A stretch of DNA of 64,000 nucleotides from a virus (taxonomy: Duplodnaviria > Caudoviricetes). This document shows, one piece after another, positions 1 to 64,000 of this stretch. The DNA lies in the IMG/VR virus record IMGVR_UViG_3300048503_000032, positions 42,773-106,772 of that record; one strand, written 5' to 3'. The number at the start of each line of letters is the position of its first letter. The first letter of the stretch is position 1. The position numbers were made by a program, and so were the translations under genes. The notes beneath the pieces were generated by a model. That model did not search any database. It was given only the letters and a program-made list of their open reading frames with translations, and was not told the origin of the DNA.

Positions 1-2
1 AG

Positions 3-599
3 CGAATACCTGGACGCAGATATGTGATCGGAGCGGATACGGCTGGCGGCAAAGCGATCAGTAACAGCGATACGGATAACTGTGCGGCGGTGGTGTTGGA
101 TCTGTCGAATGGAGAAGAGGTGGCGGCGTACTGCGCGAAGGTCACGCCTGAGGACTTCGCACTTGACTTGGCCGATATCGGTCGCTACTACAACGACTGT
201 CCGATCATGGTCGAGAGAAATATGGACGGCGGAACCACGATCTTGGTGCTGGCTGGCGACTGTAAGTACGGCGCTGTGATGAAGAGTAAGGAATGGATCA
301 AGCGCGAGAAGAAGACGGTGGAGTTCGATGGCTTCCAGACCAATACGCGCACTCGTCCGATCGCGCTGAATATGCTGAATCGCTTTGTGAAGGAATCGCC
401 TGAGTTGATCTGGGATCAGTCGTTCATCGACGAGGCTCTGGTGTTCGTTCGCAGTAAGACGGGCAAGCCTGAAGCGACGCCTGGAGCCCACGATGACAGA
501 GTCATGGCGCGCGCCATCGCTCATGCGGCTCGGGCGATGCTGCTCAATTACTACCCCACCGATGGGTCTGTGCAGTACGTCGGCAGCGACCGCATGTAA
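3..599 (+). CDS. terL: Terminase large subunit, C-terminal RNase H-like nuclease domain (5' partial)
   Basis: YVIGADTAGG, VERN and HDDRVMARAIA motifs typical of TerL nuclease domains; frame open to window start. Confidence 0.9.
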   Translation, partial: RIPGRRYVIGADTAGGKAISNSDTDNCAAVVLDLSNGEEVAAYCAKVTPEDFALDLADIGRYYNDCPIMVERNMDGGTTILVLAGDCKYGAVMKSKEWIKREKKTVEFDGFQTNTRTRPIALNMLNRFVKESPELIWDQSFIDEALVFVRSKTGKPEATPGAHDDRVMARAIAHAARAMLLNYYPTDGSVQYVGSDRM

Positions 600-630
600 A
601 AGACGTCAAAAACCCTTGATATATGGCCTA

Positions 631-668
631 AAATAAAGACTTGACACGTTTCCTATATGGTGTATCAT
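631..668 (+). promoter_or_regulatory. Early-type sigma70 promoter, copy 1
   Basis: AAATAAAGAC-TTGACA(641-646)-16 nt-TATCAT; same motif at 14060 and 48918. Confidence 0.85.
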
Positions 669-692
669 AGGGTTGTGGTCAAGGAGAACGGC

Positions 693-932
693 ATGGCAAT
701 CAAATATCTGGTCAAGGGTCAGGATCTCGATAGCGGTCTGGTATCGGATCTCGAAGAGACGATGTTCTGGTTGTTCGTCGATGGGGACGCGAAAGCGGGA
801 GCCATCGATGCGCGTCTTACCAAGGCGATCAAGGCTGCGGAGTGGCCTGAGAGCTACAAGGAAGAGTTCGAGCTTGCTTATGCTGTGATCGCAGCCAACG
901 AGCATCTGGTAGAGATCGGGGCGGTGGCGTGA
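693..932 (+). CDS. Hypothetical protein
   Basis: AAGGAG RBS before ATG 693, directly behind promoter. Confidence 0.75.
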   Translation: MAIKYLVKGQDLDSGLVSDLEETMFWLFVDGDAKAGAIDARLTKAIKAAEWPESYKEEFELAYAVIAANEHLVEIGAVA

Positions 933-1093
933 TGAAACGATATTGGTCTGTGGAACTGACGAACGCCGATCGACAGTACAAAACTGTCGAAGTGAGGGAT
1001 GCGGATTTATGCCTCAAGGACGCTGTTCGTAAGGCGGTCACGGACAATCCAGGTTGGTCGTACATTAATGTGTTTCTGTCGAAGGGAGTATAA
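932..1093 (+). CDS. Small hypothetical protein (MKRYWSVEL..., 53 aa)
   Basis: Start overlaps upstream stop; fills gap; below ORF-track cutoff. Confidence 0.55.
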   Translation: MKRYWSVELTNADRQYKTVEVRDADLCLKDAVRKAVTDNPGWSYINVFLSKGV

Positions 1094-1097
1094 CGAC

Positions 1098-1508
1098 GTG
1101 TGGATTTTCACTAAATATGGTTTCTACTCAATCGCAGCAGCGGATGCTCGAGTCGGCGGCTCTGGCGATGATCTCATGGTGCGCGCTCGGATGCGGGAGC
1201 ATCTCGAGGCCATCCAGAATCGCTTCCCTACGCTGATAGGCAAGCTGAAGGTGATCGAGATCAGTGAGGCGGACTACGGCTATCGCCTGGTGGTCGGGCG
1301 CAAGGTGTGGGCAGAGGTGGTCAGTGAGTTGACGCTTGAGCAGACGTGGAGCAATTTCAAGAATCAGGTCGCGATGAATCCTGACAATATTCGCTCGGGC
1401 TACGAAGGTGCGTTGCATCGGATCTGGACAATCATGTACGGTCTGCAACCTCAGCCCGCGCTTCACACGCCGGTGGGATGCTCCGTTGCCTACGTTGCGG
1501 TTGAGTAA
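1098..1508 (+). CDS. Hypothetical phage protein
   Basis: GGGAG RBS then GTG; WIFTKYGFYS / LMVRAR / ADYGYR pattern. Confidence 0.75.
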   Translation: MWIFTKYGFYSIAAADARVGGSGDDLMVRARMREHLEAIQNRFPTLIGKLKVIEISEADYGYRLVVGRKVWAEVVSELTLEQTWSNFKNQVAMNPDNIRSGYEGALHRIWTIMYGLQPQPALHTPVGCSVAYVAVE

Positions 1509-1607
1509 GAAGGAACGCAAGCGCCGGCGCAAGGAGATGCAGGAATATCTCGATAGCATGACGGATGTGGATTGGAATGCAATCGATTGGTCAGGAGAGA
1601 TTCAGTG

Positions 1608-1808
1608 ATGGCAGATATTTCAGCTTTGGCAGTTCAGTTCTACGACGTGTTCGGTGTCAAGTTGGCGAAGTACTGGCTTGGGCCGTATCGTCTGGACATC
1701 ACCAAGTTCGACGATGAGGTTATCAAGTCGGGCGACCGTTCGATGAAGGACGTGATCCGCGAGAAGTATGGTCAGGGTGCGGTGGAGTTGATTGAGGCGC
1801 TCCTATGA
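1608..1808 (+). CDS. Hypothetical protein
   Basis: AGGAG RBS; coupled to next ORF. Confidence 0.6.
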   Translation: MADISALAVQFYDVFGVKLAKYWLGPYRLDITKFDDEVIKSGDRSMKDVIREKYGQGAVELIEALL

Positions 1809-2140
1809 GTGTCTATACGGTCGAGAAGTATATTTTGTATGGCAAGCAGTTGCGATGGCGTGTATTGCGTGACGGACAACCGCTCAGTCGCGACATTGAC
1901 TGGTGCGCTAATTCTTTGCCGACAAAGCAGTCTGCGCAGGAGAAGGCAGCGAAGATGGCAGCATGGGATGAGTGGCAGGTTTTGATGTATGCTGACGATG
2001 CTTCGGGCAAGTATCACTGGACTGAAGGGGAGCTGAAACAGATAGCGGAGTATGCGGTAGCTTTGCGCGTGAATCCTTTGCGTTGGACTTTTAAAACGGG
2101 CAGTTTCCACTTCGTAAAATTGCACGGATTCAGCATTTGA
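1805..2140 (+). CDS. Hypothetical protein
   Basis: ATGA overlap, GAGG RBS. Confidence 0.65.
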   Translation: MSVYTVEKYILYGKQLRWRVLRDGQPLSRDIDWCANSLPTKQSAQEKAAKMAAWDEWQVLMYADDASGKYHWTEGELKQIAEYAVALRVNPLRWTFKTGSFHFVKLHGFSI

Positions 2141-2279
2141 AGGATGCGGAGAAGTTGCTGAAGGATGATGGGTGTTGGACTGATGCTCGCTCGGTTCGAG
2201 CAGAGACACGACGTGTTATGGCTGCGCGCGTTAAGGCTTTCCGTGATGCCGGACTGAGATTGAAGCGTAAGGAGTCGTT

Positions 2280-2627
2280 ATGAAGAGGATGAAGGTACAG
2301 GAGCTGTCGAGTGTCGGGCTGGAGCGTGTTCGCCTTGAGCGCAAGACTACACTTGTTCAGCGTTACTTAGAGGAGAAGGTGTTCTACGGTGGCGTGATCT
2401 GGCAGCGCGGTTTCATTCTTACTCGATTGCAGAAGGATGGCCAGCCCGACATAATTCTGGCGTGCATCGACGACTTCCATGCGCGGGAGAAAGCGGCAGG
2501 GCGTGATCCTTTGGCTCAGGCTATCTTCGATGCTACTGTTTTACCGCTGCGGGATCGTGTAGTTCTGTACGATGCGATGGGCGCTGGCGATACAAAAACG
2601 ATGGACAGGTTGATGAGGAGCGTATGA
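2280..2627 (+). CDS. Hypothetical protein
   Basis: AAGGAG RBS. Confidence 0.7.
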   Translation: MKRMKVQELSSVGLERVRLERKTTLVQRYLEEKVFYGGVIWQRGFILTRLQKDGQPDIILACIDDFHAREKAAGRDPLAQAIFDATVLPLRDRVVLYDAMGAGDTKTMDRLMRSV

Positions 2628-2840
2628 AGAATCCGCCCGCGGTGTTGTCTGTGCAAGGATATCGGATCGATTCCACAGCTGGGATCGGATGGTAAGAAGA
2701 TAGGTCTGATGCCTTGTCCAGCTTGCCAGCGCGCAGGCTCAATGAAGCGGCCGGTTGTCAGGGACGGCAAAGTAGCGGCAGCAGGAGATTCTTAGACGTA
2801 GCACGTTTCATCTATAGTGTGAGAGTGAGGAGCGATCCAT

Positions 2841-3209
2841 ATGGCAGCGAAGAAAGAAAAACTAGAACCTTTAGGCGAGTCGGCTCTGAAGCGTGAGATT
2901 GAGGCTTTGCAGGATCTCAACGAGCAGTATAAGGCGCTGGATAAGAAGTACGACGCATCGGCAGCCAAGGTGTTAGCGACGTTGAAGGCGAAGGATGTTC
3001 GGCGCTACGGCCAGCTTCAGTGTGTCATCGTGCAGCAGTTGCGTCGCACGGTTGATTGGAAGGGCGAGGCATCCAGCATGGCGCGTCGGCTTTATCCTAC
3101 GGCTGCGGAGCTTCGCCAGTATTTGATTCGGCTGGCGCGGCGGTATCCTCGCAAGGCCATCAAGCCGTCCATCAGGTTGACTATGCTCAAGACGGAGGAG
3201 GAGCTATGA
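2841..3209 (+). CDS. Hypothetical basic protein
   Basis: GAGGAG RBS; TATAGT upstream. Confidence 0.7.
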   Translation: MAAKKEKLEPLGESALKREIEALQDLNEQYKALDKKYDASAAKVLATLKAKDVRRYGQLQCVIVQQLRRTVDWKGEASSMARRLYPTAAELRQYLIRLARRYPRKAIKPSIRLTMLKTEEEL

Positions 3210-3586
3210 AAGAGGTGATCTTCGTTGACGGCAGAAGGATCTTAGTGGATGCGGACACGATGATGTGCCCGGCTGGGGAGGTTCTGCTGTTGAAGCGGAA
3301 CCCTGAATCGGACGGCACTAAAAACTCCCCGCCACTCAACGATGTAGTCAGGTCATACCCGGCGATGGAAGTGAAGGATGTACGCGACGTGAAGGTCACG
3401 CCGGTAAAAGAGATGGCGATCAAGCTGTTGACGGCCTGCTCTAAGACGGAACCTCACGGATCCCGCAAGCTGGCCCAGATCGCCGGCCTCGAGTACTCAG
3501 ACATCATCGTGCCGATCCTGAAGAAGCTGAGGGAGGCTGGCAAGGTCATCTTTGCAAGCGGAAGCGGAAAGTGGACGAGGGCATAA
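3206..3586 (+). CDS. Hypothetical protein with C-terminal winged-helix-like region
   Basis: GGAGGAG RBS, ATGA overlap; SRKLAQIAGL...ILKKLREAGKV...GKW. Confidence 0.65.
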   Translation: MKEVIFVDGRRILVDADTMMCPAGEVLLLKRNPESDGTKNSPPLNDVVRSYPAMEVKDVRDVKVTPVKEMAIKLLTACSKTEPHGSRKLAQIAGLEYSDIIVPILKKLREAGKVIFASGSGKWTRA

Positions 3587-3813
3587 TGGCGAAGCTCTAT
3601 GTCATGTCGAGGATAGGTAGATCTCCTGCTCTTAATGTGTAGCGATGAAAGGCCTGGGGCGGAGCAAGTTCACTGTGTTTGAGTGGACTGTCAGAGTAGC
3701 GGCCAAGAAGAAGGCGATCCACATATGCGGCGAGGGATGTCTCTCGACGTTCATTAGTAGGGAGTTGAATAACCGGACAGCAGTAGAGCCTGCGAAGGCA
3801 GAGGAGCAGTAAC

Positions 3814-4773
3814 ATGGCTGGAATGAAGGCGAAGTCTATTAAGTCGGTGATCGTGCGCAAGATGACGGCCTGGCTGGAGTCCATCGAGGACGAGGCTCTG
3901 CGCAAGCAGGTAGCCGCCTCGATTGTGGTGACGGGGGGTTGCATCGCGTCTATGCTACAGGGCGAACCTGTGAATGACTTTGATGTCTACTTGCGTGACT
4001 ATGAGACTGCGGTCAAGGTGGCTGAGTACTACGTCGGCAAATTCGAGCCGCGTAAGGCCAGCGGTATCAAGGTTCCGCTGTTCGTGGACGCGGATGCCAG
4101 CGCCAAGCGCGTCAAGATCGTAGCGAAGTCGGCTGGGATTGCCAGCGAAGAGGGAACCTCGAAGCCATATCAATACTTTCGAGTCACATCCTGAGCAAGT
4201 CGGAGAAGAGTATGTCGCCGACGTGATGGATCGCCCCGATCAAATCATGGATGCACATGAAGAGACGGAGCAACTCGCCATTGCAGACGCATCGGATGGC
4301 AAGCCAAAGTACCGCCCCGTCTTCCTCACGAGCAACGCCATTACGCTGAGCGACAAGATACAGATCGTACTCCGCTTTCAGGGTGAGCCGGACGACATTC
4401 ACGCGAACTACGACTTCGTTCACTGCACGTCGTACTGGACAAGTTGGGATGAGAAGCTTGTGTTGAAGCCGGAGGCGATGGAGTCGATTCTGTGCGAAGG
4501 AGCTGCGCTATGTTGGGAGCAAATATCCCATCTGTTCAGTCGTCAGATTGCGCAAGTTCATCGCGCGAGGATGGCGGATAAACGCCGGTCAAATCTTGAA
4601 GATGGCGATGCAGATTTCGGCGCTAGACCTTACCGACTTGGCGGTACTTGAAGATCAGCTCACCGGAGTCGACACCGCATACTTTCTGCAACTGATCGAG
4701 AAGCTGAAGGAGAAAGATCCGGACGAAGGTGAACGCGGCATACCTGGTGGAGATCATCGACCGGATGTTCTGA
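3814..4773 (+). pseudogene. Nucleotidyltransferase-like phage protein broken by three +1 frameshifts (or sequencing errors)
   Basis: VVTGGCIAS...NDFDVY Pol-beta-type motif, NYDFVH, RLRKFIARGW; pieces join if single bases near 4179, 4496 and 4726 are removed. Confidence 0.75.
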
Positions 4774-4809
4774 CGCAGAGTAGTTTCTCTATCATGGGAG
4801 TGAGGCATT

Positions 4810-5031
4810 ATGTTGAAGACGGCAGCAGCGAAGATTTTGTTGGAGCGGGACAGGCTGACGGCCCGGTATCGTGAGCTACAGGCGGAGATGAAGTCTGTAC
4901 GCGAGCAGCTGGCGCAGCTGACGCCGGTCGGAGGATATCGGCCTCAGGCCATATTGCGGATGTGCAAGTGCGGTGCCGGCCCGTTCAGCGCTCGGGAGCT
5001 TCGTTTGCACAGATGTGGAGGCGAGTCGTGA
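4810..5031 (+). CDS. Small coiled-coil/Zn-finger protein
   Basis: GAGG RBS; CKC...HRC. Confidence 0.6.
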   Translation: MLKTAAAKILLERDRLTARYRELQAEMKSVREQLAQLTPVGGYRPQAILRMCKCGAGPFSARELRLHRCGGES

Positions 5032-5215
5032 GTGCAAGGAAGCCATCGTCGGAACATGTAGACGACCCCGTCTTACCGAGGAACTTCGGGGTTATCGACT
5101 TTAGCAAGCGTAGGCCGTCGGTGTTCGATGGAATGCCACAGCTCACAGAAGAGGATTTAATCGGGTTCTCTCAGAATGCCATCGACGAACTTACGAAGGA
5201 AGTGAGAGGCAAGTG

Positions 5216-5368
5216 ATGGCATACGATCAACGGTGCGCGGATCTGGCGCGTGTGTTTCTTATGGATCATGAGACTGGGCCACAGCCTACACCGGCCGCGG
5301 TCGAAGCTTTGGCTGAGCATATCCAGATGTGCATCGAGGAATGGATCGAGACGGAGATCAAGCAGTGA
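5216..5368 (+). CDS. Small hypothetical protein (MAYDQRCADLA...)
   Basis: GAGG RBS, coupled on both sides. Confidence 0.55.
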   Translation: MAYDQRCADLARVFLMDHETGPQPTPAAVEALAEHIQMCIEEWIETEIKQ

Positions 5369-6090
5369 ATATTGGAATCCCATCAGATGCAGAGATGTGG
5401 GAAGTGGTTGCAGCGATCCAGGTCTGTCAGTCGCAGGGGATCTTGACGATTGAGAATGACGCGATTGGTGACGCAGCCGAGTTGTATCAGATGGCTGGTC
5501 TGTTGAGTGCCAAGCCGCGAAATAGGATTGATCTGGACTTCAGCAAGGCATACCGTGCTATCGCTACGGCCAAGGAGACTTATCAGGCGGTGTTGGCTCG
5601 GGCGAGTGGGCTGGAGCCCAAGCCAATCGGCTCCCCGAAGTTCAAAGGGTTCACTCCATCGATGAATGGAGGCATCGTTGTCTGCTCACACGAGGTCACA
5701 GGGGAGTTCAAACTGCCCTGGCAGGTGTGGAGGGTCATCGTGCGTCATCTACGCTCCTACGGGCAGACGGTGCGTTTCCTGGGGCGCTCAGGAGAGCGTA
5801 TGGACTATGCCACGTTCACCGAGGGGCAGATTCTGTCGAATCTCAGTTTACAGGAGCGGATGCAGGCGCTGGCATCGGCTGGCTTGGTTGTAGGCGTTCC
5901 GAATGAATGGACTTGGATATCGACTGCGTGGAAGAAGGTTCTGGTTATGCACCCCGACGACGTTCCACAGGAGCGTTGGTTCGGGTTTGACGTAGTTCCG
6001 CAGACTCTTGGCAGGTTGCTTTATACGCGGAGTCAGCTTCAGGTTCCGGTGATCTTGGCTGGTCTGCGCAAGTTGATATCGGTGATGTGA
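5365..6090 (+). CDS. Glycosyltransferase family 9-like (GT-B fold) protein, divergent
   Basis: KLPWQVWRVIVRHL and LSLQERMQALASAGLVVG resemble GT9 C-terminal domain; the DSG motif is absent. Confidence 0.5.
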   Translation: MNIGIPSDAEMWEVVAAIQVCQSQGILTIENDAIGDAAELYQMAGLLSAKPRNRIDLDFSKAYRAIATAKETYQAVLARASGLEPKPIGSPKFKGFTPSMNGGIVVCSHEVTGEFKLPWQVWRVIVRHLRSYGQTVRFLGRSGERMDYATFTEGQILSNLSLQERMQALASAGLVVGVPNEWTWISTAWKKVLVMHPDDVPQERWFGFDVVPQTLGRLLYTRSQLQVPVILAGLRKLISVM

Positions 6091-6173
6091 TGGAACGTCA
6101 ATATAGCCCCCTGAGTGGAGGCGAGAAATGGATAGCGGTGAGGTTTGAGAACCTGCTGCTCACGTCTGTGGGC

Positions 6174-6695
6174 GGCGAGAAAAGAGGAATAGTGATGGAA
6201 GAAGAGACGAACTTTTATGATGAGGCACGCAGACTTGGAATCGACACGCAATCTGATCCTAACGAATATTGGAAGCCTGAGACTGTTCGCGTTTTTATGG
6301 TGGGCGATAGTGGACCTTATGTGGACGCCCTGGACTATCTATGGTTGCTGGATCGTTCTAAGCAGTAACCCCCGAGCGGGCGAGAGGAGTGAAATGATCG
6401 ACTTATATGGGACAGATGACTCATTCGATGAGCTGGACAGACCGCCATCAAAGTTCGGTACAGAGCAAAGTGAATCAAAGGCCAGTGTGCCGTGCCAGAG
6501 TGGCGAGAAAAGAGGAATAGTGATGGCCGAAGAGACGAACTTTTATGATGAGGCACGCAGACTTGGAATCGACACGCAATCTGATCCTAACGAATATTGG
6601 AAGCCTGAGACTGTTCGCGTTTTTATGGTGGGCGATAGTGGACCTTATGTGGACGCCCTGGACTATCTATGGTTGCTGGATCGTTCTAAGCAGTA
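6174..6695 (+). repeat. ~194-bp direct repeat (6174-6367 / 6502-6695) duplicating a 57-aa gene
   Basis: Near-identical copies, offset 328; only GAA/GCC differs after the ATG. Confidence 0.95.
6195..6368 (+). CDS. Hypothetical protein, copy 1
   Basis: AGAGGA RBS; MEEETNFYDEARRLG... Confidence 0.7.
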   Translation: MEEETNFYDEARRLGIDTQSDPNEYWKPETVRVFMVGDSGPYVDALDYLWLLDRSKQ

Positions 6696-6696
6696 G
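6523..6696 (+). CDS. Hypothetical protein, copy 2
   Basis: Duplicate of 6195-6368. Confidence 0.7.
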   Translation: MAEETNFYDEARRLGIDTQSDPNEYWKPETVRVFMVGDSGPYVDALDYLWLLDRSKQ

Positions 6697-6720
6697 CCTC
6701 CAGTGGGCGAGAGGAGCGAA

Positions 6721-7005
6721 ATGATGGCAGACGAGAAGTTTTCTACAAGTCCAGGTCTGGACTTCCACGAGTGGTATATGGAGAACTACGACCGGCTGCA
6801 CGAGTCATGCATGCAACAGACCGATGAGCCTCCATTCAAAGACGTGTACCTGTTTGCGCAAGCAGCATGGAACGCAGCGAAGAAGGCGGAAGAGTCGCAG
6901 ACGCATAGTTTTGCGCCATCCGATTGGGGAGCGACCGGAGAACATTGCCGCGTATGCTCTGAGCCATGTAATGCACCAATCCACCAGAAAGGAGTCAAAT
7001 CGTGA
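6721..7005 (+). CDS. Hypothetical protein with C-terminal H-CxxC-H motif
   Basis: GAGGAG RBS; HSF...CRVC...PIH. Confidence 0.65.
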   Translation: MMADEKFSTSPGLDFHEWYMENYDRLHESCMQQTDEPPFKDVYLFAQAAWNAAKKAEESQTHSFAPSDWGATGEHCRVCSEPCNAPIHQKGVKS

Positions 7006-7244
7006 AGAACGAATGGACTGCGGACGAATTGCTGCGAGCGAATGAACAGGTACTCGCCGCAACCGAAACGAAGCTCGCTAAATTGAAGAGGCGGCATACG
7101 GACGCGGTATACGAAGCAACTGAGGATGTTGCCATCGAGCTTGCCTGCCAGCGGAATCGCGCTCTCTGGGCATTGAATGATGTACACGACTTTCTCAAGT
7201 CACACGGGTACGACACGACGCTGATTGACTTGGCCATAAAATGA
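7002..7244 (+). CDS. Hypothetical protein
   Basis: AAGGAG RBS, GTGA overlap. Confidence 0.65.
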   Translation: MKNEWTADELLRANEQVLAATETKLAKLKRRHTDAVYEATEDVAIELACQRNRALWALNDVHDFLKSHGYDTTLIDLAIK

Positions 7245-7580
7245 TTCCGACCGCACCACAACCTGCAAGCATAAATAATATGCCCCGTGAATTTGCGCCC
7301 GGAGACTGCCCTATGTGCTTTCCTAATGTTTGTGTGGGCGGCGCACATTACATGGCTTTATATGAAGATGGCATAACAACACAAGCACAATATATTGCAA
7401 TTAATAGAAAAGGAGAACCAAATGAATCTTGGCCCTCGTTGTAATTTTATGCTCCCGAATCATTGTCAATGTCCGAATACTGCATTGGTAGATTCGGATA
7501 TGTGCGAATTACATAAGGAATTTCAAACAGAACAAGCTGTTGCGGTAGAACAAGCGAAAATTGAAAAACTGGAGAAGTAA

Positions 7581-7907
7581 ATGCCATACGAGAATATCAA
7601 CGGACTAATCGAGTTATCCTCAGAATCCCGCTATAAGATCGCCGTAGTAGGAGTTCCGAAAGCGGGTAAAAGCTGGTTTGCATACACCGCGCCTGAAAGG
7701 GCGGAGGATGAAGTTCCTTCTGTAATTTACAAAGATCATGAAATTAAGATTGTGCCAGTTGCTACACCAGGTTCACGAAGGGTATTTGCAGCATATAAGA
7801 ATGGTAAGCGAGTAACAAACTGTTTTGCGACTGTGAAGGAAGTAAAGACAGCTCTCAGCTCGCAAGCCACCGACGCCACCATTCCAAGACGCGGCGCACG
7901 GGGTTGA
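7581..7907 (+). pseudogene. Truncated/chimeric P-loop NTPase (AAA_24/Sak4-like N-terminus only)
   Basis: IAVVGVPKAGKS Walker A with no Walker B; AT-rich segment. Confidence 0.45.
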
Positions 7908-8095
7908 CTTCGGGCAGGTCTACGTTCCCGCTCCGTGCATCGCTTACGATATGGGCTGCATGGCATGGGACAAAACGAAGGAAGTCCAATCGCGTCTCGC
8001 CGACCGCTATCAGTTTCGTGGGCAGTGGCTGTTTATCAACGTACCGAGTAAGCCGTGATGATCTGCTGGGCCGGCGGCATGAGCGGCGGTGTGAG

Positions 8096-8135
8096 GGTAG
8101 TTTGCTGTTGCTGAAGATGATCGATGGGGTACTAT
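8096..8135 (+). promoter_or_regulatory. Late-type promoter motif, copy 1 (portal)
   Basis: GGTAGTTTGCTGTTG then TACTAT; ATG 6 nt after the -10. Confidence 0.75.
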
Positions 8136-8141
8136 CGATCC

Positions 8142-11100
8142 ATGTTCAGGATACTGCGCAGCTGGCATACGGCATTCAAAGCTCGGATGATTCGATACTT
8201 TCGCACCCGCGAGGTGGTGAAGGTATTCAGTGTCATGCATGCAGAAGAGTTGCGTCTGACACCGATTGAGAACTGGCCTTTGGTCAAGGCTCGGCAAAAT
8301 CAAGAAATCAGGATGTTGAGAGCAGGACAGAATCTTATCGTAGACAGGAAGTCGTGGGCGTTCCCTTACCTCCCGTCATGTTTAGACGACCAGACTGAAA
8401 TTCTTACCAAGCGGGGGTTTATCCCGGTTACAGCGATGAAGCGTAGCGATATGTTCGCTACGCGGCATCCTGTGTCTCATCGGTTTGAGTGGCAGCGGGC
8501 TGGGCGGATTGTTCGGTCTAGGTACAAAGGTGAGATGGTGGAGATGCTGGGGCAGCAGCTCGACGTTCTGGTGACTCCGAATCATCGAGTTGTTAATATC
8601 CAGAAGACTGAGGGCATTGATCGTTTATTGTGTTCGTCATCTGAGCAGATTGACTTAGCAGGCGACCTGTCTACGACCAACCGACGCAGTATTTATGCTT
8701 TGCCTCTTACGGCCAAGCCGGATAAGTCGTATAGTATGGTTCCGCAGTCGGTCGTCTTGACGCCAATCAAGAGGAATATACAAGACCGTAATTCGCTGGA
8801 GCTTGATATTCCATTCGAGGTTTGGGTACAGTTTCTTGCTCTGTATCTAGCAGAGGGATGTTGTGACGGAACGACGGAAGGGATCGAGTTTGGTACTGGT
8901 GTTTCGTTTGAAGGGTATGAGGAGAAGTGGAATAAATTGCTTGCGGACTTTGAGGCAGATCCGTTCGAGGTAGCGGAGCGGCGGCGGAATAACAAGTATC
9001 GGGTGCGGATTGCGTGCGCAGAGGGGTCGGAGATTCGCAAGGACGTAGCGGAGCTGCTTGCACAGATGCCGAATACTTGGACGCCGAATAAGTTCGGGTT
9101 TGACTGCGGATGCAAGGCTTTGTGGATGGCGTTGTTTCCTTTTGGGCATTGCTGGACGAAGTACGTTCCGGACGATGTTAAGAATCTTCCGGTCGAGCAC
9201 CTGGGGGCGTTTCTTGATTGGTTAATGAAGACGGATGGATATTCAGCGCATGGCGATGATTATCATCAAGAGTATGGGACGACGAGCAGAAGGTTCGCCG
9301 AGGACGTACAGGAGATTTTACTCAGGCTCGGGTATCAGGTAGGTGTTCGTACAAAACTGATGGATTGCGGCTCGACATTCTACAGAATATCGTTTAGTCG
9401 TGAGCAGTATTGTAACGTGAGGTCTATCCGTCGTGTGGACTATGATGGGTATGTTTACTGTCCGTCAGTTCCCAATGGGATTATTTGTGTGCGCCGGAAC
9501 GGGAAGATTCATTGGACTGGTAACAGCGTTCAGCGGCTTTCTATGCCAGTTTCCAAGTCGACGCCATTTAACCTGAGACGTTTCTCACGGACTCCGGTTG
9601 CGCGTAGGGCCATCAACCTCATCAAGAATTCAGTGACTGCTCAGGCCTGGGATGTACGTCCGATCGATGGGATTCCAGTAGACGATCCTGACGAGCAGGC
9701 ACAGCGTATCAAGATCGCCAAGGCGATCTTTAACCACCCCAACAATACCGAAAGTCATCAGTCCGAGCTGGAGATGGAGATCGAGGATCTCTGCATCATG
9801 GGAGCGTCGGCTACGGAGCTGCGCTTGACGCTTGACCCGAAGCGTCCGCTCAAGATGTGGCCAATGGACGCATCGACTGTTAGAATATTTGTCAGTTGGT
9901 CGGAGTCTACGCCCGACTTGCCGCACTACGCACAGATGACAGGCTTGCAGGGAGAGCGCGGAGCGATCTTGTTTTACGACGACGAGATCATGTACATCAA
10001 GGACAATCCGGCGACGGATAATCCGTTTGGTTTGGGCAAGCTCGAGACAGCATTCCAGGTTGTGAATGATTTGCTTGGCGTGCAGCGTATGTCAGGTATG
10101 GCAGGATCTGATCAGACTAGAAAAAACTGGCTGTGGTGGGAGCAGCCTCAGACTGACGAGGCATTTCAGATCGTGCGTCGTCATATTCAGAATGAACTTG
10201 AAGGACAGGCGAAGGTATCGCTCATCGGGGGTATGAAGAAGCCCGATGTGCTGGAGATCACGCCGGTCACTATCGATGACTTGCTACTGCCCTGGCACGA
10301 GATGTTGATTCGCATGATTGCGAATGCGTTTGATATGTCGGCGATGGCTCTGGGCATCGAGCACGACGTGAATCGCGCAGTGGGAGATGTACTCAAGGAT
10401 TCCGACTTCCGCTCGGCTGTGGTGCCGATGGCGAAGAGGATTCAGGAAGCGCGCACCAGAAAGATTCTGCACAATAAGCTGGGCTGGTACGACCTTGAGT
10501 ATGTGTTCCTGAGCTTGGATGATCCGGACTTGGAAACCAAGACGGATATGAACGCGCGCATGTACTCGGCGAATGCGCTGACTCCGAATGAATGGCGGCT
10601 GAGCGTTGGCAAGCAGCCGTTGAAGTCTTCGTTCGCAGACTTGACACAGTTCGAGGCCATGATGCTGAATCAGGAGTTGATGGCTCAGTTGACGGATCAG
10701 TCGGCGCAGAAGACTTTCGACCGTCAGCAGTCGGCGCAGCAGTCGGCCCCGGCTGGCGGAGCAGGAGGAGAAGGCCCGAAGCCTCCGTCGCAGGGATCGA
10801 TCTCACGCGGTGGACAGATTGAATCGCCGAAGCCTATGGCGCTGCCGAAGTTCCCGATTGCTGGCACCAAGTGGAATGCTCGGGAGATTGCACAGATGCC
10901 GGTTAACGATTTGGCGCAGCGTATCGACGGTGGAGAGTTGCCGCATCCGAAGAAGCTGTTGATCGACATGCAGAATCAAGATCCGAATATCCTTGAGCAG
11001 ATGTCGGATCAGGTGAAGGACTACTTCAAGCATGTACTGGACGACGAGGCATCGGAAGATCAGGACGAAGAGATCCCGCAGAAGACGCTCGATCAGATGA

Positions 11101-11282
11101 TGAAGGAATTGCGCAAGCGGACAAGCAAGCAGAATAATCGCTCGGACGATATGACGCAGTATCTTCAGGACGTCAATCAGCGGTGGAAGATGGCGACGCC
11201 CGGAAAGCCTGGAGCAAAGACGTATCGGGCAGTGAAGAATCCCGGTAAGCCGGGAACACCGCCAGCGGCAAGATCGCTGTAG
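8142..11282 (+). CDS. Portal protein with intein and C-terminal extension
   Basis: PVARRAINLIKNSV, LKMWPMDASTVR, NPFGLGKLE, IANAF, LTPNEWR portal motifs; lies before protease and capsid. Confidence 0.9.
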   Translation: MFRILRSWHTAFKARMIRYFRTREVVKVFSVMHAEELRLTPIENWPLVKARQNQEIRMLRAGQNLIVDRKSWAFPYLPSCLDDQTEILTKRGFIPVTAMKRSDMFATRHPVSHRFEWQRAGRIVRSRYKGEMVEMLGQQLDVLVTPNHRVVNIQKTEGIDRLLCSSSEQIDLAGDLSTTNRRSIYALPLTAKPDKSYSMVPQSVVLTPIKRNIQDRNSLELDIPFEVWVQFLALYLAEGCCDGTTEGIEFGTGVSFEGYEEKWNKLLADFEADPFEVAERRRNNKYRVRIACAEGSEIRKDVAELLAQMPNTWTPNKFGFDCGCKALWMALFPFGHCWTKYVPDDVKNLPVEHLGAFLDWLMKTDGYSAHGDDYHQEYGTTSRRFAEDVQEILLRLGYQVGVRTKLMDCGSTFYRISFSREQYCNVRSIRRVDYDGYVYCPSVPNGIICVRRNGKIHWTGNSVQRLSMPVSKSTPFNLRRFSRTPVARRAINLIKNSVTAQAWDVRPIDGIPVDDPDEQAQRIKIAKAIFNHPNNTESHQSELEMEIEDLCIMGASATELRLTLDPKRPLKMWPMDASTVRIFVSWSESTPDLPHYAQMTGLQGERGAILFYDDEIMYIKDNPATDNPFGLGKLETAFQVVNDLLGVQRMSGMAGSDQTRKNWLWWEQPQTDEAFQIVRRHIQNELEGQAKVSLIGGMKKPDVLEITPVTIDDLLLPWHEMLIRMIANAFDMSAMALGIEHDVNRAVGDVLKDSDFRSAVVPMAKRIQEARTRKILHNKLGWYDLEYVFLSLDDPDLETKTDMNARMYSANALTPNEWRLSVGKQPLKSSFADLTQFEAMMLNQELMAQLTDQSAQKTFDRQQSAQQSAPAGGAGGEGPKPPSQGSISRGGQIESPKPMALPKFPIAGTKWNAREIAQMPVNDLAQRIDGGELPHPKKLLIDMQNQDPNILEQMSDQVKDYFKHVLDDEASEDQDEEIPQKTLDQMMKELRKRTSKQNNRSDDMTQYLQDVNQRWKMATPGKPGAKTYRAVKNPGKPGTPPAARSL
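8379..9524 (+). mobile_element. LAGLIDADG intein (382 aa) in portal
   Basis: S|CLDDQTEILTKRGF, VTPNH block B, LYLAEG and LMKTDG endonuclease blocks, VYCPSVP...WTGN|S. Confidence 0.95.
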
Positions 11283-11294
11283 ATTTATTTAGTC

Positions 11295-11335
11295 GGTAGT
11301 TCGCTGTTGGAGAGATGCGGGGCAGAGGGCATTCT
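11295..11335 (+). promoter_or_regulatory. Late-type promoter motif, copy 2
   Basis: GGTAGTTCGCTGTTG...GGG-CATTCT; ATG 6 nt downstream. Confidence 0.8.
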
Positions 11336-11341
11336 TACGAC

Positions 11342-12805
11342 ATGAATTACGGACTTCATCTATCCGGTGTGCAGATCGAGAGTTTGGAAGCTGACTCTCA
11401 GCATCCGAATAAGATGAAGTTCAGAGGTGTGATTTGCAGGTTGGATGAGGCCAGTTCTAAGCCGCCGAACGGCGCGCAGGGGCATCGTATCTTCGTTCCG
11501 ACTGAAGTAGCCAAGCGTAGGCTGAAGACTTTGATCGGTATGGGCTTGAACTATGCGCCGGATCTTGACAGTCATTCGCAGCGGCGCAAGGTTGGGGTGA
11601 TCAATAAGGCCTGGATCGACGGTAAGGATTTACGAGTAGAAGGACACGTATGGAAGCATGACTTCCCCGAAGCTGAGAAGGATCTGAAGCAGGCGGGGTT
11701 GGGCATGAGCATGGAGCTGGGCGATGTTCGCGTAGACGATCCGAAGGCGGATGTCTGGACATTGGATGATTTCCAGTTCCTGGGGGCGACGATATTGTGG
11801 CGGGACAGTGCTGCATATAACAGAACGCAAGCAATAGCGGCGAGAGCCGAGCAAAGGGGAGGAAGCATGTCAATCACGAAGACAAAGAGGACACCGGCTC
11901 GTACCTCGCATGGCACCGATCGCTTGGTACAGATCGCCGCGGAAGCTGCTGCTGGGGCCGTCAAAAAGTCCAGCCGCCAGATTCTCGAAGTTCTCAAGAC
12001 GCAAACAGACACCCTGGGCGAGATCACTGCCCAGAATGAGGAGTTGGAGTCGCGTATTGCGGCGCTGGAGAGCGGTCACGTTGACGCGGCCGGCGACGCG
12101 GCGAGTTCCAGTTCCAGCAGTTCCAGCGATGGTGAGGTCGGCGCGAAGGCGGCTACATCGTCCAGTTCCAGTTCGGCCAGTTCCAGCGCCAGCAGCGATG
12201 AGGACGACATGGAGACTCGCGGCAAGGTGAAGGCCAAGGCCGCGCCAGCGTCCAGTTCGTCTTCGAGCAGCGAGGATGTCGATGCGGATGTCGACACTGG
12301 CGACTTGGAAGAGATCGAGAAGGCCAAGGGCAACACTGGCCACGCCAACGAGGACGCGGAGAATCGCGGAGACGACGGCGCTGGCGAGCTTGCCAAGAAG
12401 GTAGGCCCGACGGTCGCTGCCCAGCAGATTAAGGCGTTGCGCAAGAAGTTACATGCCGAGCGCGACAAGACTGCGAAGCTGCGCACATCCAACGAGCAGC
12501 TTCAGGCATCGGTCGCCAAGCTGACCAAGAAGATCGACAAGGTGTCCAAGCAGGTGACCGCGGCCAGCGAGAGTCTGGGTCGCCGTTCGGTTTCGCCGGA
12601 GATCTCTGCGATGCTGGCGAAGAGCAACATTAGCGCGTCGGACATGTACGCGGCTGGCACCAAGCTGTCGGTTGAGGAAGTGGACGGCGTCATCAAGGCC
12701 AGCGGATTGAGCCTCAGCCCGCAGGACAGCATGGCCATGAAGAACGGCTTCCTGAAGGCCGGATTGATGGAAGATGGACGGGTAGAGCGCGGTAGCAACC
12801 GCTAA
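11342..12805 (+). CDS. Prohead protease-scaffold fusion
   Basis: N-terminal globular domain (H...KVGVI, GMSME) then Ser/acidic linker and coiled coil; between portal and capsid. Confidence 0.8.
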   Translation: MNYGLHLSGVQIESLEADSQHPNKMKFRGVICRLDEASSKPPNGAQGHRIFVPTEVAKRRLKTLIGMGLNYAPDLDSHSQRRKVGVINKAWIDGKDLRVEGHVWKHDFPEAEKDLKQAGLGMSMELGDVRVDDPKADVWTLDDFQFLGATILWRDSAAYNRTQAIAARAEQRGGSMSITKTKRTPARTSHGTDRLVQIAAEAAAGAVKKSSRQILEVLKTQTDTLGEITAQNEELESRIAALESGHVDAAGDAASSSSSSSSDGEVGAKAATSSSSSSASSSASSDEDDMETRGKVKAKAAPASSSSSSSEDVDADVDTGDLEEIEKAKGNTGHANEDAENRGDDGAGELAKKVGPTVAAQQIKALRKKLHAERDKTAKLRTSNEQLQASVAKLTKKIDKVSKQVTAASESLGRRSVSPEISAMLAKSNISASDMYAAGTKLSVEEVDGVIKASGLSLSPQDSMAMKNGFLKAGLMEDGRVERGSNR

Positions 12806-12841
12806 TAACGGCGGCATCAACTTGAAGGGAGTACTACAAAA

Positions 12842-13900
12842 ATGAGAGGCCATGCAACATTCGTTGATCCGTCGTTAGATCAGGTCTTGTCTCAGATCGG
12901 TATGGCTGGCCGCGGAGCCGGTCGTCCGGCAGGAGGCACCATCTCGGCTGCGGCGGACTACTTGGCTCCCGGTGCTATCGAGATCAACCGATACGCGACC
13001 GAGATCGTGGATATGGTGCGCAGGCGCTTCGTGCTTGGCCAGCGCATCAATCAGACGCTGGCCACAGGCCAGCCTCACCGCTACTTCGAGCAGCTGGCCA
13101 TTCCGACGGCCACCGCGACCAACCCTCGCGCTCTGGTAGCGACCGCAACACAGCCGGTTCGTCAGGAGCGCGTGGTGGCGTTGAAGGCCATCGTCGCTCA
13201 GATCAACTACGGTTTGTTCGACGTGGAGATCAACCAGCAGCAGGGGCAGTTCGCATATCTGGAGGCCAAGGATCTCACCGACACCGTCGATGGCGTTCTG
13301 AAGCTGCATGACCAGAATCTGTGGAACGGCACCGACACCGACCTGTTCTTGCAGACCAGCACGCAGTACTTCGGCATCTCTGGTCAGATCTTGCAGGGCA
13401 ACGCTTCACTGGCGGGTCTGGGCATCGCGAGCATCGCAGCCACCGGCTCGTTGGTTGACGGCTACAAGCTGGCAGTGGCGAACATGGCCAATCGGCAGGA
13501 CTTCGAGGTCAGGCCGACGGCGATCTACGGCAACCCGACGCTGTGCAACCTGTTCGACCAGGAAGTGTACGACGCTGGTCGGCAGCTGTTCTACAACCAG
13601 GTCGAGGTTCTGCCTGGTGTGGTGGTCAACGGCATCCCCACTCAGGTGGGCATCCTGCCGCTGGTCAGCGATCCGGCGATCAACAACGTCGCGGCCGCTG
13701 GTGGACTGACTCAGTACACGGGCTTCATCCTGTCGGACGTGGACATGATCAAGTACGCGTATCTGACCGATCCGCTGCCTCGGGTTTTCCAGCTTGGATT
13801 GCTTGGGAGCCTCGCCAGTCAATATGTCGTGGTGAAGTTTGGCGCGCCTTATGTGGAGGGCAATTTTTACGCGCACCAAGCAATTACGGCCATCCGCTGA
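12842..13900 (+). CDS. Major capsid protein
   Basis: 352 aa, position after scaffold, strong codon bias, LWNG and YVVVKFGA HK97-like features, followed by terminator. Confidence 0.85.
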   Translation: MRGHATFVDPSLDQVLSQIGMAGRGAGRPAGGTISAAADYLAPGAIEINRYATEIVDMVRRRFVLGQRINQTLATGQPHRYFEQLAIPTATATNPRALVATATQPVRQERVVALKAIVAQINYGLFDVEINQQQGQFAYLEAKDLTDTVDGVLKLHDQNLWNGTDTDLFLQTSTQYFGISGQILQGNASLAGLGIASIAATGSLVDGYKLAVANMANRQDFEVRPTAIYGNPTLCNLFDQEVYDAGRQLFYNQVEVLPGVVVNGIPTQVGILPLVSDPAINNVAAAGGLTQYTGFILSDVDMIKYAYLTDPLPRVFQLGLLGSLASQYVVVKFGAPYVEGNFYAHQAITAIR

Positions 13901-13923
13901 CGAGACGTAGACAGGTAACAGAT

Positions 13924-13958
13924 GAGGCTCCAGAGTAAAATCTGGAGCCTCTTTTCTT
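13924..13958 (+). terminator. Intrinsic terminator after capsid gene
   Basis: GAGGCTCCAGA-gtaaaa-TCTGGAGCCTC-TTTTCTT. Confidence 0.9.
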
Positions 13959-14059
13959 GTATAATGGACACATGAGCTTGAGGCCCAAAGGCGCCAAGAT
14001 CAAAGCGGGATTGATTGATCGGACGTCTAAATGACTGATTAGACGTGACAAATTAGCCA

Positions 14060-14098
14060 AAATAAAGACTTGACACGTTCTGCGTATAGTGGCATCAT
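14060..14098 (+). promoter_or_regulatory. Early-type promoter, copy 2
   Basis: AAATAAAGACTTGACACGTT, 17-nt spacer, CATCAT. Confidence 0.8.
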
Positions 14099-14124
14099 TA
14101 GGACGTGGTACAGGAGAACGGCAT

Positions 14125-14475
14125 ATGCAAATCACGCGGGACATGGTCAAGGCGGCGGTCAAGCAGAGTATGATCTTTCCGTCGGAGCACTTCGGTCTGC
14201 GCGTCGGCGAGAACTGGCCTGAGTTTGTGACGGAGGTTCTGAGGTCGGAGACGGTGCAGGCTGCATTGCTGAGCGATTTCACGCTGGCTCAGATGGTAGC
14301 AATGCAGATGGTTACGAAGACGGACGGTAAGGTGCAGCCGTTGGATGTCGCCAAGAATCAGCAGTTCGCTGAGGCGTTCCTGCGCTGGCTCTATATCGGT
14401 GTCGAGATCGGCAAGCAGGTTGCAGAGGCTGAAAAGCTGGAGGCAATGTTTGGCGGCGATCAGGTTGCGCAGTAG
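14125..14475 (+). CDS. Hypothetical protein
   Basis: CAGGAG RBS in the same leader context as gene 693. Confidence 0.75.
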   Translation: MQITRDMVKAAVKQSMIFPSEHFGLRVGENWPEFVTEVLRSETVQAALLSDFTLAQMVAMQMVTKTDGKVQPLDVAKNQQFAEAFLRWLYIGVEIGKQVAEAEKLEAMFGGDQVAQ

Positions 14476-14657
14476 CTGTAAAAATATGTTTCGGAGGATA
14501 TCCATATGTTCGACAAGATCGTTCTCGGTGTTGTGGTAGTCATTCTCGCGGCAACTTTCTTCTTCCCGGCGATTGCTCAGGTGTACGATGAGATGTTCGG
14601 CGACGGTGGGACTGCCGGTGTAGTAACGGATGCACGCGTTTCCCGTGAGGACTGAAG

Positions 14658-14774
14658 ATGACTCCAGAATTAGCAGCACAGTGTAACGGGTTTCTGGCAT
14701 GGTTCATTCCGGCGCTGGCAGTGTTGTGGGTTGCTGGGGTGCGGTTGGTTGTTTGGTTGGAGCGCAAGGATTGA
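14658..14774 (+). CDS. Small membrane protein (38 aa)
   Basis: GAGG RBS; hydrophobic FLAWFIPALAVLWVAGV. Confidence 0.45.
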   Translation: MTPELAAQCNGFLAWFIPALAVLWVAGVRLVVWLERKD

Positions 14775-14811
14775 GTTTGCTGTTGCGCTGGGGTGGCGCA
14801 CAGGGCATTCT
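14774..14811 (+). promoter_or_regulatory. Late-type promoter motif, copy 3
   Basis: AGTTTGCTGTTG...GGG-CATTCT; GTG 6 nt downstream. Confidence 0.75.
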
Positions 14812-14817
14812 AGTAGT

Positions 14818-17800
14818 GTGAACCTCGCTCACCTGTCTACGATCTCTACCAATGCGACGTCGGGCCTCCTGTCGAAGACACAGGGGGCTTTGGCGCGTGC
14901 TATCGAGGCATATTCCGATGATGAGGATAGAGATTCGTCTGGGAAGTGGACGAGCGGGGATGATCGGCGCGCTCAGAGTGTTTTGAAGCCTCAGGTGGAA
15001 TACGAGCAAGTTGTGAAGAACTACATGGAGGATATCCGGCAAGGTAAAGATGTCGGAGCGGTGCTGGTGAGCGATAAGGATCATTCGCATATCGTCGATG
15101 GAAATCATAAGACTGAGGCGTACTTGCGTTTGGGTAAGCAGCCACCTCGCGTGTATGCTGTGGATCGGCTTAAGACACTTATCCAGATGGGACAGGAAAA
15201 TAAAACGGCTGATGAGGTAGCTGACAGTATCGGAGAATGGCTGAAGTCTGAAGACATAAAAGCCTACTCGGAGGATGAGGAGCGCGACGATCACGGCAAG
15301 TGGTCATCGGGCGGCAGTCTGAAGCCTGCGGAGGAAGATCGCACTCAGTGGCCGCAGCACATTCAGGATCTGAAGGTTCCGCCGGCGTGGAAGGACGTTC
15401 ACTACTCGGACGATCCTAAGGCGGCTCTGCTGGCGACTGGCAAGGATGCCAAGGGCCGTGATCAGCGGGTGTACTCGAAAGAGTTTCAGGACTCACAGGC
15501 GGGGCTGAAGTTCGAGCGGGTGGAAGAGCTGGGGAAGCAGATGGGATTGATCGACCAGCAGTTGATTGCCGATCGCAAGAGTGACGATGATAAAACCAAA
15601 GAGCATGCGGATGCGGCTCTGCTGGTGCGCACGATGGGAGTTCGTCCTGGCAGCGAGACGGATACCAAGGCCAAGGTACAGGCTTACGGGGCGACCACGC
15701 TCGAGGGCCGTCATGTGCGCGTTAGCACGACGGGCAATGTCAGATTGAACTTCACCGGCAAGAAGGGCGTAGGCATCAATCTGCCGGTCGAAGACAAACA
15801 GGTCGCTGCGATGCTGGTATCGAGAAAGGCCGACGCTGGCAACAGCGGACAGATATTCCCGCATGTGTCGAACAGCAGTCTGCTCGACTATGTCCACGAC
15901 AACCTGGATCATGGCGGTTTCAAGAGCAAGGACTTCAGGACGTATCTCGGCACATCGACGGCTCAGGGTCTGGTGTCATCGATGAAGGAGCCTGCTACGC
16001 CCAAGGATTATGTGAAGGCTGTTCGGTCTGTGGCGTCGGCTGTAGCGGAGAAGCTCGGGAATACTCCCGCGGTAGCGTTGTCATCCTACATAGCTCCACA
16101 GGTTTTCAGCGGATGGAAGATGCATGCTGGTGTGACAGCAGAGGCTATGGAGTTGCCTCAGGTCTACTACGGTGAGGTGTCGGATAATCAGCGCGACTTC
16201 AGGGATGTGGCTGGGCTGTTTGATAGCAGTGATACGGATGATGGCGACGACAGCGATGGCAGTGTGGAGAAGATGCTCGGTTTCGATCCTGCGAAGATGG
16301 GGATTGCAGCATCAGTTTTACGACGGTCTACTGCGAGGGAACGTACGCAGAAGAAGGCGCTGTTCGTTAAGCGTGAATGTGCGACGTTGCTGGCGGAGTT
16401 CGATGAGGAGCAGCATCCACGCGATGAGCATGGAAAGTTTACGGATGGTGGAGGCGAGACCACTACCGATCGCACCAGTTGGCACTTCGATGACTTCCAT
16501 CCAGAGGATAAAATCAACGGTATACCTCTGGCGCATATGTCGCATCCGGACTTCGAGAAATATACGAATCCTGACTTGAAGGAGACACCGCTGAAGGTCG
16601 GGCCTGGTCAGCATGCCGCGGCCGGCGTGATCATGATCGAGCCTGGGAACAAGGTGTGGATTGTCACGCCGGATAAATACTTCGGCGGGTACCGCAACAC
16701 ATTCCCTAAGGGCACACAGGAGTCTGGGGAGGCTTTGCAGACTACGGCGGTGAGGGAGACTTATGAGGAGTCGGGACTGGTGGGAAAGATTACAGGCGTG
16801 CTGGGCGACGTTGATCGCACTACGTCATCTACGCGTTACTATATCGGGGAGCGGGTCGGGGGTTCGCCTGCGATGGCGGGCGAGGAGACCTACGCGGTCA
16901 AGCTCCTAGACCTCAACGATCCGAAGACGGATGAGCGGTTGCAGGATGTAATGGGGAAGACCACCAAGGATGCGGACGTGCTCAGCATGATCAGAGAGCA
17001 TCTCGGCATCGAGCAGCCTGCTCAGCCTGAGGCTCCAGCGACGGGAAAGATGACGGCAGCCGACATCATGGACAAGAAGATCGGCGGATCGCAGGGGTCG
17101 AATGTTGGCGGGTTCTATAAGGGCACGGATGGCGTGGACAGGTATGTGAAGCTGTACAACAATCCGGAGCAGGCGCATGGCGAGGTGCTGGCGAATACTA
17201 TCTATCGGGATCTCAACATCCCGGCCCCACAGTCACAGGTGTTCAGTTTGCCGAACGGCAAGGAAGCATTCGCGTCGGATATAGTTCATGGCGGAAAGAC
17301 GCTAGAGCAGACTGGTGTGACTAAAGAGAATGCTCGGGAGGTGTTGAAGGGCTTCGCCGCGGATGTGCTGACTGCGAACTGGGATACGGTCGGATTGACT
17401 TACGACAACATTCTGCTGAAGGGCGGACAGGCGTATCGTTTGGATAATGGATCGGCATTCCTGTATCGCGCGCAGGGCGGACAGAAGCCAGATGCTCTGC
17501 TTAATAAGGTGACGGAGCTGAAGGGATTTCTTAGTCCTACGGTCAACCGAGAATATGCGAAGATGGCGAAGGTAGCGGGATACACTTCGGCGGATGAGAT
17601 ACCCGGATTTCGTTCTCAGGTGAAAGCGATTGCGGCGCTCGAGAAGGTTGCCGGTGGTTGGGGTAAGTATTTGGATGCGAAAGCACCGTATCTGAGCGCG
17701 AACGAAAGGTCTAAGATAGGGGATATGCTGACCAGTCGAACGGCCGGGTTGAAGGAAGCAGCGGGTGTGAGCGATTCATTGCATGACAAGATTAAGAATC

Positions 17801-17856
17801 TATTTTCAGAGGCGGAAGATTCTGTTCGGCGAGAGGTAGTCGCATGCAGTCGGTAA
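14818..17856 (+). CDS. Polyvalent protein 1: ParB-like + DNA topoisomerase IB + Nudix hydrolase + HipA/PI3K-like kinase
   Basis: IVDGNH; KGRDQRVYS, GVRPG, KDFRTY, TPAVALSSY; Nudix box GTQESGEALQTTAVRETYEESG; RYVK...NWD...DNILL...LDNG. Confidence 0.9.
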   Translation: MNLAHLSTISTNATSGLLSKTQGALARAIEAYSDDEDRDSSGKWTSGDDRRAQSVLKPQVEYEQVVKNYMEDIRQGKDVGAVLVSDKDHSHIVDGNHKTEAYLRLGKQPPRVYAVDRLKTLIQMGQENKTADEVADSIGEWLKSEDIKAYSEDEERDDHGKWSSGGSLKPAEEDRTQWPQHIQDLKVPPAWKDVHYSDDPKAALLATGKDAKGRDQRVYSKEFQDSQAGLKFERVEELGKQMGLIDQQLIADRKSDDDKTKEHADAALLVRTMGVRPGSETDTKAKVQAYGATTLEGRHVRVSTTGNVRLNFTGKKGVGINLPVEDKQVAAMLVSRKADAGNSGQIFPHVSNSSLLDYVHDNLDHGGFKSKDFRTYLGTSTAQGLVSSMKEPATPKDYVKAVRSVASAVAEKLGNTPAVALSSYIAPQVFSGWKMHAGVTAEAMELPQVYYGEVSDNQRDFRDVAGLFDSSDTDDGDDSDGSVEKMLGFDPAKMGIAASVLRRSTARERTQKKALFVKRECATLLAEFDEEQHPRDEHGKFTDGGGETTTDRTSWHFDDFHPEDKINGIPLAHMSHPDFEKYTNPDLKETPLKVGPGQHAAAGVIMIEPGNKVWIVTPDKYFGGYRNTFPKGTQESGEALQTTAVRETYEESGLVGKITGVLGDVDRTTSSTRYYIGERVGGSPAMAGEETYAVKLLDLNDPKTDERLQDVMGKTTKDADVLSMIREHLGIEQPAQPEAPATGKMTAADIMDKKIGGSQGSNVGGFYKGTDGVDRYVKLYNNPEQAHGEVLANTIYRDLNIPAPQSQVFSLPNGKEAFASDIVHGGKTLEQTGVTKENAREVLKGFAADVLTANWDTVGLTYDNILLKGGQAYRLDNGSAFLYRAQGGQKPDALLNKVTELKGFLSPTVNREYAKMAKVAGYTSADEIPGFRSQVKAIAALEKVAGGWGKYLDAKAPYLSANERSKIGDMLTSRTAGLKEAAGVSDSLHDKIKNLFSEAEDSVRREVVACSR

Positions 17857-20800
17857 TCGACAAGATCAACGCTTTACCTAACGCTGCCAAGCCTGACGGC
17901 ATGTGGTCGACTCTGCGCCGCCGCAAAGAGAAGCAGTATGGGAAGACGCAGTGGAAGAAGAATCCGATCAAGCTGATACCGAAGCCGGCGGATGCTTTGG
18001 CGTTTAAGCAGTTGCCGATTCCTTTGCGTGATAAGCTGGTGAATACGGCTCCCGTCAAGAGCTTCGATCCTCGTAAGCTGGTCACCAATCAGCCGATGGT
18101 ATCTCAGGCTGACTTGGCTCATTTCGCCGATCATGGCACAGACCCAGATCCGGTCATAATCCTGAAGTCGACAGACGGGTTGTATGTCCACAACGGGAAC
18201 CATCGGTCTGCGCTGGCGATGATGCGGGGGCGCAAGGTGAAGGCGCGTTACATCGATCTGTCTCAGGTGCCTCAGTTGAAGGGGAAGAAGCCGGTACCTC
18301 AGGAGCGGGCTGTGGATGCTTATAAGATGCGGGACAACGATGGGGTGTTTACCAGCGAGGAAGCGTTGGATAAAGAGGCAAGACGTGGTGCACAGCTCGT
18401 CCACACGGCGTCGTTGAGGGATTCGGCGGGGTCTGGTGCCACTGGATCTGCCCTGGGGCAACGTGCGGCTCTGTTGGCTTCTAGCATGGTGAATTTTGAT
18501 GGGCTGGTGGGGGAGGTGTTTGATGCTGGTGGGCCGGGATCAGGAAGACACAAAGAAATTCCTGGTGAAGGATGGGTTACAAAAAGCGGTAAGTTCATAC
18601 CTGTGAGTCACGAAGGAGCGCACGGAGAACATTCAGACGTAGCAAAAGCTAACGGATTAGGGAATACTGTAGATAAGGCTTTTGCTAATGGGCATGTGAG
18701 AGTAGCCGAGCTGTTAGATAATGAGTGGGGGTTGAATATAGGGAAGACTACAAGCGAAGCCTGCGAACGTTTGCAGGATGTAGTTGATCGGTTACCCGAT
18801 ACGACGCGAGGAATTTACATTGATTATAGTTCACGAGGGGGTAATAAATCCGCGTCAGCTCATTTTACAGGTGGCAGTGCTAAGGTTAAGGCTCTGGACT
18901 GGATAGCCAAGGGAGCCAAGACTTCAGTGTTTTATAGCGCCGCGGGGGGTCATCCGTTTGATGGGGAGAAGGCGGAGGACGGTTATGGCATCGGCAACTG
19001 TAAGGAGTGCGGCAAGCCTTGGAAGAATAAGGCACACTGGAGGATCGCGGCCGGCGGGCCTGGTAGCGGTCGTCATAAGGAGGTTGGAGGCGCGGGATGG
19101 GTTACAAAGGGCGGTAAGTTTATTCCGTTGGAATCTAAAGATGGCCATTTGTATTCTCATGTAGATGTCGCAAATAAAAACGGGCTAGGAAAGACTTATG
19201 AGGAGGCTTGGAAGAATGGCCATGTGAGGGTGTCGACAGCGATGGGTAATAAGCTGTTGGCGTTGGAGAGTGGCAAGAATACGGCGGAAGCTCGAGAGCG
19301 GTTGATAGACATAGTTCAGCGCTTACCAGACTCCAAGATTATTACGATAGAGCACTCGCAGGGTATGCCCGGAGTTCGTTCGGTCTATCGTACTTTTTAT
19401 GATCCAAGTAGTAAGGAAGAGGCTTCTGATTGGTTGGACAAGGGAGCCAAGACTTCAGTGTTTTATAGCGCCGCGGGGGGTCATCCGTTTGATGGGGAGA
19501 AGGCGGAGGACGGTTATGGCATCGGCAACTGTAAGGAGTGCGGCAAGCCTTGGAAGAATAAGGCACACTGGAGGATCGCGGCTGGCGGCCCAGGGTCTGG
19601 TCGTCATCCGGGTGGTGGAGTAGTAAGGCAGGGCAAGATTGTGAAGTGGGGATTGACTCCGAAGAATGAGAAGATTTTTGCAAAGTATGGACTGAAGGTC
19701 AAGCTGGTAGACGCAAAGCAGCTCCAGCCGTCAGAGCATAGTAGTTGGAGACAGGCACTGTTTACTTTCATGAAGTCTCCAAGAGACCGTAAGTATCTTG
19801 ACGGCTTGACTGATGGGATGCGCGCCGGGAAGTTGGTATATCCGCTTGAGGTGGAGAAGAATAAGTCGGGCGGCTATGACGTGATGGACGGCCATAATCG
19901 GTATGTGGCAGCTACAGAAGCAGGGGAGACAAAGATTGCTGTGTTCGAGAGTCCAGTAGAAGCAAAGCAAGACAAGTTTATGGAAGAGAATTTAGATTTG
20001 CAGAAGGTAGTGAAGGCGTCGGCCATTTCAGCTGGAGGCCCAGGCTCGGGCTGGACTACGGAGAACGGCCATGTCTCGAATCTGACTCCGCAGGACAAGG
20101 GTCAGAAGCTCCAGAAGATGGGTTTCTTTCATACGGATCAGGGTAACTACGGCGTCGGTAAGGAAGTATGGCAGCACAAGGACACCGGCACTCAGGTGCA
20201 TGTGTCGAAGTACAACGCGCCCAACCAGCCGAACCTGAGAAAGTTCGAGGTCTATAAGTCGAACGGCGACAAGATTTTCAATGGGCATCAGTTCAGCAAG
20301 GCGGTTGAGAAGATGCAGAACACTCCGATGCAGAAGTCGGAGATGAAGCCTGACACTGGGCCGAAGACTAGCCTGCCTAGCGGAGTGAAGCAGTATGATC
20401 CTACTGTGAAGCCGTCGGCGCTTGAGCAGTTGAATGTACCGAAGGGTGGTGTGAAGACGACAGAGCCATCGATTCCAGCGTCTGAGAAGAATGCTGTGTT
20501 GCAGGATGCTGGCTTCCATGTCGCATATACGAGTAAGTTGGTAGAGACTGGACAGCCGACAGATGTTTGGGTTCATTCTACGACTCAGGATGCGGTGCAT
20601 GTGATTGCGACCGATCCTACTCACAGCAGTTGGAAATATATACCGGCGAACGGATCGCCATCGACGGGCAAGATGGCTGACGACTTGAAGCAGGCCATTG
20701 CCAATGGAGGCAAGCCAGCAGCAGTTGATAAGCCGACATCGTCTACGAAGACATCGACTCCCGCAGCACCGAAGACGCCGGATATCATTCCGGTGACAAA

Positions 20801-22238
20801 GGAATGGTGGGACAAGCTGGACAAGGCTGCATCGGATAACTGGGTCAAGGGCGGATCGTCAAAAATGACTGGGTACTCGGATAAAGATAAGCCGAATGAC
20901 TATCATAAAGATGGTACGGGCTGGTATGGCAAAGTAGCATCTGCGATGGGGGTTCCGTTTAGTTCAGTAAAAGATGCAGCACACAGGATTGATAGTTTGC
21001 AGTCGTCTGGTAAGACGGCGGAGGGCGGTAACAAGATTGGAGCTTGGAGTCAGTCGGTGGTCAATAATGTAGGACAGGCTGGCAGTGTTCATCTTGGCAC
21101 GGCGATTGAGTATGCGCATGCGCAGCAGTGGATCAAAGAGAATGGGATGGCCAACAGCGGTAATATGTCTCGCGGGTACTCGGGAACTGGGAAGACGATA
21201 GATAAGGCTGTTGGTTATGTGAAGTCGCAGGATCAGATTACGCTGTTGAATACTCTGGTGCATATGCAGCCTAAGGGCTTCGAGGTCAGTCTTCCGGTGA
21301 ACGGAGTAGAGGGGTTTTCGATCAAGTCTGGCTGGTCTAAGTTTACGAACGAGAAAGGTGCGATGGTACGCCTGTCCAACGTAGATCCGAAGAATGTGAT
21401 TTCAGGTTGGGGCATGGGCGGTATGGTGGATAGTTATGACGGGGAGAAGGAATGGCTCTTGGCCTTTAAGGATTCCAGTATGCCTATCAGGACGTTCGCA
21501 GGCGGAAACGCGAAAGTAGAGATTATTAAGGGAGCAGTGATGTCGGCGAAGGACAAGATCTTCTGGGCTACGCTGGTTCAGCTGAAGAAGTCCGGTTGGA
21601 ACTGGACAGTGAAGGGCAAGAAGATCACCATCACGCCGCCGGGATGGTTCACCGACAGGAAGAATATCGTGCTTGACCCGGATCAGATGGCGGCGGCATC
21701 GGTGTCGTCTTCATCGGAGGAAGCGGCTGTGGATAATCTGTCGCCGGGTACCATTGCACGCGAGATGATTCGTTCTAAGGCTCTGGGCGTATCGTCGGCT
21801 GCTTACAAGCTGGCCGGCGTTACATCATTCCAAGGCTTGCCGATCAGCATCGAGAATAAGAAGGGCGATGTGCGCAGCGGTGTGGCGGCGGACGGTAGCA
21901 AGTGGACAATCAAGATGCCATTCGACTACGGATACATCAAGGGCACCAAGGGAGCCGACGGTCAGCCGGTGGATTGTTTCATTGGCCCTTTGAAAGACTG
22001 CAAGTTTGCATATATCGTTCATCAGACGAAGTTTGATAAGAGCGGTTATGATGAAGACAAGACGATGCTCGGATGGCCGTCGGCGGAGCGAGCTGAGAAA
22101 GCGTACAGATCTGCGTACAATAACGTCGATTTGTTCTACTCTATGAGTGTGATCCCGATGCATGAGTTCATCAAGAAAGTGCTGAGCACAAAGAACCACA
22201 AGCGGCCGGGTAAGATCCACGCAGAGGTAGCAGCATGA
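17844..22238 (+). CDS. Polyvalent protein 2: two ParB-like domains, duplicated modules, ADP-ribosyltransferase-like domain, C-terminal inorganic-pyrophosphatase-like (InPase) domain
   Basis: HNGNHR, MDGHNR; SRG...GFS...EKEW (R-S-E); ISIENKKG...DYGYIKGT.GADG..VDCFIGP...YDEDK. Confidence 0.85.
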   Translation: MQSVIDKINALPNAAKPDGMWSTLRRRKEKQYGKTQWKKNPIKLIPKPADALAFKQLPIPLRDKLVNTAPVKSFDPRKLVTNQPMVSQADLAHFADHGTDPDPVIILKSTDGLYVHNGNHRSALAMMRGRKVKARYIDLSQVPQLKGKKPVPQERAVDAYKMRDNDGVFTSEEALDKEARRGAQLVHTASLRDSAGSGATGSALGQRAALLASSMVNFDGLVGEVFDAGGPGSGRHKEIPGEGWVTKSGKFIPVSHEGAHGEHSDVAKANGLGNTVDKAFANGHVRVAELLDNEWGLNIGKTTSEACERLQDVVDRLPDTTRGIYIDYSSRGGNKSASAHFTGGSAKVKALDWIAKGAKTSVFYSAAGGHPFDGEKAEDGYGIGNCKECGKPWKNKAHWRIAAGGPGSGRHKEVGGAGWVTKGGKFIPLESKDGHLYSHVDVANKNGLGKTYEEAWKNGHVRVSTAMGNKLLALESGKNTAEARERLIDIVQRLPDSKIITIEHSQGMPGVRSVYRTFYDPSSKEEASDWLDKGAKTSVFYSAAGGHPFDGEKAEDGYGIGNCKECGKPWKNKAHWRIAAGGPGSGRHPGGGVVRQGKIVKWGLTPKNEKIFAKYGLKVKLVDAKQLQPSEHSSWRQALFTFMKSPRDRKYLDGLTDGMRAGKLVYPLEVEKNKSGGYDVMDGHNRYVAATEAGETKIAVFESPVEAKQDKFMEENLDLQKVVKASAISAGGPGSGWTTENGHVSNLTPQDKGQKLQKMGFFHTDQGNYGVGKEVWQHKDTGTQVHVSKYNAPNQPNLRKFEVYKSNGDKIFNGHQFSKAVEKMQNTPMQKSEMKPDTGPKTSLPSGVKQYDPTVKPSALEQLNVPKGGVKTTEPSIPASEKNAVLQDAGFHVAYTSKLVETGQPTDVWVHSTTQDAVHVIATDPTHSSWKYIPANGSPSTGKMADDLKQAIANGGKPAAVDKPTSSTKTSTPAAPKTPDIIPVTKEWWDKLDKAASDNWVKGGSSKMTGYSDKDKPNDYHKDGTGWYGKVASAMGVPFSSVKDAAHRIDSLQSSGKTAEGGNKIGAWSQSVVNNVGQAGSVHLGTAIEYAHAQQWIKENGMANSGNMSRGYSGTGKTIDKAVGYVKSQDQITLLNTLVHMQPKGFEVSLPVNGVEGFSIKSGWSKFTNEKGAMVRLSNVDPKNVISGWGMGGMVDSYDGEKEWLLAFKDSSMPIRTFAGGNAKVEIIKGAVMSAKDKIFWATLVQLKKSGWNWTVKGKKITITPPGWFTDRKNIVLDPDQMAAASVSSSSEEAAVDNLSPGTIAREMIRSKALGVSSAAYKLAGVTSFQGLPISIENKKGDVRSGVAADGSKWTIKMPFDYGYIKGTKGADGQPVDCFIGPLKDCKFAYIVHQTKFDKSGYDEDKTMLGWPSAERAEKAYRSAYNNVDLFYSMSVIPMHEFIKKVLSTKNHKRPGKIHAEVAA
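18908..19582 (+). repeat. ~144-bp exact direct repeat (18908-19051 / 19439-19582)
   Basis: Identical copies, offset 531, encoding HPF...CKECGKPWKNKAHWRIAA. Confidence 0.95.
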
Positions 22239-23056
22239 GTGTTCCAGGATTCACGCCGTGTTATATATTCCCCAGCGAGTTGCAGGCGTATGGGTTGCCG
22301 AGCCCTGCTGCGCAGCCTGACATCCAGAACCTTGTCTATCTGGCGTCCAGCATAATCGACGAGGCTTGCGGAAGAGTTGACGGAGATGGCAACGGATCGC
22401 TGGTGTTCACGACGTACACGCAGCGTATGCTCATGCAGACGAGGAATCGGAATTTGTGTCTGCTGCCGATGAAGCCGATCGTGCCGGTTACACAGGATCA
22501 GATCGACGCGCTGACAGCTCAGGCATCGGCCAGCGGCAGCGGAGGAAATTATTATCTGACGGGAAATCTACAGGCGAGTACGTTCATCAGCCCGATGGGG
22601 ACGCTGTCGGGTATTGTGGGGGCCAGCGGAAGGTATGGATACACGCGGCAGGATATGTCGGTTGCTTATCCTGACTTGTTTGCATTCATCAACCCACTCA
22701 ATCTTGTGACCATGTTCGGTGGGCCGGCTCCGTGGGTTGCTGTAGACATCACCAACACCGACTACGATTACAAGACAGGTGAGGTATGGGTGCCGGCGGG
22801 ACTTCAGCTTCAGCGGTACTCGGAGATTCTGATTGTATACAACTGCGGGTTCGATCCTAACAAAATGCCTCCGGGCATCAAGCTGGCGACGGCGTGCTTA
22901 GTCAAAAATGCGCTGGCAAAGGGGGATGGGACGACTGCACTGACTAGCATGAGCTTGAGTCGTAGCGGAGCTTCGTTTGGTTTCATGCCTGGATCATTGA
23001 TTGATCCTACGGTTGATGGATTGCTACTTCCGTGGAAGAAAATCATGGCGTACTAG
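22235..23056 (+). CDS. Head-tail adaptor-like protein
   Basis: ASSIIDEAC, VYNCGF...PPGIKLA, LLLPW pattern; position. Confidence 0.7.
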   Translation: MSVPGFTPCYIFPSELQAYGLPSPAAQPDIQNLVYLASSIIDEACGRVDGDGNGSLVFTTYTQRMLMQTRNRNLCLLPMKPIVPVTQDQIDALTAQASASGSGGNYYLTGNLQASTFISPMGTLSGIVGASGRYGYTRQDMSVAYPDLFAFINPLNLVTMFGGPAPWVAVDITNTDYDYKTGEVWVPAGLQLQRYSEILIVYNCGFDPNKMPPGIKLATACLVKNALAKGDGTTALTSMSLSRSGASFGFMPGSLIDPTVDGLLLPWKKIMAY

Positions 23057-23070
23057 GGAAGTTGACTGTA

Positions 23071-23550
23071 ATGGGGTACTCGGGGTTGAATATCGGCTTC
23101 GGCATTCAGCGGCTGGTGGACGCTCAGCAGCGTTACACCCAGGCTTCGCGTGTTCCGATATTCATGCGGCTGCGCAACTTCGTTCCGCCGACCAACGAGT
23201 TGTATGCTCAGCTCGGGTACACGATTACGCCGGGAGTTGGACAGACAGGAACGTCGGATATCCTGATTGCTCCGCCTCCGTCGACTCGGCTGGTATCGAT
23301 GCACAATATCGGGATGTCTTCAGGGAAGCTGAGGTTCGGGGCGAGGTATTTCATAATCTCAGGGACGTTTGTGAACGCTCAGCAGGCAGCTTTAGGAGTA
23401 TCTACGCCTGAGCATCTGTGGATGTCACCACAGTTCGTAGGCATTTATGCGTATGGGGTTTTGTGGTCGGTAGAACAATACTCTTCAGAAGAGTTGGGCG
23501 GAGTGCCGGTTTTGTGGATTTTGACTTGCAACGCGAACGAAATTAAGTAG
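23071..23550 (+). CDS. Putative head-closure/neck protein
   Basis: Position and size only. Confidence 0.55.
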   Translation: MGYSGLNIGFGIQRLVDAQQRYTQASRVPIFMRLRNFVPPTNELYAQLGYTITPGVGQTGTSDILIAPPPSTRLVSMHNIGMSSGKLRFGARYFIISGTFVNAQQAALGVSTPEHLWMSPQFVGIYAYGVLWSVEQYSSEELGGVPVLWILTCNANEIK

Positions 23551-23551
23551 G

Positions 23552-23593
23552 GGTAGTTCGCTGTTGCGATCAGGTCGGATGGGATTCTAGTAT
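23552..23593 (+). promoter_or_regulatory. Late-type promoter motif, copy 4
   Basis: GGTAGTTCGCTGTTG...TAGTAT. Confidence 0.75.
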
Positions 23594-23625
23594 AACGCGA
23601 GTGATCAAAGTACTGAGGTGAAGAG

Positions 23626-24204
23626 ATGAATCTGAGCAATGCGATGGCGCTGCGAAGTGAAGGCAGACAGATTCAGGCTGGCGCTATGCCGAAGGCGGAT
23701 GCCAAGTACACGCCTGTTCATGCTGGCGCGCACGATCATCTCACCAAGATTGGTTACATGCACACTGGCAACAAGACCCGCGGCGGGATCACGACCAGCA
23801 ATTATTTCAAGTCCAAGATGGGCAACACCAGAAACATCGCTGTTCAGAAGGATGGATCGTTCATCAAGACATCGAAGACGGCCAAGGGAACGCGCCGGTC
23901 GCGTGGTAAGCTCGACGCATGTGGTCTGAAGATGAAGGCTTCGGTGACTGTCGATGCTGGAGGCCCAGGGTCTGGTCGTCATGCTGGTGGGAGCAGTGGG
24001 CCGAAGGCGAACTATAACGGGAACCAGAAGGCTTTGGATATCATGCATAAGGGCATGGTTTCTTCAGGGTATACTTATAACAGGTCATCTCCGTCCGAGA
24101 CAGTTGAGGGTGCGCATTTTCACGACTACAAGGGCAAGGACGGTATGACCAGTGCTGGAATCCGCGAGCATTCGGACGGTAAGCTCGAGTTTTTATCGAA
24201 GTAG
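23626..24204 (+). CDS. Basic two-module protein with GGPGSG tag (putative internal head protein)
   Basis: GAGGTG RBS; VDA-GGPGSGRH shared with 17844-22238. Confidence 0.75.
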   Translation: MNLSNAMALRSEGRQIQAGAMPKADAKYTPVHAGAHDHLTKIGYMHTGNKTRGGITTSNYFKSKMGNTRNIAVQKDGSFIKTSKTAKGTRRSRGKLDACGLKMKASVTVDAGGPGSGRHAGGSSGPKANYNGNQKALDIMHKGMVSSGYTYNRSSPSETVEGAHFHDYKGKDGMTSAGIREHSDGKLEFLSK

Positions 24205-24213
24205 AGGAGACTT

Positions 24214-24483
24214 ATGGCGAACAGGACAGTGATGATCCGCAGACCGATGCTTCACGGTAATACGACGCGCATGGTGCGTGCGACTGTTCTGTCGGAGAGC
24301 GATGGCATGCTCCGTGTGGTTGAGCAGGGAAGCAATAAGCCGATCACGGTGAAGGCATCGGAGACGATGGATGCTCCCAAGACATTCGGTACGCGGCTGG
24401 CGATGCAAAGCGGCGTTGTCATCCAGAGATCGTTACCGGATAATCCCAACAGTCTCTCGCGTATCATCGAGGGCAGAGGTTAG
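24214..24483 (+). CDS. Hypothetical protein
   Basis: GAGGAG RBS. Confidence 0.75.
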   Translation: MANRTVMIRRPMLHGNTTRMVRATVLSESDGMLRVVEQGSNKPITVKASETMDAPKTFGTRLAMQSGVVIQRSLPDNPNSLSRIIEGRG

Positions 24484-24531
24484 GCTTCACCCGGTCACCC
24501 GGCCGGCAAATCTGACGAGGAGAACTACATC

Positions 24532-24795
24532 ATGGCAAGCACAACTTTGATTGCGAATCTGAAGACGGTTATCGCCAATGGCCCAAGCACGGTGACCAAG
24601 GCGAACGCCATTGCACAGGCCGGGCCGATCACGGACTATGTCGGCATGTGCAACAGCGTTCTGACCAACCTGGACGAGGCCGAGGTCAAGTTGAACGGCG
24701 TCGCTGGCGTGGCAGGATTGCTGGCGCTGACCGATCCGACCACCGACGCAGCGAACTACACGCTGCTGAGCAACGTGCTGGCATCTCTCAGCTAA
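24532..24795 (+). CDS. Hypothetical (probable virion) protein
   Basis: GAGGAG RBS; capsid-like codon bias. Confidence 0.75.
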   Translation: MASTTLIANLKTVIANGPSTVTKANAIAQAGPITDYVGMCNSVLTNLDEAEVKLNGVAGVAGLLALTDPTTDAANYTLLSNVLASLS

Positions 24796-24811
24796 TCCTG
24801 GGAGGCCGGCG

Positions 24812-25333
24812 ATGAGTGTGACGGCGACGATATCGGGGATAGACGAGCTGGTTGCGAGTCTGTCTGCGGTACCGTCGCTTGTTACGTCGGGCGTGAAGAC
24901 GACGGACGAGTTGAACTACATCAAGGCTCTGGTATGGGACATGGGTTACGTCCATCGCAAGATAAACCCTGGCCCTAAGACATTGTGGTCAGTCAACGCA
25001 CTAGGTGAGCAGAAGGTGCTGACCATCTATGCGCCGACTGGTTTCATCCGTGTGCAGCGGAACAAGTATCTGGCGATCTTGAAGGACGAGTTCATCAAGG
25101 CGAATTTTGCTGCTAGGCCGATTTCAGAGTGGGGTATGCTGGCAGACAAGATGATGCGGAACGCGGCCTCACGCTGTGCTACGGTGATCTCGGCTGGCGC
25201 TCCGGTTGACAAGGGCGATCTGAAGGACAGTATCGAGGCTGCGTTGCCGGGGGATTCTGAGTTGAGCGGCAGCGGGTACGGCCCATACGGAACGATGGAT
25301 CTAGACATGAGCAGTTTTCTGGAGGAGTCATGA
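24812..25333 (+). CDS. HK97 gp10-like tail completion protein
   Basis: ISGIDELVASL; APVDKGDLKDSI. Confidence 0.6.
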   Translation: MSVTATISGIDELVASLSAVPSLVTSGVKTTDELNYIKALVWDMGYVHRKINPGPKTLWSVNALGEQKVLTIYAPTGFIRVQRNKYLAILKDEFIKANFAARPISEWGMLADKMMRNAASRCATVISAGAPVDKGDLKDSIEAALPGDSELSGSGYGPYGTMDLDMSSFLEES

Positions 25334-25545
25334 ATCAGGGTCAGTTGATTGAGGCGGGGAAGCATGTAGTCGTGGCGAAGAGTGTGATTCCTGTCCATGC
25401 CGGTCAGCACAAGATGTTGACTGATGAGGGATTCCAGCATGTGCGCAACACCGGCGACCACAGCACTTATGTCAGTCCCAAGGGCGGTATCAAGATTCGG
25501 ACACGCGGCAACGGTTTCATGACGGCTGTACCCAACAAGAAGTAG
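25330..25545 (+). CDS. Small basic protein, paralog of the 23626 N-module
   Basis: IEAG...PVHAGQH..LT..GF.H versus IQAG...PVHAGAH..LT..GY.H. Confidence 0.7.
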   Translation: MNQGQLIEAGKHVVVAKSVIPVHAGQHKMLTDEGFQHVRNTGDHSTYVSPKGGIKIRTRGNGFMTAVPNKK

Positions 25546-25568
25546 CTATTCAGGGATGAGGAACGTAT

Positions 25569-26039
25569 ATGGAACAGTTGAAGCAGGACTATCGCAGCAA
25601 GGAATTGTCGCGGGTGAAGATTTATGATACGGACTTCAGCGGTCAGGATCTAAGCCGCTTGAAGATGCGCCAGTCAATCTTCCACCGCTGCAATTTTGAC
25701 AAAGCGGATATGACGGAAGCCGATTGCGAAGGCACCGATTTCTTCGGCAGCACATTCCGTGAGACGGTGATGTATCGCACCAACGGTAAGGATGCGAAGT
25801 TCGCGGGCACAATCTTCGAGCCCAAGGATGCATTCGGTTTGACGATTACATGCTCATGCAAGACGTTCGATGGGATGCATATCTCGAATATCTGGTGGTA
25901 CAACTTCATCATGTATGCGTTGTTGATGAAGCCGGGAACGGATGAGGACACGAAGAAGCTGCACAATGGTTTGATTCAGGTGATCGGGCCAGCGCGCTAT
26001 GTGAAGCTGAAGGCTCTTTTTTCAAAGCGAGAAATATGA
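25569..26039 (+). CDS. Pentapeptide-repeat protein
   Basis: TDFSG QDLSR ... CNFDK ADMTE ADCEG TDFFG STFRE. Confidence 0.75.
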   Translation: MEQLKQDYRSKELSRVKIYDTDFSGQDLSRLKMRQSIFHRCNFDKADMTEADCEGTDFFGSTFRETVMYRTNGKDAKFAGTIFEPKDAFGLTITCSCKTFDGMHISNIWWYNFIMYALLMKPGTDEDTKKLHNGLIQVIGPARYVKLKALFSKREI

Positions 26040-26605
26040 GTAGTGTTCCTGCCAATCCGGTTATGGTGGACGTGCTGGACACGTTCTATTTTTATATTGC
26101 GGCCAACATCGCCAAGCTGACACCGGTGACGACGGTACCGATCACATTGCAGGGGATGGTGAATACAGCGGACTGGCCTCAGATTGAGTTGGTGGATGGC
26201 GGTCTGTATCTGCTGTATCTGACGTCGGTCGAGATGCCGGAGCAGAGTACAAAATCGCAGACGTATTTTGAGCATTACTTGCAGTGGGCATGGACGTTTC
26301 TCGGATCGGATCTGGCAGCGAATCAGGTAGGGGCCAACCGCGGGGATCGCGGTAGAAACAATCTGGCGCTGGTGGAGATGCTGCGTCAGGCCCATTTTCC
26401 TGGGTTCTGCCCCAAGCAGTTTTCTCAGTGCGATCCGGATACTGGCGTGGTAACCTTCACTGCATACACTCCGGTGGAGATGATTAGCTGGGGAATGCCG
26501 AGGCTTGGTACCAAGATGGCGAACGCTCAGTCGGGCGTGTTGTACGGTACGGCTCCGTTAGAGGTTTACGGATTCTCGACTGTGAACCCGTTGATGAATC
26601 CTTAG
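26036..26605 (+). CDS. Putative tail terminator
   Basis: Position before tail tube gene; size. Confidence 0.55.
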   Translation: MSSVPANPVMVDVLDTFYFYIAANIAKLTPVTTVPITLQGMVNTADWPQIELVDGGLYLLYLTSVEMPEQSTKSQTYFEHYLQWAWTFLGSDLAANQVGANRGDRGRNNLALVEMLRQAHFPGFCPKQFSQCDPDTGVVTFTAYTPVEMISWGMPRLGTKMANAQSGVLYGTAPLEVYGFSTVNPLMNP

Positions 26606-26607
26606 TT

Positions 26608-26649
26608 GGTAGTTCGCTGTTGCAGTCATATAGCTGGGCGGGATAGCAT
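26608..26649 (+). promoter_or_regulatory. Late-type promoter motif, copy 5
   Basis: GGTAGTTCGCTGTTG...GGGA-TAGCAT. Confidence 0.75.
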
Positions 26650-26703
26650 AGGTTAGGTTTCGAGCGGTGTGACCGACGAATCTGAATTTAAAGGAGTGAC
26701 ACA

Positions 26704-27819
26704 ATGCCTCTTCCCCGTTCTTTAACCCAGACTTTGCGGCAAGGACAGCTTACGGTTGGCGCTGGTTGGCGTGCATACTTCGCCCCATTCAATCAGGCGC
26801 TGGCGGTGACGATCAGTTCCACGATATCTGGCCCGACCATCTATGACTTGCAGGTGTTCGCCAAGTTTCTTGACGCGAACTTCTCGCCGGTACCGGGATG
26901 GTATGACCTGGCGTACACCGACAACTTCAAGTTCACGCCCGGTAGCAAGATGGGGAACGTCGTTACCGGCTATCGTGGAGCCATCCGTGCGAAGTATCGC
27001 GCAGAGGTCAGCGAGAAGCTGTCGTTCGAGTTCCAAGAGGTTTCCCGTTTGACGCTGGGCATCTCGACAGGCATGCAGGTTTTCAACATGCTGGCGACCA
27101 CGGCGACGGCTTCCACTGTCGGCCCGCTGTCGGCATCCGGCACACCGGCTATCGCTATCGGTGCCAGCGGCTACAGTGCGACGGGATGGGCTGGTGCGAC
27201 GGCGGGGTTGCCGACGTTGGCAGTTCCTGCGGGCAGCGGCGCATTGTTCCCGGCGCAGACGATGATCGTTTGCGATCAGGATTACAACACATCGAGTTTC
27301 GGATTCGTGGGAGACGCTGGCGCGAATGTGTTCCAGGGCGCAGTGACGAACGTCGACTTCATCCGTATGACTTCCGACTACGTCGCTCGGGTGGTGCAGG
27401 TGATTCCGGCAGCATCAAGTGGATTGACCGGACAGGATGCGTTGGTTCTGAGCGCACCGTTCGTCGGCGGCGGCAACAACCCGCTGGGCGTTGCGAATGT
27501 GGCACCGAGCAGTGGGGCCAAGGTGCAGGCCATCACCGGGTACACGGCGCGCGAGGGCGGCAGCTACATCAGGGAGTGGAGTGCGATCTTCGCTCTGGAC
27601 ACTGTGGACGGATCGCAGATCCTGAAGTACTATCCGCGGGTTGCGCCGGACACATCGGCAGGCTTGACGAGCAAGGCTTTGGCGGGTGCGACCAGCTTGC
27701 AGCAGTCGGGTATGAGCTGTGCGCTTGACGCGATGGCGTTCGACGATCCGCTGGACGGCGAGACTGTGGTGAGCTACACGGCGTACTTCCCACACGCCAA
27801 CACCACGCCGCAGATCTAA
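26704..27819 (+). CDS. Major tail (tube) protein
   Basis: AAGGAG RBS, T/A/G/S-rich, followed by hairpin, chaperone and tape measure. Confidence 0.75.
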   Translation: MPLPRSLTQTLRQGQLTVGAGWRAYFAPFNQALAVTISSTISGPTIYDLQVFAKFLDANFSPVPGWYDLAYTDNFKFTPGSKMGNVVTGYRGAIRAKYRAEVSEKLSFEFQEVSRLTLGISTGMQVFNMLATTATASTVGPLSASGTPAIAIGASGYSATGWAGATAGLPTLAVPAGSGALFPAQTMIVCDQDYNTSSFGFVGDAGANVFQGAVTNVDFIRMTSDYVARVVQVIPAASSGLTGQDALVLSAPFVGGGNNPLGVANVAPSSGAKVQAITGYTAREGGSYIREWSAIFALDTVDGSQILKYYPRVAPDTSAGLTSKALAGATSLQQSGMSCALDAMAFDDPLDGETVVSYTAYFPHANTTPQI

Positions 27820-27843
27820 TCGGCGGCGAAGACGGATAGGTGG

Positions 27844-27873
27844 GAGGGTGCGGGGCGGAAGCCGCACCCTCTT
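27844..27873 (+). terminator. Hairpin/terminator after major tail gene
   Basis: GAGGGTGCGG...CCGCACCCTC, weak U-tract. Confidence 0.6.
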
Positions 27874-27918
27874 GCCGTATGATGTGGTACGACTTATATC
27901 TTACTGAGGAGTACGACT

Positions 27919-28635
27919 ATGGATGCGAATTGCGATGAGACCTTTACTCCGACCCCGGAGCAAATTGAGCAGGCACTCGCCGACGACCCGTCGGATGTTG
28001 AAGAGCTTGCGGTACTGACCACCCCAGAAGAAAAAGCCATCGGAGCCAAGTTGCTGCCAGCTTTGACAGCGAAGATTCGCGCACAGGCCCAGGCCGATGC
28101 TGCGAAGGAGATGGCTCTCAAGGTGACGGAACTGGTCGCCAACAACACACGGATGATGGAAGACGAGATTAAGAAGCTGCGCGAGTCCATCAAGCCGCCG
28201 AACCCGCAAGAGGTTGAGAAGCTGCTGTCTCAGGACTACGGCGAGATGATGGTTGAGATTGCCGGTCGTAAATCCAAAGAGAAGAAGACGTTCACTCTGC
28301 GCGAGCTTCCACAGTCGTCAGAGAAGCAGATGTTTGACATCATTCAGAAGCGGGTGTTGCCGCATCTGAAGGAGCTTGCTGCGGTTGAGTGGGCAGCGGC
28401 CGCGACACAGGGTGAGAAGTTGCAGAAGGTGCTGACCATCATTCCTGACGGCTTGGACATGCTGGCTGAGTGCTGTGCGATCTGCCTTGACCCGTTCAAG
28501 GAAGAGGGCATCACGGTGGACTGGGTTCAGGCGAATATGGGATCGGCGAGGATTTTGAATATCGTGGAAGCGCAGTTGGAGGTTTCCAAGATCCGGGATT
28601 TTGGCTCGGCGGTTTATCGTCTATTACCCCAGTAG
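27919..28635 (+). CDS. Tail assembly chaperone (G-like)
   Basis: Between tube and tape measure; slippery site near 3' end. Confidence 0.75.
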   Translation: MDANCDETFTPTPEQIEQALADDPSDVEELAVLTTPEEKAIGAKLLPALTAKIRAQAQADAAKEMALKVTELVANNTRMMEDEIKKLRESIKPPNPQEVEKLLSQDYGEMMVEIAGRKSKEKKTFTLRELPQSSEKQMFDIIQKRVLPHLKELAAVEWAAAATQGEKLQKVLTIIPDGLDMLAECCAICLDPFKEEGITVDWVQANMGSARILNIVEAQLEVSKIRDFGSAVYRLLPQ

Positions 28636-28655
28636 CCGACGCTGAGGATGGGGTA
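28596..28655 (+). other. Programmed -1 frameshift site G-GAT-TTT with candidate pseudoknot
   Basis: -1 frame is open from 28602 into the ORF ending 29033; CTCGGCG/CGCTGAG and TACCCCA/TGGGGTA stems. Confidence 0.7.
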
Positions 28656-29033
28656 GGCCGCAGTGCGATGCCAGCAGTGGCGGCGGCTGCATCGTGGATG
28701 GAGGCGCTTAACATGCCATCACGAGAAATCCGCCGTCGGTTTACCAGGTCGGATATGGCCATCATGGGATGGCGGTCGGCAGAGATGTCTGCGAACATGC
28801 GTGATAAAACTGTTCGTAAGGCTCCGCTCCCGTCTAGCATGGATGGTGAAACCTACGGGAACGGGATGGAGAATGTCGATCACGACGAGGTGTTGAAGAA
28901 GATTGAGGATCGGCTCGGAGGGATTGTCTATAAGATGTGCGACGAGCGTGGCGAGATTGATCTACGGAGATTGACGGGAGACGAAGCCTGCGTTTATTTG
29001 AACGCGATAGGCGTTCCCGTTATTCGCATGTGA
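28602..29033 (+). CDS. Tail assembly chaperone T-like extension (via frameshift)
   Basis: No clear RBS at ATG 28668; continuous -1 frame. Confidence 0.7.
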   Translation, partial: WLGGLSSITPVADAEDGVGRSAMPAVAAAASWMEALNMPSREIRRRFTRSDMAIMGWRSAEMSANMRDKTVRKAPLPSSMDGETYGNGMENVDHDEVLKKIEDRLGGIVYKMCDERGEIDLRRLTGDEACVYLNAIGVPVIRM

Positions 29034-29040
29034 GGGTGGG

Positions 29041-32000
29041 ATGGCAGCTGAAGGCGGAGTAACGAATCTGCTCATGTCTATGGGACTCGATCTGAGTCCT
29101 GTAAAGGCTGCTGCGGAGACAATCAAGACGACGCTGAGCGGATTGAATACTCTGGCAGCTCAGGTGCAGGCTACAGCTACGGCAGCGGCCAAGGGCCAGA
29201 GCGCGGAGATGAAGGAGCTGGAGACTCATGCTCGGGCATCTGTGCTTGCTGCCAAGGAAGCCATCTCTCAGGAGAACGTAAAAGCGGCAGCTATCAGGAC
29301 TCAGAATCTGGAGCTGACTCAGCAGGCCACTGCGCAGAAGGCGATAGCAGCGGAAGCTCAGGCTTCGGTAGTCATCGAGCGCGCGAAGACTGCTGAGATT
29401 ACGCGGCAGACGGCTGAGCTTCGGTTACAGGCTCTACAGCAACGTGCGGCTACTGCTGCGGGGGGTGGCGGGGCATCAGGTGGGGTCGCAGGGGCGCTAG
29501 GCGGGCTTGGCGGGCAGGTCAGTAAGGGTTTGCTGGGTTCTGGGCTTGCTGGCGGCGTGGCGGGCGGTCTGCTGGCCGGTGCGGGGGTCGCTGGGTTGAT
29601 CGTAGCGGCGGGATCTGCGCTCGAGGGGTTTCTAGCGAAGATGAAGGAGGTTACGCTTGAGTCGGGCAAGCTGACGATCCTTGAGGATGTGTTCCAGGGC
29701 TTGGCCCGCGGCGCTGGGGTAGACGCGACTGCGATGATGCAGAAGATGCAGACGGCTACAGAGGGACTGGTATCTAAGACGACCCTTTTGAAGGCTGCGA
29801 ACACCGAGTTGCGTTCCCCGTTGCATCTGACGACTGACCAGATCGGGCAGTTGATGACCAGCGTGACCAAGCTGTCCGAGGCCGCGGGCAATACTGCGGA
29901 GACAGGTATCACGCGTTTGAATATGGCGTTCTTGCGCGGACGTCCGATGATTCTTTCGACAGTGCTCGGGGTGCAGGGTCTGCGCGATGTGATGCGCGAC
30001 ATGCCTCCTGGACTGAGTGCGGCGGAGCGCACTACGATTCAGTGGACGCGCGCACTGAAGATTCTCAACGATCAGGCGGCGAAGCTGGGAACTTTGCCGG
30101 TGACGCTTGAGCAAGTGGAGACCCGTCTTCATGTAGCAGTGCAGAATATGGAGATGGGATTCGGGATGGAGCTTGGCCAGTCTACTGGGATGAAGTCGTT
30201 CATGAAGGTTTTGGATGACTTGTCTTTGAAGTTCGGCGGCATGGAGGGGTTGGGTAGGAAGCTAGGCGATACGTTGGGTGATGTGTTTGGCAAACTCGGA
30301 GTTGCTGTCCAGTTTGTAGAGAAGAACTTCGAGACTTTGAAGACGGTTTTGAGCGCGGTTGTAGGGCTTGGTATTACCTACATGTTTGTATCGATGGGAG
30401 CTTCTCTGCTCGCGTTGATTCCTAAGATCGGATTATTGATTGACGGACTTGACGGAATAAGAGCAGCTTTTACGGCTATAGGTTTTACTCCTATAGGACT
30501 TGCGATCACGGGCGTGACTCTCGCGGTCTACGGAGCATACAAAGGTTTCGATATGCTCAGAGAGAGCTTGTCGAAGACGGTAGGAGAGTCCGTGAGTTGG
30601 GGCGAGATGCTGACTGGCATTCTCGACAAGATCAAGCAGATCGGAACGTCGGGTAACAAATCGCTCAATCAGATCATCGCAGAGAATAAAGCGGCATCAA
30701 AGCCGGCCCCTACTGCCAGCGACAGAATCGGGGATATTGAAAAAGAGAGAGTAGCGGCTCAGGATGCGTATGACGCCAAGGATGGCAAGAGCAAGATGGC
30801 CAAAGACGCAGCTCTACTGGCAGCCAAGACAGCTATAGCGGCTAAGGAGATAGCTCTTGCCAAGACTGTATCAGGCGAAAACATAGCCGCAGCGGATGAG
30901 GCGTATCACCACAACCTGGATAATCTAAGTGCAGAGTACAACGCCAAGTATGACGCACGCCAGAAAATGTCGGCTGAGGATAAGAAGGCGGCGACGGTTA
31001 AGTATCTGGCAGATGCGAAAGCGATACAGGAAGCTCACGATACGGCAGTAAAGGCGGCTCCGGTTACGGTAGCTGATCTCTTTAAGACCATCGCTCCAAA
31101 CACCCCACCGAGCACTGGGCCGACTGCACAGCAGAAGACCAAGGACGCTCAGGCTGATTTACAGAAGCAGCTCGACGCAGTTAAGCATCAGTTGGAGGCG
31201 AAGAAGGACGCGATTGCCGAAAGTAAGGCTTTGGATGATGAGGCATATAAGTATGAGTCGGAATCGCTAGAAAAGCACTATGCCAACATGCGACAGATTG
31301 CGGATGATAGCCGCGACGCAGAAAAGGTGGCAGCCAAGAAGACGTTTGAGGCGAAGAAGGCCGACTTGGATGCGACCCGCACTTCATCGGGAATGGACGC
31401 TAAGGTTTACAACGATAAGCTGGCGACTTATGAGCAGGATTTGACGGACGCATACCGGAAGGCCAATCACACTCGGTACATGGCCGAGATTCAGGATGAG
31501 GACGCACACCAGAAGGACTTGCAGGAGATTCGCAGCAAGGCGATACAGAACACACTCAAGAATCAGGGGAAAGAAAACGCGCGCAAAGAGGACGCTCTAC
31601 AGAGTTCCTTTGGGCAGGGAGAGGTAGATCCTCAAGATTATTTACAGCAGCAGTTTGCGCTAATAGATGAGATGAAGCAGCATAAAATAGACGCCGCGAA
31701 CGCTGCGTTTGACGTAGATATGGATCATGCTACTAGATTGCAGACTAAGGAGCAGGCTATCTTCGACGCCGAGGAGGAGGCGAGGCTGAAGAAGCAGAAG
31801 GAGGAAGAGGAACAGGGACAGAGAGCATTGTCGTATGTGGATAAGAAGTTCCAGCCGCAGCAGGCGGCGATCACGGCGCAGATCTCAGGGCTTCAGCCTG
31901 GTCAGAATCCAAACGAATTGCAGCGGCAGATGGCTGACTTGCTGGCGAAGGAGCGTGTGGAGCTGGAGCAGATGCTTCAAGACCCGGCTTTACGACAGTT

Positions 32001-33927
32001 CTCCGACGGATGGAATCAGGTTTACTCGAAGATGGAGCAGGTTTATTCGCAGCAGCAGAAGTATAACGACGAGCTGCGCAAGTCGGCGGATTTGATGACG
32101 CCCCTTGCCGATGGGTTGAAGAGTGTGTCAGGATTATTGGACTCGATATGGTCATCCAAGTTTGTGAAGGGGTTGTCGGCTAGTTTGTCGGGCGGTATCG
32201 CTGCGTTGCAGGGATCGCAGAAAGCTGGCACACAGATTCGAGAAGCGCTACATCCGGGGAGTACGACAGTTCCGAAAGACCCGCAGATGCAGGCATTGGA
32301 AAATGCGGCGCGGTCGGCGGCTAACACCTTTGGAGGGGTTCAGACCAGTGCTGACAAGTTGGTAGACTCTCTTAACAGTGTGACAGCCGCGGCAACTGCT
32401 ACAGCCGCGGCTTTGAGCGCAAAAGCAGGGGACAGCTCGATTACTAACGCGACGATAGGTGGCACGCAGCAGACTCCACAGACCGCGCAGCAGACCACGC
32501 AGCATCCCCCGCAGCAGACCACGCAGCAGACTCCGCAGCAGACCACGCAGCATCCCCCGCAGCAGACCACGCAGCAGACTCCACAGACCGCGCAGCAGAC
32601 TCCGCAGCAGACCACGCAGCAGACTAAGTCGATGTCGGGATCGAGCGCAAGCGGCGATGCTTCGGGATCAGGAACACCGAGTGCGACGGATCGGTTTACT
32701 AATGGGCTGATAGCCGCGACAGGAGAGATTACAAGTTTTGCTGATGCGTTGCATCATTCGTCATCGGCCCTGGGCGGTGCTGTTGGTGGTGCTGCCGGCG
32801 GAGCCGGGATTGGTAGTACGATTTCTGGCGCGCTTGGTGCGGCAGGGCCGTTCGGCGCGATAGCCGGAGCCGTGGTTGGCGGTGTGATGGGCGCAATATC
32901 AGGTCATAAGAATGCAGAGATGTCCAGTGAGCTGAGTCAGATGAACTCTCAGTATACGTCGCTCATGGACGCTTTCCATGCCAACACCGATAATCTTCAG
33001 GTGACCATCAACGAGTTACAGAACTTGATGGCGGAGGCGGCGGAAGAGCAGGCCAATTCTAAGAAGGGCGGACAGGCGTTCGGATCTTTGATCTCGCAGT
33101 ATAGTCAGGAGCTGTCTCAGTTGCAGGATCAGCAGTCGTCGATTATCTCCAGCCTTGAGACGCAGCTGGCCATCTTCGATACGCCGACAGGGATGCAGCA
33201 GTTCCTGACCAATCTGGACACCATCATTCAGCAGTACGATAAGTTTGCCGGCGCTGCGGAGAATGCGTCGCAGTTGGCACAGGCTAATTCCTGGTTGACG
33301 GATAGTTTGTCGAGCTACACGGCGCAGATGGAGAACACGTTTGTCAATGATGAGGAAGGCGGCATCAGCGACGCATTGCAGTTGAATAGCCTACTTTCAG
33401 AGCGTTCGACAATGATCAGTCAACTTGGCAACTCTATCCAGAATGTTTTGGAGCAGGGAGTGTTAACTCGCCAGCAGACTGGAGCGCAGAAGAAGGGACA
33501 GCAGATTTATCAGTTGGAGTCGGCGGCCAGCTTGCAGATGACCAGTATCAACAACGAGATTTCACTTGAGACTTATAAGGTGGGCATCGAGACATCGCTT
33601 TATAATCTCGGCATGACTTCGATGGCGTTGCAGGGACAGTTGCTGGTATTGCAGGAGGCTCAGGCTTCGCAGTCACTGGCCAGCATCAGTGCTTTGCAGA
33701 CTCTCATGGATACGTTGAATGGCGGCGGGTATTCTGGTACGTTGTCTTCGATTCTTACCTTGCTCGGGTATGGCGCAGCGGCTGGGAATATTCCAGCCGG
33801 CACTACGACGAGTCCTTATGGGCCGATTGGTGGTACGCCTATCGGTGGATTGGATGCGCTGGTATCGGCTGCGTACCAGTCGAGAGCTACGTTGGGATAT
33901 GCAGGGTTCAGAGGTTCCAACATCTGA
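29041..33927 (+). CDS. Tape measure protein
   Basis: 1628 aa, Ala/Gly-rich helical, hydrophobic segments, canonical position. Confidence 0.9.
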   Translation: MAAEGGVTNLLMSMGLDLSPVKAAAETIKTTLSGLNTLAAQVQATATAAAKGQSAEMKELETHARASVLAAKEAISQENVKAAAIRTQNLELTQQATAQKAIAAEAQASVVIERAKTAEITRQTAELRLQALQQRAATAAGGGGASGGVAGALGGLGGQVSKGLLGSGLAGGVAGGLLAGAGVAGLIVAAGSALEGFLAKMKEVTLESGKLTILEDVFQGLARGAGVDATAMMQKMQTATEGLVSKTTLLKAANTELRSPLHLTTDQIGQLMTSVTKLSEAAGNTAETGITRLNMAFLRGRPMILSTVLGVQGLRDVMRDMPPGLSAAERTTIQWTRALKILNDQAAKLGTLPVTLEQVETRLHVAVQNMEMGFGMELGQSTGMKSFMKVLDDLSLKFGGMEGLGRKLGDTLGDVFGKLGVAVQFVEKNFETLKTVLSAVVGLGITYMFVSMGASLLALIPKIGLLIDGLDGIRAAFTAIGFTPIGLAITGVTLAVYGAYKGFDMLRESLSKTVGESVSWGEMLTGILDKIKQIGTSGNKSLNQIIAENKAASKPAPTASDRIGDIEKERVAAQDAYDAKDGKSKMAKDAALLAAKTAIAAKEIALAKTVSGENIAAADEAYHHNLDNLSAEYNAKYDARQKMSAEDKKAATVKYLADAKAIQEAHDTAVKAAPVTVADLFKTIAPNTPPSTGPTAQQKTKDAQADLQKQLDAVKHQLEAKKDAIAESKALDDEAYKYESESLEKHYANMRQIADDSRDAEKVAAKKTFEAKKADLDATRTSSGMDAKVYNDKLATYEQDLTDAYRKANHTRYMAEIQDEDAHQKDLQEIRSKAIQNTLKNQGKENARKEDALQSSFGQGEVDPQDYLQQQFALIDEMKQHKIDAANAAFDVDMDHATRLQTKEQAIFDAEEEARLKKQKEEEEQGQRALSYVDKKFQPQQAAITAQISGLQPGQNPNELQRQMADLLAKERVELEQMLQDPALRQFSDGWNQVYSKMEQVYSQQQKYNDELRKSADLMTPLADGLKSVSGLLDSIWSSKFVKGLSASLSGGIAALQGSQKAGTQIREALHPGSTTVPKDPQMQALENAARSAANTFGGVQTSADKLVDSLNSVTAAATATAAALSAKAGDSSITNATIGGTQQTPQTAQQTTQHPPQQTTQQTPQQTTQHPPQQTTQQTPQTAQQTPQQTTQQTKSMSGSSASGDASGSGTPSATDRFTNGLIAATGEITSFADALHHSSSALGGAVGGAAGGAGIGSTISGALGAAGPFGAIAGAVVGGVMGAISGHKNAEMSSELSQMNSQYTSLMDAFHANTDNLQVTINELQNLMAEAAEEQANSKKGGQAFGSLISQYSQELSQLQDQQSSIISSLETQLAIFDTPTGMQQFLTNLDTIIQQYDKFAGAAENASQLAQANSWLTDSLSSYTAQMENTFVNDEEGGISDALQLNSLLSERSTMISQLGNSIQNVLEQGVLTRQQTGAQKKGQQIYQLESAASLQMTSINNEISLETYKVGIETSLYNLGMTSMALQGQLLVLQEAQASQSLASISALQTLMDTLNGGGYSGTLSSILTLLGYGAAAGNIPAGTTTSPYGPIGGTPIGGLDALVSAAYQSRATLGYAGFRGSNI
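32464..32625 (+). repeat. Tandem Gln/Thr/Pro repeat (12-bp units, CAGCAGACyxCG) in tape measure
   Basis: QQTPQTAQQTTQHPPQQTT... Confidence 0.9.
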
Positions 33928-36900
33928 TGCTAAGACTTACATACACGCTCGGAGGGCAGGAAGTAGACATCAGTAAGTATGTCGATTGGAAGTCTGTGAG
34001 CATCACTGAGGCGATCAATGTTCCGGCGCAGTTGAGCTTTAGCGCACAGAACTTTGATCCTGGGTTTCCGACTCCGGTGCAGCGCGCATATGTGAGACTG
34101 TATTCGACGAGATTCAATCGTAGCCTGTTTACTGGGTTCATCTCCAGCCAGCCGAATGTGGTATTTCAGGCTCTGCGCGCGCCGGGAGTGCAGTTGTTTC
34201 AGTATCAGGTACTTTGCACGTCGGACGAGCATCTGCTGAATATCAAGGCTGTTCCGTTTATCCCCGCTTTTGTCAATCAGACGCAGGGACAGGTGTTGAA
34301 GGGGATAGCTGATATTCTCTGCCCTGGATTCTATGATACGACGATGGTGGCGTCTGGGGATATCGAGCCCTACTTCCAGTATGATCCGAATCAGAGTTGG
34401 TGCGAGCTTGCCAAGACATTTGGTGACGGCAGCCGCTACCGCTACAAGGTCAGGGACAAGCAGATTGTGTTTCAGCCTTACGGCGATGGGCCGCTCGGTA
34501 TTGAGTACGACGAGTCGAAGAAGGATAGTACATTCGACCCGATGAGTAGCGGGATGTCGACTCAGGTGTTGGCTGTGCCGACCGTCAATGACATCACCAT
34601 CATCGGTGCTGCGGAGGCAGGAAATAATCGCGAGGACTATTTCATCGGTGACGGGTTCACCGGCAACTTCCCATTGCGGCATAAAGTTTTCAAGGGAGCT
34701 TCAACGCTGCTGTTGACGGATGATTGGACAGAGGCACAGTTCAACACCCAGCAGTGGGTTACCAGCGATCCTGGGGAGCAGTTCAATCTAGGTGCTGGGG
34801 CGCTGAATCTTGTGAGCAGTTTTGCGTTGCCGCTAGGTCAGGCATACATCCAGATGAATAACGCTCTGGAGTTGGCAGGTGGCATCGACATTGAGCATGG
34901 TGAGTTCGGATGGAATGATTATTCGGTCGGGATTGTCGGCGGACTTTATACACAGGCACTCGATTCAGAGGCTCCGTACGCATCAGGGAATTGCCTGGCC
35001 GGGTTCTATATCTCCAGTCCGACTGGGGTTATCACCAGTGCATCGGGCGCGGCCGGCGTGTATATGCAGCCGACGTGGGAAGGACAGCCGGTTGGGGAGC
35101 CGATCGTATCGGAGGTCAATCACACTTATGTATTGCAGACTGTGGTTACGGCTCCGCAGTATGTGAGGTATAACCGCTGGTATCGTTCGCTGGGTGGCAA
35201 TGCTTACGGCGGAGTGGAGACGGCGGTCACTGGCGACGTGACATTCATAGTTCAGGATTTCAATATCGCGGCGGCTACAGGGTTTTACTATCAGCCCAAT
35301 ATCACCAAGGTATCGGTGTCTGCGGTGAACCTGCCCGCGTTTTGTGACTACGGATTCATAAATAACCAGCAGTTGAATCTGACAGTGAATTACACGACGT
35401 TGGCATTGATGCCTCTCGGATCTCTGTCGGCGTATGAAGGGCCGAGCGGTTTGTGGCAGCCGACGGGACTTATCCTGCCCATGCTTCCGCCGGGGAGTGG
35501 CGGATACATCGGGCCTGTTGCGTCGTGGCCAGCAGGAGCCAGCGGGAATATCTGGCCTCCTCCATTGATGCGGAACACGCTACCGCATCAGGAAGTGTTG
35601 GGGAACGGGTTTGAGTTGCAGACGGCACAGGTGTCGCAGGGCAACGAGGCGGACACGTTGGCATTCTATGCGCAGACGCTACCGGCGGCTGGTACTCCAA
35701 TTCGATTCCATTCGTTCGAGTCTCAGGCCGCGATCAGTCGTTTGCAGGCATCGGGGAGTATTGCTCAAGAGGCTTACATTGTCGGCGACAACGGGATTCG
35801 CTCGGCGATCATATCGAATTTGAATCCGCTTCCGCGGACGAGCGAGGACTGTGATGCGGCAGCTCAGGCTTATTTAGACGATAGAACGCAGGTGTTCTAT
35901 AACGGAACATACAACTGCACTTCATATTTCTTCAACAACTTGACTTCAGACACACAGTTCTTCCCGACCTGCGGACGTTATCTGTATGTGAATTCTCCGG
36001 CGCGCGGAATCAGTAAGCAGTGGATGCTGGTGACCCAGCTGACGATCTCCGTGTTGGATGCAGTAGGGAATGCGCAGCATGGACTGGCAGGATTAGGTCA
36101 GGTGGGAGAGGTGCTGCATTTCTCTGTCGGTTTCGGTGCCGATTTGCACTTGGAGAAGGTGCTGTATAACTTCGTGGACATTCAGCCGACGAACGTGCTG
36201 ACCAATACAGATACCGCGACTCCGCCGAACCCGATGTACGACTATCAGATTGATAATGCGTATCAGCCAGACTTGAGTAGCATTCGGGTGAATCCGATTA
36301 CTGATACTGAGGCTCAGGTGACGGTCTATGATGCGATGGTTGCACCGATCGAGATCAGGCTTGAGGATGCGAACTGGGGACAGGGAGCGACTCCGGATTA
36401 TGTGGGGACTGCTACGACGTCTAATTTCACATTGGTGCGTCAGCAGTTCGAGCAGATTTGGTATATGCGGTTTGTTGATTCGACGACGGGAACATACAGC
36501 CGTCGTTCCAAGGTGGTGAGAATATATTACCCGGTGACGCCGTTGGCACCGACGCTGCTATCGGCAGACTCGAATTTCTTGCAGTTCGATTTCAATGGCG
36601 ATATTCGCAATGTGTATGGATTTGAACTGCGCACAGTAGAGAATGTGGTCACGCAGATCGGTACTACGGATGGTAGCGAATTCGGATGGCCGTCAGGTAC
36701 CCCTATTTATGGGCCACCGACTTCGATCTATCGGAGGGCTTGGGGATTTCCGACAACTTATAATCAGGGCGATGTGGTTGTGAACGGGCCGGGATCTCCT
36801 GTTTATATTTCATTACAGTCGGGGAATCAGGGGCATTACTGTCCTAATATCGATCCTACGACTCTCGGAGTATGGTGGGCAGTTCAGTCGCAGACGCCGT

Positions 36901-38240
36901 CGGCGGGTACTCTGACTCCGATTGTGCAGAAGCCTTGCGAGTCTATCGGCGATCTGTTGATTGATCTGACTCAGACGATCAACACGTATCCGTTCAGTTC
37001 CAACCGGCAGTTCTACGCTTACTTCTTTAATCATCAGTGGTCTTATTCGCAGCCTACGATTGTGACGGTGCCTCCTCCGAATTTGACGATTGAAGAGGGG
37101 TATCGGTTTGGCCAGAGCTTGAATCTGCTTTGTGTTTTACCGACTGAGGTCGGAGTGAACCCGACTCCACGGACGGATCTTACACAGCAGGTATGGCAGA
37201 TCGCTGCGGACAGTGATTTTTCATCGACTGGTATGGTAGTTAATCAGACGAATTACACCCCTGGTAGTCAGACTTTCAATGTGCCCGCTACAGGAGACAT
37301 TTACGCTCGGTCGTTGCTGTTCGATTATATCTCTAGCGGTAGCTGGAGCCCGACGATTCATATTCCGCTGGGGAACTTGATAGCGTCGGACTATCTTGCG
37401 GCACAGGGTTCAGCACCGCCTATTCTTACGTCAGCTTCGGGGGCGTTGGCCAGCTATGTGTCCAGCACGAATGTGATTGAGGTGTCTACGGTTTCGTTCG
37501 TCGAGCAGTATCCTAACGGGCAGACTTGGACGATACCTACAACTGACCAGACGTTCACGACAACTAAGGATACTCTTGCGGCGTTGACGTTGAATACTCC
37601 GTATTACTTCTATCTGTCGATGCAGAGCGCAGCTTACACTAATCCGACTGTTTTTGTTGACGGGCCGTATCAGAATCCTTCGCAGTCGGCGTTGGCATAT
37701 ACTGTGGCTGACGGACGTGTGCAGTTGAGTGCGGGGGCGTTGGCTTTTTACACGTCTGCTACTCCGACGGGATCTGGCGGCGGTGGTGGCGGCGGCACGG
37801 GCGGCGGCGGGCAGTATTGCGGTGTGCTGTCTTCGATGATGATGATGGCCGATGGCTCCCAGAAGAAGCTCGGGGATACTGTGGTGGGAGATGTCGTGTC
37901 GGATGGACATGGTGGGATAGAGACTGTTGTTGCTCGGAAGATAATCCCGAATCAGGTGGTGCGACTGGTCTGCGCAGGGCTTCACAAGACGCGTGTAGCG
38001 GATGGTCATACGCTCAAGGTGGAGTACGGTTGGGAGTCTGTGGTGAGGATGGAGGAGGCCCATGAACGCGGCGACGTTTATCCGGTGGTCGATACCATTG
38101 ACGGAATGCACCGGATCACGGATATGCATCGTTACGGACTGGAAGACGTTTGCCATCTCCAGTTGTCCGGGCCTCGGCATACCTATGTATTGGACGGATT
38201 TGTAACACATAATATTTTGATCAAGACGGAGGCCGCATGA
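33927..38240 (+). CDS. Large tail-tip/receptor-binding protein with C-terminal Hint domain
   Basis: Follows tape measure; beta-rich; Gly linker then CGVLSS...MADG...VGD...HTYVLDGFVTHN. Confidence 0.8.
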   Translation: MLRLTYTLGGQEVDISKYVDWKSVSITEAINVPAQLSFSAQNFDPGFPTPVQRAYVRLYSTRFNRSLFTGFISSQPNVVFQALRAPGVQLFQYQVLCTSDEHLLNIKAVPFIPAFVNQTQGQVLKGIADILCPGFYDTTMVASGDIEPYFQYDPNQSWCELAKTFGDGSRYRYKVRDKQIVFQPYGDGPLGIEYDESKKDSTFDPMSSGMSTQVLAVPTVNDITIIGAAEAGNNREDYFIGDGFTGNFPLRHKVFKGASTLLLTDDWTEAQFNTQQWVTSDPGEQFNLGAGALNLVSSFALPLGQAYIQMNNALELAGGIDIEHGEFGWNDYSVGIVGGLYTQALDSEAPYASGNCLAGFYISSPTGVITSASGAAGVYMQPTWEGQPVGEPIVSEVNHTYVLQTVVTAPQYVRYNRWYRSLGGNAYGGVETAVTGDVTFIVQDFNIAAATGFYYQPNITKVSVSAVNLPAFCDYGFINNQQLNLTVNYTTLALMPLGSLSAYEGPSGLWQPTGLILPMLPPGSGGYIGPVASWPAGASGNIWPPPLMRNTLPHQEVLGNGFELQTAQVSQGNEADTLAFYAQTLPAAGTPIRFHSFESQAAISRLQASGSIAQEAYIVGDNGIRSAIISNLNPLPRTSEDCDAAAQAYLDDRTQVFYNGTYNCTSYFFNNLTSDTQFFPTCGRYLYVNSPARGISKQWMLVTQLTISVLDAVGNAQHGLAGLGQVGEVLHFSVGFGADLHLEKVLYNFVDIQPTNVLTNTDTATPPNPMYDYQIDNAYQPDLSSIRVNPITDTEAQVTVYDAMVAPIEIRLEDANWGQGATPDYVGTATTSNFTLVRQQFEQIWYMRFVDSTTGTYSRRSKVVRIYYPVTPLAPTLLSADSNFLQFDFNGDIRNVYGFELRTVENVVTQIGTTDGSEFGWPSGTPIYGPPTSIYRRAWGFPTTYNQGDVVVNGPGSPVYISLQSGNQGHYCPNIDPTTLGVWWAVQSQTPSAGTLTPIVQKPCESIGDLLIDLTQTINTYPFSSNRQFYAYFFNHQWSYSQPTIVTVPPPNLTIEEGYRFGQSLNLLCVLPTEVGVNPTPRTDLTQQVWQIAADSDFSSTGMVVNQTNYTPGSQTFNVPATGDIYARSLLFDYISSGSWSPTIHIPLGNLIASDYLAAQGSAPPILTSASGALASYVSSTNVIEVSTVSFVEQYPNGQTWTIPTTDQTFTTTKDTLAALTLNTPYYFYLSMQSAAYTNPTVFVDGPYQNPSQSALAYTVADGRVQLSAGALAFYTSATPTGSGGGGGGGTGGGGQYCGVLSSMMMMADGSQKKLGDTVVGDVVSDGHGGIETVVARKIIPNQVVRLVCAGLHKTRVADGHTLKVEYGWESVVRMEEAHERGDVYPVVDTIDGMHRITDMHRYGLEDVCHLQLSGPRHTYVLDGFVTHNILIKTEAA

Positions 38241-38578
38241 TTAGGTACATGGTTGTGCGCCATCCGAATCAGAAGCAGCAGCTGGCCATTCATCATATGC
38301 TCAGGAACTATCATTGGGAGTCCATCGATGATCAGCATGTATTGGTGTTAGCAGATTTTGATAAGGGGCATATGGATGCGCTCGACAGTCATCCCGATGT
38401 GCTGTTGGCTCCGAGTGTTTTTCACGCCAAGACGCTTCAGGCCCATGCACATGAGAAGGGCAAGCATGCGCACTACGCAGCCTTGCAGAAGCTGGGCGTG
38501 ACCGATCAGCATCAGACCGTTCACTTGGCAGGAATCTCTGCGCAGAAGTATGGGGCGAAGATGACGCTCGATCTCTAG
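38237..38578 (+). CDS. His-rich hypothetical protein
   Basis: GGAGG RBS, ATGA overlap. Confidence 0.7.
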   Translation: MIRYMVVRHPNQKQQLAIHHMLRNYHWESIDDQHVLVLADFDKGHMDALDSHPDVLLAPSVFHAKTLQAHAHEKGKHAHYAALQKLGVTDQHQTVHLAGISAQKYGAKMTLDL

Positions 38579-38613
38579 GGTGCGACGAGCCTTCGATTGT
38601 CTATAATAGCATT

Positions 38614-40218
38614 GTGATCATAGGCGTTCGGCTGACAAATCGTACAGCATACTTGCCTCCGTTGGATGCGGAGACGCATAAGAAGCTGCGCGACTGTTGG
38701 AGTTTCTCACCTAAGGGTTTGTGGATGATGCCGAAGTATCGGCCCACGAAAATCCTGCGCTCTCAGCGTGCTGTGACGATGAAGCAGATTGAGGAGTTGA
38801 AGAGTACGCCGTCTGCGCGCAGCACATTCAGAGTGGAACATCTGACTGAGTTGGTGGCCGAGTTGGATAAGAAGCTCGAGCGGATGTGGGACGGGAAGAT
38901 CAGTCTTATCGACCGGGGCGCTGTATCGGCCGGGTTGTTTCGTGCCACATGGCGGGATGTAGAAGCGGTATGTGGTGTCAAGTTTACCGTCAAGCAGGAT
39001 AGGCAGACGGTAGAATTTGTAGACGGTCTGCCTGATGCGGGAGAGCAGTATCGCCATCAGAACGCTTGTGTGCGGATGATGGTCGCGTCTATTCCGCGGG
39101 GCGGCGGCATAATCCTTGCGGCTACGTCTTCAGGTAAAACCGGGATTGCAGCGAGGTTGTTTTCCAAGACGAGGTGCGAGTGTTTGTTTGTGGTCGATCA
39201 GTTGGATCTGTTGTACCAGCAACGTCAGGAGCTGGAGGAGTGGCTGCACGAGCCGGTGGGGGTTGTGGGCGATAGTGAGTTTCGGCCGGCGCGGGTTACC
39301 GTGGCGACGATTCAGACTTTGAATCTGCATGCGCAGCGCAAGGATTTCGTGAAGTGGTACGGCGGCATCGATCTTGTGGTGGTGGATGAGCTGCATGAGG
39401 CTTTAGCGAAGCGGAACTTTAACGTGTTGCAGCGTATCAAGCCTGTAGCGATCTTTGGGTTGACAGCGACGTTGCAGTTGGGGCAGAAAGAAACGCGCTC
39501 GAAGGCTTACGCGTTCGCTGGCCCGGTCATCTTTAGGTTTCCGATTGAGGAGGGCGTGAAGCGCGGAGTGCTTGCTCAGGGATACGCGTTGCAGTTGCTG
39601 TTCGAGCCACAGTCGATGGAAGAAGAATCCGACGACTACCAGAATGAGCTGGCGATTCAGGTGACTGAGAATCCCGTTAAGCTGGACGCTTGTAAGGGAT
39701 TGGTTCGGGAGTTGCTTCGGGCAGATCGTCATGTGGTATTGCTGGTTGATCGGGTGCAGCATCTGCACGATCTTGACCGTGATCTTCAGGACTTTCCGCA
39801 TGCTTTGGCTTATGGTGCTGTGGGAGTGAAAGATCGTCAGCAGGCACGATTGCATTTCGAGGATGATGATATCAGGCTCATCATTGCGAACAAGGTTTTC
39901 CGCAAAGGCGTGAGTATAAAACGGATCGACGCGATGGTCGATATGGCGGAGGGAAAATCCAAGAACGACGCAGTGCAGAAGTTCGGCCGCGGTCTGCGGC
40001 TGCATAAGGACAAGAGCGAATTGATCTATGTTGACTTCGGAACGCAGGGAGCTGGGCGGTTTGCCAAGGCTGCTGTGTCCCGGCGCAGGGCTTTGAAGGC
40101 AGCAGGGATTAGCGTGACGATTGCTCGGGTGAATAGTGAGGCGCAAGCCATATCAGCTTTGAAGAAGTTTATGGCCACTAGGGTGAGCACATGTCACAAT
40201 CAGAAGAATCTATCCTGA
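38614..40218 (+). CDS. Superfamily 2 DNA helicase (UvsW/XPB-like)
   Basis: ATSSGKT, VVDELH, GLTAT, QKFGRGLR; TATAAT 6 nt before GTG. Confidence 0.9.
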   Translation: MIIGVRLTNRTAYLPPLDAETHKKLRDCWSFSPKGLWMMPKYRPTKILRSQRAVTMKQIEELKSTPSARSTFRVEHLTELVAELDKKLERMWDGKISLIDRGAVSAGLFRATWRDVEAVCGVKFTVKQDRQTVEFVDGLPDAGEQYRHQNACVRMMVASIPRGGGIILAATSSGKTGIAARLFSKTRCECLFVVDQLDLLYQQRQELEEWLHEPVGVVGDSEFRPARVTVATIQTLNLHAQRKDFVKWYGGIDLVVVDELHEALAKRNFNVLQRIKPVAIFGLTATLQLGQKETRSKAYAFAGPVIFRFPIEEGVKRGVLAQGYALQLLFEPQSMEEESDDYQNELAIQVTENPVKLDACKGLVRELLRADRHVVLLVDRVQHLHDLDRDLQDFPHALAYGAVGVKDRQQARLHFEDDDIRLIIANKVFRKGVSIKRIDAMVDMAEGKSKNDAVQKFGRGLRLHKDKSELIYVDFGTQGAGRFAKAAVSRRRALKAAGISVTIARVNSEAQAISALKKFMATRVSTCHNQKNLS

Positions 40219-40802
40219 CAGCATCAGTGATATTGATCAGTGAGAAGTTGGACAGGGTACGGAATTACATCATCAGGACGTATGGATCGGATGGAAGGCT
40301 TCAGCCTGAGCATCAGTACGTCATACGGATCGTCGACTCCCGCAAGCGAGAGTTGAATAGGGTACTGCTTGCCAAGACCAGACCTGTAGACGATCCAGAC
40401 AGACAGAAAGCGGAGATCGAGCTGGCGGTGAAGCGCAGGGATAATGGATCTCTGTTCCGTTGGCAGCTGTTGAGTCATTCCTACGGACGGCTTGGATGCT
40501 CGGGTTGCGCGTTCGATTATGTGCGCGATCCGATGTTCGGATTGCCGATCAAGGACATCCGGTCTAGGCTCTGCCCGGTCTGTGGTCAGGGGATTCAGCA
40601 CACCATCACAGCGGATACAGCTCAGGAGGCTCTGGAGGGCGTCGAAGCGTTCAGAGCTGTGGTATCGGTGGATTCTGCTATAACTATGCGACGTGAGGGC
40701 ACACAGGGAGACGTACAGGCTATTCTGGCATGGGATAAGGGGCCAGCCTGGGTGTACTGTTGCGATGTCTGTGGATCATGGGGGATGGAACCATGCTTGT
40801 AG
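40191..40802 (+). CDS. Zn-ribbon hypothetical protein
   Basis: CSGC, CPVC, CDVC. Confidence 0.6.
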   Translation: MSQSEESILTASVILISEKLDRVRNYIIRTYGSDGRLQPEHQYVIRIVDSRKRELNRVLLAKTRPVDDPDRQKAEIELAVKRRDNGSLFRWQLLSHSYGRLGCSGCAFDYVRDPMFGLPIKDIRSRLCPVCGQGIQHTITADTAQEALEGVEAFRAVVSVDSAITMRREGTQGDVQAILAWDKGPAWVYCCDVCGSWGMEPCL

Positions 40803-41137
40803 ACCTATTCATATTCGCTATTAGCGTATGGCTCCTGAGCAAGATATTCAGACGACGGAATCGTACCGTCGATGAGGAACAGTTGAACCGCCATGCTCTG
40901 CTCCTGATGAAAGAGAACGATCTCAGGAAGAGAGAATGGGAGCTGGATAAAAAGACGAAACTGGCACCTGTGACAGATGTCCTGAGTAGTATGACGGCCA
41001 GGGATGCCATGATGAGAGAGGCCCGTGCCAAAGCTGCATTGCGGGCTGTGTTGGCCAAGCATGGATGTGATGAAGGACAGATTTCGACAGTAATGGACTC
41101 AGTGGACGGGATTGAAGATGGAGATTTGAAGACTTGA
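40793..41137 (+). CDS. Membrane-anchored hypothetical protein
   Basis: N-terminal hydrophobic helix then RRRNR. Confidence 0.6.
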   Translation: MLVDLFIFAISVWLLSKIFRRRNRTVDEEQLNRHALLLMKENDLRKREWELDKKTKLAPVTDVLSSMTARDAMMREARAKAALRAVLAKHGCDEGQISTVMDSVDGIEDGDLKT

Positions 41138-41144
41138 TCGGGTA

Positions 41145-41171
41145 CATAGAGACTACTTCGTAGTCTCTATG
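41145..41171. repeat. Perfect 12-bp inverted repeat in AT-rich intergenic region
   Basis: CATAGAGACTAC-ttc-GTAGTCTCTATG. Confidence 0.9.
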
Positions 41172-41292
41172 ATCTCTTCACAGTAGAACTACTAGAGATA
41201 TAGAATTAGTAGCGATAGGATAATGACGTATAGGGCATTGATTACTGTGTATGGGTATAGGGTGTTTATGGTTCGAGAGGATTGCGTGACTT

Positions 41293-41526
41293 ATGTTTTC
41301 TGACATTGAAAAATGCGTAGACTTGACGGCGGATAACGCTCGGCTGAAGGACGAGAACGATACGCTGCGCGGTATTGTCGCATTCGAGAATATCGACTGC
41401 ATCTACTGCGGTTTGCCAAAGGCTGACATGGCGAAGTGCGCATCAGGATTCCCCGGATGCGGTCGCGGCGACGACATGCTTTGCGCACCGGTATGGATTC
41501 AGGAAAAGTATAAGGGGAAGGTATGA
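41293..41526 (+). CDS. Small Cys-rich protein
   Basis: GAGG RBS; CIYC...CASGFPGC. Confidence 0.65.
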   Translation: MFSDIEKCVDLTADNARLKDENDTLRGIVAFENIDCIYCGLPKADMAKCASGFPGCGRGDDMLCAPVWIQEKYKGKV

Positions 41527-41987
41527 CTTCTGACGGTATCAGCCATCGTAGTGGACGGGTCGGTTACACTCCGACTGCTGGCAATCACGGCACTCCGTTG
41601 TTTAAGGGTAAGAGGTCGGCGGATTGTAGCGAATGCGGGTTTGTTTGGACTCAACCTGAACGCGGTTATGACCTCTACAACGAGATCATGAATCACATGG
41701 TCGAGAAGCACGGCTACAAGCGTGTAGGATCGCAGGTGTTCCGGTCGACGGTCTGCGCTGGGCCTGGATGCAAGAAACCAGGACTGTACAAGGCGAACAT
41801 GAGCGGATACACGTTCTGCTCGGATCACAAGCAGTTGGCAGTAGATAGATGCTTTCTCAGGACTCTGCGATTGGATAAAGGCCGCAACGAGACGGATTTG
41901 AATCTCAATGCAGAAGATGCGCGGATGCGGTCTTTGGATAGTTCGCATAGCTTGACGAAGGCGAATAGGAAGTTGAGCGGAAGATGA
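41523..41987 (+). CDS. Zn-finger hypothetical protein
   Basis: CSEC...H....H; CAGPGC...FCSDH. Confidence 0.65.
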   Translation: MTSDGISHRSGRVGYTPTAGNHGTPLFKGKRSADCSECGFVWTQPERGYDLYNEIMNHMVEKHGYKRVGSQVFRSTVCAGPGCKKPGLYKANMSGYTFCSDHKQLAVDRCFLRTLRLDKGRNETDLNLNAEDARMRSLDSSHSLTKANRKLSGR

Positions 41988-42553
41988 ACGATGCGGCCCA
42001 TGTATGGAAGCTGTCGGGCGACATCGTCGCTGTCATCGAGACTTGGCTGCGCGAGAAAGAGGGCAAGCTGCTCTATGCCCATTTCAAGCGGGTAGACTTG
42101 CTCAGGTTGACTCGGCTTCAGGTGTGGAGCTGGCGGCATAGAGTCGATATTGACGAGATACTGTCGCTGACGCTTCCGTATCTGCGCAAGTCGTTGTCCA
42201 GCGGACAGAAGACGAAGTATGGCCTGGGCTGTAGTGTGGCGGCGTTGACTGGCGTCGGCAATGAGAAGATTTTGATCGAGGCGTTGAATCAGAAGTATCC
42301 CGGCGGGGAGAACAGGGACATCTGGCGTCAGGAAGAACGCCAGCGGCAGTTGGACAGGGAATCGGCGGAGGCTTCCGGTGGATTGAGTACTCGCAGCCGT
42401 AGATCGCCGACTGGCATTCTGGAGAGTGACTCAGTGGCCAGTTATCTACAGTCGTATCGGGCGCGTGTGTTGGGCGTTCGTCATAGGTTGTCGGCACAGT
42501 CCGGCAGCGTAAAACGCAAGCGGAAACATTACCGCGGCAACCCGTGGTTGTGA
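41984..42553 (+). CDS. Hypothetical protein
   Basis: ATGA overlap; in replication operon. Confidence 0.7.
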   Translation: MNDAAHVWKLSGDIVAVIETWLREKEGKLLYAHFKRVDLLRLTRLQVWSWRHRVDIDEILSLTLPYLRKSLSSGQKTKYGLGCSVAALTGVGNEKILIEALNQKYPGGENRDIWRQEERQRQLDRESAEASGGLSTRSRRSPTGILESDSVASYLQSYRARVLGVRHRLSAQSGSVKRKRKHYRGNPWL

Positions 42554-42568
42554 TCGGAGCGTAGTTGT

Positions 42569-42937
42569 ATGAATGACGTGCAGGCAAGAGTTCGGGATTG
42601 GGTTGTGACTCGATTAGGTTCAGCGGCTATGCATCCTCATGAGCGCGCGCTGCGTTTGCTTGAGGAGGCGACCGAGCTGGCGCAGTCTTTGTGTGTGACC
42701 CGCGACGAGGCTTTGCGGGTGGTCAACCATGTGCATGACAAGCCGGTGGGGATGCCGGTCGATGAGTTGGGCGGCGTGATTGTCACGTTGCTGGCGACGG
42801 CGGCGGGTTGTGGACTGTCTCTGGGCGCTTGCCTGGACAAGGAGTTGGGACGGATCGAGGCTATGTCGCCGGAGATCTTCCGTCAGCATCAGGCGGACAA
42901 TGTGGAGCGCGGTATCGGTGCGCCGGTGAAGTTATGA
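42569..42937 (+). CDS. MazG-like all-alpha NTP pyrophosphohydrolase
   Basis: RLLEEATELAQ...DELGG. Confidence 0.7.
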   Translation: MNDVQARVRDWVVTRLGSAAMHPHERALRLLEEATELAQSLCVTRDEALRVVNHVHDKPVGMPVDELGGVIVTLLATAAGCGLSLGACLDKELGRIEAMSPEIFRQHQADNVERGIGAPVKL

Positions 42938-43170
42938 CACCGGCAGAGCTGGTTCGGTTGAAGGCTGCGATCCGGCGCAGCCGATGGGCGCTGGAGGAGC
43001 TGACCGTTGACCAGAAGATGCAGGAGGCCAACATTCTCGTTTCGGGGCCGCATAAGGAGATGGTGCAGTATTTGGCCGGTAAGTTTGGCTCCGTAGGTTC
43101 CGTGCTGGTTCAGGTGGATACTCTGCGTAAGTTCCAAGGCGGTCGAGCCAAGACATTAAGCAAGGGATAA
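42934..43170 (+). CDS. Hypothetical protein
   Basis: ATGA overlap. Confidence 0.55.
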   Translation: MTPAELVRLKAAIRRSRWALEELTVDQKMQEANILVSGPHKEMVQYLAGKFGSVGSVLVQVDTLRKFQGGRAKTLSKG

Positions 43171-43172
43171 TC

Positions 43173-43370
43173 ATGGATGAGTTTCCGAGGTATTGGAAGG
43201 GCGCGTATAATTCGAGGCTCGGTCTTGCTGTGATGAGGCAAGATTCAGCGACCGTCAATTCAGTGATGGTCGTGGCTATCATGCTTCCCGAAGCTGAGGC
43301 GCAGATAATCGCCAACGCAGTTATTCCTACGCTTCGAGAATTACATCGCATCGCTAATGTAGGGAACTAA
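43173..43370 (+). CDS. Hypothetical protein
   Basis: Operon spacing. Confidence 0.55.
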   Translation: MDEFPRYWKGAYNSRLGLAVMRQDSATVNSVMVVAIMLPEAEAQIIANAVIPTLRELHRIANVGN

Positions 43371-44701
43371 TGGATATCCATTTCAGAAAACAGGTACTGC
43401 GGGCAGCGGTGCGCGACCGGGTATTCTTGAAGAATATCTGTCATGATTTAGTTCCGACGGACTTCACTGAAAAATCGGAGCAGATTGTAGCTGAGATTGC
43501 GCTGCGTTTCTGGGAGCAGCATAGTGAGCCTGTTGGGGGGTTGCTGCGCTCTGACGCTGATTTCGAGGCCCGTCATCGGCGGTTGAATGAGAATGATCGT
43601 AAGGCTCTGCGCACTCTGGTCGACGAGATTCAGGGTACGGCGATGGAGTTGGTTCCGGTCAAGGCTCTAGAGGACAGGGTCAAGGCCATTCGCCGGGATA
43701 CGTTCTTCGAGCGCGCGTTGGAAGAGATAATCACGGCTCAGGAGAAAGGTACTCTGTCGACGGCTGTGCTTGAGGGCGTGATGGAACGCGCGCAGCGGGA
43801 TCTGGCGGATCGCATGTTTCAGTCTACGGATTATTTGGCCGGATTGGAGCAGCGTATTTTGCGGCGTCAGATGCAGGCGGAAGAGGATAAATATCCTCTG
43901 CTGCTGATTGATCCGATCGACGAGAAAATCAGGTGCATCGGTCGCGGGCATTTTGCTATTTTCGTTGGGCCGTATTCGTCGGGCAAGTCGATGTTTTTGT
44001 TGCATGTGGCTTTGGCCTACGCGATGCAGGGGCTGAAGGTGTTGTACTTCACATTGGAAGATCCTCTGGACATCGTAGAGAATCGCATGGACAGTTGCAT
44101 GACTGGGATTCCGATGTCCAAGCTGAATCAGTTGCCGAATCGGCTGAGGAAAAGGTTCGACGAGATGCGTCAACTTGTTCGCGGACGTATTCATATTATA
44201 GACGCGACTGACGGCGGGTTGACTATCTCCAAGGTGGAGAAGGTGTGGGAGCAGGAACGGGCTGATGGGTTTACGGCGGACTCGATAATAATCGACTACG
44301 ACGAAGAGCTTGAGTGTGAGGTGAAGTTTACCGGCGAGATGGCTCGCAAGCGACAGTTCGAAGAGATCTATAAGCGGTTTCGGCGGCTCAATAAGAAGCT
44401 GGACACTATCGGCTGGACAGCAGCGCAGACCAAAGCCAATACATCCAAGAAGCGCGTCATTACCGGCGATGATATCGGCGAGGATTACTCCAAGGCGAAG
44501 AAGGCGTTTCTGGCCATCGGTATCGGTCAGGATCAGGATGTTGCCAACATGAAATTCTTGTATGTCATGCGGCATAGGTTGGACAGGAGCAGGTTCGGTG
44601 TGGAAGTGATAACGGATTTTGAATCGGGAATCGCTTATGACGCAGAAAGTACTCGCGCTATGGCGCGTAAGCCTAAGCAGGCGGCGAAGGGGGTAGCATG
44701 A
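43370..44701 (+). CDS. dnaB: DnaB-like replicative helicase
   Basis: GPYSSGKS, VLYFTLE, IIIDY, WTAAQ, MRHR. Confidence 0.9.
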   Translation: MDIHFRKQVLRAAVRDRVFLKNICHDLVPTDFTEKSEQIVAEIALRFWEQHSEPVGGLLRSDADFEARHRRLNENDRKALRTLVDEIQGTAMELVPVKALEDRVKAIRRDTFFERALEEIITAQEKGTLSTAVLEGVMERAQRDLADRMFQSTDYLAGLEQRILRRQMQAEEDKYPLLLIDPIDEKIRCIGRGHFAIFVGPYSSGKSMFLLHVALAYAMQGLKVLYFTLEDPLDIVENRMDSCMTGIPMSKLNQLPNRLRKRFDEMRQLVRGRIHIIDATDGGLTISKVEKVWEQERADGFTADSIIIDYDEELECEVKFTGEMARKRQFEEIYKRFRRLNKKLDTIGWTAAQTKANTSKKRVITGDDIGEDYSKAKKAFLAIGIGQDQDVANMKFLYVMRHRLDRSRFGVEVITDFESGIAYDAESTRAMARKPKQAAKGVA

Positions 44702-44801
44702 TGGATGCGCATGCCGTGAATTCAGTAGTTGACAATATCTTCGGATGGATTTTGGGGATTTGTGGTCTGGCATACATGTTGGGTTTCTTCGACCGTGATA
44801 G

Positions 44802-46823
44802 ATGAAGCATCTTCCCATTTTCGTCGGAGCCCCAGAGCATTTGCGGCAGCGGCAGGATCTGCGGCTGCGGTTGTCGTTGTGCGCAAACGATCTCAGGCTG
44901 CGCTACGGCAGTCAGGTGTGGCTGACTGGCTCGGGGTTGAAGATGGAGGAGCCGCCGGACTGGGATGTAAGGGTAATTGTCGATAACGATGTTTTCGACG
45001 TACATGATCATCATTACTGGGGCATGGAGTCGGTGATGCGTTCGACGTCGTTTTCTCGGACGTTGAAGTTGACTTTCGATGTTCGGATATATCCGTCCCG
45101 CTTGTGGTACATCGGCGAGGCTTTGCGCTTGACGGCTTACGAGGGTGAGCTGCATGGAATAGTGCAGAATGTTTCCAAGTCCACGGAAGAGGAGCTGGAG
45201 GCTAATCGACAGCTCATTGCCAAGCACAAGGATAATCCGGAGTTTCATGTGTTGCTGGGCGCTCTGATATACATGCGCGGCGACAAGGTGACAGCGTTGC
45301 AGGCTTTTATGCGGGCTGTGCAGCTCGATCCTAAATGCGCTCCGGCTTGGTTGAATCTGGGGAATGTGTTTTACGACGCAGGAGAGTATCGTAAGGCGGC
45401 GGTTTACTTCCAGCGTGCGATGGCATTGAAGCCCGACTATCCGCAGGCGTTTGTCAATCTGGCGAATACGCTAGTGCATCTGCGCGCGCATGCATCGGCG
45501 ATTCCGTTCTATGACAGGGCCATTGAGTTGGAGCCCACGCTGGCAGCGGCGTACCACAATAAAGCCAATTGTCTGATTCATCTTAAGAAGTTCGAGCTGG
45601 CGGAGACGGCGATGGAGACGGCTCTAGGCCTGGAGCCGTGGGATGATAAAATTCTCAACACGCTTGGCAATCTGAGAACGTCTCAGGGTGATGATTATGC
45701 GGCCGGCGCAGCTTATAGTCTTGCTCTGGCTGTGGCTCCGCGGTACGCGATGCTCTATACCAATCTAGGGAACATCTTCTCGAATATGGGCCGGTCGAAG
45801 GAAGCCATCGTCAACTACGAGCGTGGCCTGGTGATCGAGCCCAAGAATCCAGGGGTCAGGTATAATCTGGCGCTGGCATATCTGCGCAGCGGAAATTACA
45901 GACTTGGATGGAAGGCTTATGAGGGGCGGTTTGGTTTTAAGGAGTTGGACGTCAAGCCACGCAAGTTTACGCAGCCGGAGTGGAAGGGGGAAGATATAAC
46001 GGGCAAGCGAATTTTGATCTGTGCCGAACAAGGCGTCGGGGATGGTTTCCAGTTCTGTCGTTATTTATCGCTCGTAGCTCGACTAGGTGGTATTGTTTAT
46101 TTCGAGACTCAGCATCGGTCGCAGCGGGTTATGGCGACGGTGGACGGAGTCAGGTTGGTACTGACTCGCGGATTGGCACTGCCTGAGTTTGATCTGCATT
46201 GTGCTTTGATGAGCTTGCCTGCGATTTTCAAGACTGACATTCATACGGTGCCGATGAACATCCCCTATATTCGTGCCTGGGCATGGGAGGTCGAAGAGCA
46301 GCGTAAGCGGTTTCCGCAGCCAGGATTCAGAATAGGCGTTTTTTGGGCCGGTAATCCACGTTATAAAAAGGATGCAGATCGGTCGTTTTCACTGAGCGAG
46401 TTTGCGCCTCTAGCTTCTATCGATGGCGTCACATTATTCTCTCTTCAGTTCGGGCCAGCGGTTGCGCAGATCGAGAAGTATCAGGATGTAATTCATGTGA
46501 TCGATGCTTCATCTAAGGCGCGGGATTTTGCGGAGACAGCGGCTCTTATTGAGACTCTCGATCTGGTAATTTGCAGTGATTCGTCGCCTGCTCATCTAGC
46601 GGCTGCGATGGGAAAACCTGTATGGTTATTGTTATCATACTTACCTGACTGGCGGTGGATGGATGTAGGAACTACTACACCGTGGTATCCGAAGATGCGG
46701 CTATTTCGTCAGACGTCTCGCGGAGACTGGGCGGGCGTCTTTGTACGGGTTCGAGCGGCTTTGGCCGATAAACTCAGAGGAGCTACAAATGACTGTGTTG
46801 CGATTGAAGAACGGCAAACCTGA
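44802..46823 (+). CDS. Nucleotidyltransferase-like + TPR + GT9-type glycosyltransferase fusion
   Basis: VWLTGS...DWDVRV; several TPRs (AWLNLGN, YTNLGN); EQGVGD, DLVICSDSSPAHLAAAMGKP, DWRW, PWYP. Confidence 0.85.
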   Translation: MKHLPIFVGAPEHLRQRQDLRLRLSLCANDLRLRYGSQVWLTGSGLKMEEPPDWDVRVIVDNDVFDVHDHHYWGMESVMRSTSFSRTLKLTFDVRIYPSRLWYIGEALRLTAYEGELHGIVQNVSKSTEEELEANRQLIAKHKDNPEFHVLLGALIYMRGDKVTALQAFMRAVQLDPKCAPAWLNLGNVFYDAGEYRKAAVYFQRAMALKPDYPQAFVNLANTLVHLRAHASAIPFYDRAIELEPTLAAAYHNKANCLIHLKKFELAETAMETALGLEPWDDKILNTLGNLRTSQGDDYAAGAAYSLALAVAPRYAMLYTNLGNIFSNMGRSKEAIVNYERGLVIEPKNPGVRYNLALAYLRSGNYRLGWKAYEGRFGFKELDVKPRKFTQPEWKGEDITGKRILICAEQGVGDGFQFCRYLSLVARLGGIVYFETQHRSQRVMATVDGVRLVLTRGLALPEFDLHCALMSLPAIFKTDIHTVPMNIPYIRAWAWEVEEQRKRFPQPGFRIGVFWAGNPRYKKDADRSFSLSEFAPLASIDGVTLFSLQFGPAVAQIEKYQDVIHVIDASSKARDFAETAALIETLDLVICSDSSPAHLAAAMGKPVWLLLSYLPDWRWMDVGTTTPWYPKMRLFRQTSRGDWAGVFVRVRAALADKLRGATNDCVAIEERQT

Positions 46824-46937
46824 CGGCGTGATTTTGGATGGCGTTTCAGAACCTTTGGCTCGGGTGGTAGCCGACAATTTGAATCTTGAGGCCAGACAGA
46901 GTGGGTTTGTTTATAGAGTGGAGCAGGAGCCGAAGAA

Positions 46938-47918
46938 GTGATATTAGAGGACTTGTTGATTCAGTCCGGCGTTGACTACGAGCCTGTGCGCGGCAGCAAG
47001 GATGAGGTGTTGATCGCTTGTCCGTTCTGTACAGGCGCGTCGGACGTGGCTGGCGAGCGCAAGGTGTTTGGGCTGGATTTGGTCAACGGCAAGGCCCATT
47101 GCTTCCGCTGTGATTTTAAGTCTAACAGCGTGGTCTACACGGCGCGCCTGCTTTGCAGGGCGTGGGGGATCAGCTTTAATTGGCGGCTTCGCCTGAGTGC
47201 GGCTGAGGCTCAGGAAACGGTGTCTGAGCGCAAGCCTAAGCCCAAGTTGGCAGCGGAACCTGTTGGATTGCCTTCGGAGTATGAGCCATTCGGTGATCCG
47301 ACGGATGAGATCGAGCAGTTGGCGACTGCATATCTACAGGGCCGCGGAATCACACGACGGGATATCAAGGACTACCAGATCGGGTTTGCTGGGGCCGGCG
47401 ACTTCTCATGGCGCATAATGTTCCCGGTGATCGGCGAGGATGGTGTCGTTTATGGTTGTGTTGGCAGGGACTTCTCAGGCAAGAGCAAGATGCCATATCG
47501 CAACACTGAGGGTATCCGTCTGTTGTGGAACGGTCAGCATGAAGCGAAGACTGCGGTGGTGTGTGAAGGGGTCATGGATGCGATTCGCGTGAATAGGGTT
47601 CTGCGAGAAGAGTTTCCAGATCATGTAGCGATGGCGGCTCTGGGCGCAGGGCTGACTCCGGAGCAGCTGGCGCAGCTTGCCAAGTATGAGACGGTGGTTC
47701 TGTTTTCGGACTGGGATGTGGCTGGCATTAAGGAGACGGCACAGCGCGCGGCTGTCTGCGAGGAGGCAGGGTTGACGACTCGGGTGGTCGAGCCCGATTC
47801 GATGACGGGAGATGATCCAGACAGTATGCCGCGTGAGCAGATCGTAGGTTGCATCGTGTCGGCTCGGCTTTGGACGAAGAGCGAACAGTATAGATTGCGG
47901 TTACGGGCGTTGAAGTAG
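46938..47918 (+). CDS. dnaG: DNA primase (Zn finger + TOPRIM)
   Basis: CPFC...HCFRC; YLQGRGI; VVCEGVMD; DWDVAG. Confidence 0.9.
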   Translation: MILEDLLIQSGVDYEPVRGSKDEVLIACPFCTGASDVAGERKVFGLDLVNGKAHCFRCDFKSNSVVYTARLLCRAWGISFNWRLRLSAAEAQETVSERKPKPKLAAEPVGLPSEYEPFGDPTDEIEQLATAYLQGRGITRRDIKDYQIGFAGAGDFSWRIMFPVIGEDGVVYGCVGRDFSGKSKMPYRNTEGIRLLWNGQHEAKTAVVCEGVMDAIRVNRVLREEFPDHVAMAALGAGLTPEQLAQLAKYETVVLFSDWDVAGIKETAQRAAVCEEAGLTTRVVEPDSMTGDDPDSMPREQIVGCIVSARLWTKSEQYRLRLRALK

Positions 47919-47929
47919 AGGAGACTCAT

Positions 47930-48886
47930 ATGCACGTTCTGATTATCGATGGGCGCAACGCGCTCTACAGGTTCGCCTATGTAGGTAAGAATCTGAAGGC
48001 AGCGGATGGCAGAGACACAGGCGGCATCCACGGACTACTCTCAGGGATGCTGGCGATGAAGCGACGATTTCCCGATGCGAAGTTTGTAGTCGTGTGGGAT
48101 GGCGGCGACACAAACAATTCATGGCGCAACAAGTTATTCCCGGACTACAAATCCAATCGGCGGGTAGGGGTCACGGCGGAGTTGATGGCGCTGCGATCAT
48201 CGGTGAATATCCAGATCGATGTGGTCAGGAAGATTCTTGACGGCGTCGGTGTCTCGCAGTTGGAGGTTGCACAGCTTGAGGCCGACGATATGGTGGGCAT
48301 TCTGTCGGCGAAGTGTATGTCGCATCGCTGGCAGACTACGGTCTACAGTTCGGATCAGGATTATCTTCAGTTGATGCAGTATGGTGTGGGTATCTTGCCG
48401 TTGGCAACAGGGCCGCTGGCGAAGGAGTTAGATATCCGTAGCAAGTGGCGGTGTTCGAGCGACAATTTATTGAAGCTGCGCGCGATCCTGGGCGACCATT
48501 CGGATGGGATACCACGCGCTGTCTCAGGGGTTGGGCCGGTGGCGGCGGCTCGGTACATCGACGCTGGCATCGATTCATCGCTGCCCAGGTTCGCGGATCT
48601 ACCACAGAGCGCACGTCTCGATAGTGAGCGGCTGAAGTCGTACTGGCCGGTGATTCATATGAACTGGCGGCTCATGCGGATTCTGCGCAGTTGCAACGAC
48701 CACGAGCTGGAGCGGGATGTCGCTCTGGCAGCGGTGGCGGAGGTGCGGCGGGTGGTCGCGGAGCTGGATAATCCGGTGCAGCGGGTTCGGGCGGCTTACG
48801 ATGAAATGCTGGCAATCTTCGCGGATCTCGACTTATCGGTCGCAATCGAGAATCGTCAGGCCATCTGGCGACTTCAGGTTGTTTAG
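47930..48886 (+). CDS. 5'-3' exonuclease (FEN/PolI N-terminal-like)
   Basis: IIDG, VVWDGG, PDYKSNR, EADD, SSDQD, GDHSDGI..V.GVGP. Confidence 0.92.
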   Translation: MHVLIIDGRNALYRFAYVGKNLKAADGRDTGGIHGLLSGMLAMKRRFPDAKFVVVWDGGDTNNSWRNKLFPDYKSNRRVGVTAELMALRSSVNIQIDVVRKILDGVGVSQLEVAQLEADDMVGILSAKCMSHRWQTTVYSSDQDYLQLMQYGVGILPLATGPLAKELDIRSKWRCSSDNLLKLRAILGDHSDGIPRAVSGVGPVAAARYIDAGIDSSLPRFADLPQSARLDSERLKSYWPVIHMNWRLMRILRSCNDHELERDVALAAVAEVRRVVAELDNPVQRVRAAYDEMLAIFADLDLSVAIENRQAIWRLQVV

Positions 48887-48917
48887 CCTATTGGACTTAG
48901 ACGCCGAAAATAAATCG

Positions 48918-48955
48918 AAATAAAGACTTGACACGTTCTGGATATGGTGTAATCT
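48918..48955 (+). promoter_or_regulatory. Early-type promoter, copy 3
   Basis: AAATAAAGACTTGACACGTT, 16-nt spacer, TAATCT. Confidence 0.85.
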
Positions 48956-48981
48956 ATATCTGTGGTCAAGGAGATCAAGAC

Positions 48982-49311
48982 ATGCGACGATTCGCTACTG
49001 AGCAGCTCATCAAGAACCTCAAGGTCGAGGACGTGGTTGACGTTTACTCTGGTAAGGATAACAAGTGCTGCTGCGGTTGCTCGGGCAAGTACTCGTATGC
49101 GTCGGCTCATCGTGCATTGGCTGCTGTGATGGCGGCGCACAGTTTAGTCCATGAATGTCGCCAGTATCGGCGCGTCTTCAAAAATGGCATGTGGCGTTCA
49201 GAACTGCGCCAGAATAAGCCTTTAGAGCATGTTCTGGCCTATCTTGACGCGCGGGCAAACGTACTGCGCGGTGGATTTTACACGAAGTATCGGGGCACAA
49301 TCGCAGCCTAA
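48982..49311 (+). CDS. Hypothetical protein (YSGK..CCCGCSGKY motif)
   Basis: AAGGAG RBS. Confidence 0.7.
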   Translation: MRRFATEQLIKNLKVEDVVDVYSGKDNKCCCGCSGKYSYASAHRALAAVMAAHSLVHECRQYRRVFKNGMWRSELRQNKPLEHVLAYLDARANVLRGGFYTKYRGTIAA

Positions 49312-49336
49312 CGGTTTTGTTGCATGAGGTGAAGAG

Positions 49337-49567
49337 ATGACAACCGCAGATGTGCAAGAGTTGATTTCGAGGGGAGATTTTCACCACGCTACGCACCGGC
49401 CACAGCAGTTTGACAGCTTGTTCATCTACCGGAGAGACGATGACGGATTCCGTGGATACACCCTATTTGGCGGAGTTTCCAATCGCACAGACCCTACGAC
49501 GTTCGCTCAAGTATCAGAGATTGTGCGCCACACTGGGATTAGCGTGGGCGCATTCGGCAACGGGTAG
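49337..49567 (+). CDS. Hypothetical protein
   Basis: GAGGTG RBS. Confidence 0.65.
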   Translation: MTTADVQELISRGDFHHATHRPQQFDSLFIYRRDDDGFRGYTLFGGVSNRTDPTTFAQVSEIVRHTGISVGAFGNG

Positions 49568-49637
49568 CAGCCTAACAGAGTAGCACAGGAGGCAAATAAA
49601 TGACCGACATAGCAGCGATCAGGATGGGGAGGAAGTA

Positions 49638-50408
49638 ATGGAAATCAAGAATATCTACGGCGCGGTAATTTATACGTCGCAAGCGGCAACAGTGAAGGAT
49701 GCGGTTGTCGAGGCGGTAGCGAAGAAGTCCAACCTCTGGGGTGCCAACCTCAGGGGTGCCAACCTCTGGGATGCCGACCTCAGGGGTGCCAACCTCAGGG
49801 GTGCCAACCTCAGGGATGCCGACCTCAGGGGTGCCAACCTCAGGGATGCCGACCTCAGGGATGCCAACCTCTGGGGTGCCAACCTCAGGGGTGCCAACCT
49901 CAGGGATGCCGACCTCAGGGGTGCCAACCTCAGGGATGCCAACCTCTGGGATGCCAACCTCTGGGGTGCCAACCTCAGGGGTGCCGACCTCAGGGATGCC
50001 AACCTCTGGGGTGCCAACCTCAGGGATGCCGACCTCAGGGGTGCCAACCTCAGGGATGCCGACCTCAGGGGTGCCAACCTCTGGGATGCCGACCTCAGGG
50101 ATGCCAACCTCTGGGGTGCCAACCTCAGGGATGCCAACCTCAGGGATGCCAACGGTGAGAAGAAAAAGATCGTCACAATGCGCGCCTTTACCGGCCTCTA
50201 CGAATATCAGGTGTGGGCCGTGCTGTTTGAGGACGGTTCGCGTTGGGTGCGAATGGGGTGCCTCTGGAAATCGCTGGACGAGTGGAAGAAGGTTGGCATT
50301 CGCAAGAGCAACCTGTCGCAATATCCAGACGACGGCTCGTACAAGAGCGAGGAACGCGTGGCGGCGTTCGAGTTCGCAAAGGCTGCGGCACTAAGGATGA
50401 AGCCATGA
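49638..50408 (+). CDS. Pentapeptide-repeat protein
   Basis: About 28 A(N/D)L(R/W)(G/D) repeats. Confidence 0.92.
   Translation: MEIKNIYGAVIYTSQAATVKDAVVEAVAKKSNLWGANLRGANLWDADLRGANLRGANLRDADLRGANLRDADLRDANLWGANLRGANLRDADLRGANLRDANLWDANLWGANLRGADLRDANLWGANLRDADLRGANLRDADLRGANLWDADLRDANLWGANLRDANLRDANGEKKKIVTMRAFTGLYEYQVWAVLFEDGSRWVRMGCLWKSLDEWKKVGIRKSNLSQYPDDGSYKSEERVAAFEFAKAAALRMKP
49729..50153 (+). repeat. 15-bp tandem repeat GCCRACCTCWGGGRT
   Basis: Directly visible; three binary variable positions. Confidence 0.95.
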
Positions 50409-50995
50409 CTGACATATCCACGCAGGAGCGGGAAGCGCAGTTGAGGAAGATGGAGCGCACGGTGATGGAGAAGACATTCACGGTCAGGAATGTAGTGCAG
50501 AAGGCTCTGTTCGAGAAGGAGATTCTCGGACAGCTCTCTGACGGCATGTGGGAGACTTCACGGCCGTTGTATCATTGGAAGGTATGGAGCGGTTATCCGG
50601 TGGTTGTCGCAGCTGGGGGTGGTGTTGTCGGTCGCACCTTTGGTGCCTGCAAGGACAATTACAATTTACTCAGGTTGGCGGAGAACAACATCGTGCGGGA
50701 TCGCATGATCTTGATTGCCAAGCTGACGCTGACGTTCGGCGAGGTCATGTATCCTCTGGTGTCCAAGCTGTTCGACTGGCAGGGGAACTGGCGCGGCATG
50801 CCCAAGTGCAGCGGCAGGAGTGGATCGACGGATGCTGAGGACAAGTTGAATCTGCGGTTGCTCGAGTTGTTCCCCACGCCTGAGCGTTTGGAGACGGTCA
50901 GGACTCTGACGGAGATGCAGCGGTACACCAAGAACGATCTGCTGGCGGATCTCAGGGATCTCAAGGCGGAGATGAAGACGTATCTGAAGGCGTAG
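50405..50995 (+). CDS. Hypothetical protein
   Basis: ATGA overlap; EILGQLSDGMWE. Confidence 0.7.
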   Translation: MTDISTQEREAQLRKMERTVMEKTFTVRNVVQKALFEKEILGQLSDGMWETSRPLYHWKVWSGYPVVVAAGGGVVGRTFGACKDNYNLLRLAENNIVRDRMILIAKLTLTFGEVMYPLVSKLFDWQGNWRGMPKCSGRSGSTDAEDKLNLRLLELFPTPERLETVRTLTEMQRYTKNDLLADLRDLKAEMKTYLKA

Positions 50996-51217
50996 TACAA
51001 ATCTGAAGTGAAGGGGTAATTCACATGCGTTATGTAAAGGTGCTGGTGCATCTATCTGCTTTAGAGATGGAACTTTGCGACGGGGATTGTGTGGTAGCGC
51101 GCGCCATGTTGTCTGGGCGGTATACTAACTCTGACGATGCGTTCGCGGAGATGCTTGCTTGGATTGAGCGCGGTGTTTTGCTATCGGATACTGCTTTGCA
51201 GTTGACACTGTAGTCGA

Positions 51218-52840
51218 GTGGTGTTCTACTTCGTCGGTATCCTATTTCGATTTCGAGGTTCGTCAATGAGCGTGACTGGCATCTCCCGTATGGTGGATTC
51301 GTGCAGCGACATGGTTCACAAGAAGGCAATCAAAACTTACCAGCATATTGCTCCGGAGAATAAGCGTTGGATCGACCTCGAAGACGTGATCCAAGAGGGT
51401 TTGATTAAGGCGTGGGAAACCGAGCAGTCTTACACGCAGCACTGGGCAGAGTCTGACGCACCGACTCATTTCAAGAGCAAGTTTTCGACCTACCTATTCC
51501 GTGGACTCGACATGCTGTTCTCTGGCCGGTACTCGATTCCGTTGAGCGCGCGTAAGCGGGTTACCAAGTTGGTCGAGTTGGATGCGCCGATCGGTGGCGA
51601 GGACGGCGCTTCCCACATCGATATCCCATCGCATAATGTATCGCCAGAGAGAATGTTTCAGGCTATCTCGGGTGTGGTGCAGGTCTGCTACGCTATTCCG
51701 CCGGCGGCGCTGTCGTTTCTGCTGGGCGTGATTGTCTCGGATGCGGGCAGGATTAGACGACGGACAGCGAATGACATAGCATGTATTCCAGATGCATGTT
51801 CCAGGTTTGGGGTCACTCGGTACGACTTAGAGTTGATCATGGGCGATCTGGAGTCGAAGAGCAGAGTGCTGGAGAGCGTGATGGCGGCAGATGCGAAGTT
51901 GGGCGAGGACGATGTCAAGGTGCTGGAGTGTGTGACGTGCCGGGGGATGTTCTCTCTGGGCGATGTCAGGACGGGCAATTACTCGGTGACCAGTCTTACC
52001 TGCCATGCATGTTTGAAGAAATTGTACGAAGAATCGGACAGCAGCTCTTGCTTTGGACGCATGAAAGTGGTATACAATAACAAGACGGCGACAGAGGGTT
52101 ACTCTGAAGCCGATACAGAATGCAGACTTCATTGTAGGGATCGTGCAGCATGTAGGAAATTCATCAAGGAAGGTAGGACGAATATGACACCTGAGAAAGT
52201 TGCCAATATGGAATTCGATCTGGAAGATGTAGACCTGAGCAACATCGAGGCTGCGGAACCCGTGGCCACCACAACCAAACCTGCGAAGAGCAGCAGCAAG
52301 AAGGCCGCAGCCAAGGCACCGGCGAAGACCGTAACCAAGGCAGTGAAGAAGGCGGAGCCGGTCAAGGCAGCGAAGAAAGCGGAAGCTCCCAAGGCCGATA
52401 AGACAGCAGTCAAGGCACCGGCGAAGGTGGCGACGAAGAAAGCGGCCAAGCCCGAGGGCGAGAAGCATGTGCGGACTGCCAAGTCCACGGCCAAGATCGA
52501 TCCGAAGGTGGCCAAGGCGCAGGGACTCATCAAGCTCGACGACCAGGGCCGCGACCTGCCGTTCAAGCAGGGATCAACGATGCGGTATTGTCTGGAGCAG
52601 GCGCTGGCTCCGGGCGGCGTGAAGGAGAAGGATCTGGAGAGGGAGCTGACCAAGCTCGGGTATTCGTATCCGTTGCAGCGGTCTGTCCTGATGTCCGGCA
52701 AGAGCGGCGACAGTTCGTTCAGACCCTACCCCAGCACGCATGTGTGGAAGGCTGAAGTGAAGGGCGACCGAATCATCGTGTCGGACGTTAAACGGATCGC
52801 TTTTTATCACAAGATGGCGCGCATTCAGTCTGCGAAGTAA
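51218..52840 (+). CDS. Sigma-factor region 2-like domain + Cys-rich domain + Lys/Ala-rich histone H1-like region (start uncertain; internal start likely at 52184)
   Basis: DLEDVIQEGLIKAW...KFSTY; CVTC, CHAC, CFG, CRLHC; KKAAAKAPAK repeats. Confidence 0.7.
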   Translation: MVFYFVGILFRFRGSSMSVTGISRMVDSCSDMVHKKAIKTYQHIAPENKRWIDLEDVIQEGLIKAWETEQSYTQHWAESDAPTHFKSKFSTYLFRGLDMLFSGRYSIPLSARKRVTKLVELDAPIGGEDGASHIDIPSHNVSPERMFQAISGVVQVCYAIPPAALSFLLGVIVSDAGRIRRRTANDIACIPDACSRFGVTRYDLELIMGDLESKSRVLESVMAADAKLGEDDVKVLECVTCRGMFSLGDVRTGNYSVTSLTCHACLKKLYEESDSSSCFGRMKVVYNNKTATEGYSEADTECRLHCRDRAACRKFIKEGRTNMTPEKVANMEFDLEDVDLSNIEAAEPVATTTKPAKSSSKKAAAKAPAKTVTKAVKKAEPVKAAKKAEAPKADKTAVKAPAKVATKKAAKPEGEKHVRTAKSTAKIDPKVAKAQGLIKLDDQGRDLPFKQGSTMRYCLEQALAPGGVKEKDLERELTKLGYSYPLQRSVLMSGKSGDSSFRPYPSTHVWKAEVKGDRIIVSDVKRIAFYHKMARIQSAK

Positions 52841-52866
52841 TCGGCCGGCAAGCTGGTTAGGTTGGC

Positions 52867-52901
52867 GAGGTCATCCTAGAGATGGGATGGCCTCACTTTT
52901 T
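52867..52901 (+). terminator. Intrinsic terminator insulating the tRNA array
   Basis: GAGGTCATCCT-agagat-GGGATGGCCTC-ACTTTTT. Confidence 0.85.
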
Positions 52902-52938
52902 ACTTGCAGGAATATCGAGTCTGTGGTGTACTCAATAA

Positions 52939-53014
52939 AGCGGCCGAGTGATGATGGCTTCACGCCAGTCTCATAAGCTGGAAATCGGCAGTTCGACTCT
53001 GCTGGCCGCTACCA
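52939..53014 (+). tRNA. tRNA-Met/Ile2 (CAT), upstream of attenuator 1
   Basis: AGCGGCC/GGCCGCT, CCAGT-CTCATAA-GCTGG, TTCGA, CCA. Confidence 0.88.
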
Positions 53015-53028
53015 TTAGGAGTACGGAA

Positions 53029-53112
53029 ATGAAGATGCAGTTATCCAGTTCGCGCTATCTCTCGTCACTCGATTGCCTGAGTGCGAGTCGGCGTGTTCTG
53101 GATCAGACTTAG
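53029..53112 (+). CDS. Leader peptide 1 MKMQLSSSRYLSSLDCLSASRRVLDQT
   Basis: AGGAG RBS; L/S/Y/D/C codons match block 1 tRNAs. Confidence 0.85.
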   Translation: MKMQLSSSRYLSSLDCLSASRRVLDQT

Positions 53113-53164
53113 CAAGAGATGATCTGAAGCACACCGACCCGCCAGATGGCGGGTTTTGTTGTTT
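53083..53164 (+). terminator. Attenuator 1: antiterminator 53083-53142 versus terminator 53136-53164
   Basis: GTCGGCGTGTTCTGGATCA pairs with TGATCTGAAGCACACCGAC; ACCCGCC-agat-GGCGGGT-TTTGTTGTTT. Confidence 0.85.
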
Positions 53165-53241
53165 GCGGGGATACGCAAATCGGCAAAGCGGGGATTCCTA
53201 AAAAGTCCTGTCTGCGGGTTCGAGGCCCGCTCCCCGTACCA
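53165..53241 (+). tRNA. tRNA-Leu (TAA), C33
   Basis: GGATT-CCTAAAA-AGTCC; CCA end. Confidence 0.8.
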
Positions 53242-53243
53242 GG

Positions 53244-53318
53244 GCACGACAAGACAATCGGATAGTCGGCAGACTGCAAATCTGCTCTTGTCCCGTTCGA
53301 CTCGGGAGTCGTGCTCCA
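53244..53318 (+). tRNA. tRNA-Cys (GCA)
   Basis: GCAGA-CTGCAAA-TCTGC; U73; CCA. Confidence 0.9.
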
Positions 53319-53336
53319 GTTCTTTGACAATTGATT

Positions 53337-53414
53337 GCGCTGGTGACGGGAATAGGAATACCTATCAGGTCGAGAGCCTGGTGATTGTGGGTTCGAGGCC
53401 CACCCAGCGCACCA
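53337..53414 (+). tRNA. tRNA-Leu (GAG), C33
   Basis: TCAGG-TCGAGAG-CCTGG; CCA. Confidence 0.85.
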
Positions 53415-53417
53415 TGT

Positions 53418-53494
53418 GCCGGTGTATGCAAATAGGCAAAGCAGCTTCGCTTAGAACGAAGTGTTTGGGGGTTCGATTCCCTTCACCGGTACCA
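53418..53494 (+). tRNA. tRNA-Leu (TAG)
   Basis: CTTCG-CTTAGAA-CGAAG; CCA. Confidence 0.9.
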
Positions 53495-53500
53495 AGTTTG

Positions 53501-53581
53501 GCCGATGTACGCAAACAGGCAAAGCGGCGAAGCTCAAAACTTCGTGATTGACTGTCGGTTCGATTCCGACCATCGGCACCA
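53501..53581 (+). tRNA. tRNA-Leu (CAA)
   Basis: CGAAG-CTCAAAA-CTTCG; CCA. Confidence 0.9.
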
Positions 53582-53586
53582 AGTAT

Positions 53587-53680
53587 GATGGGATGGCTGA
53601 GCGGCTGAAGGCTCTGGTTTGCTAAACCAGCGCACCTCTTTATCGGGGTGTCGTGAGTTCGAATCTCACTCTCATCGCCA
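53587..53680 (+). tRNA. tRNA-Ser (GCT)
   Basis: CTGGT-TTGCTAA-ACCAG; long variable arm; CCA. Confidence 0.93.
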
Positions 53681-53684
53681 GTTT

Positions 53685-53773
53685 GGAGGGTTGGCCGAGT
53701 GGCTGAAGGCACTAGTCCTGAAAACTAGAATACCGAGAGGTATCGCGGGTTCAAATCCACGCACCCTCCTCCA
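53685..53773 (+). tRNA. tRNA-Ser (TGA), C33
   Basis: CTAGT-CCTGAAA-ACTAG; long variable arm; CCA. Confidence 0.88.
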
Positions 53774-53777
53774 TTTC

Positions 53778-53869
53778 GCAAGCGAGGACAGATACGGTTG
53801 GCTGCACCTGACTGTAAATCAGGATCCTCTTCGAGGACATTGGGAGTTCGAATCTCTCCGCTTGCACCA
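53778..53869 (+). tRNA. tRNA-Tyr (GTA)
   Basis: CCTGA-CTGTAAA-TCAGG; long variable arm; CCA. Confidence 0.93.
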
Positions 53870-53873
53870 GTTT

Positions 53874-53947
53874 GGTTTCGTCGTTCAATGTAGGATGCTC
53901 CCTTGTCAGGGGATAAGATGCGGGTTCAAGTCCCGTCGAAACCGCCA
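53874..53947 (+). tRNA. tRNA-Asp (GTC)
   Basis: TCCC-TTGTCAG-GGGA; G73; CCA. Confidence 0.88.
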
Positions 53948-53959
53948 TAAAATTAGTTG

Positions 53960-53988
53960 TTGCATTTCAAGGGAACGTATGGGAAGCT
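53960..53988 (+). promoter_or_regulatory. Candidate promoter for tRNA block 2
   Basis: TTGCAT-17 nt-GAAGCT with TGn extension; weak -10. Confidence 0.45.
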
Positions 53989-53998
53989 AGGAATCGAT

Positions 53999-54070
53999 AT
54001 GAAGCATCTGGCGACAACGCGCGCGTTCCCAACCCAGGCACAACAGCCGGGTGGTAATCGTATGCGCTAG
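53999..54070 (+). CDS. Leader peptide 2 MKHLATTRAFPTQAQQPGGNRMR
   Basis: Codons match all 13 block 2 tRNAs; stop abuts antiterminator. Confidence 0.85.
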   Translation: MKHLATTRAFPTQAQQPGGNRMR

Positions 54071-54072
54071 TC

Positions 54073-54140
54073 GCTGGGGTTTTATGCGCGAGGATTCTCG
54101 CAGAACATACACCCTGGCCAACCAGCCAGGGATTTTTATT
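54073..54140 (+). terminator. Attenuator 2: antiterminator 54073-54118 versus terminator 54112-54140
   Basis: GCTGGGGT/ACCCTGGC outer stem, TATG/CATA, GCGAG/CTCGC; CCCTGGC-caacca-GCCAGGG-ATTTTTATT. Confidence 0.88.
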
Positions 54141-54163
54141 GCTCGGTATCTCAATTGATTTGA

Positions 54164-54250
54164 TGGGGTGTGCCCGGAACGGTATCGGCCTCGGCTGTTA
54201 ACCGAAGTGCTCAAAAGAGGATGGGGGTTCGACTCCCTCCGCCCCAGCCA
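54164..54250 (+). tRNA. tRNA-Asn (GTT), enlarged variable region
   Basis: TCGG-CTGTTAA-CCGA; G73; CCA. Confidence 0.85.
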
Positions 54251-54263
54251 GTATAATGGGAGG

Positions 54264-54854
54264 ATGAGAAAAGATATCCAAGCAGCGGGTACTAAGGCTT
54301 CGGCGGCGTTATCAAGACAGAAAGCTATTGATCTGTATTCCGAGAGTCCGAATCGATGCTTACAGTGTTTAGCTGTGATTGAGTTGCGTGGACGTAGGTC
54401 TTCTATTGTTAGGCGACAGAAGTTTTGCTCACATGGATGTGCTGGCAGTTACAACAACAGTCGCTTTCCGAAGCGTAAGCCGGAAGGTCAGTGTGAAGGA
54501 TGTGGGACACCGATAAGGGCGTGCTTGAAGTATTGCAGTCATAAGTGCAGGGCAAAATATCGTAGGCATAGAACGCGAGAAGAAGTGGCGGCTGGGAACG
54601 TGCAGGCTGTGATCGGTTGGAGGACGCGAACTAAGGATAAGGCGGTTGCATACAAGGGAGGAAAATGTTGCCGATGCGGTTACGACAGATGTGTCAGGGC
54701 ATTGGATTTTCACCATGTAGATCCTTCCAAGAAAGATTTTGCGGTAAGCAGGGTTTCAAAGTCGTGGGCGGTAATTAAGGCGGAGTTGGATAAGTGTATT
54801 TTGCTGTGCTCCAACTGTCACCGAGAGTTTCACGACGGGATGTGGAAGATGTAA
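54264..54854 (+). CDS. HNH endonuclease with Zn-finger repeats (free-standing homing type)
   Basis: CCRCG...ALDFHH...CILLCSNCHREFH; TATAAT 6 nt before ATG. Confidence 0.9.
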   Translation: MRKDIQAAGTKASAALSRQKAIDLYSESPNRCLQCLAVIELRGRRSSIVRRQKFCSHGCAGSYNNSRFPKRKPEGQCEGCGTPIRACLKYCSHKCRAKYRRHRTREEVAAGNVQAVIGWRTRTKDKAVAYKGGKCCRCGYDRCVRALDFHHVDPSKKDFAVSRVSKSWAVIKAELDKCILLCSNCHREFHDGMWKM

Positions 54855-54862
54855 GAGATTGT

Positions 54863-54937
54863 TCCCCGTTCGTTCAAATGGGAGGACGCAATCCTCTGAA
54901 GATTGTCATGGTGGTTCGAGTCCATCGCGGGGAACCA
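54863..54937 (+). tRNA. tRNA-Gln (CTG)
   Basis: CAATC-CTCTGAA-GATTG; CCA. Confidence 0.9.
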
Positions 54938-54944
54938 GAATTAT

Positions 54945-55054
54945 CGGGAGCTAGTGTAAACGGCCTGAGCCAGAGCCCTACGGGACGGAATGCTCAAAGC
55001 ACGGAGCGCATGGGGCGCTCTAGTGCGAGACTGGCAGCCTCGCAATCCCGACCA
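54945..55054 (+). ncRNA. Aberrant tRNA-like RNA (Pro-like acceptor, expanded D region, no TTC loop)
   Basis: CGGGA/TCCCG-A-CCA; GAGCG-CATGGGG-CGCTC; TGCGAG/CTCGCA stem. Confidence 0.6.
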
Positions 55055-55061
55055 AGTTTGA

Positions 55062-55135
55062 TCGCTAGTCGTTCAACGGTAGGACGGATGGTGTTGACCC
55101 ATCAGATCAGGGTTCGATCCCTTGCTGGCGATCCA
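55062..55135 (+). tRNA. tRNA-Gln (TTG), G33
   Basis: GATGG-TGTTGAC-CCATC; CCA. Confidence 0.82.
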
Positions 55136-55146
55136 GAAGTTGTAGT

Positions 55147-55220
55147 GCGGAATCGGTGTGACGGTCGCATGGAATCTTGCCGAGATTCGGGCGAGGGTTC
55201 GACTCCCTCATTCCGCTCCA
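55147..55220 (+). tRNA. tRNA-Gly (GCC)
   Basis: GAATC-TTGCCGA-GATTC; U73; CCA. Confidence 0.9.
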
Positions 55221-55226
55221 GTTTGT

Positions 55227-55301
55227 GCCGGTGTAGCTTAGATGATAGAGCGTCGCACTCGTAACGCGATGACCCCGGTTTGATTCCGGGCACTGGCTCC
55301 A
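55227..55301 (+). tRNA. tRNA-Thr (CGT)
   Basis: TCGCA-CTCGTAA-CGCGA; CCA. Confidence 0.88.
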
Positions 55302-55312
55302 GAAAGGTAAGG

Positions 55313-55870
55313 ATGATGAGAAATGTGATGCGCAGTCCGGTGCTGGTGCTGAATGCGTCATACGAGCCGTTGCACATCTGTGCTGCGCGTCGTGCTCTTA
55401 CGTTGATCGTGAAGGACTGCGCTGTCATTCAGCATGACACTGGTCGGCAGGTTCATGTCGGCATAATGTTTCCTTCAGTGATTCGGCTGAAGCGTTACGC
55501 GAGGGTTCCGCATCGCGCTCAGGAGATGACGAGAAAGAACATCCTCATGCGCGACGACTATCGGTGCCAGTATTGCGGAGAGGTGTTCTCAGGTGCGGAG
55601 TTGACGCTTGATCACATACTTCCGCGGGCACAGGGCGGTTTATCGACGTGGGAGAATCTGGTGGCTGCGTGCGGTGAGTGTAACCGGCGCAAGGGCAACC
55701 AGACTCCCGAAGAGGCGGGTATGCCTTTACTGAGGCGTCCCAGGCCGGTCACGCTGCACACCGCTCGCGGGATCTTGCGGGCACAGGCCAGTGACGAGAA
55801 GGTGTGGCAGAAGTATCTGTTTTATGACAACGCAGGTTGCCAGGAAGGAGTCACGTTTGGGCCGTCGTAG
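55313..55870 (+). CDS. HNH endonuclease (McrA-like, VLVLNASYEPL family)
   Basis: RDDYRCQYCG...TLDHILP...GG..TWENLVAACGECNRRK. Confidence 0.92.
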   Translation: MMRNVMRSPVLVLNASYEPLHICAARRALTLIVKDCAVIQHDTGRQVHVGIMFPSVIRLKRYARVPHRAQEMTRKNILMRDDYRCQYCGEVFSGAELTLDHILPRAQGGLSTWENLVAACGECNRRKGNQTPEEAGMPLLRRPRPVTLHTARGILRAQASDEKVWQKYLFYDNAGCQEGVTFGPS

Positions 55871-55936
55871 CTCGTATGGAAGAGCACTCGCTTGGTAAGC
55901 GAGAGGTAGCGAGTTCGACTCTCGCAGGCGGCTCCA
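55861..55936 (+). tRNA. tRNA-Thr (GGT)
   Basis: CTCGC-TTGGTAA-GCGAG; CCA. Confidence 0.9.
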
Positions 55937-55940
55937 GTTT

Positions 55941-56012
55941 GCCGGTATCGCATGGTGCTGAGTCTCATTTGTAACGAGACTCTTACGGGTTCGATTCCTG
56001 TTGCCGGCCCCA
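55941..56012 (+). tRNA. tRNA-Thr (TGT), reduced D arm
   Basis: TCTCA-TTTGTAA-CGAGA; CCA. Confidence 0.78.
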
Positions 56013-56019
56013 AAGATGT

Positions 56020-56095
56020 GGAGAGGCTGGCAGAGTGATTATGCGCCGGTCTGTGGAGCCGGTTTACATCGGTTTGATCCCGATGCCTCTCCCCA
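56020..56095 (+). tRNA. tRNA-His (GTG)
   Basis: G-1:C73; CCGGT-CTGTGGA-GCCGG; CCA. Confidence 0.9.
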
Positions 56096-56100
56096 ACAAG

Positions 56101-56170
56101 TCCGGAGACGTAGGGTTCGATGCCTACTCGTCATAGAAATGTGGCGGTCGTCTAGTGGCAGGATACCGGG
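56101..56170 (+). ncRNA. Circularly permuted tRNA-like element (3' half precedes 5' half)
   Basis: TCCGG-agac-T arm-TCGTCAT, 6-nt linker, GTGGCGG-D arm-CCGGG; halves pair in acceptor and anticodon stems. Confidence 0.6.
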
Positions 56171-56186
56171 GCTATGAATACAATTC

Positions 56187-56266
56187 GGGGCGTAGGACTA
56201 CATGCGGTGGTCGCTTCTCTTGCAAAGAAGATATTCAGGTGGGTTGGATTCCCGCACGCTCCACCA
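56187..56266 (+). tRNA. tRNA-Ala (TGC)
   Basis: G3:U70; CTTCT-CTTGCAA-AGAAG; CCA. Confidence 0.88.
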
Positions 56267-56272
56267 AGTTTT

Positions 56273-56348
56273 GCTGCTTGCGTAGGTCTGGTGATTACGC
56301 TGGTCTGAAAATCCAGAGAACGCAGTTCGATTCTGCGAGGCGGCACCA
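56273..56348 (+). tRNA. tRNA-Phe (GAA)
   Basis: CTGGT-CTGAAAA-TCCAG; CCA. Confidence 0.88.
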
Positions 56349-56353
56349 AGTAT

Positions 56354-56427
56354 CGGGGTAGGGTGTGACGACCGCATCCTAGTTTTGGGAACTAGTGGAT
56401 CGGGTTTGACTCCCGGTGCCCCGACCA
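56354..56427 (+). tRNA. tRNA-Pro (TGG)
   Basis: CTAGT-TTTGGGA-ACTAG; C1:G72, A73. Confidence 0.88.
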
Positions 56428-56431
56428 TTTA

Positions 56432-56507
56432 CGGAGAGTGGCCAAGAGGAAAGGCTCCAGTTTCGGGAACTGGGAATTCGTGAGTTCGAGTCTCACCTCT
56501 CCGACCA
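56432..56507 (+). tRNA. tRNA-Pro (CGG)
   Basis: CCAGT-TTCGGGA-ACTGG; CCA. Confidence 0.92.
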
Positions 56508-56513
56508 GAGTTT

Positions 56514-56589
56514 GTCCCTTTGGTGAAATGGAATATCACACGAAGCTACGAACTTCGAGTTGCGGGTCTGAGTCCCGCGGGGGGCACCA
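56514..56589 (+). tRNA. tRNA-Arg (ACG)
   Basis: CGAAG-CTACGAA-CTTCG; CCA. Confidence 0.88.
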
Positions 56590-56598
56590 TTTTAGAAG

Positions 56599-56628
56599 TT
56601 GCATCCCACGCTGGAGAGATGGTATGGT
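56599..56628 (+). promoter_or_regulatory. Candidate promoter for tRNA block 3
   Basis: TTGCAT-18 nt-TATGGT with TGn; embedded in an inverted repeat. Confidence 0.55.
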
Positions 56629-56694
56629 TTCTCCAGTGCAACAAAAGCATGAATGCTCCGGCCCGGAGGGTAAGTTGGGCACGAATTGAAATCC

Positions 56695-56769
56695 ATGAGA
56701 CAGACCTTCAAACACGAGATAACCATTAGGCGCGCTGAAAAGCGGGTCATGTGGGGGATCGTGTTTTAA
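56695..56769 (+). CDS. Leader peptide 3 MRQTFKHEITIRRAEKRVMWGIVF (may start at TTG 56686)
   Basis: Codons match all 13 block 3 tRNAs; TAA overlaps first base of antiterminator. Confidence 0.85.
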   Translation: MRQTFKHEITIRRAEKRVMWGIVF

Positions 56770-56825
56770 GGGGTCTGCGCTGTGGTACCACCAGACCCCT
56801 CGCTCAGTGCGAGGGGCTTTTTATT
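56769..56825 (+). terminator. Attenuator 3: antiterminator 56769-56800 versus terminator 56796-56825
   Basis: AGGGGTCTG/CAGACCCCT perfect 9 bp; CCCCTCGC-tcagt-GCGAGGGG-CTTTTTATT. Confidence 0.9.
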
Positions 56826-56845
56826 GTTCTTTGAGATGATGATGT

Positions 56846-56915
56846 GCCGGGTGATCTGAGATCAGGTGAGCCTCCAAATCTCGCCAGCTAGGTTCGATTC
56901 CTAGACCTGGTGCCA
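56846..56915 (+). tRNA. tRNA-Trp (CCA), reduced D arm
   Basis: loop CTCCAAA; CTAGG-TTCGATT-CCTAG; G73; CCA. Confidence 0.8.
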
Positions 56916-56916
56916 C

Positions 56917-56988
56917 GGCTCGTACCTCTGGCGAGGACGCAGGACTCATAACCCTGTTCACTGAATTCGATTTTCAGGCGAGCCACCA
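56917..56988 (+). tRNA. tRNA-Met/Ile2 (CAT)
   Basis: CAGGA-CTCATAA-CCCTG; CCA. Confidence 0.8.
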
Positions 56989-56989
56989 T

Positions 56990-57084
56990 AGAGGACAGCA
57001 CCGACGTGCGGCGGAGTCTTATAAACTCTGGAAAGGCTGCGGACTGCGGCTAACGGGAGGGATTGACACCCTCGTCCTCTACCA
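56990..57084 (+). tRNA. tRNA-Ile (TAT) with long variable arm
   Basis: AGAGGAC/GTCCTCT; GGAGT-CTTATAA-ACTCT; atypical T loop; CCA. Confidence 0.75.
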
Positions 57085-57085
57085 T

Positions 57086-57162
57086 GCCTCGATAACTCAA
57101 TCGGTTTAGAGTCCTGCCTCTTAAGCAGCGAGACCCAGGTTCGATTCCTGGTCGGGGCACCA
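57086..57162 (+). tRNA. tRNA-Lys (CTT)
   Basis: CTGC-CTCTTAA-GCAG; CCA. Confidence 0.92.
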
Positions 57163-57168
57163 AGTTTC

Positions 57169-57245
57169 GGAAGCGTAACTCAACGGGTTCAGAGTCTCGC
57201 CTTTTAAGCGATGAGACGGGGGTTCGAGTCCTCCCGCTTCCACCA
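57169..57245 (+). tRNA. tRNA-Lys (TTT)
   Basis: TCGC-CTTTTAA-GCGA; CCA. Confidence 0.92.
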
Positions 57246-57246
57246 T

Positions 57247-57321
57247 GCAGCCGTCGTCCAACGTATAGGGCATCGATCTTCTAAATCGAGGACGTGAGTT
57301 AGACTCTCACCGGCTGCTCCA
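57247..57321 (+). tRNA. tRNA-Arg (TCT)
   Basis: TCGAT-CTTCTAA-ATCGA; CCA. Confidence 0.88.
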
Positions 57322-57327
57322 TTTTAT

Positions 57328-57401
57328 GGCGCGTTCGTTCAACGGCAGGACATCGGTTTTTCACATCGAGAACAAGAGTTCGACCCTCTTACGCGCTACC
57401 A
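57328..57401 (+). tRNA. tRNA-Glu (TTC)
   Basis: TCGGT-TTTTCAC-ATCGA; CCA. Confidence 0.9.
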
Positions 57402-57407
57402 AGTTTT

Positions 57408-57483
57408 GCCGTGATCCGCCAAGCGGCTAGGCGACTGGATTCTCACTCCAGCAATCCGAGTTCAAGCCTCGGTCACGGTACCA
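57408..57483 (+). tRNA. tRNA-Glu (CTC)
   Basis: CTGGA-TTCTCAC-TCCAG; CCA. Confidence 0.9.
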
Positions 57484-57485
57484 GT

Positions 57486-57561
57486 CACTCTGCGGTGAAA
57501 TTGGATATCACGGTGCTCTCCGAAGGCGCAGTTTCGAGTTCGAGTCTCGACGGGGTGACCA
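57486..57561 (+). tRNA. tRNA-Arg (CCG)
   Basis: GTGCT-CTCCGAA-GGCGC; CCA. Confidence 0.88.
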
Positions 57562-57570
57562 TCAAGTTTC

Positions 57571-57645
57571 GCTCCCTTCGTTCAGTGGACAGGACGATGA
57601 CCTCCTAAGTCGTAGACGGCAGTTCGACTCTGCCAGGGAGTACCA
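57571..57645 (+). tRNA. tRNA-Arg (CCT)
   Basis: ATGAC-CTCCTAA-GTCGT; CCA. Confidence 0.92.
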
Positions 57646-57649
57646 GATT

Positions 57650-57727
57650 GCAAGCGTGGGCCAGCGGCGACGCCGCCTCTCCTACAAAGAGGAATTACCG
57701 GAGGTTCGAGTCCTCCCGCTTGCACCA
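57650..57727 (+). tRNA. tRNA-Val (TAC), C33
   Basis: CCTCT-CCTACAA-AGAGG; CCA. Confidence 0.85.
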
Positions 57728-57790
57728 GTTCGTTCCCGTCATCCAGCGGCTAGGATGATCGCCCGATTAGCTTATGGTATATTCGAGTTT

Positions 57791-58267
57791 ATGAAGAGGA
57801 AGCCTTGTTGCCGCTGTGGGTCTACTAAGAATGTGATGGTCAAGGGGCATGCTTACTGCCGTGTGTGCAATAACGCATACAGTAAGAAATATTACTATGC
57901 TGATCGTGAGGGACGCCTCGCAAAGATTGCGGAGTATGTGCGGAAGTTGCGTCTTCGTAGGAAAGCGTTGATTAACGACTTGAAGAGTCGTCCGTGTGTT
58001 GATTGCGGTAGGACTTTCCCGGCTGTTTGTATGGATTTTGATCATCTAGACGGTACGAATAAGCAGGGTTGTGTCAGTTCTATGGTGAACAATACTGGAG
58101 CTTCTCTAAAGCGTGTGATGGCAGAGATAGCCAAATGCGATTTGGTTTGTGCGAATTGCCATCGTATTCGAACGCATCATCGTACGGTAGCTCAACAGGT
58201 AGAGCATGCGCTTGATAAGCGCAAGGTAGTTGGTTCAAGACCAACCCGTACGACCAAGATTAGATGA
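57791..58267 (+). CDS. HNH endonuclease (free-standing homing type)
   Basis: CVDCG...MDFDH...CDLVCANCHRIRT; 3' end runs through tRNA-Ile. Confidence 0.88.
   Translation: MKRKPCCRCGSTKNVMVKGHAYCRVCNNAYSKKYYYADREGRLAKIAEYVRKLRLRRKALINDLKSRPCVDCGRTFPAVCMDFDHLDGTNKQGCVSSMVNNTGASLKRVMAEIAKCDLVCANCHRIRTHHRTVAQQVEHALDKRKVVGSRPTRTTKIR
58181..58256 (+). tRNA. tRNA-Ile (GAT)
   Basis: TGCGC-TTGATAA-GCGCA; CCA. Confidence 0.92.
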
Positions 58268-58299
58268 GGGAGTTCGAGTCTGAGCGGGAACACCAATAT

Positions 58300-58374
58300 G
58301 CGGGCATAGCCAAGTGGAAAGGCATGAGGTTTCCACCCTCACATGCGCCGGTTCAATCCCGGCTGCTCGCTCCA
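58300..58374 (+). tRNA. tRNA-Gly (TCC)
   Basis: TGAGG-TTTCCAC-CCTCA; U73; CCA. Confidence 0.92.
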
Positions 58375-58429
58375 TATTCCCTCTTGACGGCCATCAGGTC
58401 GTCTATAGTGGTGTCAGGAGGGTAAAACG

Positions 58430-58978
58430 ATGCGCTACGTTCGTCTACACGGGGTTGTTGGGGCTGTGGTGGTGGGTTTCCTTGCCGGCGGGCTGGCGCT
58501 GGCTCAGCAGGCGGTCTACGGGCATTCTCAGGGTAAGTTTCTACCAGATCCGAAGGTCACCCCTGGGGCGGTCGACCCGAGCCTGGTGGCGGATCTGACG
58601 AAGGCTCCACACATGGTGGCCGGCGTCGAGCATAATATCTGTGCCGCGGACTTCAGGACTCCGCCGTTTCGGGTGGCCACCAAGAGCCAGAAAATCAAGA
58701 CGGCGGTCTGTAAGGCTTACGGCATCCTGAATGGATGCCCTGGGTCACAATGGGAGTTGGATGACATCATCCCGATTGAGGTTGGCGGGCAGAATATACA
58801 GATCAATCTTTGGCCGCAGAACATAGGCGAGGCTCGGGTCAAGGATCATCAGGTGGAGGACTTGCTTGGAGGCCCGAAGGGTTTGGTCTGCCGCGGGAAG
58901 ATCAGTCTGTCGGATGCGCAGTCGTGCATCGTGAATGATTGGACGGCTTGCGCTGTTCGGATCGCCGCGCTGAAGTAA
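58430..58978 (+). CDS. Signal-peptide-bearing HNH-like protein
   Basis: Hydrophobic N-terminus ending ALA; LPDPKVTPGA, ELDDIIPIEVGG..NLWPQ (first His replaced by Asp). Confidence 0.7.
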   Translation: MRYVRLHGVVGAVVVGFLAGGLALAQQAVYGHSQGKFLPDPKVTPGAVDPSLVADLTKAPHMVAGVEHNICAADFRTPPFRVATKSQKIKTAVCKAYGILNGCPGSQWELDDIIPIEVGGQNIQINLWPQNIGEARVKDHQVEDLLGGPKGLVCRGKISLSDAQSCIVNDWTACAVRIAALK

Positions 58979-59009
58979 GGACGTAGCGGAGATCATCTAT
59001 AATCACGTT

Positions 59010-60077
59010 ATGGCTACTCAACAGGCAAAAGTACCAGCGAAGAATTTTAAGAGTCTTATCGGTGCGATCCTGAAGTTTCCGCCGTCGGCATCGGTGTCGG
59101 CGAGTGAGGTCGTGCATTTCGCCGTCAACAACGGACGCGCTCGAGCATCGATCTCAGGTGTCGTAGTCAGTACGGCCACAGTGATCGGGATGCATGAGGT
59201 GGAGGCGTTCACGGCGGACTACCGATCGCTTCGAGGTTTCGCGGCGACTATCCCAGCGGATGGTTCAGTCGATATTATGGTCAGCGCGAAAGACAAGCAG
59301 GTGCGCTTGGTGTGCGGAGAGCAGAAACTGAATCTGTCATACACGCTGGGATCTGTGTTGGCGAAGCCGAAGGTCGCTGAGCCATTTTTCACGGTGACTG
59401 CGGAGACGGCTGTTGCGATCAGGTGGTTGGCTGGTGTCGCAGAGAAAGACGAGAGCAAGCTCGACATGTGCTGCGTTTATCTCAGTGGCGGCAGGGCGAT
59501 GGCCGGCAACCAGAAGTGTATCGGTGTAGCACATACTGCGGGTCTGCCGCAGGAGTCGATTCCGTTGCCGTTGAATCTCTGCGCGGTGCTGGAGTCTGGG
59601 GACAAGCTGTCGAAGGCCGAGGGTGGTTTGATCTTGACCAGCGGCTGCGGTGTCTCGCAGGTTCCTTACCTGGTGTCTTCGATCAAGTTCCCGGTGGCTG
59701 TGGTGGAGCGGATGGAGGCGTCGGCTGGGGCTACCTATGCTAGATGCAAGGCGCGTGACATGGTGTCGGTATTCACGGAGTCGGCGGATTGTGTGGCGAG
59801 GATTCCTAAGGCTCAGGCGTTCCTGGTGGTGACATTCAAAGACGGCAAGATAGGAGTCAGGGCGCAGAGTCAGACGGCTGTCTTCCGTACTGTATTGGAC
59901 GGTGAGGTCAAGAAGGACGGCGACCTTTGGCTTGAGCTGCCGGAAGCAGAAGAGGCTCTGAAGGCGTTCGGTGACGGGGATGTGAGTTGCAGGAAGCTCT
60001 CACCGAAGGGCGAAGCTGCGCTTGAGGGTTCGGAGGCGAAGGTATTTTTTGCGCCTGTAAGACAGGCGGGGGCATAG
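59010..60077 (+). CDS. Putative DNA sliding clamp (beta-like)
   Basis: 355 aa with repeating alpha/beta pattern resembling DnaN; weak. Confidence 0.55.
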   Translation: MATQQAKVPAKNFKSLIGAILKFPPSASVSASEVVHFAVNNGRARASISGVVVSTATVIGMHEVEAFTADYRSLRGFAATIPADGSVDIMVSAKDKQVRLVCGEQKLNLSYTLGSVLAKPKVAEPFFTVTAETAVAIRWLAGVAEKDESKLDMCCVYLSGGRAMAGNQKCIGVAHTAGLPQESIPLPLNLCAVLESGDKLSKAEGGLILTSGCGVSQVPYLVSSIKFPVAVVERMEASAGATYARCKARDMVSVFTESADCVARIPKAQAFLVVTFKDGKIGVRAQSQTAVFRTVLDGEVKKDGDLWLELPEAEEALKAFGDGDVSCRKLSPKGEAALEGSEAKVFFAPVRQAGA

Positions 60078-60079
60078 GC

Positions 60080-61075
60080 ATGAAGAGGATTCTGATAACA
60101 GGCGGCGCTGGCTTTGTGGGACATCATTTGGTCGAACATCTGCTTAAGAATACGGACTGGCAGGTTGTGGTGATCGACCGCCTGAACTACGCGTCAGGCG
60201 GATTTGATCGTCTGCGCGACATCAATGCGTTCGATGACAAGCGGGTGACGACTTTGTCGGCTCCGGTGGATCGGCCAATCGCTGAGGGCTTGGAGCAGGA
60301 GATCGGTCAGGTGGACTATATCGTACATCTGGCGGCTGAGTCGCATGTGGACAGGTCGATTGTGAATCCGCTTCCGTTTGTCGAGTCGAATGTGCTTGGT
60401 ACATTCTATGTGCTGGAGTTTGCACGTAGACAGAAAGCGCTCGACAAGATGATCATGTTTTCGACGGACGAGGTGTACGGGCCGGCTCCGGATGGGGTGT
60501 TTTATACTGAGCTGGATCGTCACTCTCCAGCGAACCCGTACGCTGCCAGCAAGAGCGCATCCGAGATGCTGTGCTTGGCGTGGGCCAACACTTACAAGTT
60601 GCAGGTGATCATTACCAATACCATGAATGTGTACGGTGAACGGCAACACCCTGAGAAGTTCGTTCCTTCGACTGTCAGGAAGCTGGTGGATGGAGAACGT
60701 GTGATAATCCACGGGACTCAGGATCTCCGGCGTGCGGGGAGTCGTTTCTATATCCATGCGCGCAACGTGGCGGATGCTGTGGTGTTCCTGCTGCTCAGGG
60801 ACACGCCAGCGCGTGAAGCATGGAATATCGTAGGCGAGCGCGAGGTGGATAATCTGACGCTTGCTCAGACGATTGCGGACATTCTCGGTCGCAAGCTGCA
60901 TTATGAGATTGTGGATTTTCATTCGCAGCGGCCTGGACATGACTTACGGTACGCTCTTGACGGTACGAAGATGGCCCAGGCTGGTTGGAAACCACCAGTG
61001 AATTTTGAGGAGAGCTTGTGTCGGACTGTGACTTGGATGGTCACGAATCAGCACAAGAAGTGGCTTTGGTTCTAG
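60080..61075 (+). CDS. rfbB: dTDP-glucose 4,6-dehydratase-like NAD-dependent enzyme
   Basis: ITGGAGFVG, HLAAESHVDRSI, STDEVYG, PYAASK, RPGHDLRYA. Confidence 0.92.
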   Translation: MKRILITGGAGFVGHHLVEHLLKNTDWQVVVIDRLNYASGGFDRLRDINAFDDKRVTTLSAPVDRPIAEGLEQEIGQVDYIVHLAAESHVDRSIVNPLPFVESNVLGTFYVLEFARRQKALDKMIMFSTDEVYGPAPDGVFYTELDRHSPANPYAASKSASEMLCLAWANTYKLQVIITNTMNVYGERQHPEKFVPSTVRKLVDGERVIIHGTQDLRRAGSRFYIHARNVADAVVFLLLRDTPAREAWNIVGEREVDNLTLAQTIADILGRKLHYEIVDFHSQRPGHDLRYALDGTKMAQAGWKPPVNFEESLCRTVTWMVTNQHKKWLWF

Positions 61076-61196
61076 GATTTCTTCGGAGCAGGCTTTGGGC
61101 GCACGGCTGCGGAGGCGCTAAGGTTCTTGATAATCCGTCGCTGGCTCCAGAAGCTCATGATCTAGACATAACATGATGCGACGCTGATCGCAAGGG

Positions 61197-62006
61197 TTGT
61201 ATGTGAATATTTGGATCGTTTGCACGAGCAGCATGAATTGGAGGCCAGCCCTGTGGGGTATCTTTGGCGGCAAGTACAAAATCCGGTATCAGCTGGCTGA
61301 GTACATCAACAGTCTCTCGCCGCGGGTGTACCTCGAGGCATTCTGTGGGTACGCATGGGTGGGGGAGCGGGTGCGATGTCCACAGCGTCATTTCTCGGAC
61401 TTGAATGAGAATGTAGTGATGATGTGGCAGGCTCTACTGAAGGGGTGGCAACCTCCGACCGCAGTCTCAGAGGAAGAGTATGTCGTGTTGAAGAATGAGA
61501 CCAAGGCATCGGCTCTGCGCGGCTTTGTAGGCACGACTTGTGCGTTCGGCGGCGGTTTCTTCAACACATATGCTCGGGATAAAAAGGACAAGGATAAAAA
61601 CTTCGCAGCGGCGGGAGCCAGACAGATGTTGCGCCGGGTACATGGTCTGCGCGGATCTATCTTCACGTTCAGGGACTATCGGACTGCGCTGGATTCGGTG
61701 GATGCGGATGTGGTGTACCTCGATCCGCCGTATAGGGGTACAAGTGAGTATGTGGGGGTAGAGGCTTTCGATAGTGATTTGTTTTGGAACGAAATTAGGA
61801 AGCGGTCGGACGGCAGCAGGCGCATTCTCGTTTCAGAATATCAGGCTCCGTCAGACTTCACGGTTGTGATGACGACGTATTCGCGTATGGGGCTGAGTAC
61901 CAAGGCTGAGGTTGGATTACAGAAGGAACTGCGCGAGGAGCGGGTATTCGAGTATCAGCCGCCGAAGGGCCGACGGATGGTCAGCTTCGCGTCGCTGTTG
62001 GATTGA
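61197..62006 (+). CDS. D12-class DNA adenine methyltransferase (start uncertain)
   Basis: GGKY, YLEAFCG, VYLDPPY. Confidence 0.88.
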   Translation: MYVNIWIVCTSSMNWRPALWGIFGGKYKIRYQLAEYINSLSPRVYLEAFCGYAWVGERVRCPQRHFSDLNENVVMMWQALLKGWQPPTAVSEEEYVVLKNETKASALRGFVGTTCAFGGGFFNTYARDKKDKDKNFAAAGARQMLRRVHGLRGSIFTFRDYRTALDSVDADVVYLDPPYRGTSEYVGVEAFDSDLFWNEIRKRSDGSRRILVSEYQAPSDFTVVMTTYSRMGLSTKAEVGLQKELREERVFEYQPPKGRRMVSFASLLD

Positions 62007-62208
62007 GGTTATCGATGGGCTGGTGGAAGAGACGGTATGAGCGAGTGTCGGATGAGAAGCACGATCAGATCGAGGTCGCGTCATCGTGCGTTATATTCAT
62101 GGCGTATTATCTGCTGTACTTGGCTATGTTCGGGGCGATGACGATTTCAGTGGAGATTACAAATCAAGACGGCAGTAAGCACACGGCTCGTTTCAATGGG
62201 TGGATGTG

Positions 62209-63312
62209 ATGGCTGGTGCTTATTACAACGAATTCGATCCGTTTGCTGCTGAGTGGATACGCCAGCTCATTAAGAAAAAGTTGATTGCGGATGGAGACGT
62301 AGATGACAGAAGCATTAAGGAAGTCTCGGCAGCGGATCTCAGAGGATACCGACAGTGTCACTTTTTCGCCGGTATCGGGGTTTGGCAGTTCGCACTTCGC
62401 GGAGCTGGATGGAGCGACACTAGAGAAGTCTGGACAGGCAGTTGTCCCTGTCAAAGTTTTTCACACGCAGGCCAGCGTAAAGGCTTCGAAGACTCAAGGA
62501 ACCTCTGGCCGGAGTGGATACGACTCATCAGAGAGTGTGCGCCTCCAGTCCTCTTTGGAGAGCAGGTTAGTGCAGCGGTTAAGCACGGCTGGCTCGACAT
62601 TGTTCAGACTGATTTGGAAACAGAGGGCTACGCCGTCGGGAAGGCGGTACTTGGAGCGTGCAGCGTTGGAGCCCCTCACATCAGACAGCGGCTTTACTTC
62701 GTGGCCAAGTCCGAGAGCGCAGGAACCCGGCAAGACGAGCGAAGGGTACGGACTGGGGTTGAATCCAGCGGCGCAGTTGACGGCTTGGCCTACTCCAAAA
62801 ACCAGCGATTGTTCGGGCGGCGGACAGGCGAAGCGTTCGATGGAACGAAGCAATCTAAACGACTACGCGATGCTGGCGAGCTGGCCAACACCACGCGCTC
62901 AGAACAACAGAAAAACTCAGCTGAGAAAGGACGTAGTCGGAGGGCACAAGTCCAATCTGGAGGAGGTCGTGTGCCTGGTCGGATGGACAACGCCAACGGC
63001 TCGGGATTGGAAGGACACGCCGGGGATGGCGACGACAGGAATCAATCCGGATGGTTCGGTGAGGAATCGGTTGGATCGCTTGGCTCCGCAGGCTCTGCTC
63101 ACCAGAACAGATTTCCCGGCCCGACTAACGGCTTCTGGAGAGATGTTGACTGGCTCAGCTGCACGGATGGAAAGTGGAGGCCAGTTGAACCCGGCACATT
63201 CCCGTTGGTTGCAAGGGCTACCTCCAGAATGGGACGTTTGCGCGGGTTTGGTAATGCTCTCAACGCGGAAACAGCCAAAGCATTCATAGCAGCTTGCATG
63301 GAGATTCTCTGA
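62209..63312 (+). CDS. C5 cytosine methyltransferase, alpha polypeptide
   Basis: FFAGIG, GSCPCQSFS, GEQV, PHIRQR, motif X RLRGFGNA. Confidence 0.9.
   Translation: MAGAYYNEFDPFAAEWIRQLIKKKLIADGDVDDRSIKEVSAADLRGYRQCHFFAGIGVWQFALRGAGWSDTREVWTGSCPCQSFSHAGQRKGFEDSRNLWPEWIRLIRECAPPVLFGEQVSAAVKHGWLDIVQTDLETEGYAVGKAVLGACSVGAPHIRQRLYFVAKSESAGTRQDERRVRTGVESSGAVDGLAYSKNQRLFGRRTGEAFDGTKQSKRLRDAGELANTTRSEQQKNSAEKGRSRRAQVQSGGGRVPGRMDNANGSGLEGHAGDGDDRNQSGWFGEESVGSLGSAGSAHQNRFPGPTNGFWRDVDWLSCTDGKWRPVEPGTFPLVARATSRMGRLRGFGNALNAETAKAFIAACMEIL
62303..63289 (+). CDS. Overlapping alternative-frame ORF: methyltransferase beta polypeptide (start uncertain)
   Basis: SWPSP/AWPTP/SWPTP/GWTTP repeats and motif IX-like QLNPAHSRWLQGLP. 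Confidence 0.75.
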   Translation: MTEALRKSRQRISEDTDSVTFSPVSGFGSSHFAELDGATLEKSGQAVVPVKVFHTQASVKASKTQGTSGRSGYDSSESVRLQSSLESRLVQRLSTAGSTLFRLIWKQRATPSGRRYLERAALEPLTSDSGFTSWPSPRAQEPGKTSEGYGLGLNPAAQLTAWPTPKTSDCSGGGQAKRSMERSNLNDYAMLASWPTPRAQNNRKTQLRKDVVGGHKSNLEEVVCLVGWTTPTARDWKDTPGMATTGINPDGSVRNRLDRLAPQALLTRTDFPARLTASGEMLTGSAARMESGGQLNPAHSRWLQGLPPEWDVCAGLVMLSTRKQPKHS

Positions 63313-64000
63313 TGGCGTTCGATGAGCTGGCGCAGGTTAGGACGACGAAAAAGAACGCCAAGCTCGGGGAGCGTGGATGCGATGCATGCCCGTTGAATAA
63401 GGTGAAGGGCGTTCACAAGATTATGGGCGAGCTGGCGGGTAAGGATATTCTCGTTATCGGTCAGTCGCCGGGGTTTGAAGAGAACGATGCGCAGGAAGCG
63501 TTCGTCGGCAAGTCGGGGAAGTTTCTCTGGCAGGAGTTGCGGGCGGTAGGCATACGCCGCAGCGATTGCGATGGGTTCAATGTTGTGCAGTGCTTCCCGT
63601 CAGATCTACAGGAGAGTTCGTATCGGTCGTTTCTGAAGATGCGAAATCCGACAGCGAAGGAAATTCATTGTTGCTCAGTTCACACTGAGATTGAGATGGG
63701 ACAGTCGAAGGCAAAGCACATCCTGGTGCTTGGTCAGGTTGCGCAGAAGGCTTTCCTTGAGACGCGGTCGGTGCCGGCCCAGAAGATATTCTGGAGTGAG
63801 AAGCATCAAGCGAAAATCTATCTTGCAGATCACCCGTCGTATTTCGCTAGTGGCTATGGCACTGGCGCGCGTCTTGAATCGTTCAAGGGTCTGCTGAAGC
63901 AGCTTGCCGTGGATTGGAAGAACGAAGACGTAGAAGCGGCAGATAATTTTGCGTATCTGCGCAGGATGGACTATCGCCTTGTGTCGACGAAGAAGCAGGC
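63312..64000 (+). CDS. Uracil-DNA glycosylase family 4-like domain, probably the N-terminus of a family A DNA polymerase (3' partial)
   Basis: CDACPL, VIGQSPG..E....AFVGKSG, NVVQCFP, HPS; reads on past the domain to window end. Confidence 0.8.
   Translation, partial: MAFDELAQVRTTKKNAKLGERGCDACPLNKVKGVHKIMGELAGKDILVIGQSPGFEENDAQEAFVGKSGKFLWQELRAVGIRRSDCDGFNVVQCFPSDLQESSYRSFLKMRNPTAKEIHCCSVHTEIEMGQSKAKHILVLGQVAQKAFLETRSVPAQKIFWSEKHQAKIYLADHPSYFASGYGTGARLESFKGLLKQLAVDWKNEDVEAADNFAYLRRMDYRLVSTKKQ

Follow-up and report, generated by a model that had tools for sequence, protein, structure and literature searches.

Codon-matched leader ORFs and terminators upstream of phage tRNA blocks as probable multivalent transcription attenuators

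What governs the expression of a long phage tRNA array whose genes fall into blocks, each preceded by a short ORF and a strong transcription terminator? The window analyzed here is a 64,000 nt stretch of a 107 kb phage genome that has 36 tRNA genes: one Met tRNA and three blocks. This count, given in an earlier note on the locus, stands when relaxed ARAGORN thresholds, inspection by eye, and homology are admitted, whereas default ARAGORN calls only 30. Four more, Thr(TGT), Ala(TGC), Pro(TGG), and the second CAT tRNA, are found by ARAGORN at a relaxed threshold only, and two were assigned by eye or homology: Trp(CCA), with only a weak covariance-model match (23 bits), and Ile(TAT), at approximately 56991–57085 and recognizable by eye only. 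Six tRNAs below default detection thresholds count against the attenuator reading set out below. Counterparts of the noncanonical Trp, Met(CAT), and Ile(TAT) genes are called at the same positions in L025, a homologous array.

All listed tRNAs, leaders, promoters, terminators, and antiterminators are on the + strand. The initial tRNA-Met(CAT) (52939–53014; ARAGORN and covariance-model calls) lies upstream of the first putative attenuator and is elongator-like, with an A1-U72 pair and no GGG/CCC anticodon stem read from its sequence. Block 1 (53165–53947) contains Leu(TAA), Cys, Leu(GAG), Leu(TAG), Leu(CAA), Ser(GCT), Ser(TGA), Tyr, and Asp. Block 2 (54164–56589), split by two endonuclease-type ORFs (54264–54854 and 55313–55870), contains Asn, two Gln, Gly(GCC), three Thr, His, Ala, Phe, two Pro, and Arg(ACG). 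Block 3 (56845–58374) contains Trp, Met(CAT), Ile(TAT), two Lys, Arg(TCT), two Glu, Arg(CCG), Arg(CCT), Val, Ile(GAT), and Gly(TCC), with an HNH-like ORF (57791–58267) between Val and Ile(GAT).

As the earlier note had described, each block stands behind an ORF of 23 to 27 codons, an antiterminator, and a strong intrinsic terminator. Leader ORF 1 (53029–53112; 27 codons) has AGGAG 7 nt upstream. Leader ORF 2 (53999–54070; 23 codons) has only AGGA, and leader ORF 3 (56695–56769; 24 codons) no recognizable Shine–Dalgarno sequence, which counts against the attenuator reading. Candidate promoter P0 (52904–52932; TTGCAG, 17 nt, TGTACT), one of only two matches to its motif within the window and kept in the metagenome relative L004, ends approximately 7 nt before tRNA-Met. 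Candidate P2 (53960–53988; TTGCAT, 17 nt, GAAGCT), read from the sequence, is positionally homologous to TTGACA-17-GAACAT in L025, and candidate P3 (56599–56628; TTGCAT, 18 nt, TATGGT) is a motif match.

The codons of each leader are mostly those read by the tRNAs behind it. Blocks 1, 2, and 3 read 16, 6, and 4 codons of leader 1; 1, 19, and 2 of leader 2; and 0, 8, and 15 of leader 3. Thus, 50 of 71 codons lie on the diagonal, the own block reading 16/26, 19/22, and 15/23 codons of leaders 1 to 3. This matrix bears out the claim that 34 of the 35 block tRNAs are matched by a codon in the leader of their block; the sole exception is Leu(CAA), for which TTG is missing, and all 13 tRNAs of block 2 are represented in leader 2. 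The 21 off-diagonal codons, such as the eight of leader 3 that block 2 serves, count against the attenuator reading. When tRNAs or amino-acid units were permuted among blocks, 50/71 or 34/35 was reached in none of 200,000 trials. Restricting the analysis to default ARAGORN tRNAs and strict wobble gave 40/71 and 28/29, reached by 0 of 100,000 permutations. When the 316 short ORFs of the genome are ranked for a given block, the leader of that block comes first or second. The codon–anticodon match is far beyond chance.

The blocks loosely track the first codon letter (T-rich, C-rich, and A/G-rich codons), a trend by which local base composition could produce an apparent match. The match nevertheless exceeds that in nucleotide shuffles (p ~1e-3, 5e-5, and 1e-3 for leaders 1–3) and in shuffles that preserve codon position (p = 4e-4, 5e-5, and 1.2e-2), and it depends on the reading frame (50/71 in frame, against 20/68 and 28/68 in the two shifted frames). 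Synonymous codon choice with the peptides fixed gives further, modest support (p = 0.04 when wobble is allowed; 0.018 for Watson–Crick pairing only). Leader 3 does lack L, S, C, Y, and D codons, and leader 2 lacks those for S, C, Y, D, E, I, V, and W. The proposed division of Arg and Gly isoacceptors between leaders 2 and 3 is confirmed with a single exception, a CGC codon in leader 3.

Terminator-like sites are scarce on the + strand of the whole 107 kb genome: only 14 were found, four of them (T0–T3) in the tRNA array. T0 (52867–52894) closes the upstream sigma-factor gene; its stem has many changes relative to L004, with the hairpin retained. T1 (hairpin 53136–53155; 53136–53164 with its T tract) ends at the first base of block 1. 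T2 (hairpin 54112–54131; 54112–54140 with T tract) and T3 (hairpin 56796–56816; 56796–56825 with T tract) stand before blocks 2 and 3. In line with the attenuator geometry originally proposed, predicted folds give all three leaders a competing antiterminator that overlaps the terminator 5′ arm. In antiterminator 1 (53083–53142), codons 19 to 24 of leader 1 pair with a stretch including most of the T1 5′ arm; its upstream strand is thus inside the ORF, whereas those of leaders 2 and 3 are at or just past the stop codon. Antiterminator 2 (54073–54118) forms between a 5′ strand that begins 3 nt past the stop codon and the T2 5′ arm. Antiterminator 3 (56769–56800) overlaps the stop codon with its 5′ strand and the T3 5′ arm with its 3′ strand, a layout repeated in L025 with altered sequence. 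Predicted energies are −28.6, −20.4, and −17.6 kcal/mol for antiterminators 1 to 3, compared with −15.2, −14.2, and −17.8 for T1 to T3; antiterminator complementarity relative to dinucleotide shuffles gave p = 0.001, 0.068, and 0.078. An early ORF segment is able to sequester the antiterminator upstream strand; in leader 3, codons 2 to 5 form this anti-antiterminator.

These features suggest that each of the three units gates its tRNA operon as a multivalent ribosome-mediated (leader-peptide) transcription attenuator. We assign this reading a probability of about 0.8, with support from the permutations, the geometry, the relatives of the array, and a second phage lineage. A small codon-matched leader and a switchable transcription stop before each block imply that the block is probably made only when its codons are read slowly. 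RNA polymerase would transcribe the leader ORF while a ribosome translates it in step. With prompt decoding, the ribosome would reach the end of the ORF and unwind or cover the upstream strand of the antiterminator; the terminator hairpin would then form, and transcription would end before the tRNA block. A ribosome waiting at any codon whose usable charged tRNA is short would let the antiterminator form first, holding the terminator 5′ arm, and polymerase would read through into the block. Because each leader consists mostly of codons read by the tRNAs behind it, at about one per isoacceptor, the block would be switched by the decoding of the codons that it serves, as an OR gate over 9 to 13 tRNA species per leader: on when decoding is slow and off once it is fast, a closed feedback on tRNA supply. 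We infer that the leaders are translated and that stalling permits readthrough. Slow decoding might arise naturally from starvation, host shut-off, tRNA-cleaving defences, or a phage codon usage out of step with the tRNA pool of the host. Two considerations count against the scheme. Equilibrium folding with a masked ribosome footprint favors the terminator at every ribosome position, which would require a kinetic switch, and a leader with one codon per tRNA should have lower sensitivity than classical attenuators with their runs of codons.

Homologous arrays retain the ORFs, with in-frame indels only. L025, a chromosomal contig of a Granulicella metagenome-assembled genome, has a 30-tRNA array in which the second halves of leaders 2 and 3 and the terminator differ from those of the window. 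These diverged leaders still list their own blocks: the matrix rows are 15, 8, 4; 2, 16, 4; and 0, 4, 14 (45/71, reached by 0 of 50,000 permutations), and 28 of the 30 tRNAs are covered. The leader 1 ORF, its start, its stop position, and a GAGG-type Shine–Dalgarno sequence are common to L004, L025, and L024 (the Granulicella aggregans version), with one in-frame 3 nt indel. Variation in leader 1 is limited to early codons, the ORF-side antiterminator strand is invariant in four relatives, and in T1 a compensatory change replaces C-G by U-A in L024 and L025.

Codon changes in leader 1 track tRNA gain and loss. A TTA codon occurs only where a Leu(TAA) tRNA is present (4/4 relatives), and both arrays without tRNA-Cys have Tyr or Ser codons in place of the Cys codon. 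The G. aggregans block has 7 tRNAs, all represented in its leader; it includes Phe, Pro, and Arg(ACG) and lacks Leu(CAA), and its leader has an additional Phe codon and, at the position of TTG in L004 and L025, one for Pro. This version has changed its Phe, Pro, Leu, and Cys codons along with its block. The covariation fails in the window, which lacks TTG despite Leu(CAA), and in L025, where leader 1 has one Phe and one Pro codon and block 1 lacks those tRNAs. L004 is a partial counterexample. Its leader 1 is kept at ~96% identity (background 80–87% at the nucleotide level) with both substitutions nonsynonymous, and it stands before a shrunken, mismatched block whose three tRNAs are Leu(TAA), Ile(GAT), and Gly(TCC). 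Codons for Ile and Gly are absent from this leader, and it contains many for Ser, Tyr, Asp, and Cys, amino acids for which the block has no tRNA. A recent deletion may explain this mismatch, or the assembly may have jumped between similar tRNA genes.

The same leader–terminator design is present in an unrelated lineage, the phiCbK-like phages of Caulobacter and Brevundimonas, where it is conserved across nine genomes. Each main tRNA block of these phages follows a TTGACA-type promoter, a short ORF, and a very strong terminator, a promoter–leader–terminator–tRNA block order like that of the window, whereas the leaders themselves are unrelated in sequence. The paper describing these genomes lists the tRNAs and predicted terminators and mentions neither leaders nor attenuation (Gill et al. 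2012, PMC3556154); two of the leaders are annotated as hypothetical proteins. A leader of 38 to 44 codons before Pro, Thr, Lys, Leu, His, Ala, and Ser tRNAs has 29 to 38 cognate codons and covers nearly every tRNA, and a 31-codon leader before Tyr, Phe, Val, Ile, Gln, Asn, and Arg tRNAs includes a 15-codon run drawn from those seven amino acids only. The following block reads up to 38/41 codons, and the leaders are the top-scoring short ORF of the locus in 5/6 tests (binomial p down to 2e-12). ORF starts and stops are kept, indels are multiples of three, and an 11 bp antiterminator is 98% paired with two compensatory pairs. In a Glu/Asp leader, the stop codon is covered by a hairpin that lacks a T tract.

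The same switch might serve a narrower purpose, the one proposed in the earlier note, of replacing tRNAs on demand once host anticodon nucleases (PrrC, VapC, PARIS, and others) have destroyed them; we consider this possible, if doubtful. One codon per tRNA would suit the sensing of a missing tRNA better than that of a graded fall in charging, and phage tRNAs are reported to counter tRNA-targeting defences (PMC12409363). However, nothing in the sequence features analyzed here points to defence, the design would work equally well as a plain supply-and-demand regulator, and homologous leader-gated arrays occur in Granulicella chromosomal DNA next to housekeeping genes, so the system is not phage-specific. 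The link to tRNA-cleaving defences is speculative.

It is improbable that the leaders are translated sensors whose output is RNA processing, stability, or Rho access rather than intrinsic termination, with the hairpins mainly marking operon ends. The lack of terminator displacement in equilibrium models and the missing T tract of the Glu/Asp leader would fit such an output, as would the positions of T2 and T3, which also end the preceding blocks and would terminate their transcripts; yet a canonical hairpin and T tract lie directly before the first tRNA in 3/3 window units and in both main phiCbK-like units, each with a competing helix that uses the terminator 5′ arm. Least probable is that the short ORFs are fortuitous or encode peptides with functions of their own, the terminators only separating operons and the match reflecting composition or chance: the hypothetical-protein annotations and the first-letter trend favor it, and against it stand the shuffles, the frame specificity, the L025 leaders 2 and 3 that keep the listing and not the peptide sequence, the nonsynonymous L004 substitutions, and the recurrence of the property in the phiCbK-like lineage.

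A literature search found no published account of leader-attenuator control for tRNA genes, in agreement with the earlier note's statement that none was known for phage tRNA arrays. The closest relatives are the enterobacterial amino-acid operon attenuators (trp, his, leu, pheA, the ilvGMEDA leader with Ile, Leu, and Val codons, and the thr leader with Thr and Ile codons), which share a translated short leader, regulatory codons, terminator, antiterminator, and anti-antiterminator helices, control by ribosome position, and the sensing of more than one amino acid. Their regulated genes are biosynthetic enzymes and their leaders carry runs of one to three amino acids, whereas the window lists 9 to 13 isoacceptors at about one codon each and matches at the anticodon level (Arg and Gly being split between blocks), and units of its type occur in phages and horizontally mobile arrays. 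Since the regulated genes are tRNAs, the loop would close on the decoding molecules themselves. E. coli pheST, an aminoacyl-tRNA synthetase operon attenuated through the pheM leader peptide, likewise places a component of the translation apparatus under a leader with cognate codons, but for a single amino acid and a protein-coding operon. Attenuator-like leaders are also reported to precede the E. coli tRNA-Phe genes pheU and pheV. T-box riboswitches sense tRNA status through a terminator/antiterminator choice as well, but bind one uncharged tRNA directly via a specifier codon and need no translation; an Rfam search of the array region found no T-box or other known cis-regulatory family.

Bacterial long tRNA arrays (L-arrays) are likewise long, horizontally spread, supernumerary, and often accompanied by a homing endonuclease gene, and are switched on in translation trouble: the trn operon of Anabaena sp. 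PCC 7120 is silent until translation is impaired (PMC8421152). Unlike the control proposed for the window, their published control is at the promoter, by the repressor TrcR (PMC10272220), in a paper that mentions no leader peptide, attenuation, or terminators. The window array, like L-arrays, has chromosomal homologues, in Granulicella.

Why phages carry tRNA genes, and how these genes are regulated, are long-standing questions; the usual explanations invoke codon usage and, lately, escape from tRNA-cleaving defenses, and the arrays are treated as constitutively expressed. In IMGVR_UViG_3300048503_000032, a virus record of 106,772 bp (G+C 54%) whose right-hand 64 kb form the window, genes for a replicative helicase, a primase, an exonuclease and DNA methyltransferases are accompanied by a sigma-factor gene (51218-52840; Pfam PF04542 was found on its homologues). 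Directly 3′ of the sigma-factor gene lies a 5.4-kb tRNA array on the + strand, which consists of one Met tRNA followed by three blocks, with a spacer bearing a short ORF and a strong intrinsic terminator ahead of each block. Four of the 14 terminator-like sites on the + strand of the whole genome fall within this array. The sigma-factor-like product is marked by Cys clusters that are invariant and by a long segment rich in Lys, Ala and Pro, and its homologues numbered 14 in metagenomes and zero in the phage collection.

An earlier note made from the sequence alone had counted 36 tRNAs. Thirty of these were called by ARAGORN at default settings and four more (Thr(TGT), Ala(TGC), Pro(TGG) and the second CAT tRNA) at a relaxed threshold; the count is less secure for Trp(CCA), a weak covariance-model match only, and for Ile(TAT), which in the window was recognizable by eye alone. 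In a homologous array from a Granulicella MAG (L025), the equivalent positions carry called Trp, Met(CAT) and Ile(TAT) tRNAs. Block 3 opens (56845-57085) with three neighboring non-canonical tRNAs; its Trp(CCA) has a very short D arm and is followed by a CAT tRNA, and in its Ile(TAT)-like gene the extra arm is long and the T loop atypical. The tRNA-Asn at 54164-54250 is unusually long (87 nt), and two spacers in block 2, 54938-55061 (124 nt) and 56096-56186 (91 nt), contain neither a called tRNA nor an ORF or terminator and may be decayed tRNA genes. Three endonuclease-type ORFs are interspersed, at 54264-54854 and 55313-55870 in block 2 and at 57791-58267 in block 3. The second alone has a significant Pfam HNH match, as well as an equivalently placed homologue in the bacterial array (L025:2572-3141); the Cys/His motifs of the first and third were recognized by eye, and the third overruns tRNA-Ile(GAT) at 58181-58256.

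The three leader ORFs (53029-53112, 53999-54070 and 56695-56769), 23-27 codons in length, each lie between a candidate promoter and a tRNA block. Leader 1 has an AGGAG ribosome-binding site 7 nt upstream and leader 2 an AGGA; upstream of the leader 3 start, no recognizable Shine–Dalgarno sequence was found. The window contains just two copies of a TTGCA(G/T)-N16-18-T-rich motif, one ahead of tRNA-Met and one ahead of leader 3, and a weaker promoter-like motif, recognized by position, precedes leader 2. The start codons of leaders 2 and 3 in L025 have TTGACA- and TTGCAA-type elements ~30-40 nt ahead of them. The window motifs are suggestive only and serve as candidate promoters, with which each block is taken to be its own putative promoter–leader–attenuator–tRNA operon.

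Between leaders and blocks, the terminators T1, T2 and T3, each a G+C-rich stem with a T tract, lie 10, 33 and 29 nt ahead of the first tRNA, and the 5′ arm of each has a computed alternative pairing strand upstream. The predicted antiterminators at 53083-53142, 54073-54118 and 56769-56800 have energies of −28.6, −20.4 and −17.6 kcal/mol, respectively, against −15.2, −14.2 and −17.8 kcal/mol for the corresponding terminators. The upstream antiterminator strand lies within codons 19-24 in leader 1; in leader 2 it begins 3 nt past the stop codon, and in leader 3 it overlaps the stop codon, so that a ribosome completing the ORF would remove it. In full-length minimum-energy folds, an early segment of the ORF pairs with this same strand, so that the predicted helices together would give the classic 1:2, 2:3 and 3:4 alternatives. 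Complementarity between the upstream 72 nt and the terminator arm, relative to dinucleotide shuffles, gave p = 0.001, 0.068 and 0.078 for leaders 1-3. Equilibrium folding with a masked ribosome footprint favored the terminator at every ribosome position, stalled or finished; the choice would therefore have to be kinetic, as in known attenuators. The earlier note's description of an ORF, an antiterminator and a terminator ahead of each block is borne out by these models. Of the features by which an attenuator is recognized, the window units have the short ORF, cognate codons, the intrinsic terminator and, computationally, a mutually exclusive antiterminator. No T-box riboswitch, with its Stem I, specifier loop and conserved T-box sequence in the antiterminator bulge, was found in a permissive Rfam scan of 52000-59500, which returned only tRNA and chance-level matches.

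The same note had claimed that each leader lists the tRNAs of its own block. We assigned each sense codon to the phage tRNA expected to read it and found that leader 1 has 16, 6 and 4 codons for blocks 1, 2 and 3, leader 2 has 1, 19 and 2, and leader 3 has 0, 8 and 15. Thus, 50/71 codons fall on the diagonal, and 34 of the 35 block tRNAs are represented by a cognate codon in the leader of their block. Permuting tRNAs, or whole amino-acid groups, among the blocks reached neither 50/71 nor 34/35 in 200,000 trials. With default-ARAGORN tRNAs and strict wobble only, the values were 40/71 and 28/29, reached by 0/100,000 permutations, so the claim stands also on the high-confidence tRNAs. For its own block, every leader ranks first or second among 316 comparable short ORFs of the whole genome. 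Composition was checked because the blocks loosely track the first codon letter. All three leaders exceeded mononucleotide shuffles (p ~1e-3, 5e-5 and 1e-3) and shuffles preserving composition per codon position (p = 4e-4, 5e-5 and 1.2e-2), a better match than shuffled ORFs give. The correspondence is frame-specific, at 50/71 in frame versus 20/68 and 28/68 out of frame. When codons were redrawn synonymously from genome usage with the peptides fixed, the observed isoacceptor coverage appeared in 4% of draws with wobble and 1.8% with Watson-Crick pairing only. Rare codons such as TTA, CAA, AAA, ATA and AGA each occur where the matching U34 tRNA follows. An enrichment of own-block codons in the stall zone of leader 1 was considered and dropped (9/13 versus 7/13, no clear concentration).

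Metagenome relatives were found with a sigma-factor profile, and two Granulicella records with an exact 23-mer of leader 1. Blastn of the phage collection gave single-tRNA matches only, scans of viral contigs with single proteins and DNA patterns yielded no relatives, and the sigma-factor profile had no matches among genome contigs. We aligned four versions of leader 1, from the window, a metagenome relative (L004), a Granulicella aggregans locus (L024; M8UP14, NZ_JACHIP010000002.1, chromosomal DNA) and the MAG (L025/L028; Granulicella sp., PLUT01000190.1, a contig with ordinary chromosomal genes). The ORF is kept in all four with its start and stop positions, the sole indel being 3 nt, so that homologues have not retained the hairpins while losing the ORF. 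The GAGG-type ribosome-binding site persists in the three relatives, variation is confined to early codons, the antiterminator-forming strand is invariant, and T1 shows a compensatory C-G to U-A change.

Leader codons covary with block content. The TTA codon is confined to the two versions with Leu(TAA) behind them, and L025 and L024, whose arrays lack tRNA-Cys, have a Tyr and a Ser codon, respectively, in place of the Cys codon. The L024 block comprises Leu(TAG), Ser(GCT), Tyr, Asp, Phe, Pro(TGG) and Arg(ACG); its leader includes an additional Phe codon, and a Pro codon replaces the TTG of L004 and L025, in step with the absence of Leu(CAA) from L024. All 7/7 of its tRNAs are represented in the leader. 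This 7-tRNA unit adjoins a Ro60/TROVE-domain gene. L025 is a 30-tRNA array with the three-block plan of the window; its leaders 2 and 3 match those of the window in the first codons only, and its leader 2 terminator is different. Its matrix (15, 8 and 4; 2, 16 and 4; 0, 4 and 14) covers 28/30 tRNAs, with 0/50,000 permutations as high. Judged from these sequences, the listing is conserved between the window and L025 and the peptide is not. The leader was seen in only 1/301 sampled genomes of Granulicella's family, and the close homologues in Granulicella (Acidobacteriota) chromosomal DNA point to Granulicella as the likely host and to probable exchange of the array between host and phage.

The correspondence extends to L024 and L025; it fails in L004, where leader 1 is kept and the block is mismatched. 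L004 has 80-87% nucleotide identity to the window overall, rising to ~96% across the promoter region, tRNA-Met, leader 1 and T1, all of which it retains. The tRNAs after its leader are Leu(TAA), Ile(GAT) and Gly(TCC) only; the leader has no Ile or Gly codon, and its Ser, Tyr, Asp and Cys codons have no tRNA behind them. L004 therefore does not fit the rule that every leader lists the tRNAs it controls. A deletion of recent date may account for its short block, or the assembly may have jumped from one tRNA gene to a similar one. Relative to the window, its leader differs by two substitutions and one inserted codon, with loss of CTC and gain of a Leu(TAA)-readable TTG, the expected direction. 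Two more distant relatives, L001 and L002, have zero tRNAs, and the array is therefore accessory. L001 (IMGVR_UViG_3300032893_000009; complete, 118,881 bp; sigma factor 52% identity) has no tRNA genes, so that the tRNA content of this phage group spans 0 to 36.

Generality was tested by running a small pipeline on other phage tRNA arrays, as the earlier note had proposed. In the array of Sphingobium phage Lacusarx, the pipeline found no convincing leader, and the design is therefore not universal. Brevundimonas phage Gurke was positive, and nine phiCbK-like phages were then compared. In all nine, each main block is headed by a TTGACA-type promoter, then a short ORF that starts a few bases past the -10 element and then a very strong terminator. 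The leader of the Pro/Thr/Lys/Leu/His/Ala/Ser block (38-44 codons; a "hypothetical protein" in several records) has 29-38 cognate codons, versus 0-3 for the other block, and covers 11-15 of 11-15 tRNAs. The 31-codon leader of the Tyr/Phe/Val/Ile/Gln/Asn/Arg block contains a 15-codon run restricted to those seven amino acids. Relative to the phages' own codon usage, binomial p values were as low as 2e-12, and the leader was the top short ORF of its locus in 5/6 tests. Indels in these ORFs are multiples of three, and an 11-bp antiterminator, in which a leader segment mimics the 3′ arm of the terminator, is paired in 98% of cells with two compensatory pairs. A Pro-rich ORF before the Gurke Pro tRNAs was rejected as being in the wrong frame, the real leader lying in another. 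The phiCbK-like leaders have no sequence in common with those of the window, indicating that the design either arose twice or is very old.

Mechanisms of this class are textbook knowledge, and attenuator-like leaders reportedly lie upstream of E. coli pheU and pheV; what is new is the target, the index of many codons and the match at anticodon level. Consistent with the earlier note, which knew of no precedent for phage tRNA arrays, a full-text literature search that left subscription journals mostly outside its reach turned up no account of tRNA genes or arrays controlled by leader-peptide attenuation. Leaders and attenuation are not mentioned in the phiCbK genome paper (PMC3556154). The nearest published work concerns the Anabaena L-array and its induction under impaired translation; a leader, attenuator or terminator is nowhere mentioned in it (PMC8421152), and a later one attributes control to a repressor (PMC10272220). 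L-arrays are defined as >20 densely packed supernumerary tRNA genes, sporadic in distribution and often with a homing endonuclease (PMC8421152). The window array shows these features, with 36 tRNA genes and three endonuclease-type ORFs in 5.4 kb and chromosomal homologues in Granulicella.

We regard the anatomy, the statistics, the conserved listing and the recurrence in another lineage as shown. Multivalent ribosome-mediated attenuators, as the earlier note proposed, are the best-supported reading of the window units; leader translation, stalling-dependent readthrough and the natural trigger are inferred. The leader would act as a codon-by-codon check of whether the downstream tRNAs are needed. 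A link to tRNA-cleaving defenses is possible, but it finds no support in the sequence, and homologous units in bacterial chromosomal DNA argue for a more general supply-and-demand role. We put at roughly 60% the probability that codon-indexed leader attenuators are a general, unrecognized control of mobile tRNA arrays, in unrelated phages and bacterial L-arrays alike, with the ribosome as sensor of the tRNA pool. Each tRNA operon would then bear a translated list of its own anticodons, by which the ribosome would gauge, codon by codon, whether the tRNA pool of the cell meets demand. If so, tRNA supply would be measured by the ribosome directly and corrected block by block, giving a mechanistic reason why tRNA arrays stay silent until translation falters and extending classic attenuation from amino-acid supply to the decoding machinery. 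The same mechanism could explain the induction that has been reported for bacterial tRNA arrays when translation is stressed. For annotation, a short ORF and terminator before a tRNA block, often labeled "hypothetical protein", would mark a candidate leader, and such leaders could serve as compact natural sensors of individual tRNA availability.

For direct tests of the idea, phiCbK with Caulobacter is a tractable system. Two further elements were seen in phiCbK-like loci. A five-codon mini-ORF with a strong AGGAG site, encoding M-T-G-G-D or M-N-N-G-G, is conserved between the leader terminator and the first tRNA in Gurke, Rogue, Colossus and Bambus (L015:27845-27870, L016:9160-9190, L017:7180-7210 and L018:7390-7420). 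The Glu/Asp tRNA pair comes with a TTGACA-type promoter of its own and an ORF of 20-21 codons, two of them for Glu and one for Asp (L015:20723-20788, L016 about 6390-6455 and L019 about 3700-3765); a hairpin without a T tract lies over its stop codon, and this unit may use a different output mechanism.

Follow-up and report, generated by a model that had tools for sequence, protein, structure and literature searches.

A predicted ribosome-mediated attenuator gating a block of tRNA genes in a phage tRNA array

Introduction

Multivalent leader attenuators are known from enterobacteria, where the thr leader responds to threonine and isoleucine and that of ilvGMEDA to isoleucine, leucine, and valine; trp, his, leu, and pheA are further cases. 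The unit that we describe here, which lies in the tRNA array of a phage, has in common with these attenuators a short leader rich in regulatory codons, a set of 1:2, 2:3, and 3:4 pairings, and an intrinsic terminator, and it would likewise allow a stalled ribosome to pick the antiterminator, with termination following when the leader is translated either not at all or in full. It differs from them in its target, which is a block of tRNA genes rather than biosynthetic enzymes; in its leaders, which list up to 13 tRNA species, often with one codon each, whereas the enterobacterial leaders contain runs for one to three amino acids; and in its product, a tRNA that would directly relieve the signal being sensed. 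The E. coli pheST operon, in which attenuation at the pheM leader controls phenylalanyl-tRNA synthetase, resembles the phage unit in that a leader-peptide attenuator sets a component of the decoding apparatus by the supply of charged tRNA, but the component is a synthetase, the signal concerns one amino acid, and the operon lies on a bacterial chromosome. To our knowledge, the leader-peptide attenuators described so far all regulate genes for amino acid biosynthesis or transport or for synthetases; the genes behind the phage unit are nine tRNA genes, unlike those of the described members. T-box riboswitches likewise couple tRNA status to a choice between terminator and antiterminator, but they bind uncharged tRNA directly and without a ribosome. 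A search of positions 52800–58500 at E values up to 1 returned no T-box or other Rfam cis-regulatory family, only tRNAs and chance-level matches.

The reasons for which phages carry tRNA genes are a decades-old matter of debate, in which codon compensation, the decay of host tRNAs, and escape from tRNA-cleaving defences have all been invoked, and almost nothing is known of how these genes are regulated. Phage tRNAs have been described as replacements for tRNAs cleaved by host defences (PMC10264068, PMC11555353, PMC11464382); this work supplies a reason for making tRNAs on demand and concerns tRNA sequence and function, and PMC10264068 is silent on tRNA gene regulation, attenuation, and terminators. 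A long tRNA array in Anabaena sp. PCC 7120 is silent until translation is impaired; its control is at the promoter level and involves direct repeats together with what is presumed to be a repressor (PMC8421152). The likeness to our locus is that of a supernumerary tRNA array induced under translational stress, and the difference is that neither a leader ORF nor an attenuator or terminator is described for Anabaena (PMC8421152). Full-text searches spanning part of the journals turned up no description of tRNA genes controlled by leader-peptide attenuation, and the proposed application of this mechanism to tRNA blocks with multivalent leaders is the novel point of the present analysis.

Results

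Organization of the array and of unit 1

The DNA that we analysed, referred to below as the window, is the 64,000-nucleotide 3' portion of a 106,772-bp IMG/VR virus record estimated to be 91% complete. It is phage-like, with large genes that all lie on the + strand (as do the putative promoter, tRNA-Met, the three units, and block 1 described below), plus HNH endonucleases. A tRNA array of approximately 35 tRNAs spans positions 52939–58374; ARAGORN reports 30 of these at default settings, and Thr-tgt, Ala-tgc, Pro-tgg, and another cat tRNA appear once the settings are relaxed. Three units, each consisting of a leader ORF and a terminator, divide the array, and each stands ahead of its own block of tRNAs.

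Unit 1 follows a tRNA-Met(cat) gene (52939–53014; ARAGORN; Rfam tRNA model, 45.2 bits), which lies upstream of the attenuator and hence is not gated by it; judged by its sequence, this tRNA is elongator-like or Ile2-like and no standard initiator. A pattern search placed a tentative promoter, a weak consensus match (TTGCAG, 17 nt, TGTACT; 52904–52932) that a stricter consensus scan misses, so that it stops 6 nt 5' of the tRNA; the promoter is approximately 95% conserved, and the tRNA 93% identical, in a related metagenome contig, L005, to which we return below. Just behind the tRNA, a Shine-Dalgarno sequence (AGGAG, 53017–53021, conserved in L005) precedes by 7 nt the ATG at 53029 that opens leader ORF 1, which comprises 27 codons and a TAG stop (53029–53112), in agreement with an initial sequence-only reading of this locus.

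Four RNA segments of the kind found in the trp attenuator can be assigned to the unit. Region 1 (53036–53071), identified from ribosome-free folds and from the stall scan described below, is the 5' half of a long leader hairpin and would act as the anti-antiterminator. Region 2 (53077–53105), the 5' strand of the predicted antiterminator, lies in the tail of the ORF and was identified by folding and a shuffle control; region 3 (53120–53145), the 3' strand, overlaps the terminator 5' arm (53136–53143). Folding thus recovers the antiterminator proposed in the sequence-only reading, 53083–53105 with 53120–53142, and extends it to 53077–53105 with 53120–53145. The intrinsic terminator (53136–53164), likewise located where that reading had placed it, has an 8-bp GC-rich stem with a 4-nt loop (53136–53155; -14.6 kcal/mol for the hairpin alone) followed by a U-rich tract to 53164.

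The end of the U-tract directly abuts the start of tRNA-Leu(taa) at 53165. We found no promoter-like site between terminator and tRNA, where there is no room for one, and block 1 can therefore be reached only by reading through the terminator. The block (53165–53947; ARAGORN) consists of the nine tRNAs that had been listed earlier: Leu-taa, Cys-gca, Leu-gag, Leu-tag, Leu-caa, Ser-gct, Ser-tga, Tyr-gta, and Asp-gtc. Rfam confirms seven of them, and the Cys and Leu-gag tRNAs are ARAGORN-only calls that fail the Rfam tRNA model.

Units 2 and 3 were identified by codon match and folding and share this layout. Unit 2 (53999–54141) consists of a leader ORF at 53999–54070, an antiterminator that begins at 54074, and a terminator at 54112–54141, and it precedes 13 tRNAs, from Asn to Arg-acg. 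Unit 3 (56695–56826) has its leader ORF at 56695–56769, an antiterminator that begins at the stop codon, and a terminator at 56796–56826, ahead of approximately 12 tRNAs, from the Trp-like element to Gly-tcc. A consensus scan and a pattern search yielded no clear promoters for either of these two units in the window. Leader 3 has no obvious Shine-Dalgarno sequence, and a short ORF in another frame (56649–56729), which contains eight codons cognate to block 3, overlaps its start.

Codon content of the leaders

We scored cognate codons under standard wobble rules, counting the 26 codons of leader 1 that follow the start. Fifteen are strictly cognate to block-1 tRNAs and together touch eight of the nine species (11 are not block-1 cognate); the one species without representation is Leu-caa, whose TTG codon is missing from the leader as had been remarked, and it is also correct that no phage tRNA is strictly cognate to the TCC codon. 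The leader contains seven codons for Ser, five for Leu, two for Asp (one of them in the tail), and one each for Cys and Tyr. The distribution is uneven: 14 of the 16 codons 5–20 specify Leu, Ser, Tyr, Asp, or Cys, as claimed, and the density of strictly cognate codons is 12/14 in codons 5–18 versus 3/9 in the tail (P = 0.02). Given the codon usage of the phage, the probability of at least 15 cognate codons is 3e-4 and that of touching at least eight species is 0.025; among 24,494 windows taken from real genes, 18 match the cognate count of leader 1 and none matches count and coverage together. Considered alone, leader 1 ranks only about third among the small ORFs of the genome for block-1 codons, and the case draws its strength from where the ORF lies, from the RNA structure, and from units 2 and 3.

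It is the comparison across units that sets the leaders apart. Leaders 2 and 3 cover 13/13 and 12/12 of the tRNAs behind them, and when every leader is paired with the block behind it, 33 of 34 tRNAs in the window are covered, versus 8–18 for any other pairing (chi-square P = 4e-10 for the 3x3 table of leaders against blocks). The proposal that the codons of leader 1 sense Leu, Ser, Cys, Tyr, and Asp is thus borne out at the level of codon content, in that they match the block downstream and not the other two. We also considered a preference of the leaders for wobble-read T-ending or rare codons, and rejected it (13 observed versus 11.7 expected, P = 0.36). Because Cys and Tyr are represented once and Asp only twice, unit 1 would mainly answer severe tRNA loss, or a shortage of Ser or Leu tRNAs; such a response would seem more in keeping with host tRNAs being lost during infection than with mild starvation.

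Predicted RNA switch of unit 1

In the folds without a ribosome, the leader forms a long hairpin, 53036–53071 with 53078–53114, and the terminator forms. To model stalling, we cut the nascent RNA off at the terminator loop, folded it with all positions masked until 13 nt past the A-site codon, and recorded the probability that the terminator 5' arm is paired upstream. This probability is 0.41 for A-sites at 53041–53047, rises to 0.73–0.93 at 53050–53068, and then falls to 0.46 at 53071, 0.24 at 53074, and about 0.05 at 53077–53080, and is 0.08–0.33 from 53083 to the stop. The stall window that is effective under this footprint model hence comprises approximately codons 8–14 (53050–53070), which sit within region 1, with a weaker effect at codons 5–7 and 15–16 and none from codon 17 onward; by the same model, the TTA, TCC, and AGT codons (5–7), together with any block-1 codons at or beyond 53077, have a poor position for sensing or none at all. 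Sequestration of the terminator arm exceeds that in 298 of 300 dinucleotide shuffles (control, 2/300). The footprint model on the nascent RNA yields a stall profile of the expected kind in the window, in L005, and in two further genomes introduced below, G003 and G004.

A different picture is obtained when the full-length RNA is folded to equilibrium with a ribosome mask, where the terminator is favoured at every ribosome position. Since the terminator always wins at equilibrium, the predicted switch would have to operate kinetically, like the choice made in trp attenuation. Within what sequence analysis can show, the interpretation offered by the sequence-only reading is supported. That an early stall would free the antiterminator strand is supported by the nascent-RNA model within the codon limits just given; that a ribosome near the stop would permit the terminator agrees with the loss of the antiterminator in that model, while the equilibrium fold gives the terminator everywhere and does not distinguish this position from others.

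Related arrays

Searches for a close cultured phage (near and distant DNA comparisons, and protein searches with two neighbouring genes) returned generic tRNA matches or nothing, scans of viral contigs with individual proteins of flanking genes gave no match, and an exact 27-nt leader pattern was absent from the viral and genome contigs searched. Relatives of the upstream gene at approximately 50% identity, including a complete genome (G001), are without any tRNAs, which marks the array as accessory.

A close relative is the metagenome contig L005, whose upstream gene is 72% identical as protein and 78% as nucleotides. Against that 78%, its promoter, tRNA-Met, leader, and attenuator show approximately 93% nucleotide identity. 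The leader differs by two codon substitutions and by an in-frame 3-nt insertion of TTG within the stall window; the other changes fall in loops, apart from one that keeps a G-U pair, and the terminator stem is conserved with an altered loop. Folding predicts that the switch is retained. The L005 block contains only Leu-taa, Ile-gat, and Gly-tcc, of which the Ser/Tyr/Asp/Cys-rich leader covers one in three; this is the chief evidence that the content of a leader can trail that of its block or become detached from it. Of the three leader changes, two, the gain of TTG and the loss of CTC, go in the direction expected for a block with Leu-taa as its sole Leu tRNA, although two events are anecdotal. 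This lone Leu tRNA (L005 3862–3938) is a homologue of the window's Leu-tag (53418–53494), at approximately 77% identity, with the anticodon taa, an apparent anticodon switch between relatives.

Homologues of the array's HNH gene pointed us to two diverged phages with complete genomes: G003, of 96.5 kb, with loci L066 and L017, and G004, of 134 kb, with locus L018. Both keep the tRNA order of the window and its three units, in arrays that are only approximately 70–80% identical where alignable. Their leaders cover 6/7, 12/12, and 10/11 tRNAs of their own blocks in G003 (28/30 in all) and 11/11, 13/14, and 10/10 in G004 (34/35); permuted assignments of leaders to blocks cover at most 20 tRNAs in any of the window, G003, and G004. 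The unit-1 orthologues (L066 1560–1634; L018 1399–1479) have terminator and antiterminator sequences that differ from those of the window, and their ORF tails, unrelated in sequence, are nonetheless predicted by folding to form the antiterminator strand. Modelled stall windows comprise codons 2–12 in L066 and 2–13 in L018, the part of each leader that is rich in Leu, Ser, (Cys), and Tyr. Over the three genomes, the density of cognate codons is 28/38 in the sensing part versus 14/36 in the tail (P = 0.0045).

Several differences in tRNA content among the three genomes are mirrored in the leaders. G003 has neither a Cys tRNA nor a Cys codon, and the window, the only one with an Asp tRNA in block 1, is also the only one with an Asp codon within the sensing part. 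Block 3 of G004 is without Glu-ttc, Glu-ctc, and Arg-cct, and its leader without GAA, GAG, and AGG; in G003, which has Glu-ttc only, the leader has GAA only; and in G004 Thr-ggt is relocated to block 3 and ACC is missing from leader 2. Mismatches also occur: G003 has a CTC codon and no Leu-gag, two genomes have TCC and no Ser-gga, and no codon represents the Pro-ggg of G004. For the tRNA species that vary, the association between leader and tRNA (14/2 versus 9/8) is borderline (Fisher P = 0.057), and the genomes are related and therefore not independent.

A fourth array, L027, has a different gene order and two blocks. One of its leaders has a coverage of 6/6 (tRNAs for Ser, Leu, Ser, Cys, Tyr, and Leu), and the other, of 24 codons, touches 18 of 24 further tRNAs; we saw no clear terminator behind the first of the two. 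A leaderless-type ORF of L027 rich in Leu, Ser, Cys, and Tyr (4400–4490) ends 6 nt before the first tRNA and has no evident terminator, and, if it is regulatory at all, it must work differently from unit 1 of the window. Most leaders in G003, G004, and L027 begin 6–10 nt past the -10 box of a promoter of the form TTGACx-N17-TAnnnT, so that the blocks in these arrays look like separate units with leaderless-type leaders; the picture is less clear for the promoter of unit 1 in G004 and for the leader of unit 3 in G003. Unit 1 of the window differs in that it follows a tRNA-Met and uses a Shine-Dalgarno sequence. The design is not universal, since in phage T5, our test case, the small ORFs among the tRNAs are neither codon-matched nor followed by terminators. 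A crude generic scan of two further arrays, L061 and L065, gave nothing, which is a weak negative given the strictness of the terminator finder; the 40-tRNA viral array L065 does contain a tRNA with the amber-reading anticodon cta (9390–9464; called Pyl by ARAGORN).

Further features of the array and its surroundings

The tRNA-like genes that default settings miss are Thr-tgt (55941–56012), Ala-tgc (56187–56266), Pro-tgg (56354–56427), a second cat tRNA, either Met or Ile2 (56917–56988), and a Trp-cca-like element (56845–56912) with a very short D-arm, spotted by eye and by a weak Rfam match. With these five included, the phage set can read all 20 amino acids, and the only codons without a strict cognate are U- and C-ending ones in the Ser (UCN), Pro, Val, and Ala boxes. 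Four tRNA-sized spacers without a call (54941–55060, 56096–56186, 56989–57085, and 57728–57790) may be decayed tRNAs or other small RNAs. Among individual tRNAs, Leu(gag) (53337–53414) apparently has C rather than U at position 33, and tRNA-Met (52939–53014) has G at position 8; phage tRNAs with unusual anticodon loops have been tied to escape from anticodon nucleases (PMC10264068).

Three HNH endonuclease ORFs lie inside the array (54264–54854, 55313–55870, and 57791–58267; PHROG matches with E values down to 7e-35). The second has homologues in G003 and G004 at the equivalent site, with Thr-cgt on one side and the following Thr tRNA on the other, and the frame of the third continues into tRNA-Ile(gat). 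Just 5' of the array, a gene of 540 amino acids (51218–52840) has no Pfam or PHROG match itself, but most of its homologues have a sigma-70 region-2 domain (PF04542), and members of the family share numerous invariant Cys residues and a central part rich in Lys and Ala. The gene may encode a phage sigma-like factor beside the tRNA module. ARAGORN also finds a permuted (two-piece) tmRNA before the window, at genome positions 15503–15875, and another permuted tmRNA lies within the G004 tRNA array (L018 6130–6545), which indicates that these phages encode ribosome rescue as well.

Discussion

Taken together, the codon match, the modelled folds, the position of unit 1, and its conservation in relatives make it probable, in our judgment, that the unit is a four-region, ribosome-mediated attenuator of the trp type that gates tRNA genes. 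We infer that the leader is translated, that translation is coupled to RNA polymerase, and that readthrough depends on stalling. Transcription would begin 5' of tRNA-Met and run into the leader, where a ribosome would load at the AGGAG and ATG and translate the 27-codon ORF close behind the polymerase. With fast decoding of the codons for Leu, Ser, Tyr, Asp, and Cys that lie in the initial two thirds of the ORF, the ribosome would reach the tail and the stop and cover region 2 (53077–53105), whereupon the terminator (53136–53164) would form and the nine tRNA genes would stay off. With no ribosome loaded, region 1 would pair with region 2 and the terminator would form too. Where a cognate aminoacyl-tRNA is scarce, the ribosome would instead stall at approximately codons 8–14 and mask region 1; the pairing of region 2 with region 3 would then hide the 5' arm of the terminator, and the polymerase would enter the genes for four Leu, one Cys, two Ser, one Tyr, and one Asp tRNA. 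The new tRNAs would speed decoding and so close a negative feedback loop on tRNA supply. Sister units 2 and 3 would act likewise on the other two blocks.

The alternative that survives best, which we nevertheless regard as unlikely, is that the leader gauges overall translation capacity, as affected by host shut-off, ribosome shortage, or antibiotics, and that its codon content is inherited or incidental. Such a gauge would accommodate the retention of the leader in L005 despite an unmatched block, the weak specificity conferred by single Cys and Tyr codons, and the precedent of the Anabaena array, which is induced by general translational stress (PMC8421152). An overall slow-down, however, would bring ribosomes to a stall wherever they are, leaving no need for pangram-like leaders, and the data show a block-specific partition of codons in three genomes, leaders that mirror the losses and moves of tRNAs, and a concentration of cognate codons in the stall-sensitive part.

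We consider it quite improbable that the hairpins are plain terminators or RNA-processing sites, with the short ORFs being untranslated chance frames. The properly spaced Shine-Dalgarno sequence and the in-frame indel of L005 speak for translation, the antiterminator exceeds its shuffles, each unit of the window, G003, and G004 fits, by its codons, the block behind it and none of the others, and a constitutive terminator with no room for a promoter behind it would silence block 1. This has to be set against the rank of leader 1, only about third for block-1 codons when taken by itself, and against a terminator that always forms at equilibrium. Least likely of all is that ORF 1 encodes a functional Ser/Leu-rich micro-protein whose transcript the terminator just ends: the N-terminal peptide (Lys, Leu, a Ser run, Tyr) is indeed conserved across the window, G003, and G004, but the C-terminal halves are unrelated, yet each makes an antiterminator strand, in 9/9 units from three arrays the composition of the leader is that of the tRNA list of the following block, and a transcript-ending terminator would leave the tRNA block promoterless.

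Under the attenuator reading, the trigger may be the loss of host tRNAs, whether by host shut-off or by anticodon nucleases; amino acid starvation would open the gate as well, without benefit to the phage. We put forward more tentatively, as a prospect to which we give somewhat less than an even chance, the broader view that in phages with near-complete tRNA sets the tRNA blocks constitute an on-demand, self-tuning decoding reserve, in which each leader serves as a test ORF that gauges decoding codon by codon and the tRNAs are transcribed only when those of the host are lost; this would be a sensor-effector counter-defence circuit made solely of RNA and the ribosome and conserved as a module across diverged phages.

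The correspondence between leader codons and downstream anticodons provides a sequence rule for annotating tRNA operons. If the proposed mechanism is true, leader-peptide attenuation extends to RNA genes and to multivalent leaders of up to 13 tRNA species, the idea that phage tRNAs replace lost ones becomes directly testable by simple reporters, and units of this kind would offer compact orthogonal sensors for individual tRNA pools. For the phage itself, it would mean that the decoding speed of defined codon sets is gauged and answered with the matching tRNAs.

Follow-up and report, generated by a model that had tools for sequence, protein, structure and literature searches.

The window analysed here, 64,000 nt of viral DNA sourced from peat or soil samples, is the final 64 kb of a 106,772-bp IMG/VR virus record with an estimated completeness of 91%. 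All of its large genes lie on the + strand. A tRNA array occupies 52939-58374, with 30 tRNA genes called by default ARAGORN, four more by a relaxed run, and three inserted HNH-type ORFs. Three spacers within this array each combine a small ORF with an intrinsic-terminator-like hairpin, and the second of them lies at 53960-54140. Its features, with those of the sister spacers and of the tRNA blocks behind them, are as follows.

53960..53988, + strand: putative promoter, with a -35-like TTGCAT (53960-53965), a 17-nt spacer and a weak -10-like hexamer (53983-53988)
53989..53992, + strand: possible Shine-Dalgarno AGGA, 6 nt upstream of ATG 53999
53999..54070, + strand: leader ORF 2, 23 codons plus TAG (54068-54070); homologous ORF at L014:9834-9932
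53999..54015, + strand: region 1, 5' strand of the predicted 1:2 hairpin (anti-antiterminator), pairing with about 54071-54086
54073..54080, + strand: region 2, antiterminator 5' strand GCTGGGGT, from the predicted fold
54088..54101, + strand: inner hairpin of 5 bp within the predicted antiterminator, not competing with the terminator
54111..54118, + strand: region 3, antiterminator 3' strand, including the terminator 5' arm (54112-54118)
54112..54140, + strand: predicted intrinsic terminator, with a 7-bp G+C-rich stem, a 6-nt loop and a T-rich tract (54132-54140)
54164..56589, + strand: block 2, the proposed regulated block, 13 tRNA genes from ARAGORN and Rfam: Asn-gtt 54164, Gln-ctg 54863, Gln-ttg 55062, Gly-gcc 55147, Thr-cgt 55227, Thr-ggt 55861, Thr-tgt 55941, His 56021, Ala 56187, Phe 56273, Pro-tgg 56354, Pro-cgg 56432, Arg-acg 56514
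53029..53164, + strand: candidate sister attenuator 1, leader 53029-53112 and terminator 53136-53155; behind it block 1 (Leu x4, Cys, Ser x2, Tyr, Asp)
56695..56826, + strand: candidate sister attenuator 3, leader 56695-56769, antiterminator 56769-56777 with 56791-56799, terminator 56796-56816; behind it block 3 (Lys x2, Glu x2, Arg x3, Val, Ile, Gly-tcc, Met, probable Trp)
L014:14252-14376: homolog of attenuator 3

We defined block 2 as the tRNA genes from the terminator at 54112-54131 up to the next leader-type spacer. Two HNH-type ORFs (54264-54854 and 55280/55313-55870) interrupt it. Default ARAGORN and Rfam called ten of the 13 tRNAs, and relaxed ARAGORN added Thr-tgt (55941-56012), Ala-tgc (56187-56266) and Pro-tgg (56354-56427). 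All three additions form regular cloverleaves whose acceptor stems are 7 bp long, and all three encode the CCA; the Ala-tgc gene carries the G3:U70 pair. Thr-tgt scored 28.6 bits in Rfam against a threshold of 29; Ala-tgc and Pro-tgg were called by relaxed ARAGORN only. A further relaxed call, 'Leu-cag' at 55400-55470, would bring the leader 2 match described below to 22/22; we treated it as false because it lies inside an HNH ORF.

Leader 2 contains 22 sense codons after its initiator ATG at 53999. ACA, ACG, ACC, CCA, CCG, CAA, CAT, TTC, AAT, GCA and CGT occur once each, CAG, GGT, GCG and CGC twice, and AAG (codon 2), CTG (codon 4) and an internal ATG (codon 22) match no block-2 tRNA. Under conservative wobble rules, block-2 tRNAs read 19 of the 22 codons and 13/13 of these tRNAs are covered, with a Watson-Crick codon present for each of the three Thr, two Pro and two Gln isoacceptors. 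In the sensor zone, codons 2-21, 18 of 20 codons are read. The earlier note had given the same codon list, which reading the sequence confirmed, and its counts of 13/13 tRNAs and 19/22 non-initiator codons both held when recomputed with the ARAGORN/Rfam calls and conservative wobble rules.

Block 2 decodes 36% of the codon usage in the phage's long ORFs. Against that usage, at least 19 matches in 22 codons has a binomial P of 1.5e-6, and simulated ORFs attained 13/13 coverage at a frequency of 2.9e-4. We also scored the 368 small ATG ORFs that the 107-kb genome has in its six frames: leader 2 was the only one to reach both of its own values for block 2, and leader 3 the only one to reach its own for block 3. 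Two other candidate starts were dropped: TTG 53957 in spacer 2, which lengthens the leader 2 frame and overlaps the proposed -35, and ATG 56650 in spacer 3, whose ORF has ~8/25 block-3 codons, about the 30% background.

Each leader matches the block immediately behind it. Counted against blocks 1/2/3, matching codons number 15/6/3 in leader 1, 1/19/2 in leader 2 and 0/7/14 in leader 3. We held the leaders fixed and re-dealt the 35 tRNAs into blocks of the original sizes over 200,000 trials, a test that is somewhat generous because it ignores isoacceptor clustering. The diagonal held 24.9 +/- 4.3 codons (maximum 46) as against 48 observed, a value reached in 0/200,000 trials, and 17.7 +/- 2.5 tRNAs were covered (maximum 30) as against 34 observed. 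Restricting the test to default-ARAGORN tRNAs gave the same picture (40 observed versus 20.9 +/- 3.9; 0/200,000). The various tests agree: the codon match of the leaders to their own downstream blocks is real and non-random.

Between leader 2 and tRNA-Asn, a terminator scan returned a stem-loop (54112-54131) followed by ATTTTTATT, 33 nt upstream of the tRNA gene. Its predicted energy is -14.2 kcal/mol (z -4.16; 0/200 shuffles as good). The antiterminator fold, in which 54073-54080 pairs with 54111-54118 together with two inner stems, reaches -20.4 kcal/mol (z -3.13), and the 1:2 hairpin, from a fold of 53996-54090, reaches -41.0 kcal/mol (z -2.98; 1/200 shuffles as good). The earlier note had put the end of the TAG 2 nt before an antiterminator strand that competes for the terminator. 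The coordinates agree (TAG end 54070, strand 54073-54080), and in the predicted fold the strand's partner, 54111-54118, takes in the whole terminator 5' arm. Because strands for 1:2, 2:3 and 3:4 were all found, the classical attenuator layout is complete, its three mutually exclusive helices all present as predicted folds.

At equilibrium the terminator was favoured at every ribosome position (P 0.55-1.00), and in the full untranslated RNA the 1:2 hairpin forms and then the terminator, with P(terminator) 0.99. Since equilibrium folds always favour the terminator, antitermination would have to be kinetic. The same is true of the trp attenuator, where the terminator likewise wins at equilibrium and antitermination is kinetic. 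Equilibrium folding is thus uninformative for the switch, so we folded the RNA as it stands before the terminator 3' arm exists, extending it only up to the terminator loop and masking the mRNA as far as 12 nt beyond the first base of the A-site codon. With the A-site at codons 2-21, the terminator 5' arm was sequestered upstream with P 0.83-1.00, and this probability fell to 0.74, 0.52 and 0.30 at codon 22, codon 23 and the stop. A ribosome at the end of the ORF weakened the competing fold from -20.4 to about -8 kcal/mol, compared with -14.2 kcal/mol for the terminator. The step was stable for footprint edges of A-site+11 or more and blurred at +9 and +10, where a tight footprint (first free nucleotide at A-site+9/+10) let the stop-codon ribosome leave a partial competitor (P 0.72/0.52). 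In this model, and depending on the footprint, a ribosome stalled at codons 2-21 would free region 2, and one at the stop codon would mask it.

Predicted folds give attenuators 1 and 3 the same three-helix layout and ribosome-dependent behaviour. The antiterminator 5' strand of attenuator 1 lies within the 3' end of its leader ORF, and that of attenuator 3 overlaps the stop by one base. Region 1 of leader 3 coincides with several of its non-matching codons (codons 3-5), and the L014 homolog shares these codons exactly.

Upstream of leader 2, the -35-like TTGCAT at 53960 stands 39 nt before ATG 53999, and a TTGACA stands equally far before the homologous leader in L014, a related phage contig described below. 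In L015, a more distant array, two leaders lie behind clear promoters (TTGACA or TTGCAT, N17, TATACT). From -35 to ATG, both L015 leaders measure 37 nt and L014 leader 1' measures 35 nt. Considered as a promoter word, TTGCAK occurs 113 times genome-wide versus about 49 expected, an excess short of decisive. The putative promoter at 53960-53988 failed a sigma-70 consensus scan. If it is real, the leader mRNA would be leaderless or nearly so and the AGGA at 53989 would be untranscribed; both the promoter and the resulting leaderless mRNA are read from sequence. An SD core was found for 35 of the phage's 78 long ORFs. Further downstream, a promoter-like site at 54229-54257 (10/12 matches) could drive most of block 2 independently, which counts against gating.

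We propose that 53960-54140 is, quite probably, a ribosome-mediated leader-peptide transcription attenuator, by which expression of 13 tRNA genes depends on the supply of those same tRNAs. This reading, already put forward in the earlier note, is supported by the block-specific codon/tRNA match, by predicted 1:2/2:3/3:4 helices that depend on ribosome position, by conservation and covariation in relatives such as L014, and by recurrence elsewhere. Translation of leader 2, the site of transcription start, kinetic pre-emption of the terminator and tRNA shortage as the signal are steps that we infer. Transcription would start just upstream of ATG 53999, and a ribosome would translate the 23-codon leader behind the moving RNA polymerase. 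When all aminoacyl-tRNAs are available, the ribosome would reach the TAG at 54068-54070 and cover 54073-54080; the terminator hairpin at 54112-54131 would then form and transcription would stop before tRNA-Asn. Scarcity of any tRNA read in codons 2-21 would stall the ribosome upstream, 54073-54080 would pair with 54111-54118 before the terminator 3' arm is made, and the polymerase would enter the tRNA block. Newly made tRNAs would relieve the stall, closing a negative feedback. On RNA free of ribosomes, the first codons of the ORF would pair with 54071-54086 and the terminator would form. Leader 2 has one or two codons per block-2 tRNA and none of the runs that characterise his, leu and phe leaders; with so few leader codons per tRNA, it is doubtful that a mild shortage would be sensed.

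We searched for relatives of the locus by several routes, and close ones proved rare. Megablast against 50,697 GenBank phages returned no close DNA relative, and its distant mode gave single-tRNA matches only. The 540-aa upstream and 355-aa downstream proteins, as single queries, had no IMG/VR match; exact 21-22-mers of leaders 1 and 2 had none either, and a scan of genome contigs for relatives of the flanking proteins returned nothing. An alignment of homologs of the 355-aa protein, which occur at 62-96% on long Logan and ENA contigs, led to two IMG/VR and seven metagenome loci. Among these, tRNAs were present in L004 only; L003, a complete 119-kb relative, has no tRNAs. A homolog alignment of the HNH ORF at 54264-54854 led to 80 IMG/VR loci, 57 of which carry 5-30 tRNA genes.

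One of the arrays recovered in these searches, on the 103.7-kb IMG/VR phage contig L014, has the same three blocks with anticodon order almost unchanged. Its tRNAs are only 64-83% identical to those of the window, near the level between unrelated tRNAs. In the leader 2 homolog, nucleotide identity is concentrated in the first ~21 codons. Beyond the homology, the L014 leader runs for 11 more codons with a different antiterminator strand and then an unrelated 10-bp terminator, and its predicted switch is alike: sequestration has P 0.70-0.87 at codons 2-21, then 0.57, 0.31 and 0.24. The leader-by-block diagonal recurs, with 10/23, 20/31 and 13/25 matching codons and tRNA coverage of 7/7, 11/11 and 11/13, and every off-diagonal entry has P > 0.8.

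The two arrays also differ in a way that bears on leader content. In the window, tRNA-Asp is the last gene of block 1, and leader 1 has two GAT codons and leader 3 none. In L014, tRNA-Asp lies in block 3, and an Asp codon is absent from leader 1' and occurs once in leader 3'. The Asp codon thus covaries with the block position of tRNA-Asp. Terminator 3 shows matched 2-nt changes in both arms between the window and L014.

In L015, Trp lies in the first block and a TGG codon in the first leader; its Asn codons do not track tRNA-Asn, which counts against the rule. The metagenome contig L004 is 92% identical, and tRNA-Met, leader 1 and terminator 1 are retained on it at about 96% identity. Leader 1 of L004 has one inserted codon and two amino-acid changes; its terminator has a different loop on a preserved stem, and the two substitutions in its antiterminator 1 preserve or add pairs. 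Only three non-orthologous tRNAs (Leu-taa, Ile-gat, Gly-tcc) remain behind this leader, so the leader-tRNA match is broken there, with at most 2 of 27 codons matching. We take L004 to have undergone a recent replacement of the cassette, and count it against a strict rule.

We then screened 55 other non-redundant IMG/VR tRNA arrays, drawn from the loci recovered with the HNH ORF, for ATG ORFs of 14-45 codons in spacers of at least 90 nt. The codons of each ORF were scored against the next three or more tRNAs, and a mispaired control used the tRNAs of another locus. At P < 1e-4, eight stop-distinct sense ORFs from eight loci stood out, against one in the antisense control and one in the mispaired control; at P < 1e-5, the numbers were three, none and none. 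The screen therefore holds at least 8 further codon-matched leaders, versus 1 in each control. Peptides and blocks are unrelated among the loci, and the arrays include some with very AT-rich upstream regions and G+C-rich ones like the window. One leader, at L027:8960-9049, precedes an Asn/Ile/Val/Cys/Thr block with 10/10 tRNAs covered. A family of homologous leaders is shared by L025, L031 and L041. In five of the best matches, predicted sequestration of the terminator arm drops when the ribosome moves into the final 10-12 codons. No convincing leader came from three cultured phages (Acinetobacter D22, Klebsiella RaK2 and Escherichia HMD-P10); the best candidates from cultured phages lie within an annotated holin gene, without a terminator, and were rejected. 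At the level of sequence, these results indicate that the codon-matched leader design is widespread in uncultured phages.

The same evidence bears on other accounts of the spacer. Leader 2 might be translated and sense block-2 tRNAs while its output is something other than termination, namely RNase access or processing, Rho loading or transcript stability, with the hairpin a plain terminator or processing signal of the upstream block. The codon match is equally compatible with this, and equilibrium folds favour the terminator throughout. In addition, tRNA-Asp ends only 51 nt upstream of ATG 53999, so processing and translation would take place on one RNA. We nevertheless consider such an output unlikely: 2 nt separate the stop from a strand able to sequester the entire 5' arm of the terminator, a 1:2 helix makes the classical layout complete, and L014 and five unrelated arrays build the same geometry from unrelated sequences.

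Less probable still, and by our estimate quite improbable, is a self-contained small-peptide gene lying between tRNA blocks, with a function of its own, codons that reflect dependence on phage tRNAs (a timer, for example) and no downstream control. Such a gene would fit an ORF flanked by a promoter-like -35 and a terminator, and an N-terminal stretch of 21 residues that is partly conserved in L014. What is conserved, however, is a codon list and not a peptide that could fold, L014 has another 3' part of the ORF with the switch logic kept, and 23 residues are too short for Pfam or any other protein family. Moreover, the window has three different peptides, each mirroring only the block just downstream, and unrelated peptides in other phages likewise match their downstream tRNAs. 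Finally, an untranslated spacer with an ordinary terminator and an accidentally matching open frame is barely credible: small ORFs are abundant (132 of at least 20 aa in 7.5 kb) and ORF and block boundaries were picked after data inspection, but leader 2 has its P of 1.5e-6 and rank 1/368 among genome ORFs, the three-leader diagonal arose in 0/200,000 re-partitions, and the match is replicated in L014 and, with controls, in other arrays.

The role of phage tRNA genes has been debated for ~fifty years, with codon compensation, host tRNA decay and escape from tRNA-cleaving defences all proposed (PMC10264068, PMC11555353). If the attenuator reading is true, a leader that lists the isoacceptors encoded behind it would let the phage measure decoding capacity codon by codon and make tRNAs on demand, and such a codon-indexed leader is a direct, testable statement on the purpose of phage tRNA genes. 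The reading would explain why the tRNA genes are ordered into blocks. It would also extend leader-peptide attenuation to a regulated product that is RNA and to a multiplexed sensor, with 13 inputs in 20 codons, and would supply a compact natural module with which single tRNA pools could be monitored. More tentatively, and as a possibility that we put somewhat short of even, many phage tRNA arrays may be demand-driven operons with block-wise codon-indexed leaders that register, for each isoacceptor, whether decoding in the infected cell still works. Replacement tRNAs would be switched on at depletion of host tRNAs, for instance by an anticodon-nuclease defence or host shut-off (context in PMC10264068, PMC11555353); the leaders would then be the sensor of a counter-defence circuit, and the principle a general rule for block organisation.

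Leader-peptide attenuation has well-known bacterial precedents, some multivalent, such as thr (Thr and Ile) and ilvGMEDA (Ile/Leu/Val), and others devoted to a single amino acid (trp, his, leu, phe). Like these, attenuator 2 has a short ORF enriched in regulatory codons and, by prediction, three exclusive helices ending in an intrinsic terminator, with ribosome position deciding among them and an untranslated RNA that terminates. Unlike the enterobacterial leaders, which have codon runs for one to three amino acids, attenuator 2 lacks such runs and lists up to 13 isoacceptors, mostly once each, to the wobble position. It would regulate tRNA genes and not biosynthetic enzymes, its tRNA product is proposed to relieve the stall directly, and it is phage-encoded, with three units in series. 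The Rfam leader families (His, Thr, Leu, Trp) gave no match at E up to 1, so that the likeness to them is one of working only; the pheL leader is described in PMC3082878. Full-text literature searches found no publication on leader-peptide attenuation of tRNA genes, and two recent papers on phage tRNAs do not mention it. Attenuation as control of tRNA genes is most likely a variant of the known leader-peptide mechanism, apparently undescribed for such genes.

Three further systems link translation components or tRNA status to gene expression. E. coli pheST, with its pheM leader, is a component of the translation apparatus attenuated through a leader peptide by the supply of charged tRNA; its target is an aminoacyl-tRNA synthetase, it responds to one amino acid and it is chromosomal, in contrast to attenuator 2. 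In a T-box, a specifier codon and the T-box sequence contact uncharged tRNA directly, and neither ribosome nor ORF takes part; as proposed for attenuator 2, the T-box links tRNA status to terminator read-through before translation-related genes. Searched at E up to 1, the stretch 52700-58600 gave no match to the T-box model (RF00230). Closest among published cases is the trn operon of Anabaena PCC 7120, a long tRNA array (L-array), which is silent until translation is impaired (PMC8421152) and is controlled by the DNA-binding repressor TrcR (PMC10272220). The words attenuation, leader and terminator are absent from these two papers. The L-array resembles the phage array in carrying accessory tRNAs and an internal homing-endonuclease gene, and its expression is tied to translational stress.

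The tRNA array behaves as a swappable cassette with fixed anchors on either side. Comparison of window 52860-58374 with L004:3555-4100, from a 92%-identical metagenome contig, revealed that tRNA-Met, leader 1, terminator 1 and the downstream flank are all retained in L004. Between these flanks, L004 carries only three tRNAs, none orthologous to those of the window, versus ~35 in the window. Because both flanks persist around such different contents, the array acts like an exchangeable unit.

Three endonuclease ORFs lie within the array:

54264-54854, HNH or treble-clef endonuclease ORF
55280-55870, HNH or treble-clef endonuclease ORF
57755-58267, HNH or treble-clef endonuclease ORF

Homologs of the first strongly mark phage tRNA arrays. 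Alignment of these homologs retrieved 80 IMG/VR loci, 57 of which have 5-30 tRNAs within 10 kb.

We also located promoter-like elements along the array. A -35-like hexamer, TTGCAT or TTGACA, sits 35-39 nt upstream of several leader ATGs (window 53960, 56600 and 52906, and leaders of the diverged phage L014 and the more distant array L015), which suggests that the leader mRNAs are leaderless and that each block has its own promoter. TTGCAK is itself ~2.3-fold over-represented on the genome + strand. The top sigma-70-like match of the array (10/12) falls at 54229-54257, in the 3′ end of tRNA-Asn and immediately upstream of the first HNH ORF, a putative promoter that could drive the remainder of block 2 outside the control of attenuator 2. 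Directly upstream of the array lies one further ORF:

51218-52840, 540-aa ORF

A single-query search found no IMG/VR relative of this ORF and it has no Pfam match; by eye, its N-terminal part looked sigma-factor-like.

Several genes of the array depart from standard tRNA form. The 87-nt tRNA-Asn at 54164-54250 carries a long extra arm, unusual for Asn, and this form is conserved at L014:10004-10090 with 83% identity. Two irregular tRNA-like genes gave no normal ARAGORN call:

56846-56915, tRNA-like gene with a CCA (Trp) anticodon loop
56995-57085, tRNA-like gene with a TAT anticodon, a fully paired 7-bp acceptor stem and a long extra arm

At the position of the first, L014 carries a normal tRNA-Trp; the second is missing in L014.

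A homologous leader family with a high content of codons for Ile, Asn, His, Met, Ser, Trp and Arg occurs in several other IMG/VR arrays:

L025:8614-8712, leader
L031:7909-8010, leader
L041:11017-11115, leader

The blocks downstream of these leaders consist of exactly the tRNAs for those seven amino acids. The contigs carrying the family have AT-rich upstream regions, and the family offers good material for a covariation study.
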